Translations under genes and position numbers: made by a program | Assembly: GCA_951406725.2 (NCBI GenBank) | Contig: OX597835.1 | Location: 6,572,001 to 6,636,000, forward strand | Source: Octopus vulgaris | Lineage: Eukaryota | Reading direction: 5' to 3' | DNA: 64,000 bases | The notes under the pieces: generated by a model | Databases searched by the model: none | What the model saw: only the letters and a program-made list of their open reading frames with translations | What the model was told of the DNA's origin: nothing | Shown here: positions 1 through 64,000 of the stretch, piece after piece | How the letters are laid out: every line of letters starts with the position of its first letter | How positions within the stretch are numbered: position 1 is the stretch's first letter

Positions 1-669
1 TATATGTGTATGTATATATATGTATGTGTGTATATATATGTGTATATGTGTGAATATATGTATATGTATGTGTATGTATATATGTGTCCGTGTGTGTATG
101 TATATTGCGTGTGTGTATATGTGTATGTATATTGTGTTTGTGTGTATATATATATGCACACACACATAGATTTAGTAAAATAACTTATTTGGAGTTTGTG
201 TTGGGAATTTAATTTAACATGAAATTTCGATGGAAGGTTTTTATTTAAAATCACTTTATATCAAAGAACCAAGGGTGATCTCCAATCGGTTGGCAAAAAA
301 ACCCAGAAAAATAGAAGATAATGTAGTGTTAAAAATAGAAGATAATGTACTAAGTGATGGTCATGTTTAGAATGCCTTTGATTGTTCCCCTGCACAATCC
401 TGTCTAACCTGAAGTTAAACATGAGTAATATTGTTTCTTTCTTGTCGTACTGGAATTGATGCAACTTTTATTCATTTCCTACCAATTCCTGGTTCTTTGC
501 CAGTGCGAAAAAAAAACTAATTTGGTATTAACCTAATTTGTCTGAATTAACGTGTTTTTTATATAGCACTGATGGACCGTTCCATATTGATTAAAACACC
601 TAGATTATTTATGCCAATTACCATTTTTGGGAAGCTGTAGCATCATGTCTTGTCTTGTGATATTGTTGA

Positions 670-903
670 GGCGGCGAGCTGGCAGAACCGTTAGCACGCC
701 AGGCAAAATGCGTAGCCGTATTTCGCCTGCCGTTACGTTCTGAGCTCAAATTCTGCCGGGGTCGACTTTGCCTTTCATCCTTTCAGGGGTCGATAAATTA
801 AGTACCAGTTAAGCACTGGGGTCAATGTAATCGACTTAATCTGTTTGTCTGTCCTTGTTCGTCCCCTCTGTGTTTAGCCCCTTGTGGGCAATAAAGAAAT
901 AGG
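670..903 (+). mobile_element. tRNA-derived SINE family A (MetaSINE-like central domain), full length
   Basis: head ggcggcgagctggcagaa, B-box-like gagctcaaattc, Meta-like gtcgactttgcctttcatcctttc...gtcgataaattaagtaccag; 9-bp TSD tattgttga (661-669/904-912). Confidence 0.85.
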
Positions 904-1520
904 TATTGTTGATCTTGGTTGTAGATTTTCGTCTGCGTCTAACAAATAAGTTTCTGTAGAGTGGATTTAGAGATTTCATCCTTCCCGTGTCGATAAATTA
1001 AGTACCAGTTGAGTACTGGGGTTCGATATAATCGACTTAATCCGTCTGTCTGTCCTTGTTCGTCCCCTCTGTGTTTAGCCCCTTGTGGGCAATAAAGAAA
1101 TAGGTATTGCTGATCTTGGTTGTAGATTTTCATCTGCGTCTAACAAATAAGTTTCTGTAGAGTGAATATAGAGATAACTGATATTGTCGTCTTCATTGCC
1201 ATCACCACCTTCATCATCGTCACCATTTTCGTGATGGTGATGCACCATCACCTTTAACCCTTTCACATATCTGGCCTGCACATGATACTCATTTTATGTT
1301 CTAACCAGCCAAATCCACTCACAATGCTTTGGTCAGCCCGAGGCTATAGTAGAAGACACTTGCCCCCAAGATGCCGTGCAGTGGGATTGAACCTGGAACC
1401 TATGCCAGTATGGGAGACGGATGGTGACGATGGTGATGATATTACATTCGTTATGTATTGCTGTGTTGTTTATGTTACAGATGTGATCGTTGTTACATTG
1501 GTTGACTGTTTATGTTACAG

Positions 1521-1653
1521 GTATGACCGTTTATTGAAGGACGTCACCATAGCTTTGGTTGGTAAATACACACAACTAGAAGACGCTTACGCTTCGGTCA
1601 TAAAAGCCTTGAAGCATTCTTCCCTTGCTGTGAACCATCGTCTCAATTTAAGG
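1521..1653 (+). CDS. CTPS1: CTP synthase, internal exon (upstream exons lie outside the window)
   Basis: tgttacAG|g acceptor, agg|GTaagc donor; encodes (R)[44 protein letters not shown] with the [19 protein letters not shown] motif. Confidence 0.96.
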
Positions 1654-1762
1654 GTAAGCACTGTGAATGTTTTTGTATTTCATTAGTAATAACACAGTAA
1701 CTTATGTTACATAGTAACTTAAATTTCACGGTAGCTAGGTAGGTAGGAAGGTATGACATTAA

Positions 1763-1983
1763 CCCTTTAGTGTTCACATTATTCTGCCAAAATTAATCCT
1801 TTTTTATCCACTTTGTTTTGAACTAATCATGCATTATCTTGTAGCTATGAGAATTTGATGAGGCAGCTGTAAAATTTTAAAATGGTATTGTAGGGTTGGT
1901 GTGAGAGACCAGATCTGGCCAGTTTGAACATAAAACAGGCAGAATACTTTTGGCCGGATATGGCCGGTTTAAATGCTAAAGGG
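1763..1983. mobile_element. Non-autonomous piggyBac-type MITE
   Basis: TTAA TSD on both sides, termini CCCTTTAG...CTAAAGGG; multiple copies in the window. Confidence 0.88.
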
Positions 1984-2100
1984 TTAATAAATGTACCTAC
2001 CTAGCTACTGTGAAATTGTGGTTTATGGTGTGGGTGAGGTCTCTCAGTCAGGGTTGACCATTCCTCTGAAGACATACATGCAGGCCTGGGCATGACGATT

Positions 2101-2843
2101 TTAACCCTTTGATTATCATATTTCTTTTAAAACATGCATCCTTTGTTTCAATTAGATTTGAAAATATAAAGAATTTAGTACAGATCTTCGCAAGCAGAGT
2201 TTAGTGTTCAATTTTTTATAAAATACTAGCAGCATAGCCCGGCGTTGCCCGGGTATGTAAGAGCCCCTAGTTGGCAACGACTAATCCCAATCTAGTCCTT
2301 TCCCTCTAGGGAACGAAGGCGCATGTGTAGGTTGCAATGTCTTCTCTTCACTCGAATACTTCTGTGTATACGATGTTCCTAGCTGTCCCTTTGGGCGAAA
2401 ACATGGAAAACATCATTGCGCCTCCCAACGCGTGAACAGCCCACGTACAGCCCAGAAAATGTGTTGCATATAAAAAGCTTAGATTCTCGACCCCATGTCG
2501 AATTTATCGATTTCTTTCAGAACTGGGGGAACTTTTAAAAATTTTCGCTGCATTAGTTTTGAATTATGACATTGGGCTATGTGTGTGTCAAGTTTCATCA
2601 GAATCGGTTGAAAGCCGTGGTCAGGGTGAGGGTACAACCTGACAGACACACAGACTGCCGTTTATATATAGAAAGATATTTCATGTATTTCAATGAATTT
2701 TGAAAATAATGAAAATAATTAAATGGATGTTGGGAAATAGAAATGAATGAAATGGTTTAAATATAAACACTTTCAAATAGGAAAGTTTTTCTTTTTTTTT
2801 TATGGTGTGATGGTCTTTGATGGATTGGTATCAAAAAGGTTAA
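2101..2843. mobile_element. Second, older piggyBac-like MITE family, interrupted by a Helitron
   Basis: ttaaccctttgattatca ... tggtatcaaaaaggttaa termini; relatives at about 3755-3961, 14833-15078, 16695-16925. Confidence 0.5.
2226..2676 (-). mobile_element. Non-autonomous Helitron
   Basis: on the minus strand: 5' TC...TATATATAAA, subterminal hairpin cccgg-cgttgc-ccggg (2238-2253), 3' CTAG; inserted between A2225 and T2677 with no TSD. Confidence 0.8.
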
Positions 2844-2881
2844 TAATGATGGTGGTGATAATGATTCTGTTTTTATTGCAG

Positions 2882-2970
2882 TACATAGAAGCAGATGATC
2901 TGGAACTGGAGACCCAGAAAGAGAATCCAAGTAAATATCATGAGGCTTGGCACCAACTGGTTGGATCCAA
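2882..2970 (+). CDS. CTPS1: CTP synthase exon
   Basis: ttgcAG| ... aa|GTgagt; YIEADDLELETQKENPSKYHEAWHQLVGS; the His in YHEAW corresponds to the human CTPS1 filament-contact residue H355. Confidence 0.96.
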
Positions 2971-3000
2971 GTGAGTAATCTCTTGCAATTTGTGAGGATA

Positions 3001-3300
3001 TCATCATCATCATCGTTTAACATCCGTTTTCCATGCTAGCATGGGTTGGACGGTTCGACCAGGGTCTGGGAAACCAGGAGGCTGCACCAGGCTCCAGTCT
3101 GATCTGGCAGTGTTTCTACAGCTGGATGCCCTTCCTAACGCCAACCACTCCGCGATTGTAGTGGGTGCTTTTTACGTGCCACCTGCACAGGTGCCAGGCG
3201 AGGCTGGCATCGGCCACGATTCAGATGGTGCTTTTAATGTGCCATCGGCATGGAAGCCAGCCAAGGCGGCGCTGGCATCGGCCACGTTCGGATGGTGCTT
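3001..3300 (-). mobile_element. Retroposon 3' module family D ending in (GAT)n
   Basis: ggtggcacgtaaaaagcaccc...ggttggcgttaggaagggcatccagctgtagaaa...ggacgttaaacgatgatgat; other copies at about 6881-7190(+), 8005-8118(+), 8829-8978(+), 9410-9580(-), 16550-16660(+), 44538-44729(+). Confidence 0.8.
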
Positions 3301-4405
3301 ATATATATATATATATATATATTGAAAAGCATTTGTTGTTGTTACACATTATTGTAACAGATGAAGAAACACTTTTTTGTTGTGACTAAAGGAATTTATT
3401 GAATGTAACTGAAGTTTCACACACACACACACAAACACACATTCTCGCTCTCTCTCCCCTCCCCCATTTAGTCTTGTTGGTAACCTGTTATTTCACAAAA
3501 CAGCTCCAGGACTCTGTTTTGCCAACTACTTCTCAGAGATGGTTGATAAGGTCTAAACAAGTTTGGAAACTGTCTGAGGTGGATTCAAAGTTTTCTTTCT
3601 CTTAGAATGGAAAGTCTGTGCCATTTGTTGATTCTTAATGTTTTGCTATGTTGTTATTTTCACCTTATCGCTATTCCTAACATTTACTAAATTTCAGGAG
3701 TTTAGTTCCTGGGAAAGTCAATTAAGGGGTGGAGGAATTCTCGGATCCAGCCAATTAACCATTTTGTTACCATATTTCTGTTAAATTGCACTGCCTCTGT
3801 TTTAATTAATTTTGAAGATAATTTAATCAACTGCTATTCTTAATATGGAGTTTGGGACATAAATTAACGAGGAAGATTTTAATTTAGATCGTTTTGAAAC
3901 AGGGAAATTTGCATCATGGAACCATAGGCAGTCTTGGACAGGTTGGTATCAAAAGGGTCAAAATGTAAGATTTTCCCACTGAAAATTTTTAGAACAGAAA
4001 ATTTTTATGTCTTTTGTTTTTAAATTTTGACATCTTTTGACCGGTAGTACCGTCCATCATTCTATGACAATTTTCTCATTGAATTGGCACGAGTATATTA
4101 CAGGTACCAGTATTCATTGAGCTCTTAATTACAGAATGCAAACTGTATAAAGATGGCTTGGTGCTTTATGCTCTTCAATTTCTGATTCTCTAAGAATCCA
4201 AGACAATCACTTAATCTGGCAGTTCCACCATTTTCTGACAAGTCTCTGACTATTAAACCAAACAAGTGCTCCTCTCTCTCTATCCTTCTGGTTTTCCCCC
4301 TCTACCCTTTCCTCCCTCCTGTGTGTTTCAGTAGTATTGTAGATTAATTAGTATAATAATTATCACCTGGTAATTAGAGTAAATGTCGTTATTTTTACAT
4401 TGCAG

Positions 4406-4500
4406 TGGAATTCTAGTCCCTGGAGGCTTTGGCATCCGTGGAACAAATGGCAAAATCCAGGCTGCTAAATGGGCTCGAACGAACAAAATTCCATATTTGG
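4406..4500 (+). CDS. CTPS1: CTP synthase exon
   Basis: ttgcAG| ... g|GTatgt; (N)[36 protein letters not shown] oxyanion motif; phase matches neighbouring exons. Confidence 0.97.
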
Positions 4501-4514
4501 GTATGTAAATCATC

Positions 4515-4908
4515 TTAGGTTATTCTACTACTCCCCACCTTCCAGCCTCCTCCCTCTGCATTTTGCTCTCTGGTTGTCTCCTCTTGCCACCTCTCACTCT
4601 CAGGTCGTCTCCACCCACCGCCTCTTGCTCTCAGTTGTCTCCTCCCACTGGGTTTTCTCAGGTTATCTCCCTCTGTCGCTCTCAGGTTGTCTCCTCCCTC
4701 TGCCTCTCGCACTGTTTGTCTCCTCCCTCAGCCTCTCTTTCTCTGGTCATGTCTTCCCACCCTGGTCATCTCCCATCTCCTTTCCATCAGATTGTCTCCT
4801 GCTGCCTCTTGCTCTCCAGTCCTCTCCTCCTTCCTCCTTTCTGTCAGATTGTTTCCTCCCACTGAGTCTTACTCTCTAGTTGTCTCCCCTGCTGTCCTTT
4901 CTCGGGTT
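4515..4908. repeat. Degenerate pyrimidine-rich minisatellite in a CTPS intron
   Basis: recurring ctctcaggttgtctcctccc-like unit. Confidence 0.75.
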
Positions 4909-5636
4909 GTATATGTGTATATACGTGGAAAACCTGTGGCTTAATGTTTGGTGGTCATTTGGTTCATGATCATAAGATTGTGAGATTTATTCCCAACAGC
5001 GTGGTGTGTCCTTGAGCAAGACACTTTATTTCACGTTGCTCCAGTCCACTCATCTGACAAAAATGAGTAGTAATTCAGATGGGCCAACCATGTCAAATTC
5101 AATGTCAGGTAGAATCTTCCTGAGAACTACATTGAGTACATGCACCTGTGTGAGCAAGTGTCTTCTACAGCCTTGTAAGTGGATTTGGTAGATGGAATCT
5201 GAAAGAAGCCCATCGTGTGTATGTGTGTGTGTGTATATATATATTTGTATGTGTTTGTTCCCCAATACCATTGCTTGGTAACTGATGTTGGTGTGTTTAT
5301 GACCCCAAAGCTTAGCAGTTGGACAAACGAGATTGATAAAATAAGTACTAAGCTTACAAAGAATAAGTCTTGGGGGCCCAATTTCTTCGACTAAAGGCTG
5401 TGCTCCAGCATGGCCACAGTCAAATGACTGGAACATGTAAAAGAGTGTGTGTTTGTGGGAGCTCATGTAGCAATGAAGTAAAAACCTTAACTTTGGAATA
5501 AAGGAACAGAATGCATTTTTGCCCATGCATATACATGTATGGACCCAGTTGTGTAAGTGTTGTGATGAGAAAACCGTTTTGTGTTGAGCAAATGCAGAAT
5601 GTTAATATTTTATTCATCTCCTCAATTTCATTTCAG

Positions 5637-5743
5637 GAATTTGTCTCGGCCTGCAGTGTGCTGTTGTTGAATTTGCTCGCAATGTTCTTGGAATGGAAGA
5701 TGCCAGTTCTACTGAATTTAACCCTGACACAACATCCCCTGTG
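5637..5743 (+). CDS. CTPS1: CTP synthase exon (catalytic Cys)
   Basis: tttcAG| ... gtg|GTatgt; [36 protein letters not shown], class I GATase nucleophile GxCLG. Confidence 0.97.
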
Positions 5744-5835
5744 GTATGTTGACTCCCCAAATTACTTCACATTACAGTTTCTTTTTACGCATACCCCACA
5801 GCCAGTCTTACACATACCCTACAAATCTCAGCTGG

Positions 5836-5859
<24 letters not shown>

Positions 5860-5866
<7 letters not shown>

Positions 5867-6428
5867 TCAACCCCAGAAAGATAAAAGGTGGCATTTGAAC
5901 CCTGTGAAAACAGGTGAGATGCCACAGAGCATTTTGCCCCGCATGGCAGCTTGCTGCCTTCACCTTTCTATTAATATTAATAACCCTTTCTACTAAAGGT
6001 TCAAGACCTGAAATTTGGTGCGAAGGGTCTTGTCAATTTCATTGACCTCAGTGTTTCACTGGTACTTAATTTATCGACCCAGAAAGGACGAAAAGCAAAA
6101 CTGACCTCAATGGAATTTTGAACCTCAAACGCAGCGATGGACGAAATACTGTTAAGCATTTCGTCCAGCATGCTAAAGATTCTGCCAGTTCGCTGCCTTA
6201 ATAATAATAATAATCCTTTTTACTAAAGGCTCTAGGCCTGAAATATGGGGGAGGGCACTAGTTGACTATATAAACCCCACTGTTTCACTGGTACTTCATT
6301 TATTGACCCCAAAGTGATGAAAGTCAAAGTTGACCTTAGTGGAATTTGAACTCTGAATGCAGTGACAGGCGAAATACTGCTAAGGATTTCGTCCAGCGTG
6401 CTAACAATTCTGCCATTTCACTGCCTTA
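5860..6428 (-). mobile_element. Tandem run of diverged family A SINEs separated by (TAA)n
   Basis: repeated ctggtacttaatttatcgaccc...ggaatttgaactc...ttctgccagttcgctgcc blocks. Confidence 0.7.
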
Positions 6429-7459
6429 ATAATAATAATAATAATAATAATAAGAAAAGAATATGGTCTATTTGGTACAAGCGTTTGGCATCAACTCCAG
6501 GAAGACCAAAATTCTGTGAGAGGTGTGTGGAGTAGAATTGATCAAATAAGCTCTAGTTTGTTCCTGATATTTCTATGGTAAATAACTCTGGAAGGTTAAA
6601 TGGCAACATTGACTCTTCTGGTGTAATTTCATTTTGATGAACATAGGGGAACGTAAGAAACAACAATGGTACGTTGTCGATGCTTTTCACCATCTCTGAC
6701 ACCATATTCCCCCTTGTTTATTATCATTTGATAATGACACCTTGTAATTCTTTGTTGTTTGGTAATGATGACATAGAATTCTTTGGAAGTTATTTTGTTA
6801 ATGATGCTATATAATTCTTTGGTGCATAAAATTCTTTGTTTAAGAACATCGAAATAAATATCAATGGAAATAGTAGTTGTGATACCTGTGCTGGTGGCAC
6901 AAAGAAGGCACCATCCGAATGTGGCCGTTGTTGGCTCCCGTGCTGGTGGCACGTTAAAAGCTCCAACCGATCGTGGCCGGTGCCGGACCCTCCTGGCACC
7001 TGTGCAGGTGGCACGTAAAAAGCACCCACTACACTCGCGGAGTGGTTGGCGTCAGGAAGGGCATCCAGCTGTAGAAAATCTGCCAGATCAGACTGGAACC
7101 TGTTGCAGCATCCTGGCTTCCCAGACCCCGGTCGAACCATCCAACCCGTGCTAGCGTGGAAAACGGACGTTAAACGATGATGATGATGATTATTGGGTAA
7201 TGATGCCATAAAATTCTTTGATCATTTAGTAACGATGCTGAGTTCTTTAATCCTTTTAGCATTAAGAATCTTCTGTCAAATGTATTGCTTATTATTTATT
7301 CATATTGCCTTGAATTAATCATGCATTATCTTGTAGCATTAACACTTCAATGGTTTTGTTTTAGTTTTAGGACATTTTAGGGGTAGGTCTAAGAGGCTGG
7401 GTAAGGTCAGTTTGAACATAAAACAGCTGGAACATAGGGGCCGGATGTGGCCAGTTTAA

Positions 7460-7680
7460 CCCTTTAGTGTTCGCATTATTCTGCCAAAATTAATCCTTTT
7501 TTATCCACAATGTTTTGAACTAATCACGCCTTATCTTGTAGCTATGAGATTTTGATGAGGTAGCTGTTAATTTTTAAGATGATATTGTAGGGTTGGTGTG
7601 AGAGACCAGATATGGCCAGTTTGAACATAAAACAGGCAGAATACTTTTGGCCGGATATGGCCGGTTTAAATGCTAAAGGG
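7460..7680. mobile_element. piggyBac-type MITE nested in an older copy (7251-7695) of the same family
   Basis: TTAA at 7456-7459 and 7681-7684; near-identical to 1763-1983. Confidence 0.88.
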
Positions 7681-7759
7681 TTAAACACTAATGGGTTGAT
7701 CATTATTTAGTAATGATGTCCTACAGTTTGTTACCATATGATTCTTTATCTTATTTAAG

Positions 7760-7856
7760 GTTATTGAAATGCCGGAGCACAATCCTGGTAAATTAGGAGG
7801 AACAATGCGACTGGGGAAAAGGAAAACGATCTTCAGAAGCAATAAATCAATCACAA
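7760..7856 (+). CDS. CTPS1: CTP synthase exon
   Basis: ttaAG| ... a|GTaagt; [39 protein letters not shown] motif. Confidence 0.97.
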
Positions 7857-8140
7857 GTAAGTTGGCTTTTTTCTGTTTTGTTGTTGTTAATCAGTTCTAC
7901 AATCAATCATTGGTCAGGACCAATGGAAATGAAGAGTCTTGACCAGCGTGTGTTGTTATTGGTGATTAAGTAGCGTTAAAGGTTATTGGGCGATACATTA
8001 TAGCAGAAACTCTGCCAGATCAAGACTGGAGCCCGGTGCAGCCATCTGGTTCGCCAGCCCTCAGTGAAACCGTCCAACCCATGCTAGCATGGAAAGCGGA
8101 CGTTAAACGATGATGATGGTGATGGTGCGGCAAGCTGGCT

Positions 8141-8356
8141 AAGGCGGCGAGCTGGCAGAAACGTTAGCATGCCGGGCGAAATGCGCAGCTGTATTTCGTC
8201 GTTACGTTGTGAGTTCAAATTCTGCCGAGGTCGACTTTGCCTTTCATCCTTTCAGGGTCGATAAATTAAGTACCAGTTACGCACTGGAGTCAGTGTAATC
8301 GACTTAATACCTATGTCTGTCCTTGTTTAGCCCCTTGTGGGTAATAAAGAAATAGG
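8141..8356 (+). mobile_element. SINE family A
   Basis: near-identical to 670-903. Confidence 0.85.
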
Positions 8357-9106
8357 TATTTTTTAATTCAACCGTAGCCTCAAAATAGCATTCGGGTGGC
8401 AGACTATTCGTGTATGTTTAGATTTTGTAGAAGCTTCGATACACACACACACACACACACACTTCCCAGCCTTGTGGTTCTGGGTTCAGGCCTACTGTAT
8501 GGCACCTTGGGCAAGAAGTGTCTTTTACAATAGTCTCGGGATGACCAAAGCCTTCTGAGTAGAATGGAAACTGACTGAACAAAGGCTGCCGCTTGTGCGA
8601 GTATTTGAACGTGTGTGTCCCAGCCCCACCACACTGCTTGACAACCGGTGTTGGTGTGTTTGCACCCCCACCCCCTCAGCGTAGTGGTTCGGCAAAAGAG
8701 ACCAATGGGATAAGTACCAGATTTGAAACGTGTGTGTGTGTTGTTGTTGTTGCGGTGTGAATAAATAGGCTTTACATTTGACAGTAATTTGGATGCTAAA
8801 CTTCCATCAAAATTAACACTTGTTATTGGGTTGGCGTTAGGAAGGGCATCCAGCTGTAGAAACACTGCCAGATCAGACTGGAGCCTGGTGCAGCCTTCTG
8901 GCTTCCCAGATCCCCCGGTTGAACCATCCAACCCATGCTAGCATGGAGAGAACGGACGTTAAACGATGATGATGATGATTCTGCTTAATTCTTCTTCTTC
9001 ATTTTCAAATTTAAATTAGATAACAACTGTATTTCAACAGAAATATAACGAAAGAGCTACGACTCCAGCAGATGATAACGTTTAACAATCTCTCTTTTTT
9101 CTTCAG

Positions 9107-9162
9107 AGAAATTATATGGAGATGTTGATTTTGTTGAAGAACGTCACCGGCATCGCTACGAA
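9107..9162 (+). CDS. CTPS1: CTP synthase exon
   Basis: ttcAG| ... gaa|GTaagt; (K)KLYGDVDFVEERHRHRYE, ERHRHRYE motif. Confidence 0.97.
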
Positions 9163-9902
9163 GTAAGTACCATTTGAACCTTCAACCTTTTGAAAATCAG
9201 CGTAAACTGAAACCGGTTAGATCTTAAATAATTTTAACTATTCTCAATGCATTTTCAACTTCGATTTTTCCTATATTTCTACCTGTGTGGAATAAAATAA
9301 CATTATTTTCTTCACACACACATACACTGTGTGTGTGTGTATATTGTTTTAATGTGCATTTCTCTATCCTATCACGAGTCGGGTGACACTCATGTTCACA
9401 AGCGCCTGTCTGTTTTCCATGCTGTCATAGATTGCATGATTTGACCAGAGCTGGTTGGCTAGAAGACTGCCCTGAGCTCTGCTGTGCTGTATGCTTTGGA
9501 AGGGTTTTTTTACAGCCGGACGCTCTTTATAATGCCTACCACATCACAGAGTGCACCGGGTGCTTTTTATGTCGCACCTGTGAGGTCACCTGGTAACTGG
9601 CAAGACAGATGACCTCAAATGAGAGAAGGGGTCTAGTATTGGGGGGAAGTGAATTTGTGTCAAGTGATGAGAGGTTAAGCTACCCCCACACATAATGTTT
9701 TCATTATTTTAATGTCCACTTTTCCACACCTTTCAAACATTCTCTCTCTCACACACACACACACACACACTTGCATACATGTTCTCAATCTTGCATACAC
9801 GTTCTCACTCACTCACCTACATGTTCGCACTGGGGCAATAGAAGACACTGGGACTGAAGCTGTAGAACCATGTGCTTGCAAAGTGAAATATTTAACTACA
9901 CA

Positions 9903-10010
<108 letters not shown>

Positions 10011-10065
10011 TTCAGAACAGTCTCCTTCTACAAATATTTCCACATTTTCTTCATGTCTTTTCCAG

Positions 10066-10162
10066 GTTAACCCAGATTACGTTGGAGAATTAGAGAAACA
10101 TGGAATGATGTTCTGGGGTCGGAGCGAAGATGGAAAGAGAATGGAAGTAATGGAACTGGAAG
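10066..10162 (+). CDS. CTPS1: CTP synthase exon
   Basis: tccAG| ... g|GTcagt; VNPDYVGELEKHGMMFWGRSEDGKRMEVMELE. Confidence 0.96.
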
Positions 10163-10827
10163 GTCAGTCTCTCTCCTTACCATTTTAGGAATTGACCTGG
10201 TGGTGGTGGCAGCACAGGCAATTGTAAGGGTAGTAGTAGTGGTGGTGAGGCTTGATATAGTTGGGGGAAGAATAGCAGCATTAATCCTCTGGCATTTAAA
10301 TTCATGTAAAAAAAAAAAGTAAAAGCATTTATTTTTTCATGTTTGAAATTAAGGATTTCAAAATGATAGTCTGAAAGAAATCAATATAAAATTATTGAAG
10401 TGTACAAATAAATTATTAAGCATGCAAAATTACGTCTAAAAACTCTACGAAAATAACACCTCAAAAATCAAATTTGAAAAAATTTTTCCGAAGAATTGGA
10501 CAGAATTTTCTGAACAACCTAATATATATATGACGGACTCTCCCGTCGTTAGATGACATGAGAGTATGACAGTTTCTTACCGAGCAACAACACATGATTT
10601 GTTTGTAGTGATCAAATGTTTGTGTAGAGATAAGCTCACTCCTGCCATTAGATCGATATTACCTGTACAGGTGCCACATGTCAGGTGTCAAAATAATCGC
10701 AATGTGAAATGAAGTGCTTTGCCCAAGAATACAATGCAATACCCGGTCTGGGAATCGAACCCACGATCTTACAGTCATGAGTGCAGCACCTTAACCACTA
10801 AACCATGCATATGTAACATATACATGT

Positions 10828-11140
10828 ATCACTATGATCACCGTGACCGACCAGGCTATCAGATGTTGCTACACATCGCTGGTCACAATGCGCTTTGCAT
10901 TGTTTTAGCCTTCAAATGACGCCACCCCGCTGGCTAGGCGAGCAGGCCAACAGAAGAGAGAGTGAGAGAAAGTTGTGGCGAAAGAGTACAGCTGGGATTG
11001 CCACCACCCCCTGCTGGAGCCTCGTGGAGCTTTAGGTGTTTTTGCTCAATAAACACTCACAATTCCTGGTCTGGGAATGGAAACCGCGATCCTACAACCA
11101 CGTGTGCACTGCCCTAACCACTGGGCCATTGCGCCTCCAC
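10828..11140 (-). mobile_element. SINE with family C head and a different 3' module
   Basis: similarity to family C stops near 10955; remaining 3' part is unrelated. Confidence 0.75.
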
Positions 11141-11506
11141 ACATATACATATATGTGTATGTACATATACATATGTGTATGTATGTATACATGTGTGTCC
11201 ATGTATACACACACACAACAGGCTTCCACACAGTTTCCATCTACCAAATTCATTCTCAAGGTATTGGTTGTCCTGAAAGCACAGTAGGCTGTTTCCTCAA
11301 AGTGCTGCTTAGTAGGAATGAACTACAAATCCCTTGGTTGGAAGACCAGCTTCTTAACCACACAGCCATGCTTATATAAAGTTTCGTTTAGAAATCTGAA
11401 GTTGGTGGGGGAAGACTTCAACCCCGTCAGATCTGGCCTTGGGGGTCAGTTTGTCTGATAGGTCATGCAGTAATTGTCTAATACCATTGACTTGTTCTTG
11501 TTGCAG

Positions 11507-11865
11507 ATCATCCATACTATGTGGCGGTGCAGTACCATCCCGAGTACATCTCGCGTCCTCTGAAACCATCACCTCCCTATCTCGGTCTGTTGCTAGCGGC
11601 GACGGGCAAGCTGAAGAACTTCTGTAAACACGGCAACCTGTTGTCTTCGCAGATGTCTTACGCCGACGAATTCGAAGATGAACTGTGCGAGTCTGTGAGG
11701 GAGAAAATTAACATGAAACAGAATGGATTTATCAGAGGGAATGGAATTATCAAAGAAAACGGTATCATCAAAGAGAATGGAATCCCCACAGAGAATGGAA
11801 TTATCAAAGAGAATGGAATTTTAACAAATGGTGCTATGAATGGTTGGACTGACAGTGAATTATAA
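11507..11865 (+). CDS. CTPS1: CTP synthase terminal coding exon (catalytic His-Glu, stop codon)
   Basis: ttgcAG|; (D)[28 protein letters not shown]..., HPE catalytic motif; TAA at 11863-11865 after an NG-repeat tail. Confidence 0.94.
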
Positions 11866-12624
11866 TAATGATAATAATAATAACAATAATGTTAATAATA
11901 ATAATTAATAATAATTCTGTTTTTATATAAACCTGTATATATGTATATTCTTCCTTTTGAAAATTATTTTTATCCCAAGGTGAGAAACTGGCAGAACCCT
12001 TAGAATGTGAGATAAATGCCTTGTGGCAGAATTTTTGGCTCTTTGAAATTTGCGAGTTGAAATTCTGTTGAGGACAGCTCCACCTTTCATCGTTAAGGGG
12101 AGTTGACAAAGTTAGTACCAGTTGGGTACTGTAATTGACTGCCCCCTCCTCCTTTCCGACCCCCTTTCCATCAAAATTTCAGGTCCTCTGCCTATGGTGG
12201 AAAGAATTTCTATTATTATTATTATTATTGGCACTGGTGGAGAGTGGGGGGTAGAGGTGTCTCTCAGGGAAGGAGGAGGAAAGAAAAGTGTAAGAGGAAG
12301 GGAGCGGTAAATGTTTTTTTTTTTGTTTTTTTTTAATTTTGTAAGTACTGGTAATGTGCTTGGGTGGCTCCAATCAACTTCCCCCACCCTCCCTCTTCAT
12401 CTCTCCTCCCTTCTAACCTCTTTTAACAATTTAGCCTGCTTTTGCTAAATTAATTAATTAATCACAGTTGTTATTAACCCATCTCCCTCTGTGTCTATTA
12501 ATGAATTTTAATTGATTCAGGCTTCAATCAGTTTCTATTGGTGTGTGTGCGGTTGCTGTAGAAAACACCTGAGTTATTCACTAAAGAAACATCGAGAAAG
12601 ATGATGAAGAAAAATAGATAATTA

Positions 12625-13030
12625 CTTGCAGGTGTCATGACTTCAACTGTTGTGATCAACTGGGCATACACAGATGTTGTGATTGGCTAGATGTAGAGGT
12701 AGCTTGATTAGATGTGGATACAGGTGTGGTGTTCAGCTGGATGTTAAGGTAGCATGGTTAGATGTGAGGTACAGGTGTGGTGATCAGCTGGATTTAGAGG
12801 TAGCATGGTTAGGTGTGGATACAGGTGTTATCAGAGAGAATGAAATTATCAAAGAAGATGGTATCATCAAAGATAGGATGAATTAGCTGCACATACAGGT
12901 GTTATGATGAGCTTGATTTTACAGGTGTTGTGACCAGCCGGACATACAGGTAGCATGGTTAGCTGGGCACATAGGTGCTGTGATCACCTCACCAACATGA
13001 GTATACCAGTCACCTGGACATACATGTGAT
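12625..13030. repeat. Degenerate minisatellite downstream of the CTPS stop
   Basis: recurring acaggtgttgtgatcagctgga...aggtagcatggttag unit. Confidence 0.75.
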
Positions 13031-13227
13031 AGTAATTATTAGAAAGAATGGCAATCAGGAAGTTCACTGTTCTTATTTACCTTTTAAGCTCTTAGGAACT
13101 GGCAGAAATAACTTTTGAATTGGTCGTGAGACGATTGCATGAGAGAGGAGTCAAGTTGTCCTCTGAAAAATATTTTATCTAATATACATTATTTGTTAAG
13201 TTCTTGAAGAAAAATTTTGTTTTAGAG

Positions 13228-13228
<1 letters not shown>

Positions 13229-13258
<30 letters not shown>

Positions 13259-13596
13259 ATTTGGCTCAAAAGCAAATAGCAAGGCCATGTAGAGGGACAT
13301 GGAGTTAAGTACAGGGTGGTGTTCATGTAAAGAGTTCAGGCCACTTGAGGTCAAGGGAGACTTTGAACCGAGTGGTCGTCGGCATCTTCACCATCTCGTC
13401 TGGCAGCTTGTTCCACGGATCCGCAGCCCGGACGGAGAAAGCTCCTCTCCTTCGATTGAGATGAAATCGTCGCAGGTAGAGCTTTTCAGAATGACCCCGC
13501 AGCCGACGCTCTGGAGCAGGAGTGAAGAACAGCTCTTTCGGGAGGTTACACTTTCCGCTTATGATGTTGTGGGCGAGAATGAGGTCACCACGGAGA
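13229..13596 (-). mobile_element. 5'-truncated CR1-type LINE 3' end
   Basis: ORF2 C-terminus LRGDLILAHNII...LRGHSEKL...FSVRAADPWNKLPDEMV...FKVSLD, short 3' UTR, (TAAC)n tail. Confidence 0.88.
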
Positions 13597-13931
13597 ATGA
13601 GATCATGTACATGGTGCTCCAGTGTGGCCACAGTCAAATGACTGAAACAAAATGTACATATATGATTATACATACACACACACACACGGTTATTCAGACT
13701 GAATGAACTGATTACATTACGCAATATTTTAATAAGGAAAAGCAATAGAAAACTCCAGCGAAGTCCAAAGTATTTACTCACAATCAACTTTTATTTCCTG
13801 TCTTACAAAGTTTTCAGTGTGGCCACCACCTGCTGCACGGGCAACGTCATTGCGATAAAAGAATTCCTCCCAGACACATACCAGCATATCCACGATCCAC
13901 TGGGTTGATACTGCTGTTATTTGATGTTTAA

Positions 13932-14155
13932 CCCCTTTGGTGTTCACATTATTCTGCCCAAATTAATGCTTTTTTTTATCCACATTGCTTTGAACTAATC
14001 ATGCCTTATCTTGTAGCTATGAGATTTTGATGTGGCAGCTGTTCATTTTTAAGATGATATTGTAGGGTTGGTGTGAGAGACCAGATCTGGCTAGTTTGAA
14101 CATAAAACAGGTAGAATACTTTTGGCCGGATATGGCCGGTTTAAATGCTAAAGGG
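13932..14155. mobile_element. piggyBac-type MITE
   Basis: TTAA TSDs; same family; a reversed, one-end-truncated copy lies at 16001-16209. Confidence 0.85.
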
Positions 14156-14382
14156 TTAAGGCCATCGAGGTTAATGGGTAGGGGTGGAACATAAACACAA
14201 TCTTTCACACATCCCCACAAGAAAAAACAATCCCACCACAGCGAATGACTCAGTGGATTGTGATATGCTGATTGAAATCGGTTCATTCTTTTTGAACAAC
14301 CCCACACACACACACACACACACACACTAACTAGTGGGACCCATCAATATTTCATGGAATTAATGGTAAACTTATTGGGTTA

Positions 14383-14646
14383 TGTAGTAAAGATTGTTTG
14401 CCAGCATAACATGGCAGTCCAGATTTAGGACGAATGTTGCTGTAATTTAGCCCCAGAAGACATCGTATCCAGCTGGCTGTACGATACGATCTGCATCCTT
14501 AAATTTTCGACCGAACAAGGGAAAAAAGAAAGACATGGATTGTGTCGTGTAGCCAGCTGGAGACGATGTCTCCTGGGGCTAAATTACAGTAACATTCATC
14601 CTAAACCAGGACTGCCATGTTACGTTGGCAAACAATCTTTACTACA
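14383..14646. repeat. Long imperfect inverted repeat (fold-back/MITE-like)
   Basis: arms of over 100 bp, tgtagtaaagattgtttgcca.../...tggcaaacaatctttactaca. Confidence 0.85.
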
Positions 14647-16966
14647 AAAGTACTGTTGCTGAATATCTCTCGTTGCGAGATTTTAAAAATAGTAATTTTC
14701 TAATTTATTGGGTTATTTTCTGAAAACTTTATCAAAAGAACCTGAAAGTGTAGCCTGTGTTGTCTGTATGGAAAGGTAGTTGCTCATCTGCTACTAATTG
14801 AAAAGTGAAGGAAACTGGAATATGATAATTGCTTGACCCTTTCGTTACTATATTTCTGACCAAAATACACCCCTCAATGAGTTTCAGTTAAATTCTAAAA
14901 TAATCATGAATTTAGACTAGTTTCATTAAACAACTGTAACTTTTTTACTTATCAACATATTAATGTGATGTTTGGAACATAATTAAAGAAAGGACTCTTA
15001 ATCAATTCTATTGCATAACTTTTGTCCCAAAGTGATTTTACTTACAGGTAAATCCAGGTAAACTGAGCAAAAGGTTAAAATATTAAAATTTTGTTTAAAC
15101 ATCACCATAGAAAATGAATCATCAGCTAATATTCATTTGGGCATGCAACAAAATTTTGATATAGAAAAAATTGTGCACATCGCTATATCATCAGTACAAT
15201 TTAATGCACAACAGAACAGGTGTATCATAAAGGTGAAATAAACTGAAATACTGGAATCCACCGCAAGTTTGACCGAACTAAAGAAATCGGTCAAAAAATA
15301 ATATACGGCCCTGTTTATGGTATGGAAGTGATAAATTCCAGACCACATTGTACCCTAGGCCATGTTGACTAACATTATTTTCCCTGCATATAAACTAAAT
15401 CCACAACAGTACCCAGTATTCACTTCACAAATTTTCCAAACTTTGATCCCCCATTTTGGGTTTGTTTACATTCTGCGTAACAGTTTGTTTCCGCAGTGTT
15501 TGCTTCAAACAAGCTTACTGAAAAAAAGTCTAATGGTTTCGCTTCCTAAGAAAGACTATGGATAGACTCTATCTCAGAAAAATTGCTAATAAAATCATTT
15601 TTGAAGTTTTTACTTCATTCTGATGTAAAATCATCTTTGCTGTTGCTATTGCCGCATTGTTTCTTCGGAATCGCTGCTTTCGGTTTCGGATAAAGAAATA
15701 TCCTATTCATTATTGTACACCATCTGCTTTTGTACCTCATTCATTCTTTTTCTCGATATCTCCCTATTTTCCGTTGAAAAAGCTTTAAATTCGGAATCAA
15801 TGCTTGATAACATGAAACTCCTATTCATTTTCTAAGTTGAAGAAAAATCGATGCCGAAAAAATGTGGGAAAAAAAAATCTTCCCAAATTCACTGGGTTCA
15901 GATATCACGTCAAGCAATGTCGGATACTATAACTGAACTATTTACAAAGTGAAATCACGTATTTTCACAAATGTACCAACGAGATACGTGCTTAAATTCA
16001 CATTTAAACCGGCCATATCCGGCCAAAATATTTAATGTTTTATGTTCAAACTGACCAGATCCAGGCTCTCACACCTACCCTACAATGTTATTCTACATTA
16101 AGTAATTACACCATCGAGATCTTGAAGATATGAGATAATGCATGATTAATTCAAATCAATGTGAATCAATAAGCATTATGTTTGATGGAATAATCTGAAC
16201 ACTAAAGGGTACAATGGGTACTCTCGGCCTGCTACGGCCGGGTTGGTCTTATGAACCAAAAACTTTTTCGGCTGGGTTAGTCTCAAAAGGGTTTATATAC
16301 TTTATGCACAATTTTATCGACTTAATACACATCATTCTCTCTTACTCTCTCATTTTGCTTTACCCTCTTTTTCTCTTTCCCTTTCTCTCTTTGTTTCACT
16401 CACTACCCCCACTCCTTTTCAATTAATTAATCATGTGAAAGCATTACAGATGGGGCTAAATAGTGGAGGAACAAACGGAACTATTTCAAGATAAATATAA
16501 CAAAATATGTATTGAGAAAATTATAAAACACTAATGGGGTTGGTGTGAGGAAAAACCTTGCCTAAGCAGGCAGTGAAGCCTGGAGCAGTCTTCTGCCTAC
16601 CCAGCTCCTCCCAAATCGTCCAACCCATGCCAGCATGGAAAGCAGATGCTAAATGATGATGAAAATGTGTGTAGACAAATGTAGCTATATTCTTTACCTT
16701 TTTGATGCCAATCTACCAGAGACCTGTTCCAGGACCTGTGATTCTTGCTTCCTATTTTTAAGGTATTTTAAATTTATATCCTTCCATCAAAATTTCTTAA
16801 TTTATAACCCCAAACACTAGCTTGATATCTTCAAAGTTATTTTATAAAATTTTTTTTTGTCATTTTTCAAAATTGAAACAATGGCAACAGATTCCAACTG
16901 AAATCTGACAACAAAAAGATTAATTAAACCTTTCTTCCCCCTCACCTCTCTTTTTCTTTTTTTTTT

Positions 16967-17348
16967 TATACTTGTTTCAGTCATTTGACTGTGGCCATGC
17001 TGGAGCACCGCCTTTAGTCGAGCAAATCGACCCCGGGACTTATTCTTTGTAAGCCCAGTACTTATTCTATCGGTCTCTTTTTGCCGAACCACTAAGTGAC
17101 GGGGACGTAAACACACCAGCATCGGTTGTCAAGCAATGCTAGGAGGACAAACACATACATATAAATATATATCTATACATGTATACGACAAGTTTCTTTC
17201 AGTTTCCAACTACCAAATCCACTCACAAGGCTTTGGTCGGCCTGAGGCTATAGCAGAAGACACTTGCCCAAGATGCCACGCAGTGGGACTGAACCCAGAA
17301 CCATGTGGTTGGTTAGCAAGCTACTTACCACACAGCCACTCCTGCGCC
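16967..17348 (-). mobile_element. tRNA-derived SINE family B (CORE-like, internal microsatellite)
   Basis: head ggcgcaggagtggctgtgtggtaag, B box gggttcagtccc, CORE-like cttgggcaagtgtctt, tail gcagtcaaatgactgaaacaag. Confidence 0.85.
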
Positions 17349-17879
17349 TCGATGTTATTTTTTTTTGTTGCTAATTTACATTTTTAATCATAAAAAATAA
17401 CGATGTCATCATATTAGCAAAAACAACACTAATAATAATAAGAGGAATTTTTTTTTTTAATGCCAACCAATGTAATTTGGTTTTGTCTTCTAAATGCCAT
17501 TAATTGCACCTGAAAAGTTACTGAAGATCCTACCTCTGATAAGGTAACTGTACACCTTGATCTCTGTACAGTCACTGTCAACGTTTCTACATGTTGCTCC
17601 ATGTGATTCTAAACTTGGTGAGTAAGCTTGGATGGATGTGTGTGTGTGTGGGAGTGTTTAGTGGGTGTTTTGCTTCATGTGAAGTTGATCTGACCTGTTG
17701 TAGCTCTGCATTTTGCTTTTTTTTTGTTTTTACTGAATCCCATCCTTGCCCACCCTTCAAAAAGCAAACTAAATTTGAATTTTGCTTTCTAATTTTTACT
17801 AACATGCCTGGTATATATACACACACAAACATATATGCACTCAAAGATATAATATGCTTATACTAATATTGGTATATAC

Positions 17880-18089
17880 TAGGGCTTTGGAGTCAAAACA
17901 AACTTTGACTCCTCTACTATTGATACCTCCGACTTCTCTCTATGTAATTAAGTGATTGTAGCCTACACATCTCATATAGCATATGCATACACTTGTACTT
18001 TGAGTAGGCCGATATGTTATAACTGGTTTATATTAAAGAATAAAGATAGGAGTCGGAGTCAATATGGTTTTTCCGACTCCACAGCTCTG
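17880..18089. mobile_element. hAT-like MITE
   Basis: imperfect TIRs tagggctttggagtc / gactccacagctctg; 8-bp TSD gtatatac/gtatatat. Confidence 0.6.
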
Positions 18090-20293
18090 GTATATATATA
18101 TACACATACTTATATAGGTGTATGTACTAATATTGAACATGACTGATGTATATAGATACATAGATATACATTTACATTGTGCAAATTTTAAATAAATAAT
18201 TTGTATGGTTTAGATGAAGGGCAGCTTTTAGGGGTCACCTTGACTGATGTTGGGAGCTGGTGCAATTCTCTTTTAGGGAAACTTGATCTGAAAGCTTTAT
18301 AGTAGAGTGGACCCTACTTACAACACCTTTAAGGGCCAGTAGTGAGTTTAATTTGGATGGTGTGTGAGACTCGACCACTGCACCTAGTATATCCCTGAGG
18401 GTCAGATCATGGTGTTGAACCCGAGAAAAATATCAAATCTACCACTTTTGAAATTCTTTTAATTGAAAACAAATAAAAAGGGACATAGTGGTTATTTAAT
18501 CTGGTTAGTTTTTAAACCAGTAAATCTAGCATTCTGGCCCCTTTTTTTTTATGATGTATTTCTTTACTCAAATCTGTCTCCTGAGGGCACATTGTAAACC
18601 TTGAAATTTTAAGATTTGTCTGACGGCATTGGTCGCTAACTCACTTCAGCTGCTGCATAAAACGATAGTGTATAAATTTCTGACATTTCTCCAACATTTT
18701 TTTCCCTGAAAATAAAGGAAAAAAATATATAAAATATTAAAAAACAAAAATCTTTGTGAGTTGTTCACCCTTGTACATTAATTAATATAATTAAAAATGA
18801 AAGTTGAAAAAAAAAAAAACATTGGTGTTCTCTTTTTTTTTTTTTTTTAATGTTTGATTTTACCAGTGTGAAAGTTTTGGTTACATTAACAACTGACGTG
18901 GGCAGGATATTATCAAGATTGCATCAAGTTCAACCAAATGGTTATATTAAATTTGGAACTGCCATCCGGGTTGCTCACGTAAGTATCGACAGATGTTGAG
19001 AATAATAATGGGGTAGAAAGGGGCTCCTTAGCCGTAGAGAAGGCAATCTGTCTAGGGAGATAACTTTACAATAAATCACTCGGTCCGTAGCTTAGAAATA
19101 CTGGGTTGACGTCCAGCGGGAACAGCTTTGTTTCATGGAGGAGGAAAGATCTTCTTTAGTACTTGGTTGTACAATGCTTTCCAATGTGTGTAGTAGTGGC
19201 GCGCGCACACATTAGTAGCCATTGGAAAAGACTGAAAGTCTCGACCACGGTCGAACAATGATGATGATGATTGGCTAAAAATAGAACAAAGCAACAGCTG
19301 GGGGCGACACGCCCTCATTTCTGGGCCAGGCTGTTGGGGCGAACGCAACACTTAAATGAACGGGTAACAGCCGCACGAGGCAGAGCGCTGATAGGTCTAT
19401 GATGCCCTTAGTGTGCCCGTCTCTTCTGGCCTTAGAGGGTCGAGGAACTTTGAACCCTTCCCGTCCTGGAAATTGTAAAGGCAAAGAGAATGAATATTAC
19501 AGGTGTTGTGCCAATCATAGGTGGAAGCATGGTTGTGTGGTAAGAGGCTTGTTTCCCAACCACATGGTTCCAGCTTCAGTCCCACTGCGTGGCACTTTGG
19601 GCAAGTGTCTTCTGCTATGACCTCTGGCTGACCAAAGTCTTGTGAGTGGATTTGGTAGACGGAAACTGAAAGAAGCCCGTCGTATATATATATATATATA
19701 TATATAAACTAACACATTCTTTTCCTGAGCTGAGATTCGATACCGAATCTAAAGATTCTCACTCGTCTGATCCACTACTGACCAAACAGGCACGAAAGAA
19801 TTTTTTTTGTCCTGTCAGCCGTGTTAATTAAGGTTCAAATGGACAGGAGGCGACCTACATAGGAATTTCTCTTGTCATATGTCTGTCCTTCTAGCTGTCA
19901 CGACCATCATAAATATAGCAGTCCATCAAGAGTCAGAGACAGACGGAGAGCATCAGTTAAACAGGTAACACAGATTGAGATACTCAACATGAACGACAGA
20001 CGAGTCGCAGAACATAAACGGACACCACTGAATGACCAATGCAGACTCACACAGAGCATGTCCGGTTCTACCCTATTATATCGACACAGTATTTGCCCTG
20101 TTAATTTCGTCGCCAGCTCGAAGCAATTGGTAATGTGATGTAGTGAAGTACTTGGTGGATACGAGTAAATGCAAGTCTTGTTTGAATAAATTATTCAAAC
20201 TAAAACCCGATGTTTTTTCCATTGTTTTACTTTGAAGTCGTCTACATGCCTATTTCATCTGCTACCTCAACATCTTTTGCTACACCTTTTACT

Positions 20294-20346
<53 letters not shown>

Positions 20347-20347
20347 G

Positions 20348-20633
20348 TGTATATAAATTAGAGAAGAACCACCAAGTAGCAATTCAACAATGATATATAC
20401 TTAAATCATACCATATAGAAAAAAATTAAAGATACGATAAAACATTTACCTATAACTAAAGTACAAAATAAATAAATAGTATATAATTAGTAATTATATA
20501 CTAGTTATTATTTAGTACTTTATTTAGTTCTACGTAAATGTTTGATCGTATCTTTAATTTTTTTCTGCATGGAATGATTTAAGTGTATCTTTGTTGAATT
20601 GCTTCATGGTGGTTCTTATCTAATTTATATACA
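20348..20633. repeat. Long imperfect AT-rich palindrome
   Basis: tgtatataaattagagaagaaccacca.../...tggtggttcttatctaatttatataca, centred on tatataatta-g-taattatata. Confidence 0.8.
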
Positions 20634-20705
20634 TATATATTGTGAAATTTGATTTAGTATTATTACTAAATTGAATTTTTCCCTCTAAATTTGGAATCAT
20701 ATTCC

Positions 20706-20743
<38 letters not shown>

Positions 20744-21666
20744 TAGTTGAAATTTATAGAAAAACAAAAGATGAAGACAGGTGTAGGAACAACAAGCAAG
20801 TGTATTAGTTGGATGCTCGGGGAAAATGGAAAAGTCTTTTACGTTTTGAGCCTACACTCTTCGACATAAAGGAACAAGAGTAAATATATAGGGAGAGAAT
20901 GGAACCCCCCCCCCCAAAAAAAACGTGTAGAGTTCATCGGTTCAGCATGGCGAATGATTGGAAATATATATTACGTGTGTGTTTTAGTCTCTTCTTTTAC
21001 AGGAACTTCTCAGCACCCATCGAATGTTATATAGACCAGCAGAATAAACACCAGATTATAAAAGAAAAAGGTACTGAGGTCAATTTGTTCGTTTAAAAGT
21101 CTTCGAGGTGGTGCTTCAGCATGGCCGCAGTCTAATGACTGAAACAAGGAGAAGATAAAAGATAGCCGAGGACCATACTGCGATGTGGTATAGTATACAG
21201 TCCTTTAACGAGCGGGGCAAGATTGAATTGAATGCCTTTAGGTTTAACGAGTAGCAATTATGAGATGATATTCCATTTAAGTATAGCATTTTGGGAGTAA
21301 GAATATTCCCAATGCTATAAAAAAAAAAAGAAAAAAATGACATTTTGCTTAAGGTGCTAGTTGGTATGATCGAACCCGGAACCTCTTTGTCGCATCGACA
21401 CGATCGGGACAAGTTTACCGTAGCTCAATTTCAAGGGAGGTCACTCTGGTCTATTTGTATTTATCCAAGGGAAATAACTCTAATAGCTTACCGTAAAAAT
21501 CAGTCTTGCAGACGACAAACCCGTTTTGTTTAAATGTTTGTTGTTAAAAGCGAAAGATATTCTTTGTAGCAATTTAATCATTAAAAAACAATTAATGAGA
21601 ATATTGAGAGATTAGTAAAACATTAATTTAGTGCAAAGTTGAGGGAGAATATTTAAAATGAACAGA

Positions 21667-22037
21667 TGCGCGGGATTGGCTGTGTGGTAAGTAACTTGTT
21701 TGCCAACCAAATGGTTCCGGGTTCGCCCCACTGCGTGGAACTTAGGGCAAGTGTCTTCTACTATAGCCTTGGGCTGACCAAAGCTTTGTGAGTGGATATG
21801 GTAGACGGAAACTGAAAGAAGCCCGTCGCATATATATATATATGTTTGTGCGTCTGTGTGTCACCCCCAACCAATACTTGACAATCAATGCTGCTGTGTT
21901 TGCGTCCCCGTAAAAAGAGACCGATAGAATAAGTACTAGGCTTACAAAGAATAAGTCCTGGGGTCGATTTGCGCGACTAAAGGCGGTGCTCCCGCATGGC
22001 CGTAATTGAATGAATGAAACAAATAAAAGAGTAAAAG
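21667..22037 (+). mobile_element. SINE family B
   Basis: matches other family B copies; partial copies also at about 1305-1400, 5140-5445, 8460-8720, 11220-11370, 19518-19690, 25287-25445, 43985-44400, 48900-49110, 49470-49945. Confidence 0.85.
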
Positions 22038-22576
22038 ATGTCTAACATTAATTCTTTCTGTTTTTTGGAAGTTCTCTTCAGAAACACGTAATTCCGAATT
22101 CGGTCCGCTTTCGCAGTACCGTGGTCTTAGTGAATTTGACTATAGTCTCTGGTTAACCTGTGCCTCGATGGTGGAATTTACAAGCATTCGCATGGTAGCT
22201 GCGGAAATTTCGAGCATGCTAGTGTCAATAAAAAGAAAGAAAAATGCAAATGAAACAGAATCGCGAACTATAGCCTATTTTGCCGAAGTATTGGAGGGGC
22301 GTTACGATCACTTGGAGATGCTCCAGCTTGCGCCGAACCCTATGATTGGAACCAGTAATAGAATATCTACATCTCTCTCTCTCTCTCTGCCTGTCATCTA
22401 TCTATCTATCTTTTTTTTAAAAAAAATTTTATTCCCCCCTTTTTTGTCCTCTTTCTTTCCCTTTGCGATCCCTTTTGATCGAAAACCAAACCCCCCTTTT
22501 TTTACCCCCAAAAGAAAAGCTTTACCTTGTAATTTGTCCTGTCTGTGTGCAGCCTTGTGTGGCTAATAAAGAAACA

Positions 22577-22704
<128 letters not shown>

Positions 22705-22841
22705 AGTCCGTCTGTCTGTCTGTCCATCGATCTCTCAGTTTTGTCAGCTTGTCTATCAGTTTGTCTATGTATTTGTTTGTCTGTCTGTCTGTCTCCCTAT
22801 GCCAGAGAAAGAAAAATTTAGATCAATAAGTGTTACAGCCT

Positions 22842-23050
22842 CTTCAAACACGGCAGCACTTCAGTGAAGACCGTGGCACGCGTGGGCGTGTCATCCACAA
22901 GCCGAGACGAGGAGACGATTGAGAAGGTTCGGCGAATAGTCACGGAAGACCGCTGCGTAACAACCCAGGAAATTGCTCACAAAATGGGGCTCAGCTCAGG
23001 ATCAGCACATTTCATTTCAACGGAGGATATCGTATGAGCGAAATTCGCCC
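22842..23050 (+). pseudogene. Mariner transposase fragment (second HTH region)
   Basis: STSRDEETIEKVRRIVTEDRCVTTQEIAHKMGLSSGSAHFISTED. Confidence 0.7.
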
Positions 23051-24363
23051 TCAGGGGAATGATTTAATGATACCCGTAATCTCAGTCGGTCACGTTTGGG
23101 AATTTAGTCGGAAAGTCTAATGACGGTTGTTTCCGATAGGATTCTATAGAGAATGATCCTGAAGATGCTATCCCTATGAGGCTCTCAAGAAATAGGGGGC
23201 GGAGAAAATGGGTGGACAGGAAACATTTGATAAGATGTAAAACGATCACGAATATGTTAGAGAATAAAGCTATAGGCATTAAAGGCCACAAGAAGTGTTT
23301 GAGATTCGAACGAAGTGTCTTGCTGTGTTTTCCCCGGGCTTTTGTGATCAGAGTTCAAATCCCTGTGAGGGCAACCTTGCTTTTCATCCTTCCTCGGTCA
23401 ATAGATAAAGTACCGTTAGAGAGCGGTGGAATGGCGAAAACGTAGTTTTTATTCTGGTAGTCTCTAAACACCTATTAAATAGATTATACAAGGTGCTTTC
23501 CAATAGAGCTGCCGAATTAACCCTATTTTTCCTTTTTGTCTGAATTTTTCAAATTGTAAAGGTAATTTATGGACACCCTATATTTGGGCAACCTTTATAT
23601 TTCTAGAAGTATAAACAGAATATAAATATGCATAAATTATTCGTTGTAATGAAGTGCAAGAGAAAGAGAAAGTCAAAGAAGAATGTATAATGCTAAAAAC
23701 GTTATCGCGTAGTGTAAGGTATTAATAAAAGTTAACTTTCTCGCCGTGAATTAAAATTAGCTTTCTGATCGAGTCATTTAGCAGAAATCTTTTAAAATGA
23801 AAGAACTTTCATAAACCATATTTTGATAAAAATATATTAAAATTGGAATTTTTAAGAGTTTTCTAGACCATGTAGATTTTAATAATTGATTTCTTTTAGT
23901 AAAATTTGCATATTCAAACTAATTAATAAACAGATTACTAATTATTAATAAACAGTTTAGACATCACATAAAATTTCTATCATTCGAACCACACGATATG
24001 TTACCGGAGAAACGTTGTTCGTTGTATCATCCCACGTGTATCACTGGTTATTAGTTTATCGACTCGGAACGAACAAAAAGTAAAGATGACGTCAAGAGAA
24101 TTTAAACTCAGTTTGAAGTGGGACTAAAATAAACGCTAAAATATTTAGTTACGGTGTTGCCTTATATATTAATTAAAATTAGTGACTGAATATTAATTAA
24201 TGGATGACTTTATTGTGTGATCGATTGAGGCTAGCTTCCTAATTGAGTGAGTCGAGTATTGGAATATTGATAGTTCAAATTTCATTGCCGAAGCAGCTCT
24301 TTTACTATACAAATATTGGTTGGCTTGATCTAACTGTAAATTAATACTGAAAGTAATCAAAGT

Positions 24364-24421
<58 letters not shown>

Positions 24422-24715
24422 GTATTTATGCACATACACAAGCATACAGCCGCACAAACCCCCTAACTTACAGACGTACGCACACACAAGCACACATATA
24501 CACGAACACACGTAGAAAAACACACAGATACAAACATACACGCACATAAACACACACATACATACACACACAGACAGCTGCAAGTATATGTTCGCGTAAA
24601 ATGGCGTTGTAAATCGCGACGGTATGGAACGGAAACATGTGTATCGTATAATCGAAGTTGTGCTAAAGAATTTTCTTTGTCTTCTTTGCATTGTATGTGT
24701 GTGTATATCTATCTG

Positions 24716-24795
<80 letters not shown>

Positions 24796-24984
24796 AAAGT
24801 AAATAAATGGTACAACGAAGTACCGATATTTACTGGAAAATAGCGATCGTAATAAATACGACGCTATTGTATAGCTTCACTGCGTATATACTAGCAAAGA
24901 CGTGTGTGTGTGCAACAAAGATGAAAAAAATTTGTCTTACCTCTAGGAAGACCATCTGAAAAATGAAAAACCTAGAAACGGATA

Positions 24985-25055
24985 ATGCAGGACCGGTTTC
25001 AGACTCTTCAAATACGTTTGACAACGTAGATTTGATTTGTCCTCATCAGCTGCAT
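24985..25055 (-). ncRNA. Type I hammerhead ribozyme motif, canonical core
   Basis: AUGCAG-CUGAUGA-GGAC(extended hairpin)GUCU-GAAA-CCG-GUC-CUGCAU: 6-bp stem I, palindromic stem III ACCGGU, GUC triplet. Confidence 0.85.
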
Positions 25056-25239
25056 ATACCTAGACAAAATTTCAAATGTTGCCACATCTATGCCAGTACA
25101 CTCATCTGAACGCCAACACGTTAACAGAACGAGAACAGTGAAGAAGTTTCAATGAAAATAGTAATGCAATACGAGAGTATTTCTTTCCAGTAAAGGATAC
25201 CCCGTAAGGGTAAAATTATACATATAAAAGTAAATAAAT

Positions 25240-25290
<51 letters not shown>

Positions 25291-25569
25291 GACCGGCTTC
25301 TTTCGGCTTCTGTCTATCAAATCCATTCACAAGGATTTAGTCAGACCGAGGCTTTAGTAAAAGACACTTGCCAAAGGTGCCACACGGTGGGACTGAACCC
25401 AGAACCATGTGCTTGGGAAGCAAAGTTCTTTCCACACAGCCACGCTTTCACCTGTTTCTCTGACCAAAGCTGCGGCCATAAACGTTATGGATTGAGGTGT
25501 TGGAATATCAGCGAAGGCCATGTCGGGATTGCTTAAAAATGGTGTTGATGAGTGTGTATGTGTTGGATG

Positions 25570-25620
25570 TGTGTACGTCTCTAAGTATATGTACGTATAT
25601 GTACATACATACAAACATAC

Positions 25621-25666
<46 letters not shown>

Positions 25667-25687
25667 CAGGCATATATACATACAAAC

Positions 25688-25727
<40 letters not shown>

Positions 25728-25997
25728 GCATGCGCAGCACAAAGACAGCACACACATATACATGCACAACACAATACCACAACTGTGTGTATGTATACAT
25801 ATATATATCATGTATGTATATGTGTGTGTGTGTGCATATACATATAAATATATATGCATATACATACATGTATATATACATATATGTATATATATATACA
25901 TATCTATCCATGTATATATATCATATATATACATGTCTATATGTATATATATGTATGTATATATATATATGATATATATATATATGCATATATATGA

Positions 25998-26049
<52 letters not shown>

Positions 26050-26191
26050 GTGTGTGTGTGTGTGTTTAAAACGGTGGGGTCGGGAAAGAATTGCTAAGCA
26101 AATTATCAGAGGCTGATGACAGCTCTGACTCAGCGAGTTGCTTTGACTTTAAAAAAATAATAAAAGCAACATAAACAACAGCAGCAGCAGT

Positions 26192-26271
<80 letters not shown>

Positions 26272-26965
26272 CGACGACGACGACGACGACGACAAAGAAA
26301 GAAAGATAAGACAAAACCAAAATTTTACTCATAAATAAATTGTGAGTTATATAACTCATGCAATATGGTGGAGAGACATAAAAAATATTCCGGGCAAGTA
26401 TTTCTGTCATCATAAATAAACATACATACAGTCAACGTTCACATCCACCCACACACATATGTATACGTATATATATATATATGTATACATATATATGTAT
26501 ATATGTGTATATATATATGTGTATATATATATGAGTATATATATGAGTATATATATATATATGTATGCATATATATATATATATGTATATATATGCATGT
26601 ATATATATGTATGTATATGTATGTATATATATGTATATATATATGTATGTCTGTATATGTATGTATATGTATGTATATATATGTATATATATGTATATAT
26701 ATTTGTGTATATATATGTATATATATGTGTGTATATATAAGTATATATATGCATTTATATATGTGTGTATATATATATGTATATATACATACATGTATAC
26801 ATGTATATATATTTGTATATGTATATATATATACATGTATACATGTATATATATTTGTATATGTATATATATATATACATGTATACATGTTTATATATGC
26901 ATATGTATATGTATATATGTATACGTATATATATGTATATATGTATATATGTATGTATCTATATT
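25570..26965. repeat. Compound (TA)/(TG)/(TATG) microsatellites and a (CAA)n tract (26190-26293)
   Basis: direct observation. Confidence 0.95.
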
Positions 26966-27146
26966 TAATACATCGAAAATATTAAAGATATAAAGCTATA
27001 CGTAAATATATAGAGTAATCAATACATCAAAATAAATTGAAAAAATAAATACCTACATAGGTCGACTTACAGATTATAAACGAAATCATAAAAGGAGTTA
27101 ATGGCCTAGAAGATAAAAAGTTTGGGTTTTAGTAATCAGTTAATAA

Positions 27147-27233
27147 TCCTACGGCCGTTTCTGGAGGTCTGGCTCTCGATTCATATAAAAGATATTTATA
27201 TCTATTATTGGACACCACCTCCTTCATCAGGGA
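27147..27233 (-). ncRNA. Type I hammerhead ribozyme motif in the Penelope-like 3' repeat
   Basis: UCC-CUGAUGA-A-GGAGGU...ACCUCC-A-GAAA-CGGCC-GUA-GGA; palindromic stem III ACGGCCGU. Confidence 0.78.
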
Positions 27234-27261
27234 AAAATAAATTTCTAAAAATGCTCACATA

Positions 27262-27426
27262 GACGTAGGAGTGGCTGTGTGGTAAGTAGCTTGCTTACGA
27301 ACCACACGGTTCCGGGTTCAGTCCCACTGCGTGGCACCTTGGGCAAGTGTCTTCTACTATAGCCTCGGGCCGACCTAAGCCTTGTGAGTGAATTTGGTAG
27401 ACGGAAACTGAAAGAAGCCTGTCGTA

Positions 27427-27479
<53 letters not shown>

Positions 27480-27711
27480 GTATGTGTGTGTATATGTTTG
27501 TGTGTCTGTGTTTGTCCCCCTAGCATTGCTTGACAACCGATGCTGGTGTGTTTACGTCCCCCGTCACTTAGCGGTTCGGCAAAAGAGACCGATAGAATAA
27601 GTACTGGGCTTACAAAAGAATAAGTCCTGGGGTCGAGTTGCTCGACTAAAGGCGGTGCTCCAGCATGGCCGCAGTCAAATGACTGAAACAAGTAAAAGAG
27701 TAAAGAGAGTA
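27262..27711 (+). mobile_element. SINE family B, full length, inside a Penelope-like element
   Basis: complete head, internal (TA)n(TG)n, (gtaaaaga)n tail. Confidence 0.9.
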
Positions 27712-27910
27712 TGTACCGCCTTTTTCTAATGGGAATTGCCTACTGAGCGTTTCTATATTAGCTAGATACAAAAGAACAGGGAGTGGAATTTGTTTTTGAT
27801 GGTTGGAAGAGGCGATACAATGCATGATAAGATGAAGCTACTGATGGTTTTGTAGGTAGAAAAAAGTTTCAATGGGTGTGAAAGCTGGTTCTCAATTCTA
27901 TCCAGAATCC

Positions 27911-28328
27911 TTACTCTTTACTCTGTTACTCTTTTACTTGTTTCAGTCATTTGACTGCGGCCATGCTGGAGCACCGCCTTTAGTCGAGCAAATCGACCCC
28001 CAGGACTTATTCTTTGTAAGCCCAGTACTTATTCTATCGGTCTCTTTTGCCGAACCGCTAAGTGACGGGGACGTAAACACATACCAGCATCGGTTGTCAA
28101 GAAATGCTAGGGGGACAAACACAGACACACATACACATACATACATACATATATATATACATATATACTACAGGCTTCTTTCAGTTTCCGTCTACCAAAT
28201 CCACTCACAAGGCATTGGTCGGCCCGGGGCTATAGCAGAAGACACTTGCCCAAGATGCCACGCAGTGGGACTGAACCCGGAACCATGTGGTTGGTAAGCA
28301 AGCTACTTACCACACAGCCACTCCTGCG
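27911..28328 (-). mobile_element. SINE family B, full length, inside a Penelope-like element
   Basis: reverse complement of the copy 200 bp to the left. Confidence 0.9.
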
Positions 28329-29489
28329 TCATTATGCATGAATGTTGAGTAAAACCTGTGTTTTCAAGAGTAGATGGCGTCGGAGAATTTATTTAATATC
28401 GAGACGATGTGTAGACGGAGAATAATTAATGATTCTTTTAAGCAAGGTTTGCAGTTGCCTCTTTTTGAATTATAAGGGGGAGCTTATTTTATTATGGGCC
28501 AAGCTAGTGTATATTGTACGTTTTGTGATCTAAGATCATGAATGTGTGTGACTAATGATGACGAAATTTTGGATTTCGTCATAGTGAAAGAATTTGAGTG
28601 AGCCCGATAGCTACGCTTGGTTTTCTGTTTAGTATCACGGAAATAGAATATTTCTTTTATCGGAATCCGCTTAATTGTAGAACTTGATTATAGTAAGGAG
28701 TGTGGATATTAAATATTTCCTCATTAGCTGATTCTTATTGGGATGCCTTTAATAATTCTGGCAGCGAATTTCAAGGATAATACTGGATTCGAAATAGTTC
28801 TATTCACTATTTTGATATAACAATGGGTTCTTCTGACTCAGCCCAAGTTACGGACCTCGTGGGTCTGTTCCTTCTCTCACAGATCAAACAACACTTTCCG
28901 AATATATCTGGTAGAATTTACAGAGACGATGCACACCTTACAACTAGAGGATTATCGCGACCAGCGATTGAACGAACGAAGAAATCTTTAAAATATTTTT
29001 AAAAATTACAATCTCGGTATCTCATTTGAAACAAATACCAAGGTTTGTAAATTTCTTAGTTCTTACATCCAATTTAAATACAAATTTATACTACCCATTT
29101 CACAAGCCTAAACAAACCTTGCAGTATATAAACATCCTTTCAAATCACCCTAAGATAACCCGTGACAGCGTAATTACAGGAATTTCAATAAGAATCTCTA
29201 ATCTATCAGCTAATGAGGAAATATTTACTATCCCCACTCCTCCATACGGAACACATTCAACTGTTTTATGTCCATGTTGCTCCCTTCAGCTGTTTCAAAA
29301 AAGGGAATCTGGTCACGTTTTACTTTCGATGCCATGTTTGTCTACAATCTTGTTATAGACGAATGAAACAACAGACACATGAACAAACAACGTTTTCAAA
29401 TCTTTATGTAAAATGTAGATTATATTACCTGAAACGATATTCTTCAGGAAAAATGTTAAACATGGGTAAATCTTTCTGGGATACGCTGT

Positions 29490-29531
<42 letters not shown>

Positions 29532-29617
29532 TTATACACATACATACGTATACTTACATATACATATATATATACACACACACATAAATACATACACACA
29601 TATACATACATACATCA

Positions 29618-29850
29618 AGGCGGTGAGCTGGCAGAAACGTTAGCACGCTGGTAGAAATGCTTTGTGGCATTTCGTCCGCCGCTGCGTTCTGAGTTCAAAT
29701 TCCGCCAAGGTCGACTTTGCCTTTCATCCTTTCGGGGTCTATAAATTAAGTACCAGTTACGCACTGGGGTCGATGTAATCGACTTGATCCGTTTGTCTGT
29801 CCTTGTTTGTCCCCTCTATGTTTAGCTTCTTGTGGGCAATAAAGAAATAA
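29618..29850 (+). mobile_element. SINE family A
   Basis: near-identical to 670-903; further copies at about 11977-12210(+), 32965-33200(-), 36757-36950(+), 42323-42536(-). Confidence 0.85.
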
Positions 29851-29870
29851 CATACATACACACATGTGTG

Positions 29871-29920
<50 letters not shown>

Positions 29921-30299
29921 GTAAACAATACCCCCAGTCACAATATGTATGCGTATGTATATATGTGTGTGTGTGTAAGTGTGTATACACGCACGCACAC
30001 ACTTGGAATATTGTGGAATAGTGTAAAAGAAAAAAAAAAACGAAAATGCTTTGGAAAGTCGTACAAAATCTGTCGCAGAATAAATTTTAGAAAACGATAA
30101 AAATCAAGCGATTAAAATTTCCCCTCGAAAACATTTCATAATGGAAATTATTTTTTTCTGCCAGACGACCCTTTTGGCAAGAATAGAAGAATTACGCAAA
30201 GATTTAAAGGGAAATGTTTACTGGTTTGTATTCATTTATGTTTTATATATTTCCCAACAGTATCGTCACGGCTTTCCAGTTCATTGTGTTTCAGACACA

Positions 30300-30841
30300 C
30301 CGTATACATGTGTGTGTGTGTGTGTGTGTGTGTGCGTGCGTGCGTGCGTGTGTTTATATATATATATACACAAACATTCATACATATATGTATACATACA
30401 CATACACACAAATATACACAAACTTATATATATATATATACATACATACTTACATACATACATATATGTATATGTATGTGTATATATATACATACTTACA
30501 TATATATGTATACATATATATATGCACCATGTATATATATATATGTGTGTGTGTGTGTGCAAGTATATATATACTTACATACATACATATACATATATAC
30601 ATATACATACATACATGCATATACATATGTACACACATATATATATACACATATATATATACACGTAAAAATATATATATATATATATATATATATGCAT
30701 ACATATACACGTATATATATTCATATATATATAAATACATGTGTGTGTATCTGTGCATGCATGTATATATGTGTGTGTGCGCGCGTGTGTGTGTACGTGT
30801 AAGTGTATACGTATATATATATATATACATATATGTATACG

Positions 30842-30872
<31 letters not shown>

Positions 30873-31034
30873 GCACTGGCGTGGTTACATAAACTAATCC
30901 CTGTGGTAATATAAGTTAAAATGTTACACTATTATATTAAATATCGCAAACCGCAGTGAATGCGGTAGACTGGTTTTCTTGATATACGTATGTACGTGTA
31001 CACATACACACACACACACACGCACACAGACACA

Positions 31035-31115
<81 letters not shown>

Positions 31116-31184
31116 GCACACAGACAGACAGACAGACACAGACAGACACACACACACACACACACGCACACAGACAGACAGACA

Positions 31185-31220
<36 letters not shown>

Positions 31221-31243
31221 GACAGACACACACACACACACAC

Positions 31244-31290
<47 letters not shown>

Positions 31291-31299
31291 GACAGACAG

Positions 31300-31331
<32 letters not shown>

Positions 31332-31368
31332 ACAGACAGACACACACACACACACACACAGACAGACA

Positions 31369-31404
<36 letters not shown>

Positions 31405-31466
31405 GACAGACACACACACACACACACAGACAGACAGACAGACACACACACACACACACACACACA

Positions 31467-31501
<35 letters not shown>

Positions 31502-31646
31502 GCACGCACACATACACACAAGACAACCTACACTTATACACATGCGCACTTTATACTTGCATATATATTCGCATACCGTTTTTTTTTCTGGAGTTTCAGC
31601 TCAGAGCTGCGGCCATGCTGATGCACCTACATTTATATATATATAC

Positions 31647-31687
<41 letters not shown>

Positions 31688-31726
31688 AATATGTGTATGT
31701 ATGAGAACACACACACACACACGCAT

Positions 31727-31801
<75 letters not shown>

Positions 31802-32451
31802 ATCGAATTGACGTCTTTATATATACACACATGCCTACATGCATGCATACATACATACACACATACATATATACACACATACATTTAGCGACTAAATATG
31901 AAGGCTGAAACCATTCCATCGGTGTGTGTGTGTATGTATGTATGTATGTATGTATGTATGTATGTATGTGTGTGCATGTATGTATGTGTGTGTATGTATA
32001 TATGTATGTATGTATGTGTGTGCATGTATGTATGTGTGTGTATGTATATATGTATGTATGTATGTATATGTGTATGTATGTATGTATGTATGTATGTATG
32101 TATGTATGTATGTATGTATGTATGTGTCTTTATGTATGTGTGTGTTCATGTATGTATGCATGTATGTATGAATGTGTGTTTAATATGCACGTGTGTATGT
32201 ATGTATGCATATGTGTATGTATGTATGAATGCGTGTATGTATGTGTGTATATATATATGTGTGTATATATGTGTGTATATATGTATGTATGTGTGTATGT
32301 ATGTGTGTATGTATGTATGCATGTATGAATGTGTGTATGTATGTGTGTATGTCTGATGCCTATTATCTCGGGTTCTTCTGCCGTTAACAAACTAACATTG
32401 TTTGGGAAATGGTGGGAGGCCAACCACAAAAACACATAAACACACACTCAT

Positions 32452-32501
<50 letters not shown>

Positions 32502-32510
32502 ACACACACC
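30300..32510. repeat. Compound (TA)n, (CA)n/(CAGA)n and (TATG)n microsatellite block
   Basis: direct observation; similar blocks at 33780-35100, 40045-41580, 46290-46780, 48515-48895, 50450-50880, 53675-54260, 63515-63835. Confidence 0.95.
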
Positions 32511-33423
32511 TCGTAAAGTATACGATTCAAAACGCACCGACAGATGTAATACTTGGACCTATCATCAGTATTGTATCCTGGGATTGCTGGTTGTTTCGGC
32601 TCTTACAACATACACCCCCATCCAGGTAACCTGGCTTAAGTTGATGAATTCTAGCCCCGGTCCAAGTGGCATTTTATTAACCACACTAATCACTTATTTT
32701 CAACCAGAATCATCGACATGCTTTCTCTTAGCAGACTCCACGTTTGTTCTTAAGGGCACTCTTTTTGCATGATCCCGAAATTCTCAGCGTTCCATTGGCC
32801 TTACACAGAGAATGACTCTAAAATTCTCAACTGGCAAATACCTCGTTCTGCACCATTCTTGCAGTAGTCCTCCAATTCCTGGTAATATTTTTTGCAAATT
32901 ACAAGTATCTGATGTAGCCCTTAACACGTTAAGTGAACAGCCGAGTCACGAGGAGAAACTCAGAATAGACCGCCTACGTTTGATATAATGCTTTCAAAGT
33001 TTGACACAAATTCAGCAATTTTAGAAGGTGCTAGTCGATTACATCGGCCCCCCAGTGTTAAACTGGTACTTATTTTATCGACCAAGGAAGGATAAAAGGC
33101 AAAGTTTACTTCGATGGTATTTGCATTCAGAACGTAAAGTCGAAAGAAATGCTGCCAAGCACTTTTCCGGCGCGGTAACGATTCTGCCAGCACGCTGTCT
33201 TTACGTCTGATGAAGTAAAATATTAACACACACATACATATACGACGGGCTTCCATACAGTTTCTTCTACCCACACCAACTCACAAAACAAGGTAGTAAT
33301 TGTTTATTTTTAAAAGACTGGATTCAGTTTACTATAATATATCCATAAACACATTATAAGACATCCAAGGGTATATTGCGAGTTCCCGTGGTGTTTTCGT
33401 TTTATCAATTTCTCTATGTGATC

Positions 33424-33473
33424 GGCTTGAAGAATTGTTAAGATATTTTCTGCACATGAAACCAGTGGTAGCT
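33424..33473 (+). ncRNA. Hammerhead-like motif (C3U core variant)
   Basis: GGC-UUGAAGA-(weak stem II)-GAAA-CCA-G-UG-GUA-GCU. Confidence 0.5.
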
Positions 33474-33486
33474 TTAATACAGAAAT

Positions 33487-33552
<66 letters not shown>

Positions 33553-33652
33553 ATCCAAACATGAAAGCACGAAAAAAAAAAAACACAACAACGCGAGGAC
33601 GTGGAACAAATATAGTATTATTGGACGCTCAGGAAAGAAGGAAAGAAGGAGG

Positions 33653-33687
33653 GTTTAACGTTTCGAGCGGAGCTCTTCGTCGGAAAC
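33653..33687 (-). ncRNA. Minimal hammerhead motif (U4C core variant)
   Basis: GUUU-CCGACGA-A-GAGC-UCC-GCUC-GAAAC-GUU-AAAC. Confidence 0.68.
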
Positions 33688-33832
33688 ATAGGAGAAGGAA
33701 AGATCCAGAGAAGGGAAGACAGAGGAAAACAATCGCCAACGGTACACACGCGGTATATACATATACATATATATGAATATATGACATACCACACACACAC
33801 ACACAAATGTATTTATATAACGATTGAATAAG

Positions 33833-33884
<52 letters not shown>

Positions 33885-34118
33885 GCACATGTTTGTATGC
33901 GTGGTATGATGTATGTAGGTATTTTGTACACACACACACATTAACACACACACGTCTTCTGTTTGGATTTTTGATTGCGATTCTTGCTGACAGCGCAAAC
34001 CTTTACCAGGTCACAAATATTCTGGTGACTGTCTTTTGTATGTACGTATGCATGTGTATATGTACACACACACACACACACACATACATACACACATGCG
34101 CCAACCCCACCACATATG

Positions 34119-34193
<75 letters not shown>

Positions 34194-34225
34194 GTATATA
34201 TATATACATACATATATATATATAT

Positions 34226-34364
<139 letters not shown>

Positions 34365-34941
34365 TGTGTGTATATGCATGCATGAGTCTGTTGCTACACA
34401 TGTATGTTGTACGTAAGCGCGTTGATGTTTATGTTTCATTTCACGAAAGTTCAGTCATCGGCAATAAACAGACGGCTAGAAGACATGAACATCCTGGTGC
34501 TTCAGCAGCAAATTCTTCCCCTGTCTTCCTTCCATCCTTCCATCCTTTCCTTCCATCGTCCGCCTTGGGTCGCCTTTCTCTTCTTCCCTCCCTTCCTTTA
34601 CGCTCTTCTTTTTTTTTACGTGTGTGTGTGTTATCTCCTCCTCCTCCTTACACGAACCCACAAGTCAACCCCCAAAAAAAGACATATGCTTTATAAGCTA
34701 ATAAATAAATCGTCTCCTCTTTTCTCTAGCCCTGCTCTACCGCCGTCTAACATGACCTAACACACACACACGCACACGCACACACACACACACACAAAGA
34801 CACACACACACACACACACACACACACATTTACTCACATATATTCACTCATTTTCCTTCTTTATCACTAAACTTGTGATAAATTCCTTCCACTCTACTTG
34901 GTCATCTATTTCTTTCTTTCTCTTCTCTCGCTTATTCTCTC

Positions 34942-35009
<68 letters not shown>

Positions 35010-35034
35010 TCACACACACACACATGCACACACA

Positions 35035-35088
<54 letters not shown>

Positions 35089-35338
35089 TGTGTGCGTGTA
35101 TGTGCGTGCGTTTGTGCCTGTGTTTGTTTCTCATCACCGCTTGACAACCGATGCTGGTGTGTTTATGTTCCAGTAACTTAGCAGTTCGGCAAAAGAGCAA
35201 AACGGAATTAGTACCAGGCTTCTTTTTCATATAAAAAAAAAGGACTGGGTCGATTCGCTCGACTAAAGTTCTTCAATGTGGTGCTCCAGCATGGCCGCAG
35301 TCTAATGACTGGAACGCACAAAAAGATAGAAGTAAAAA

Positions 35339-35772
35339 GGCGTAGGAGTGGCTGTGTGGTAAGTAGCTTGCTTACGAACCACATGGTTCCGGGTTCAGTC
35401 CCACTGCTTGACACCTCGGGCAAGTGTCTTCTACTACAGCCACGGGCCGACCAAAGCCTTGTGAGTGAATTTGGTAGACGGAAACTGAAAGAAGCCCGTC
35501 GTACATATGTGTGTGTGTGTGTATATATATGTATATATGTATATATATATATGTGTGTGTGTGTGTATGTTTGTGTGTCTCTGTCCCCCAACATTGCTTG
35601 ACAACCGATGCTGGTGTGTTTATGTCCCCGAACCACAGCGGTTCGCCAAAAGCGACCGATAGAATAAGTACTAGGCTTACAAAAATAAGTCCTGGGGTCG
35701 ATTTGCTCGACTGAAGGCGGTGCTCCAATATGGTCGCAGTCAAATGACTGAAACAAGTAAAAGAATAAAAGA
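35339..35772 (+). mobile_element. SINE family B, full length
   Basis: complete head-to-tail match; flanked by ~130-bp direct repeats. Confidence 0.88.
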
Positions 35773-36410
35773 AAGTACCAGGCTTCTTTTTCATAAAATA
35801 AAAAAAGGACTGAGTCAATTCGCTCGACGAAAGTTCTTCAATGCGGTGCCCCAGCATGGGCGCAGTCTAATGACTGGAACGCGTAAAAAGATAGAAGTTA
35901 AAAAGAAATATTAGAAACGTGTATTTGAATATCTCTGCAAAACTTAAGAGTTAAAACCGAAATCAGAGAGTTTCTAACTCTTGTGTTTTACGATTTTTGT
36001 TTTCATGTCTGTTACGTTACTAACTTTTGCGAACAGAAGTCTTGAGAATCTGGAATTCTCTGGCAAAGAAACAAGATATTCAATACTTGTTCTCCAAAGT
36101 CAGTTTTATAAAACCAGACAGCAACAATACGCAAAACCATTCCAAACCCCTTCCGACATCTGATTCAACAAAATGTTGTTATGAAAATACGAAAAGAGGG
36201 AAGTTTGTCTCTTGGTTTACACAGACATATATAAACACACGTACATATATATACCTACATACATACATGCATGCATACATACATACATACATACATATAT
36301 GCATGCACACTCACACAGACACAGACATATACATAATGCATTAACGTGCTCTCATATACATATATACATGTGTGTATATGTAGATATACATACATACATA
36401 CATACATACC

Positions 36411-36444
<34 letters not shown>

Positions 36445-36523
36445 CATACATACATACATACATATATACATATATATGCATACAAACATTATATATAAAT
36501 ATAAGTGTATGTATCTATGTATG

Positions 36524-36571
<48 letters not shown>

Positions 36572-36944
36572 AATGTATGTATGCATTTACATATGTGTGT
36601 GCGTGTGCGTGCGTGCGCGCGTGAATGTGTACATATGTTTATAAAGCTCCTATGTTACATTCCATCTCGAAAGAGAAATCTTGGAAGAGAGATCGCATTA
36701 TTTTAATGCTCAAGGACAGTGAATAGAGCCTGAAGCTATTATTTCATAGAACCCTAAGACGACGAGCTGGCAGAATCGTTAGCACGCCGGGTGAAATGCT
36801 TAGCGGTATTTCGTCTGCCGCTACGTTCTGAGTTCAAATTCCGCCGAGGTCGACTTTGCCTTTCATCCTTTCGGATGCACTGGGGTCGATATAATCGACT
36901 TAATCCCTTTGTCTGTCCCCTCTGTGTTTAGCCCCTTGTGGGTA

Positions 36945-37993
36945 GTAAAGAAGCTGAAACTGCTCGCGATATCAACGAAACGTTTGGTGAGGAAATGACC
37001 AGTGAGTGGTCAGTTCGAAAATCGTTTAAACGATTTCGCAGTGGAGACCTGAGCCTTGAAGATCGTGAGCGTAGTGGAAGCCTATCTGTCATCGATGATG
37101 GTCAATTAGAGACCGTCATTGAGAAAGATCCACGTAAAACCACTCAACAACTGGCAAAAGAACTTCAAGTTAGCCAGAAAACTGCCTGCAACCATTTGCA
37201 TGCGATCGGAAAAATATAAAAAGCTTTACAAATGAGCACCACACGATTTGAATGAAAATCAGAAAATGCCCAGATATGAAATTTGCGCATCTCTTCCCCG
37301 TAACCAGACCGATCCATTTTTCGGCCGTATTGTAATTTGCGATGAAAAGTGGATTCTGTACAATAATAAAAAACGTTCTTCGCAGTGGTTGGACCAAAAT
37401 GAAGCACCGAAAGTCTTCCCTACACCAGAGATCTTCAAAATGAAGGTCATGGTGACTGTGTGGTGGTGTACTGCTGGACTCATCGACTATAGCTTCTTAA
37501 AATCAGGGAAAACAATCACTGCAGAAACATATTGCTATGAAATTGCCAAAATGAACGAAAAACTGCTACTCCTCTGTCCTAGACTGGTCAACAGAAGAGA
37601 GCCAATCATTCTTCATAACAATGTTTGACCACATGTTTCACAAATGACATTCCCGAAGTTGAGGGAATTTGGTTACAAAGTTCTTCCCCATCCAGCTTAT
37701 TTCCCAGACCTTTCTCCCCCCAACAACAACCACTTTTTCAAGCACCTTGATGGTTTCCTGCGAGAGAAGGAGTTCAAAAACCAAACCGATGCTGAAAATG
37801 CATTAAGAGAGTTCATCAGCTCCAGAACTCCAGGTTTTTATGTTTGCGGAATAAACAAACTTTTGACTCGTTGGCAAAAAACGTGTTGATTGTAATGGCG
37901 CTTATTCTGATGAATAAAATTTCTGCGTCGTTGAAACATATTGTGATGAATTTCACGTTTCAAAACGTTGCTTCCTTTTCACTCATCCTGACA
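36945..37993 (+). pseudogene. Mariner (DD34D) transposase pseudogene, 5' end lost
   Basis: AETARDINETFG, FKRFRSGDLSLEDRERSG, IVICDEKWILYNN, KVMVTVWW, LHNNV*PH, HPAYFPDLSP; frameshifts, stops, second and third catalytic Asp changed. Confidence 0.92.
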
Positions 37994-39133
37994 GTTGTTG
38001 TCTCTGCTGCTGTCTGCTGCCTTCCCTCTGTTTCTTTTTCTCTGCATTTCTTCATTTGGGTTGAATGCTCTCAGTAGGTTCTTATTGCCACATTTGTAGC
38101 AACTAGGTTCACTGTCTGATTTACTTAATCTCTTCTCACTCAATGTGAATAAAATTTTTCTTGGTGTCAACAACCGGATAACGGTCTATACACTAATTGC
38201 ACTTATACATTGATTAATCACATATTAATGACTCGTCAAAACGAAAAATAACGAAAAAATAAATAAATGATGAGGTCTTTATTATGCAGCTGTTTGCAAT
38301 ACAATATTTACAACGAATGTCAATGTTGCAGAATAGTTATTTACGGTTGTTTATTTACAGGGGTTGCAAGATGGCTGTTTCGGGAATAGGAAGAAAGGGC
38401 CGCTCGCTAATAGAGCAGTGGAGGCCGTGGGAGGAGCCGCAATTACGTAAACAAACACAACCCCGAATTGTTTTCAAGCGTAAAGATAATAATAAAAAAG
38501 AAATAATAAAAAAAATAAGGGGAAAAGACAATGAAAAAATGAAAACAAACAGAAAACTGGGGTTTAAAGACCCTTTTGTTTATATAAGAGAAAATACGAA
38601 GATGGTAACGACGCTGAAAACATGAATTTGAATGAGGAAAAAAAAATCACACATACACACACACACGCATACATACAAACACACATACAAACACACATAT
38701 AAACACACATATAAACACGCATACAATGAAGACCAACGACACACCACCACCGCAATCACAGCTGCGACCGCCGCCGGCGCCACCACGGCCCCGCCCCTCA
38801 ACAACAAACAATTATTATAAGATTTTGTCTCCTTCGTACATCAATAGAAACGACTCCGCTTAAACCAACTGAAGAATAAGAAAGGCGGAATGCCTTGTGG
38901 TGTTAAATCCGCTCGATTCTCTCACCATTAAAAGTCAATGAAGTTAAGATTGCTTCGTTTGTAACTGATTGACGTCATTGTTCACAAAATATATAATTAT
39001 GAAATTATTCTTTGTTGGAGCAGTGGATCTCGAAGTACAGAAGCTATAGCATAATAGCATGTCCTACGGTCAGCCTTCGACTTTTTTGTCGAAAAGGATC
39101 CTTTAAATCCAATATTTAATGGTATTATTTATA

Positions 39134-39364
39134 TATTTCTTTATTACCCACAAGGGGCTAAACATAGAGGGGATAAACAAGGACAGACAAACGGATTAAG
39201 TCGATTACATCGACCCCAGTGCGTAACTGGTACTTAATTTATCGACCCCGAAAGGATGAAAGGCGAAGTCGACCTCGGCGGAATTTGAACTCAGAACGTA
39301 ACAGCAGACGAAATACGGCTACGCATTTCGCCCGGCGTGCTAACGATTCTGCCAGCTCGCCGCC
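39134..39364 (-). mobile_element. SINE family A, full length, young
   Basis: 17-bp TSD taatggtattatttata (39117-39133/39365-39381). Confidence 0.9.
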
Positions 39365-40064
39365 TAATGGTATTATTTATAGCTTCTGTGCTTCCAGAGC
39401 TACTGTTCCAATAAAAATTATTTCACGTTCTCTCGGAAATTTATAAATTTCCTGTGACGTAATCAACATATAATTATGAAGAATTTAGTATAGTATTATC
39501 CATATAAATCAAATGGGGTGATTATAATCAAAATAAGCAACAAGGATATCCAAGGTAGTGTAGTACAATCGTTTCAGTACCTTGGATATCCTTGTTCTTC
39601 CAAATTCCCTCACAATGCTTGGTGGGGTGAAGGTGAGGTGGAGCTACAGTAGAAGATACTTACCCAAGGTGCCAAACAGCGGAACCGAACCTGAAACGAT
39701 GGGGTTGCAAGCAAGCTTCTCAACAAGAGCAATATGTCCCTGGAAGAATCAAAGAATTTAGGATTTAGCAGAGAGCTCTTTCTTTAATTTACTTCTTCAT
39801 GGACTAAATATAAAAATCAAAGAATTTTACGTCAAAACCTTCCAATTTCTTCATATTCTTTGGCTTTCTAAAATCCCGCAGTGATGGTGTCTGTAGAAAA
39901 GGGCGTGTAGGTCCCTGTTCTGATCCTTCTATTCTTATTCTGTCATAACTCTTTACCATTTCTAAAAGAAATAATTCCCAGCCTCTCTAATCCTTTACCT
40001 TCTTTTTTTATGTCTTCGTCTAGTATTTCTCTGTCTACATTCTGTACCACACACACACACACAC

Positions 40065-40095
<31 letters not shown>

Positions 40096-40572
40096 AAGAC
40101 ACACACACAGAGAAACACACAATCACATACATAGAGAAACACTCACACACACACACGCACAGGCATGCGCGTGCACACACACATACATGTAGAAGCACAC
40201 ACGCACACACAAAGGCACACACACAAAGGCACACACACATGCACACACCCACACATACATGTACACACAGACAGGCACGCACACACACACACACACACAC
40301 ATGCAAACACATACGTACACAAGAACACACACATACACATATGTAACAATGTACATACACACACACATTATATCAAATTATAAGCATCTGGATGAGAACT
40401 AGTAAACAGATATATATATATGTATGTATATAAATATATATATGTTTATATATATATATATACACACATACAAATACACACACATGTATACATATATACA
40501 CATATATATGCATATGTCTGTGCATGGTAACAACACTTACATAAACCACAGACGGGATATCTCAATTCGTCT

Positions 40573-40658
<86 letters not shown>

Positions 40659-40793
40659 TACATATATACACATATGTACATATGTATGTATATGTATATT
40701 TTGTATATACATATGTGCGTCTAAAAACATAACTTTAAGTAATAGCTACATAGACCTTCAGCTTAGATAAATAAATATGTTATATATATGCAC

Positions 40794-40828
<35 letters not shown>

Positions 40829-40847
40829 TATACATGCATATATATAC

Positions 40848-40977
<130 letters not shown>

Positions 40978-41005
40978 TGTATATATATACAAATATATGT
41001 ATATA

Positions 41006-41053
<48 letters not shown>

Positions 41054-41291
41054 ACACACATGTATATACATATATACAGATATGCATATATATATTTATG
41101 TGTGTGTGTGTGGGTGAGTGTATATATTATATATCATACATTAATGTCGACCCTGAAATCCCAGTAGAGTGTCAAACTGGCAATATCAACACGATCACAA
41201 CCATATTACCTTGCTCCCTCCCTCCCCCTCCCTTCACTTGATCTCTCTCCCTTCCCTTCTGCACACACAAACACAATGTACACACACACAC

Positions 41292-41363
<72 letters not shown>

Positions 41364-41386
41364 AATGTATATCTCTCTAGATGTGC

Positions 41387-41424
<38 letters not shown>

Positions 41425-41443
41425 GCACATATATATGTATGTG

Positions 41444-41474
<31 letters not shown>

Positions 41475-41538
41475 TCATTTGCACAGATTTATGTATGTGT
41501 ATATACTCATGTATATACATGCTTACATATACAGGTAT

Positions 41539-41569
<31 letters not shown>

Positions 41570-41801
41570 CACGTACATATAAACGTATCTCCTCATCACT
41601 CTCTCCTTCTCTTCATCTAATTCGCCAACCCACTGCTGCATAAACCAGCTTCATCACCCACGCCGCCGCCGCCGCCGCCGCCACCACAACCACCACCACC
41701 ACTACCACCACCACCACCATCATCATCACCATTACTGCCTCTATAATGATGCTTTCAACCAACCTCTCTACCACCACATCTACCACTGGTTTTGCCTTTG
41801 A

Positions 41802-41844
<43 letters not shown>

Positions 41845-42536
41845 ATACTACTGCTGCTGCTGCTGCTGCTACTACTACTGCTGCTGCTACTACTACTACA
41901 AGTCTTTAAGTGCCGACCAATCAACCACCAGGGCGAAAACCTAGCAGGCAGCAAACCAACAAATTCTCTCTTCTTACCCAATAACGACAAGAACAACAAG
42001 ATAAACAACAGCAGAACCATCACCACCACCATCACCACCACCACTATTACCAACACCACTACCAACACCAGCAGCAGCAGCAGCAACTTAATCATTGTTA
42101 CAAGACCCCAATCAGCACCTGCACCACCACACCACTACCACCACCACCACCACCACCACCACCACCACCACCACAACCACAACAACAACAACAACAACAA
42201 CCAGCATCAACAATAGCATCAACATCATTTCTATCTCTGGCATCACTCCACACATATATACACATCTGTATATACATATGTATATACATATGTATATACA
42301 CATATGTATATACACATATATATATTTCTTTATTGCCCACAAGGGGCTAAACATAGAGGGGACAAACAAGGACAGACAAAGGGGTTAAGTCGATTACATC
42401 GACCCCAGTGTGTAACTGGTACTTATTTATCGACCCCGAAAGGATGAAAGTCAAAGTCGACCTCGGCAGAATTTGAACTCAGAACGTAACGAAATATGGC
42501 TACGCATTTCGCCCGGCGTGCTAACGTTTCTGCCAG

Positions 42537-42732
42537 ATGAGGGGCTGATGAAAAATTTAAGGGTGTCATGAAAGGCCTGGTTGGAGGCTCAACCTACCGA
42601 GTTCTTTTTCAGGGCTTAGAAAAACTGAAAGACTGCTGCAATAAGTGTGTGAATCTCAGAGGGGAATAAAATCATGATTAACCCCTATATTTTCTTTGAC
42701 TAAAAGCCAGGAACTTCTCAGTACCCCCTCAT
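42537..42732 (+). mobile_element. Mariner-derived MITE
   Basis: degenerate TIRs tgaggggctgatgaaaa / acttctcagtaccccctca; internal remnant resembling the transposase C-terminus (NKCVNLRGE). Confidence 0.55.
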
Positions 42733-42758
42733 GCATACACATACATATATATGTACAT

Positions 42759-43135
42759 GTGGAGGCGCAATGGCCCAGTGGTTAGGGCAGTGGACTCGCG
42801 GTCGTAGGATCACGGTTTCGATTCCCAGATTGGACGTTGTGAGTGTTTATTGAGCGAAAACACCTCAAGCTCCATGTGGCTCTGGCAGGGGTTGGTTGCG
42901 AACCCTGCTGTACTCTTCCACCACAACTTTCTCTCACTCTTTCTCCCTGTTTCTGTTGTACCTGTATTTCAAAGGGGCCAGCTTTTCCACACTCTTGGTC
43001 ATACTGAATCTCCCCAGGAACTACGTTAAGGGTACATGTGTCTATGGAGTGCTCAGCATGTTAATTTCACGAGCAGGCTGTTCTGTTGATCGGGTCAACC
43101 GGAACCCTCATCGTTGTAACCGACGGAGTGCCACG
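42759..43135 (+). mobile_element. SINE family C
   Basis: matches 56820-57210. Confidence 0.85.
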
Positions 43136-43223
43136 ACAGCATACGTACACACGCACACACACACACACACATATATACATCAGTTGTCAAGCAATATTGG
43201 AGGGGGACAAACACAGACAACAA

Positions 43224-43269
<46 letters not shown>

Positions 43270-43289
43270 ACTCATACATATATCTATCA

Positions 43290-43603
43290 GAGACCCCCTT
43301 CGGTCACGAATGACCATGGGATTGCACCGAGAAAGTTACCCTCTGAGGCACAAGTCCGGGCAAGGTTATTTATGGAAGACCATCTTCCGCTCTCCACGCC
43401 ACCGATGTTATCCAAGGGAAAGGCAAAGGCTGATACAGCTTGGCACCTGTTACATCACAACTCATTTCTACAGCTGAGTGAACTGGAGCAATGTGAAATA
43501 AAGTGTCTTGCTCAAGAACACAACACACAGCCCGGTCCGGGATTCGAACTCGCATCCTAACGGTCGTAAGCTCGACGCTCTGACCACTGAGCCATGTGCC
43601 TTC
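43290..43603 (-). mobile_element. tRNA-derived SINE family E
   Basis: head ggcacatggctcagtggtcagagcg...gagttcgaatcccg, CORE/V-like gtgttcttgagcaagacacttt; decayed relatives near 4935-5070 and 10700-10810. Confidence 0.8.
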
Positions 43604-44186
43604 ACACACACTCACACAGACATACACACGCATGAACACACACACATCAAAATAAGCAACAAGGATATCCAGAGGTAATACAGTACGATAGTTTCATGCA
43701 ACTCCATTTAATTTAACAATGCAAACATTACATCAATTTAAAAGCAGACCAATCCTCAGGTGTACAAAGACATAGAGTTTAATTAAATTAAAACAGATGG
43801 ACACAGTATAATTATACCTTAAATCTCCAACGATCATACTGCATTACCTCTCGATATCCTTGTTGCTTATTTTGATTTTAATCACCTTACTTTGAAATTG
43901 TACTAAATTCTGGTTCCTCAAATTAAGTACCATATTCATCTGAATCTAAATTTTGCATAAGTCATATATATATATATATATATACAATGGGATTTTTTCA
44001 GTTTCCTCCTACCAAATACACTCACAAGGGTTTGGTTGGCCTGAGGCTATGGTAGAAGACACATGCCCAAAGTACTATGCAGTGGGACTGAAACTGGAAC
44101 CATGTGGTTAGGAAGCAAACATCTTACCACACCGCCACTCCTGCACATCTATCTATCTATCTCTCACTCTCTCTCTCTCTCCCCCC

Positions 44187-44226
<40 letters not shown>

Positions 44227-44455
44227 GTTTGAGCTTGTCCCTCAACGGTGTTTCACAACCAGTGCTTGTGTGTTTATGCTACTGTAACTTAGCAGTTCAG
44301 CAAAAGAAACTGATGGGCTTAAAAACAATAAGTACTGGGGTTGATTCATTTGACTAAAAATTCTTCAATGTCATGCCCCAGCATTGCCATAGTCTAATCA
44401 CACACACATATATATACATATATACATATATACATAGATATATATATATATAATC

Positions 44456-44486
<31 letters not shown>

Positions 44487-44500
44487 CATACATACAGACA

Positions 44501-44534
<34 letters not shown>

Positions 44535-45049
44535 TTTGGCACCTGTGCTGGTGGCACGTAAAAAGCACCCACTACACTCATGGAGTGGTTGGCATTAGGA
44601 AGGGCATCCAGCCGTAGAAACAATGCCAGATCAGACTGGGCCTGGTGCACCCTTCGGGCTTCCCAGACCCCAGTTGCACTGTCCAACCCATGCCAGCATG
44701 GAAAGCGGACGCTAAACGATGATGATGATGTGTGTGTATGTATGTGTATATCTATATCTATATATATAAGTACATGTGTGGCCATGTGGTAAAAAGCTTG
44801 CTTCCCAGTCACTTGGTTCCAGGTTCAGTCACACTGTGTGGCACCTTGGGTAAGTATTTTCCGCTATAGCCTCAAGTCCAACCAAAGCATTCTGAGTGGA
44901 TTTGGTAGATGGAAACTTCTTTCAGTTTCCATGTATCTTATACATATATATATATATATATATATATTTATGTATAATATGTATACATACATACGTACAT
45001 ATATATATATTTATATTCGTTATATATGCATATATATCTACGTGCCTAC

Positions 45050-45740
45050 ATCAACATCATATTCATCATCATCCTCATTGTCGCTGCTGTCTTCACCACC
45101 TCCACCTCCACTTCCACCTTCTCCACCTCCACCTCCAACTCCACCTCCAACTCCACCTCCACCACCTCCACCACCTCCACCACCTCCACCACCTCCACCC
45201 CCACTTCCACCACTTCCACCACCTCGACCACATCCACCTCCACTTGCACCACTTCCACCAGCACCTCCACAACCTCCACTTCCACCACCTCCACCACCTC
45301 CACCACCTCCACCTCCACCTCCACCTCCACCCCTACCCCTTCCACCACTGCTGCTGCTCTTGCTGCCGCTACCACCATTACCGCCAGCAGTGCAACCCTT
45401 CTTCTCTTCCTTATCATCATGCCGCTGCCGCCACCGCGACCACCACTGACGACGACCGTCACCACCATGACCATCACCGGCACCACTACAGCACCCACAC
45501 CACTGCTTCCATTGCCCTGCTAGTCATCGTCAGCATCATCATCATCATTATCCTTCTTGTCATCATCATCATCATCATCCACTTCATCATCATCATCATT
45601 ATCATCATCATTATCATCATCTTCATCATCATCATCATCATCCTCATCCTCCACCTCATCATCATCATCATTATCATCAACTTCATCATCATTATTATAT
45701 CATCATCATCATCATCATCTTCATCATCATCATCACCACC

Positions 45741-45773
<33 letters not shown>

Positions 45774-45890
45774 CTCTTCAACAGTATCCTCCTCCACCTC
45801 CTCCTCCACCTCATCATCATCACCATCTGCCATTATCTCTTCCTTAAATCTATCGTCATAACCATCAGTACAACCACCATCACTAAAGTG
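45050..45890. repeat. (CCA/CCT)n and (CAT)n trinucleotide low-complexity block
   Basis: direct observation; similar blocks at 41650-42225 and 54930-55465. Confidence 0.9.
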
Positions 45891-46347
45891 TGTGGGAGAA
45901 AGAGAGTGGAGGAGAGAAAGGGGAGAGGGAAAGAGAGAGAGAGAGAAAAAGACAGAGAATAAGAGTTAAGGAAAGAGGTGGTAAAGAGAGAGAGAGAGAG
46001 AGGAAGAGAGAGAGAGAGGAAGAGAGAGAGAGAGTGAGACAGACAGACAGAGAGGTTAGAAAAGTTTATATCCTGGCAGGCAGACCCCCACCTCTCCTCC
46101 CAAACATTCTGTGTCATGCACACACATATAATGTGTGTGTGTGTGAGTGTGTGTGCACGTGTGTGTGTGGGGGGTATATGCTGTGTAAAACATACAAGCA
46201 TGTAAAATGTACTCTCTCTTTCATACACACACATATATACAAACATATACAAATAATGTAATATCTGTCTGTCTTCTCTCTGACTAAGTATACATATACA
46301 TTCATACATACATACATACATACATACAAATATTTATATATATATAT

Positions 46348-46402
<55 letters not shown>

Positions 46403-46437
46403 TACATATATATACACACACACATATATATATATAC

Positions 46438-46503
<66 letters not shown>

Positions 46504-46571
46504 TGATGTTTTAGGAATAAAGAAATAAAATAAAAAGCACAGCAAAATAAAATAAAAAATATATCACGTAG

Positions 46572-46618
<47 letters not shown>

Positions 46619-46665
46619 TACACTCATATATATATATAAATACATACACATATACAAACATACAC

Positions 46666-46720
<55 letters not shown>

Positions 46721-46999
46721 TACACTCATATATATACATACACTCATATATGTATATATATATATATATATATATGTATAAAAGAGATATCAAAACCAAG
46801 CCATCTAAAGGAGAAAGCTAAGCAATGAAAACAAAAAAGAAATAAATAATAAAAATAAAAGCAAAGAGGGGAAAAAAAAAGCAAAGCAACAACAAAAAAA
46901 AAAGACACTTTTCTTTTCTTGCTTTCTTCTTTCGTGGAAGAAGTGGAACTTGTTGGTGATTTGCCGCGGCTAAGAAAGGGGGTTGGTTGTTGGCTACAT

Positions 47000-47965
47000 A
47001 TGTTTGTGTCACTCTTCTATGATTCTAAGCAGTTCTCTCCACAGTCGATCGTCGGATCAAGGTGCTGCTGTCCCATCCAGTTCCTCGCTTTGGTCTTGAT
47101 CTTCGGAGTTTTCCTGTCGGGGATCTCTTGCGTTCCGTCTCGACATGCTCTCGCTTCTCCGTCCGACGACCACCAGGAAACGGTCGAGAAACTCCACCAC
47201 CTCCAACATCATCACCACCACCACCACCACCATCGCCGCCACCAACAACACCACCAGCACCAAAACCTCCACCGCCACCAACAACAACATCACCACCACC
47301 ACCACCGCAATGAAAACCACCACCGCCATCATCATCATCAACCACACTACCACCAACACCAGCCCCACCACCCTCGCCAGCACCAGCACCAACACCACCA
47401 GCATCATCAGCAGCGGCAGCAGCACCGCCTTGTCGGTGTTGTCGTTCCCACCGCTGTCAACGCCACCACCACCACCACTACTACCACTAACCCCATCGCT
47501 ACCACCACCACCACTACCAGAGGATCTGTTCTTGCTGTCGCCTCTGCCGTTGTTGTCAAGAGTGAAAGAGAGGAGAAGAGGGCGCCACTGTTGTCGTCAT
47601 CGTCGAATTTGTCACATGAACAGAAAACAACCCATCTGAGATTGTCCTCACCATCGCCTTCTTCTTCTTCGCCTTCGCCTTCTTCTTCTTCTTCTTCTTC
47701 TTCTTCTTCTTCTTCTTCTTCTTCTTCTTCTTCTTCTTCTCCCTCCCCTTCTTCTTTGCTTCTGTATTCTTTGGCCGAGACAACAATAAGAAATGCTAGA
47801 AAGAAGGAAGAAAAAGTTCCGGAGACATTGGTGAAGACTTCAGTGCCGGAATCCGTTGGAAGGAAAATACCGCAAGGACAAAACCGGGAAAGCCATCACC
47901 AACACCGACAACAATACCATCACCACCACCACCGACACCTTAGTAACAACAGCAGCAGCAGTACT

Positions 47966-48023
<58 letters not shown>

Positions 48024-48475
48024 TTAAGAATGATAGTCATTACCACTTTCAACAGAGATGGTCAAGGAAGAAACGGCAAGTGCAATTACTAATTGATAGG
48101 AACAGTGGTTTGGTCACACTACCACCACCGCTACCACCATCAGCATCGCTAGCCTCATCATCGTTGTCGTCATCATCACCATCCTCCTCCTCCTCATCAT
48201 CATCATCGTTGACGTCGCCACCGTCGTCTCCCTTAACGCTGTCGCAACCTTCGTCATCATCGACACCGTACTACTCCCCGCCTCGACCACCTCTGCCGGT
48301 ACCGCTTCTGCGGCCGTCCCCATCTTCTCTACCCCTGAAGACATCGCCGCCACTGCCACCGCATGGATTAGAAACCGCACTATTGTCCGAGGAAGATTTG
48401 AAGCGACAACAGCAACGAGAAGAACAACCACACTTGGAGAATGCCAGGAACAACAAGACCAATCGCAGAGCCACA
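47000..48475 (+). CDS. Probable first coding exon of an unidentified secreted or membrane protein with His/Gln-, Thr-, Ser-, Asn- and Pro-rich tracts
   Basis: ATG at 47000 lies in a 540-codon open frame; hydrophobic signal-like segment [19 protein letters not shown]; furin-type RKKR; higher GC than flanks; ends at a GTGAGT donor (48476) just before TA microsatellite. No recognisable domain and no downstream exon found. Confidence 0.55.
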
Positions 48476-48834
48476 GTGAGTCTCTCTTCTTTTATAATGA
48501 TATCTCTATGCATGCATGTCTATCTATCTATCTATCTATAAATATATATATAATATATATGTATATATATATATATATATATATACATATATATATACAT
48601 ATATATATTTATATATATGTATATATATATGTGTATTTATGTATATATATATATATGTATATATATGTATACATATATGTATATATATGTATATATATAT
48701 ATACATATATATATGTATATATAAATATGTATATATTTATATATATGTATATATATATATATGTATTTATATGTGTATATACATATATATATATGTATAT
48801 ACATATGTACATATTTGTGTATACACACACACAG

Positions 48835-48892
<58 letters not shown>

Positions 48893-49130
48893 TATGTATA
48901 TTCTTTTACTTCTTTCTCTCATTTGACTGCGGCCATTCTGGAGTGGAGCACCACCATTTAGTTGAGCAAATTGATCCCATGACATATTGTTTGCAAGCTG
49001 AGTACTTATTTTATTGGGCTCTTTTGCTGAATCACTAAGTTATGGAGACGTTAACACCAGCATCAGTTGTCAAGCGATGTTCGTGGGGGGACAGACACAG
49101 ACACACAGACATATACGCACATATATATAC

Positions 49131-49165
<35 letters not shown>

Positions 49166-49426
49166 CATACATATATATACTTATATATATATATATTTAT
49201 ATCTACATCTTTATACGGATATAAATATAAATATAAATATAAATAAATAAATAAATAAGTAAATCAATATATATATATATATATATATATGTATTAGATA
49301 AAGATAGTTATAGGTGGTCTATGGGGTTACCTAAGGTTTCATGTCCATAATGCTCTGGCTTTATCTAATTACTCTGTTGCCCCATAGCCTACAGTGTGTT
49401 TTTCTCTCAGATTTATGATTCAGAGA

Positions 49427-49473
<47 letters not shown>

Positions 49474-49622
49474 GGAGTGGGTATTTGGTAAGAAGCTTGC
49501 TTCCTCACCATATGGTCCCTAGTTCAGTTTTATTGCATTGCATCTTGGGCACGTGTCCTGTCAGGTAAACCAAAGACTTGTGAGTGGATTTGGTAGATAG
49601 AAACTGAAAGAAGCCTGTCGTA

Positions 49623-49692
<70 letters not shown>

Positions 49693-49693
49693 C

Positions 49694-49746
<53 letters not shown>

Positions 49747-50070
49747 TGTGTGTCTGTGTGTTTGTTTGTGCCCCTTGACAAGCAGTGTTGGTGTGTTTAC
49801 ATCCCTGTCACTTAGTGGTTTGCAAAAGAGACCAATAGAATAAGTACTAGTCTTACAAAGTATAAGTCCTGGGGTCGATTTGTTTGACTAAAGACAGTGC
49901 TTCAGGATGACCACAGTCAAATGACGGAAACAAATAAAAGAATAACAGAATATAGAAGAATCTATCTATCTCTGTATACCTATATCTATCTGTCTATCTA
50001 TTTATCAATCTATCTATCTATCTATCTATCTATCTGCCAGTCTGTCTGTCTGTCTATCTATCTATCTACC

Positions 50071-50101
<31 letters not shown>

Positions 50102-50124
50102 CTATCTATCTGTCTGTCTGTTTG

Positions 50125-50215
<91 letters not shown>

Positions 50216-50220
50216 GTCTG

Positions 50221-50251
<31 letters not shown>

Positions 50252-50558
50252 ATCTATCTATCTATATATGGTTAGCAAGTTTGTTTTACAATTGTGTAAA
50301 TGTTACTCTGTGATTTATCCAACAATGGAGACTTATGACTAACGACTAATGATGTAGATCAAAGATGAAGAGTAATGAATGGTAGCTCAGAGTTTAAAAA
50401 ATACTGCTTGTTTCTGAAGCAATTAAAATTAAAATTGTGCTGTATAACTCTGTGTGTATGTATATATACATACACATATATATATATATATATTAATAAA
50501 TAAATAAATAAATAAATATATATATAAATAAATAAATAAATAAATATATATATATATA

Positions 50559-50703
<145 letters not shown>

Positions 50704-50781
50704 GTGGCTGCATCAAATGACTGAAATAAGCGAAAAATAAAGATATATATGTATAGATATATAGATACATACATATATACA

Positions 50782-50861
<80 letters not shown>

Positions 50862-51496
50862 TGTGTGTGTGTGTGTATGGCTTTCAATTTCCACCAGGTG
50901 ATTATTTTCCTTTTCTGAAGGTGGAGAAAATATGAATAAACCATGTACTTGTGTTACATTTAATATATCTTTATTAATCCTTGTTGCTCAAATATGCCAG
51001 TGGTCTCTTTAAGTTATTTCCCTTAGGTCATTTTTGTTTAAATTATGCAAATGACCCTGGGCCGTAAATGTGTTTTGGCTTCTTTTAAATTTGTCAAAGT
51101 GTTTTTTTCTGCTGAAGAGAAAATAAGAAACTGCTGAGCTGAAAACTCTTATTGAGGTAGAAACACATGCATATAGTTATCCTTTCATCTTTGTTTATAT
51201 TTCCTGATGGTATTTCAATTTTGAAGAAATCTTAATTCTTGAGATCATCCCCACTCCTTACTTAAAGCCAGTTCTGGTATATTATTTTCTCCCCTTTGCT
51301 GGAATCAGTGATAACTTTGATCAAAAATTTATATAAAGAAATTTATCTGGAATGGGACTGTTGTTTCATTTGTCTCTGTTCCTCAAATTTGAGTCCCTGA
51401 TTCTTCTGAGTTATTTCCCTTTATTCAATTTTCATTTATATAAAACTTGCAAACATAAAGACATACTGACATTTGTCATTTGTGTGTATGCGTGTC

Positions 51497-51637
<141 letters not shown>

Positions 51638-51867
51638 TATACTTGAGACCCTATATATATAAGTTACTTCCCTTTATTCAATTTTCATTTACATAAAACT
51701 TGCAAACATAAAGACATACTGACATTTGTCATTTGTATTTGTGTATATGAGTGTCTGTGTGTCTATATATATATATATATGTACATAAGTATAAAACGTA
51801 TAAATATACACACATACACATTCGTACATGCATATACATATATATAAATGTGTGTTTACATATTTAT

Positions 51868-51902
<35 letters not shown>

Positions 51903-51985
51903 TATATATATATGCATCTGTTATATCTATCTATATATCCTGTATGCTCTATCCAACATACACTCACACACACACACACACAACA

Positions 51986-52037
<52 letters not shown>

Positions 52038-52444
52038 TATATATCTGTAAATATAATATGTGACAATTATTCAGTAACCATGATAAAACATGGGGCAGAA
52101 ACCCACGTTGGCATCTCTTCAGTTATCGGGCCATCGAAAAAAATGCTATGATGGCCCAATAACTGAAGAGATAGCGGTGTGAGTTTCCTGCCTGACATTT
52201 GAAACTCAGAGTTTTATCATGGCTACCCAATAATTGTCACATATTATACTTACAGATAAATTCCTCTATTTACATAATGTTGAGGTCTCTTTCTTTCTTT
52301 TGTTGTCTTACCATTTCTAGCAATATATATATATATACATACACACACATACACAAACATATATACTTGTGTGTCTGTATGTATATGTATATATATTTAT
52401 ATATATGTATTTATGTATGTGTGTGTGTGTATCTTTCTCTCTCT

Positions 52445-52853
52445 TTTCTCTTTTACTTGTTTCAGTCATTTGACTGCGGCCATGCTGGAGCACCGCCTTT
52501 TTTTTAGTCGAGCAAATCGACCCCGGGACTTATTCTTTGTAAGCCCAGTACTTATTCTATCGGTCTCTTTTGCCGAACCGCTAAGTGACGGGGACGTAAA
52601 CACACCAGCATCGGTTGTCAAGCAATGCCTGGGGGACAAACACAGACACACAAACATACACACACACACATATATATATATATACATATATACGACAGGC
52701 TTCTTTCAGTTTCCATCTACCAAATCCACTCACAAGGCATTGGTCGGCCCGGGGCTATAGCAGAAGACACTTGCCCAAGATGCCACGCAGTAGAACTGAA
52801 CCCGGAACCATGTGGTTGGTTAGCAAGCTACTTACCACACAGCCACTCCTGCG

Positions 52854-52855
<2 letters not shown>
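52445..52855 (-). mobile_element. SINE family B, full length
   Basis: near-identical to 56150-56547 and 58550-58958. Confidence 0.9.
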
Positions 52856-52925
<70 letters not shown>

Positions 52926-53673
52926 TATACATATATATAAAATATGAATTAGAGATAAAACCACTATTATGTAACTCAAAAAGTGATAGACATAAACCAA
53001 TACATAAATAACAAATAATATAAATATAATATATAATTTTTTTTCCAAAAAGTATAAAAAGAATGATAAAAATAATATAATATAATAAATTATACTCCCT
53101 AATATTATTATTATATATATATATATATATTAGAAGAAATGAGGTAATCAGAAGATCGGATGGTTCATATTTATAGATATTTATTTATATATTACATATA
53201 TATATCATATCATTCAGATCATATCATTCGGATTATTAGCGCTTTCTCCCATTCCAGTGGGGTTTTCAAATCAAATATGCACACACATATATGAATAATT
53301 GAAAACCAAAATGAGAGTGGAGATTTATTCACATAAAAAAACTTGTTTAATCAGAAAAGTTTTCTACTGCATACATAACAATGAGCAACATATGTTTCTA
53401 CTGCAGCAACTGCACATTGCTCCGTATGCAATTATGCATCCTAGTCGTGGCAGTTTCATCAAGGGTCAATCACTCATGACATTTTCAAAGTGAACTAATT
53501 CAAACAACCTTCCTGTGTTGGTATTCAGCTTAAGGTGGTAGCTTTACTTTTTAAATCAAATTGAAATTCTGGTCTTATAATAACCCCTACTGGGATTACA
53601 GGGGAAGAATTGAGGTTTTAAAATGTTTATTTATATTACAATCAACTGTAGCAATCTTGTTTATATTTTACTG

Positions 53674-53820
<147 letters not shown>

Positions 53821-53843
53821 TATATAATATATATAATATAATA

Positions 53844-53877
<34 letters not shown>

Positions 53878-53891
53878 CACAATATATATAT

Positions 53892-53979
<88 letters not shown>

Positions 53980-54047
53980 TTACACACATATATATATACA
54001 CACACACATGTCCTTATGCACAAACAGCTCATGCAACAAACCACCTC

Positions 54048-54080
<33 letters not shown>

Positions 54081-54699
54081 TGTATACTGCACTTAATAAT
54101 ACATGTACTTGCACTTCCCCACCCACAAACAGACCTTCTCACTCATACAAATATGCAAACACACAAACACATACACACACACAGATAAACATATATACAC
54201 ACATACATCCTGACTTGGAAGCACATACACACACACGTATATATATATATATACGTACCCCCTCCCACCATTTAGTGACAAATGCAGGCACAAAAGCCCA
54301 AACGCCTCACAAACACACGCACAACATATAGACGCCCATTCCCAGACGCCTTCACTGCCGCTTTTGGCATTTGTTTCAAAATATGTTTGGTTGTCCATAT
54401 CAACGACTCAGATTTCAAACCAAGATTCGCTGTTCAATTAGAAATTTTATCCCTTCTGAGATGCATACGTTTTCCTTTTTATTTTATTTTCTCTTTTTTC
54501 TTTAAAAAAAAAAAAAAAAAAAATTGAGAAAAAATTGTTATGTAGCCTAGAAAAAAGAGAAGACTAACAACACTTTAAGTTTGCTGTGGTTGTTTACAAT
54601 AATAAAGTAAAACATATATATATATATATATATAAACTTAGATAAACTTAGATGTGTTTCGACCAATGATTGGTCCAGGCCATGTCTAACTTAATAGCT

Positions 54700-54783
<84 letters not shown>

Positions 54784-55125
54784 GTATATATGTATATGTA
54801 ATAAGTTAACATAATTTTGTATCTTTTTTAATGAGGCACAGAGCAAACATTTAATTTTATTATTATAAACTTGGTTGCTTGAATATGTCTGACACCTCTC
54901 ACTTGGAATAACTCCTCCATGATCTCACTACCAATGATGATAATAATAACAATAATAATAATAATAATAATAGTGATGACGATGATGATGATTATGAGAA
55001 TGAGGATGATGATGATGATGATGATGAGACTGATGATGATGATAAAAGCAACAACAACAATGGTAGTAGTAATAGTATTAGTATTAGTATTAGTAGTATT
55101 AGTATTAGTATTAGTATTATTATTA

Positions 55126-55171
<46 letters not shown>

Positions 55172-55245
55172 CATCATCATCATTATTATTATTATTATTC
55201 TTATTATTATAATTTTTATTATTATTATTATTATTATTATTAGTT

Positions 55246-55287
<42 letters not shown>

Positions 55288-55414
55288 ATAATGACGGTAA
55301 TGGAAATAATTTCTGCTTTAGCACTACAAGTATTAATTGCACTTAAGGGAACTCCTGCAGAGAACTGACAGAGGCAATTTGGTTCAAGTGAACACTCAAA
55401 ATATGATGATGCTG

Positions 55415-55448
<34 letters not shown>

Positions 55449-55704
55449 TGATGATGATAATGATAAATAAGTAAGCAAATAAGCTGAATAGTGTAAAAAG
55501 TAAAGATTAAAAAACAAAAAAAAAAACAGATAAGTAATCAGAAAGGAATGCTCTAGTCTGTATCTAAGGAACTACAAAAGTGTAAACTTAAAAGCGAGTA
55601 ATCCGAAGGAAAAAAGAAGAAGAGATTTAGAGGAGTAAAGAAAAAAAAGGAAAAAAAAAAAAAAAAAAAAAAAGAGAAAAGCAAAAGCAAAAGTCAAAAA
55701 GAAA

Positions 55705-56121
55705 GTGGTGTGGCTGTGTAGTTAAGAAGTTTGGTTTGCAACCATGCGGTTTTGGGTTCAGTCCCATTGCATGGCACCTGGGGCAAGTGTCTTTTATTTA
55801 TTCTATCATTGCTTTGAGCCAACCAGAGCCTTGTGGGTGAATTTGGTACACAAAGACTGTGTAGAAGCTGTCATCCGTGCTTGGGGCTTGTCCTTTACTG
55901 GTGCTGGTGCCACGTGCAATGCACTTGTGCTGGCGACAGGTAAAAAAAGCACCGAGGATACTCTGTTGAGTGGCTGGTGTTCGGAAGTGCATCCGGCCGT
56001 AGAAGTGAAGCCACAGCAGACAGTTGGAGTCTGGTGCAGCTCCCTGGCTGGCCAGTTCCTGTCAAACCGCCCAACCCATGCCAGCGTGGAATATGGATGT
56101 TAAACGGTGATGATGATGATG
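55705..56121 (+). mobile_element. Chimeric SINE: family B head joined to family D tail
   Basis: B-type head to about 55870, then D-type module ending in gatgatgatgat. Confidence 0.7.
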
Positions 56122-56149
56122 GTATATATATATATATATATATATATAT

Positions 56150-56547
56150 ACTCTTTTACTCTTTTACTTGTTTCAGTCATTTTGACTGCGGCCATGCTGG
56201 AGCACCGCCTTTAGTCGAGCAAATCGACCCCGGGACTTATTCTTTGTAAGCCCAGTGTTTATTCTATCGGTCTCTTTTGCCGAACCGCTAAGTACGGGGA
56301 TGTAAACACACCAGCATCAGTTGTCAAGCAATGCTAGGGGGACAAACACAGACACACAAACACACACACACACATATACATATATACGACAGGCTTCTTT
56401 CAGTTTCCATCTACCAAATCCACTCACAAGGCATTGGTCGGCCCGGGGCTATAGCAGAAGACACTTGCCCAAGATGCCACGCTGTGGGACTGAACCCGGA
56501 ACCATGTGGTTGGTTAGCAAGCTACTTACCACACAGCCACTCCTGCG
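56150..56547 (-). mobile_element. SINE family B, full length
   Basis: same sequence family. Confidence 0.9.
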
Positions 56548-56819
56548 GAAATTTTTCCTGAAAGTGACTTTATTTATCATAAGATGTTAATACCATGGAT
56601 TATAATAGCACCTTAAAATGAATTTCTTACCATTCCTTTACTATTTCTATTATATTATTCTTATTTTATTTTACTTTCCCACATATTAGTTCCCTAACAT
56701 TTGGTCTCTCTGATGAAGCCCTGGGGCTCAACCATTGTCCAACTCCTGTCCAATGTTTGTTCATCTCCGTATATCACTGGCGTGATGAGGATAACCTGGA
56801 AGATTTAGCAGCCCATGAT

Positions 56820-57210
56820 GGAATATGGAAGCACTCCGTCGGTTACGACGACGAGGGTTCCGGTTGATCCGAATCAACGGAACAGCCTGTTCGTGAAATT
56901 AACGTGTAAGTGGCTGAGCACTCCACAGACACGCGTACCCTTAACGTAGTTCTCGAGGAGATTCAGCGTGACACAGAGAGTGACAAGGCTGGCCCCTTGA
57001 AATACATGTACAACAGAAACAGGAAGTAAGAGTGAGAGAAAGTTGTGGTGAAAGAGTACAGCAGGGATCACCACCATCCCTTGCCGGAGCCTCGTGGAGC
57101 TTTAGGTGTTTTCGCTCAATAAACACTCACAACGCACGGTCTGGGAATCGAAACCGCGATCCTACGACCGCGAGTCCGCTGCCCTAACCACTGGGCCATT
57201 GCGCCTCCAC
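56820..57210 (-). mobile_element. tRNA-derived SINE family C
   Basis: tRNA-like head gtggaggcgcaatggcccagtggttagggc...ggtttcgattccc; 13-bp TSD agcagcccatgat (56807-56819/57211-57223). Confidence 0.9.
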
Positions 57211-57465
57211 AGCAGCCCATGATAGAAAGAGCTTACTAACACCAATAATCTCACTAATCCGCACACACACCCTATACTGTTCATACTCTATTAATCATAT
57301 TAACCTGATATTCCCAATAGGGAAGGCACTTTCAAGGTCTTCGTGGAAAAACCCACAAAAACCACGGGTGTCTGATCAACTGGGCAAGAGCCCTTTTATT
57401 TCTTCACAGGTGTATACTCAGAATTGGTTTTTCCACACTGACCGTTCTGCCAGCATTCAACCCCT

Positions 57466-57975
57466 TCACTTTTCAATAAACTTGCTAGAAGGCAGCATTT
57501 CCTTCTCCACCCCGACTTTCCTCTTCAAGTAAAACTTGAAGAAGTTGATGAGGGTCTGACCAAAGAGGAAAGTGTCTGACTTTAGCTCTTTCAAACGCGT
57601 CCACCATACCACCTCTTTCGCTACAGGCACCAGACAAATAAAAAAAAATTGCCTGCTCCTCCCGTCCAAAGGAGGACGACTGGGAAATCTTCACTTTGTA
57701 TTCAGCTGACAGCCGGATCCGTCCCACACGCGACAGCGGGTGCTCGGGCACTGGACGATAGCGTACAGAGCGGTTTCGTCTCTCTGCGCGCACCTCGGGC
57801 AAGCACCGCTGACGGCACTTCCGTCCTTGTAAAGTTTATCCCGAACAGGCAGCGCACTTCGGTAGCACTACCAGGCGAGAGGTTTCTGGAAGTTATCCAT
57901 AGGCCCCGACCGGAAAGTCCTCCAGAGATTCGTTACCCACCTCCTCTATGATGTAGTGCATGAGGTGGAGCTTGT
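57466..57975 (-). mobile_element. L1/Tx1-type LINE ORF2 C-terminal fragment
   Basis: ALPVRDKLYK...ACPRCAQRDETALYAIVQCP zinc-knuckle remnant, followed by AKEVVWWTR. Confidence 0.7.
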
Positions 57976-57990
57976 CGCGAATATTAATTT

Positions 57991-58520
57991 TCAAACGATA
58001 CATCTGTTGTCCATCACGCAACATTGGACGTGGCGAATATCACACGCAGTTAAAATAGAAGAATGACCTGGAAAATATTCCTTGTTTAGCCATCCAGAAG
58101 CTTTGTACTTCTGAATTATTTTGGTAACCGTGTCTGAGCTCAGATGTATTCGTTTTCTAATTATCTTGTATCCTAAACCATTCTTGTGCAAATTAAAAAA
58201 TAGTTTTCTTCAAATATGCAGACAGTTCTTTTCCCTTTGGTGCCATTTTAATCCCAATGAAGAAGATAATCACAATTCCTGCAGATAGAATAACAATGAC
58301 CGGTGCCAAAAATACCAGGAGAAATAATTTATTAGAATTGAAATTATCAGTAATATCTGAATTAAGTAAAAAAGAAAAAAAGGATAAAATATTGAATATA
58401 GCAAATTTCCTTTAGGGTGTACATATTTTTGTAACGTTTGAAAATTAATATTTCATTCACTATCTTTGAAAATGTTTATTGTTTTGTGTTCCAAATAAGT
58501 ATAATGCTTGTATGTGTAAT
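57991..58520 (-). pseudogene. Tc1-like transposon 5' fragment
   Basis: ATG at 58246, MAPKGKELS, then a frameshift into LHKNGLGYKIIRKRIHLSSDTVTKIIQKYK (paired-like HTH). Confidence 0.75.
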
Positions 58521-58549
58521 ATGATTTATTTAGTGTATATATATATATA

Positions 58550-58956
58550 GGCGCAGGAGTGGCTGTGTGGTAAGTAGCTTGCTTACCAACCACATGGTTC
58601 CGGGTTCAGTCCCACTGCGTGGCATCTTGGGCAAGTGTCTTCTTCTATAGCCTCGGGCCGACCAAAGCCTTGTGAGTGGATTTGGTAGACGGAAACTGAA
58701 AGAAGCCCGTCGTATATATGTATATATATGTGTGTGTGTATGTTTGTGTGTCTGTGTTTGTCCCCCTAGCATTGTTTGACAACCGATGCTGGTGTGTTTA
58801 TGTCCCCGTTACTTAGCGGTTCGGCAAAAGAGACCGATAGAATAAGTACTGGGCTTACAAAAGAATAAGTCCCGGGGTCGAGTTGCTCGATTAAAGGCGG
58901 TGCTCCAGCATGGCCGCAGTCAAAATGACTGAAACAAGGAAAAGAGAAAGAGAGAA

Positions 58957-58958
<2 letters not shown>
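58550..58958 (+). mobile_element. SINE family B, full length
   Basis: same sequence family. Confidence 0.9.
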
Positions 58959-59004
<46 letters not shown>

Positions 59005-59041
59005 ATGTGTGTATGCGCGCGCGCACAGACACACACACACA

Positions 59042-59529
59042 TGAGGTCTGACCAAAAAGTATCAGAACTGTTTCTATGATAACGGAGCTTAAGTACGCTG
59101 TTGTCTGAAGCAGTGCTTGCGAGTAAAGTGTGTCGAGTGTGGTCGTCGGACAAAATTGCATACCTCTAGTGAGAGGTAACTTTACCATGAAAACGCAGCT
59201 GCTCTTTCAGCGCAGCTTGTGCAGCAGATCTGGGCCGAGTATACACTATTCCCCCGGCTCGACAACCACCGTGTTTCCTAGATCTCGCTTCTTGCGACTT
59301 TCACCTCTTACCCCAAAATCAAATCTCGTTTGAAAGGATGTGACGAGGCAGCTGCACGCTATCCCCAGAAAAGGAGATCCAGGAATGCTTCCATTGATGG
59401 AAACGACGCTCCATAAAGTGTGTGGCTTCAGAGGGGACAACTGTGAAGGAGATCAAATGGTGGATTGATATGGCTTGTAGTTCTCTTTTTATAGTAGTAC
59501 TAGTCCCAACTCTCTTTCATCAGACCTCG
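59042..59529 (+). mobile_element. Internally deleted mariner element
   Basis: TIRs tgaggtctgaccaaaaag / ctctttcatcagacctcg(TA); remnants HENAAA, DLASCDF, KSRLKG, KCVASEG. Confidence 0.8.
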
Positions 59530-59533
59530 TATA

Positions 59534-59603
<70 letters not shown>

Positions 59604-59682
59604 GGTCCCGGGTTGAGTCGGGGTTAACCACAGTAAATAAGGTACTCAATACATAGCAGAGTAAATTAATTTATTATATAGA

Positions 59683-59739
59683 AGGAGCTTCTACAGGACT
59701 AGAACTGTTTCATTCAAAAGAAATCATCAGGAAGCTCCT
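59683..59739 (-). ncRNA. Type I hammerhead ribozyme motif (mirror copy on + at 59733-59781)
   Basis: AGGAGCUUC-CUGAUGA-UUUC-UUUU-GAAU-GAAA-CAG-UUCUAGUC-CU-GUA-GAAGCUCCU. Confidence 0.82.
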
Positions 59740-59797
59740 GATGATTTCTTTTGAATGAAACAGTTCTAGTCCTGTAGAAGCTCCTTCTATATAATAA

Positions 59798-59876
<79 letters not shown>

Positions 59877-60065
59877 AGGAGACACAGAGAGAGAATAGTC
59901 AGTGCAGTCTTCTCTTGATATGGGGCCCAATTTGGAGAAATCTGTCTAATTGGCTTAAAACCTACCCTGTATATATATATACACTTTGAGGCAAAAAGAA
60001 TATCGTCCGGCATTCGCCATTATAGATCGCTAGCCACTACACATTATCTGTCTCTTTCTGTGTTC

Positions 60066-60101
60066 CTTTCTGTGCGAGAGCGTAGGCTCGAAACGTTAAA
60101 G
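60066..60101 (+). ncRNA. Minimal hammerhead-like motif with a non-canonical first box
   Basis: CUUU-CUGUGCGA-GAGC-GUAG-GCUC-GAAAC-GUU-AAAG; decayed homolog at 20836-20871(-). Confidence 0.55.
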
Positions 60102-60310
60102 ACTTTTTCACTTCCCGAGCGTTATACTAATACATCTGTTTGTTGTCTACACCACCTGTCTTCGTCTAGTGTTTTTTTGTGAATTCTCCCTATATATATA
60201 TACGGTCATGCACACATACACACGCACACACACACACATATATATGTGTGTATGTGAATGTATATTTATATATGTATATATATGTGTATATATATATATA
60301 TATGTATGTT

Positions 60311-60349
<39 letters not shown>

Positions 60350-61123
60350 ATGTATGTATGTATATATATATGAATATGTATGTATGCATGTATATATATA
60401 TATATGTATATTTATATAGACAAACAGGCTTGTGAATTATATAAAACCCGATTCTAAATCTAAAATAGATGGTAATCTAATTCATATTTCCTGTTTTTTG
60501 CCTACTTCTCAAAAGATAAAGCGAAAACAAATAATAAAAGGATCCCATCGTTCTTTCTGATTCTTTTCTGATCGTCTCAGCTAAATTCGTGTTGATATAT
60601 TCACAGCTCTTATGCCGGAACCAGGAAATTCTCACTTCCGGGAGTTTACGATATTCTTTTTTTGCTTCGAGGTGTATTTTACAGAAAGATAAGATAAGAT
60701 AAAATAATATCACATCAAAAAGTATGTCTGTCACTGAATTTATAGACCCGATATTCTATAAATTTACACAAATATACAATGATGTGTATGTTTATGAAAA
60801 GAATGTATGTATACAGAGAATATATATATATATAAACGCACATGGGAAAAGGTTCTCTTCCTCATCTCCCCCTCTCGGTCTCCTCTTTCTCCTTCCTTTC
60901 TCTCCCTCTCTCCTTCTCTCCCTCTCTCCTTCTCTCCCTCTCTCCTTCTCTCCCTCTCTGGTTTTCTTCATCACATTCTTTCACTTAAACAGTCATTATT
61001 CTCTTTCTTTCTTTCTTTCTTTCTTTGCCTCCTTTCTCTCTCACTCTCTCTCTTTCTCTCTCACTCTCTCTCTTTCTCTCTCACTCTCTCTCTTTCTCTC
61101 TCACTCTCTCTCTTTCTCTCTCA

Positions 61124-61179
<56 letters not shown>

Positions 61180-61508
61180 ACTTACACATATATATACACT
61201 CATATACATAGTATATACATACACACGCAGACACACAGACACACACACACACACACGTACACACACACACACATATACACGCGCGTCGTCTGTATATAAT
61301 ATGTATATATTCAATATGGTAGCCAGCCGAATGCGTCTCCACTGCCAAAGCGATTTACGTCGTTGCCCAAATGCTGAGTTTCCCCTTGCAATGTCGTACG
61401 TCGACTTCGTCGTCAATGTTCACAGTTCTGGAGAGTGAACTGTCGAAGTACGTGAACTTCTAACAACTTTCAGGGTTTCTCCTTCCACAGTGACAGTTGG
61501 TTCCCCAT

Positions 61509-61897
61509 GGAATGGAAGCTCTCCGTCGGTTACGACGATGAGGGTTCCAGTTGATCCGAATCAACGGAACAGCCTGCTCGTGAAATTAACGTGTAAGTGG
61601 CTGAGCACTCCACAGACACGTGTACCCTTAACGTAGTTCTCAGGAATATTCAGCGTGACAGAGAGTGACAAGGCCGGCCCTTTGAAATACAGGTACAACA
61701 GAAACAGGAAGTAAGAGTGAGAGAAAGTTGTGGTGAAAGAGTACAGCAGGGATCACCACCATCCCCTGTCGGAGCCTCGTGGAGCTTTTAGGTGTTTTCG
61801 CTCAATAAACACTCACAACGCCCGGTCTGGGAATCGAAACCGCGATCCTATGACCGCGAGTCCGCTGCCCTAACCACTGGGCCATTGCGCCTCCACT
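61509..61897 (-). mobile_element. SINE family C inserted into an RTE LINE
   Basis: 14-bp TSD agttggttccccat (61495-61508/61898-61911). Confidence 0.9.
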
Positions 61898-61952
61898 AGT
61901 TGGTTCCCCATACGGCTTCTATGTCGTAGTTTGGTGCGTGACCTCTGCCTTC

Positions 61953-62183
61953 AGCGGTGAGCTGGCAGAAACGTTAGCACACCGGGCGAAATGTGTAGCC
62001 GTATTTCGTCTGGCATTACGTTCTGAGTTCAAATTCCGCCGAGGTCGACTTTACCTTTCATCCTTTCGGGGTCGATAAATTAAGTACCAGTTACGCACTG
62101 GGGTCGATATAACCGACTTAATCCGTTTGTCTGTCCTTGTTTGTCCCCTCTATGTTTAACCCCTTGTGGGTAGTAAAGACATA
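61953..62183 (+). mobile_element. SINE family A inserted into an RTE LINE
   Basis: 12-bp TSD acctctgccttc (61941-61952/62184-62195). Confidence 0.9.
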
Positions 62184-62728
62184 ACCTCTGCCTTCTGAGT
62201 ACTAATTGTGAAGCGAAAGTTGTCGCAGGAAGTGGTAAAACAGTTCATGCTCTGCTGCATTTGAGGCTCTGTGGTGGCGTTGAGTGCCAAGTCGTCGGTG
62301 AACGGGAAGTTCACACTGAGTCCTCTTTCGCGTTGGTCGTGGCGTGTGGCCTGCTGGCTAAATAGTCTGCCATCTCTCCTGAATCTGATCTTGACGTCGG
62401 TTTCGTCGTTGTTGCGGAAGGCTTCTGACAGCATGGTTGAGATCATCATGCTGAAAATCGTAGGTGCGTGTACACAGCCCTGCTTGACTCCATTAATGAC
62501 TAGGAATGTGTCGGAAGAAACTCCACTGTCCAGCATCCGAGCAAGCATATCGCCGTGAAACTGATGCATCCTGTTGATGAATTGAAGGTGAAATAAAGCA
62601 GTTGTACTACTGCCTACGCTACTGAATGCCTCTGACACTTGGACGGTTTACGAACGCCACACCAAACGGCTAAACTGCTTTATACACGAACAGTTTGAGA
62701 AAGATGTTGAAAATCACCTGGCAAGACA

Positions 62729-63104
62729 TGGAAGCACTACGTCGGTTACGACGACGAGGGTTCCGGTTGATCCGATCAACGGAACAGCCTGCTCGTGAAA
62801 TTAACGTGTAAGTGGCTGAGCACTCCACAGACACGTGTACCCTTAACGTAGTTCTCGGGGATATTAAGCGTGACACAGAGAGTGACAAGGCCGGCCCTTT
62901 GAAATACAGGTACAACAGAAACAGGAAGTAAGAGTGAGAGAAAGTTGTGGTGAAAGAGTACAGCAGGGATCACCACCATCCCTTGCCGGAGCCTCGTGGA
63001 GCTTTAGGTGTTATCGCTCAATAAACACTCATTCTGGGAATCGAAACCGCGATCCTATGACCGCGAGTCCGCTGCCCTAACCACTGGGCCATTGCGCCTC
63101 CACG
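62729..63104 (-). mobile_element. SINE family C inserted into an RTE LINE
   Basis: 11-bp TSD ctggcaagaca (62718-62728/63105-63115). Confidence 0.9.
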
Positions 63105-63519
63105 CTGGCAAGACAAAGGTCCCAGACACGGAGGTCCTCTCTTGAGCTGATCTGCCAAGCATATACACAATGCTGAGGAGAACGCAGGTGAGATGGACAG
63201 GTAACTTATTCGAATATCTGGCATACGTCTCTCCCAAGAGGTTGTTTCACAGCGGACTGGCGGATAGAAATCACACAGAACGGGCAGAATAAGCACTTCA
63301 AGCGCTCAAAAGTCTCACTGAAGAGTTTTTCAGATAACTCCGACACCTGGGAAAGGTACGAACAGAACTGCTCTGCATGGTGTAGCTGCACTAGCCGAAG
63401 TGCCACTTCCCGCTATCAGAACAGGATCGCACAACGTAAACGCGAGCTGCACAGGTCCAGAGCCAACTTCTTGCGCTCAATTTAAGCAGACCATCAGTGC
63501 CCGACCTGTAATACACGCG

Positions 63520-63580
<61 letters not shown>

Positions 63581-63769
63581 ACACACATACACACGCACAC
63601 GCACACACACACACACACACACACATACACACACACACATACACGCACACACACACACATACACACATAAACACACACACATACACGCATACATACACAC
63701 ACATACACGCACACACACACACATACACACACATATACACACATACACACACATATACACGCACACACA

Positions 63770-63836
<67 letters not shown>

Positions 63837-64000
63837 ATGGAAGATGATCTACTTGTTCGAGAGGTGTATCAGAGAGAGAGAGATGAAAATACCAAAATCT
63901 GGTAAGATGGAATTTGAGGCTGGTTGTGCAAGAACCATGGTTTTCTTGATGCTTACTGCGAGGCCAGAGCCTTAGTTTTAATCCAGTGCACGACCGATCT

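Follow-up and report, generated by a model that had tools for sequence, protein, structure and literature searches.

A palindrome with 65-bp arms built on a hammerhead motif in Octopus vulgaris probably formed during Penelope-type insertion

How did a perfect palindrome come to carry a hammerhead ribozyme motif on each strand, and does its hairpin have a role? The locus lies in 64 kb of Octopus vulgaris sequence (the window, meaning the whole stretch analysed), which is animal DNA with many microsatellites and transposon fragments. A sequence-only reading had described a palindrome with 65-bp arms and a 3-nt loop, and this is what we find: the arms are exact reverse complements flanking AGC and cannot be extended. 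The palindrome (59668-59800) is the sole perfect inverted repeat in the window with arms of at least 14 bp, other than (TA)n and (TG)n runs. Its hairpin has a folding energy of -106.8 kcal/mol on either strand (z of -23 on the plus strand and -28 on the minus strand), and 0 of 200 shuffles reach this value.

The palindrome is the inverted end of a 200-bp element (59601-59800) set between two (TA)n runs (Table 1). The element reads in the sense direction on the minus strand, where the hammerhead comes first and about 80 nt separate it from the 3′ end. A second copy, inverted and lacking the last 67 nt of the long one, makes up the plus-strand arm and meets the long copy head-to-head; this mirrored arm stops precisely at the centre of a 12-bp AT palindrome (59667/59668). 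The border between the 67-nt tail and the TA run, near 59601, is uncertain by 1-2 bases, and the tail is covered by contigs of the repeat family in all four sequencing runs used. There is no RT or GIY-YIG endonuclease ORF inside or beside the 200 bp. A MITE or foldback DNA transposon is ruled out by the one-sided 67-nt overhang and by non-mirror sequence at the centre in many copies. Within the window there is no second direct copy of the hammerhead unit, and a non-LTR retrozyme (head-to-tail tandem units, each with a hammerhead) was rejected on that scope.

Table 1. Features of the palindrome element and its flanks (positions in the window)
Feature	Position	Strand	Basis
(TA)n run, left flank, likely insertion target	59529..59600	.	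sequence; target-site duplication unreadable within the run
67-nt 3′ extension (tail) of the long copy, with no counterpart in the inverted one	59601..59667	-	
12-bp AT-only palindrome containing ATT	59662..59673	.	sequence
Left arm (long copy, minus strand as sense)	59668..59732	-	
Type I hammerhead motif	59683..59739	-	sequence, descriptor match, folding, family contigs
Second hammerhead core, interrupted stem I, predicted cut 59776/59777	59729..59785	+	folding; weaker than the minus-strand motif
Symmetry centre, within self-complementary AGCT (59733-59736), outer edge of native stem I	59733..59735	.	
Right arm (inverted copy without tail, joined head-to-head to the long one)	59736..59800	+	
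(TA)n run, right flank, then (GA)n	59801..59851	.	sequence

Both strands have the core of a hammerhead (CUGANGA, GAAA, the A15.1-U16.1 pair, and a UH cleavage site with the triplet GUA). On the minus strand the order is the 5′ strand of stem I (59739-59731), CUGAUGA (59730-59724), GAAA (59711-59708), stem III, GUA (59694-59692), and the 3′ strand of stem I (59691-59683), and cleavage is predicted between 59692 and 59691. The claim of a full minus-strand hammerhead stands for the core, the GUA triplet and the presence of stem I. It does not stand for a stem I of 9 bp. The native helix pairs 59736-59731 with 59691-59686 (6 bp), because the usual upstream sequence of the family departs at 59736; the other 3 bp of the copy at 59683-59739 are supplied by the inversion, and the native loop I is lost in it. 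Our own type I hammerhead descriptor, run on the window and on 20 shuffles, matched this motif and one poor site at 52163, with no match in the shuffles.

The other helices of the minus-strand motif are weaker. Stem II has 3 bp with a U·U mismatch at 10.1-11.1 in place of the canonical closing pair (predicted pair probabilities 0.13-0.18), a weakness overlooked in the earlier reading, and the U·U position has no listed variants in the family. Hammerheads with U10.1-U11.1 are a natural variant able to cleave (PMC3088659), and the axolotl HHR_Amex2, with U·U at the base of helix II, was 22% cleaved in 1 h as a monomer (PMC7229834). Stem III, of 3 bp plus the core pair, closes an 8-nt loop and is predicted with a probability of 0.35. 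Folding the minus arm alone gives a solid stem I (pair probabilities 0.81-1.0) and places the hammerhead fold 1.9 kcal/mol above the minimum.

For the plus strand, the description of the same ribozyme with one bulge in stem I is right about the core and understates the damage to the stem. Stem I is interrupted after 2 bp; a single bulge leaves a 5-bp helix (-1.7 kcal/mol), and 8 bp are reached only with a second bulge, at -5.0 against a minimum of -9.4 kcal/mol. The hammerhead fold of the plus arm is at least 4.4 kcal/mol above its own minimum, and the type I descriptor did not pick it up in the window. Rfam gave no match to the element at gathering score, and its 96 matches by E-value include no hammerhead; the best hammerhead score on a single arm was 13.7 bits (Hammerhead_3, cut-off 48.5, E=1). 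A microRNA precursor (mir-1781) was rejected at 54.2 bits against a gathering score of 68; the score is equal on both strands, as in a generic match to a long hairpin.

Over the whole element the hairpin is more stable than the ribozyme fold by 74.0 kcal/mol (minus) and 79.9 kcal/mol (plus), and in folds of successive minus-strand prefixes it closes before the hammerhead core is complete. Folding thus predicts that both ribozymes are locked by the hairpin, in agreement with the suggestion that the palindrome inhibits itself. A read-through RNA of the element is predicted to hold 65 bp of perfect double-stranded RNA.

The surrounding repeat family was followed in contigs from 4 of 24 listed sequencing runs (X1, X2, X4 and X9, from four studies), aligned to 59596-59808. 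The numbers of contigs fitted were 7981, 438, 984 and 111, and the parent family is a very high-copy, common animal repeat. Behind 59736, 35, 8, 14 and 2 contigs have non-mirror letters (agreement 0.63-0.83), and the upstream loose end of the family is visible for 30 letters. A longer element therefore continues upstream, and the copy at 59601-59800 is 5′-truncated where stem I has its outer edge. In other contigs both 3′ ends (59601 and 59668/59800) pass into microsatellite, as shown by depth at 59596-603 and 59804-808 and by loose ends at positions 59600 and 59667. Estimates of variant frequency and copy number from these contigs were discarded as unreliable on a palindromic reference. The exact 26-base core pattern had no match in metagenome contigs and none in viral contigs; the absence there of a link between the family and an autonomous PLE counts against a PLE-type origin.

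Other copies also have head-to-head joints, at stem I and at about 30 further points, so the inversion is no isolated event. The centre becomes gap-free with an extra T behind 59735, which 16, 1, 3 and 1 contigs of the four runs carry; the summed depths, which are not copy numbers, are 30,887, 842, 2,140 and 68, and the best-supported other head-to-head joint has 1,135. The stem I joint appears to be the commonest, and a few joints fall near the cut site (59690-59695). Among the best 15 of the roughly 30 other joints, 7 are symmetric within 6 nt (P 0.01-0.07 across the range of nulls), and with five extra rows of table 5c of the analysis 11 of 20 are (P 0.0002-0.006); the null is our own crude uniform model applied to the best-supported joints after trial of three thresholds, and palindromes that lose their centre by deletion would equally yield symmetric-looking joints.

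Placement on the palindrome is ambiguous, with 5070 of the 7981 X1 contigs fitting two places, and some contigs with the extra T may therefore be ordinary copies set on the wrong arm. In X9, ordinary copies were placed on the left (depth 14,009 at 59735 and 81 at 59742), which argues against this explanation for that run only. Of all contig records, 32 were listed and 9528 further ones lay outside the listing. The centre is crossed by four of the 32 (X1 nos. 7 and 8, X2 no. 15, X9 no. 32), with 3-10 differences from the window, and these are therefore other copies; none of the eight listed X4 records crosses it. The only gap-free crossing among them is X9 no. 32, with 24 letters on one side, under the 31 used by the tool. 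No listed record spans the whole stretch or bridges the 59601-59800 locus to unique flanks.

The reading we lean towards is that the element is a protein-free 200-bp piece of a hammerhead repeat that was inserted into (TA)n by PLE machinery, with one cDNA folding back at stem I. An endonuclease would have nicked AT-rich DNA, and RT would have begun at the outer 3′ end (59601). Because the copy extends past the cut site, the template RNA was uncleaved and would have been read through the whole hammerhead; this also rules out fold-back at the cleavage site itself. RT may then have halted at the outer edge of stem I, leaving a cDNA 3′ end that closes with AGCT and is complementary to its own copy of stem I. 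Priming from this fold-back would have copied 65 nt back. At the centre, either 3 nt may have been added on the stem I copy before a slip onto a 4-bp tip hairpin, or 1 nt may have been lost from a gap-free centre. The AT palindrome, which lies 67 nt from the start, would then be where the second end was resolved, and this would account for the one-sided tail. The ATT within that palindrome may be tied to the cut preference of PLE endonucleases, since ATT is the preferred motif of one such enzyme in vitro (PMC11167929). The product is most likely a functionless by-product.

Folding of the expected cDNA as DNA (plus strand 59680-59736) pairs its 3′ end with the stem I copy at -4.6 kcal/mol, and at -8.9 kcal/mol after 3 more bases. 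The local tip hairpin is weak (-1.2 kcal/mol) and absent if the cDNA ends at 59736, which counts against fold-back. To our knowledge PLEs have no RNase H, whereas fold-back requires removal of the RNA, and this counts against it too. The earlier suggestion of a recent fold-back or template switch at the ribozyme stem is plausible in its mechanism, which recurs in the family. Its word "recent" is harder to sustain: although the two arms match exactly, the family itself is homogeneous and repair may even out differences within hairpins. A PLE-like RT remnant in the window counts for a PLE-type origin. Such an origin, by whichever priming route, we regard as probable. That stem I is a self-priming point for the whole family, the ribozyme helix re-forming in the cDNA and turning RT round, is a tentative extension that we doubt.

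The other route to a PLE-type origin is double priming, in which each cut strand primes its own cDNA, one beginning at a start site that includes the tail and the other at a site that omits it, and the ends join through AGCT. It accounts directly for the one-sided tail, and a PLE protein has been found to cut and extend the two strands, beginning at two sites that set the limits of the tail (PMC11167929). Two ends annealed at AGCT would produce a centre with no gap, as the extra T at 59735 implies. Independent truncations predict broad offsets, yet the joints lean symmetric. The arms are also identical at 65 of 65 positions, including the mirror pairs of the family-variable positions 59676, 59742, 59749 and 59750, a weak point since the window may carry the majority letters. 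We consider double priming unlikely, though a serious competitor. A later inversion of an ordinary copy at the DNA level, by template switching in replication or by break repair at fragile (TA)n, would suit the long (TA)n runs on both flanks, and symmetric joints are also compatible with hairpin-based repair. The mirror is nevertheless confined to the element and ends at a 3′ end used by other copies, the upstream part of the element is entirely missing, and the layout is the published PLE insertion pattern, which together make this origin very unlikely.

Perfect arms at a locus that no listed record bridges to unique flanks could also point to a fold-back chimera at a repeat, made in the library or the assembly. 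Such structures trouble short-read assemblies (PMC8557442), and the roughly tenfold higher share of the extra T in X1 (19%, against 1.8, 1.7 and 0.5% in X2, X4 and X9) could reflect library differences. Contigs of three studies, however, cross the centre with substitutions of their own at depths of 11-64, and the asymmetric tail and the defined second end in the element also speak against an artefact, which we hold to be highly improbable. Least probable of all is a hairpin kept by selection as a Dicer or ADAR substrate that represses the rest of its family, as the sequence-only reading had proposed. Its basis is the perfect duplex predicted in any read-through RNA, and in transgenic Drosophila siRNAs did match the inverted parts of Penelope copies that had been rearranged (PMC3681739). 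The locus gives no sign of selection, such joints occur in many copies, the fly siRNAs silenced inefficiently (PMC3681739), and no host exon was recognised nearby among 77 frames (short exons would escape).

The window has other short repeats next to TA runs. One (59982-60190, plus strand) lies between TA runs 180 bp from the palindrome and includes a degenerate motif like a minimal hammerhead at about 60066-60103 (4-bp stem II, GAAA, palindromic stem III); a relative at 20751-20876 (minus strand) is 78% identical. A third (33549-33756, minus strand) adjoins a (TA)n run, is distantly alignable with the repeat at 60 kb, and has a minimal hammerhead like published PLE motifs, with one core change, an extra base after A9, G10.1-C11.1 and a palindromic stem III. 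A direct repeat of at least 210 bp (57000-57210 and 61685-61896, families D9 and D10) is 97-98% identical over 4.7 kb of separation and lies either side of the palindrome region. A SINE-like repeat of about 390 bp (58550-58940) also matches 25 more places in the window, in whole or in part. Transposon fragments lie at 37236-37628, 57694-58209 and 62156-62647 (mariner-type DDE, zf-RVT, Sleeping Beauty-type HTH and LINE RT).

A 560-aa low-complexity open frame (46859-48541, plus strand) has an early hydrophobic stretch, a basic RKKR motif and no Pfam match. Judged from its sequence, it is possibly a secreted protein's first exon; the palindrome would then lie in an intron. Exon-like pieces at 1258-11865 (plus strand), which we take to resemble the glutaminase half of CTP synthase, include a weak GATase match (11494-11862). 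Pfam searches of 77 frames (the 560-aa frame at 46862 and 76 of 99 complex frames) found transposon fragments and one weak UPF0425 match only. A bacterial promoter and terminator scan gave 0 sites; its models are bacterial and not apt for animal DNA.

As a single locus the palindrome matters little, being one among many inverted insertions of a common repeat. The family, with its thousands of short copies, allows two questions to be addressed by counting: the way PLE inverted ends arise and the function of PLE hammerheads. Its layout has already been described for PLE insertions, of which it is a further instance, and production of siRNA by inverted Penelope copies is likewise already published. 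One lead is fresh: fold-back may have its hot spot in the cDNA copy of stem I. The literature searched, seen partly as excerpts, is sparse in subscription papers and has the 2005-2006 PLE reviews and the 2017 Terminon paper outside it; within it we found no statement of a PLE junction at hammerhead stem I. An octopus repeat annotation makes no mention of ribozymes or palindromes in the portions of its main text used here (PMC13282606). The origin of PLE inverted ends is called unresolved in an excerpt of PMC8557442. Self-priming at stem I, if true, would account for the inverted pLTRs of Penelope, would give PLE hammerheads a role free of cleavage, and would mean that the family keeps seeding hairpin loci against itself. 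A concentration of joints at stem I, with both arms identical, would make a structural role of the ribozyme helix directly testable in the existing in vitro system.

Published PLE insertions have inverted pLTRs head-to-head with junction palindromes and a one-sided tail, and self-priming on an antisense template has been proposed for them (PMC3846280), a view that, as given in the text drawn on, counts against fold-back of one cDNA. General traits are an inverted 5′-truncated copy, a one-sided tail of 30-40 bp and a bias to microsatellites (PMC8557442), restated for curators (PMC8969392). In vitro, unprocessed RNA is the main PLE substrate, cleavage is dispensable, and two RT starts define the tail (PMC11167929). 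Measured against the excerpts of PMC3846280, PMC8557442 and PMC8969392, the octopus element appears to work like a PLE inverted end with incomplete PLE membership (no ORF, a longer tail, a parent untraced). It shares the 5′-truncated copy with an adjacent inverted one, head-to-head with a junction palindrome, as well as the tail at one end only, the microsatellite target, the hammerhead near the 3′ end and the dispersed high copy number. Unlike endonuclease-bearing PLEs it has no ORF and no direct pLTR pair; its one-sided extension is 67 nt in place of the published 30-40, and its junction lies at hammerhead stem I, which those excerpts do not mention.

PLE hammerheads occur in pLTRs, as dispersed solo motifs, and in Schistosoma as opposite-strand pairs 100-700 bp apart (PMC4209133). 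The octopus motif is likewise type I and widespread in single copies. It differs from the account there in that its stem III is full, with an 8-nt loop, and its stem II short, where PLE motifs have a minimal palindromic stem III, and its two copies overlap at stem I, unlike the Schistosoma pairs. A 2026 preprint traces animal retrozymes to pLTRs (10.64898/2026.07.22.740005). With the axolotl HHR_Amex2 (PMC7229834) and the U10.1-U11.1 hammerheads (PMC3088659) the octopus motif shares type I topology and U·U at the base of helix II; the axolotl non-LTR retrozymes are head-to-tail tandems that give RNA circles, whereas the octopus copy is a truncated head-to-head pair. Inverted Penelope copies give siRNAs that do not silence the element efficiently (PMC3681739). 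In that system the siRNAs were seen in small-RNA data, while the octopus case is known from sequence and has a duplex of 65 bp; like the long inverted repeats of rearranged Penelope, it is predicted to yield a hairpin RNA from the element's own inverted copy.
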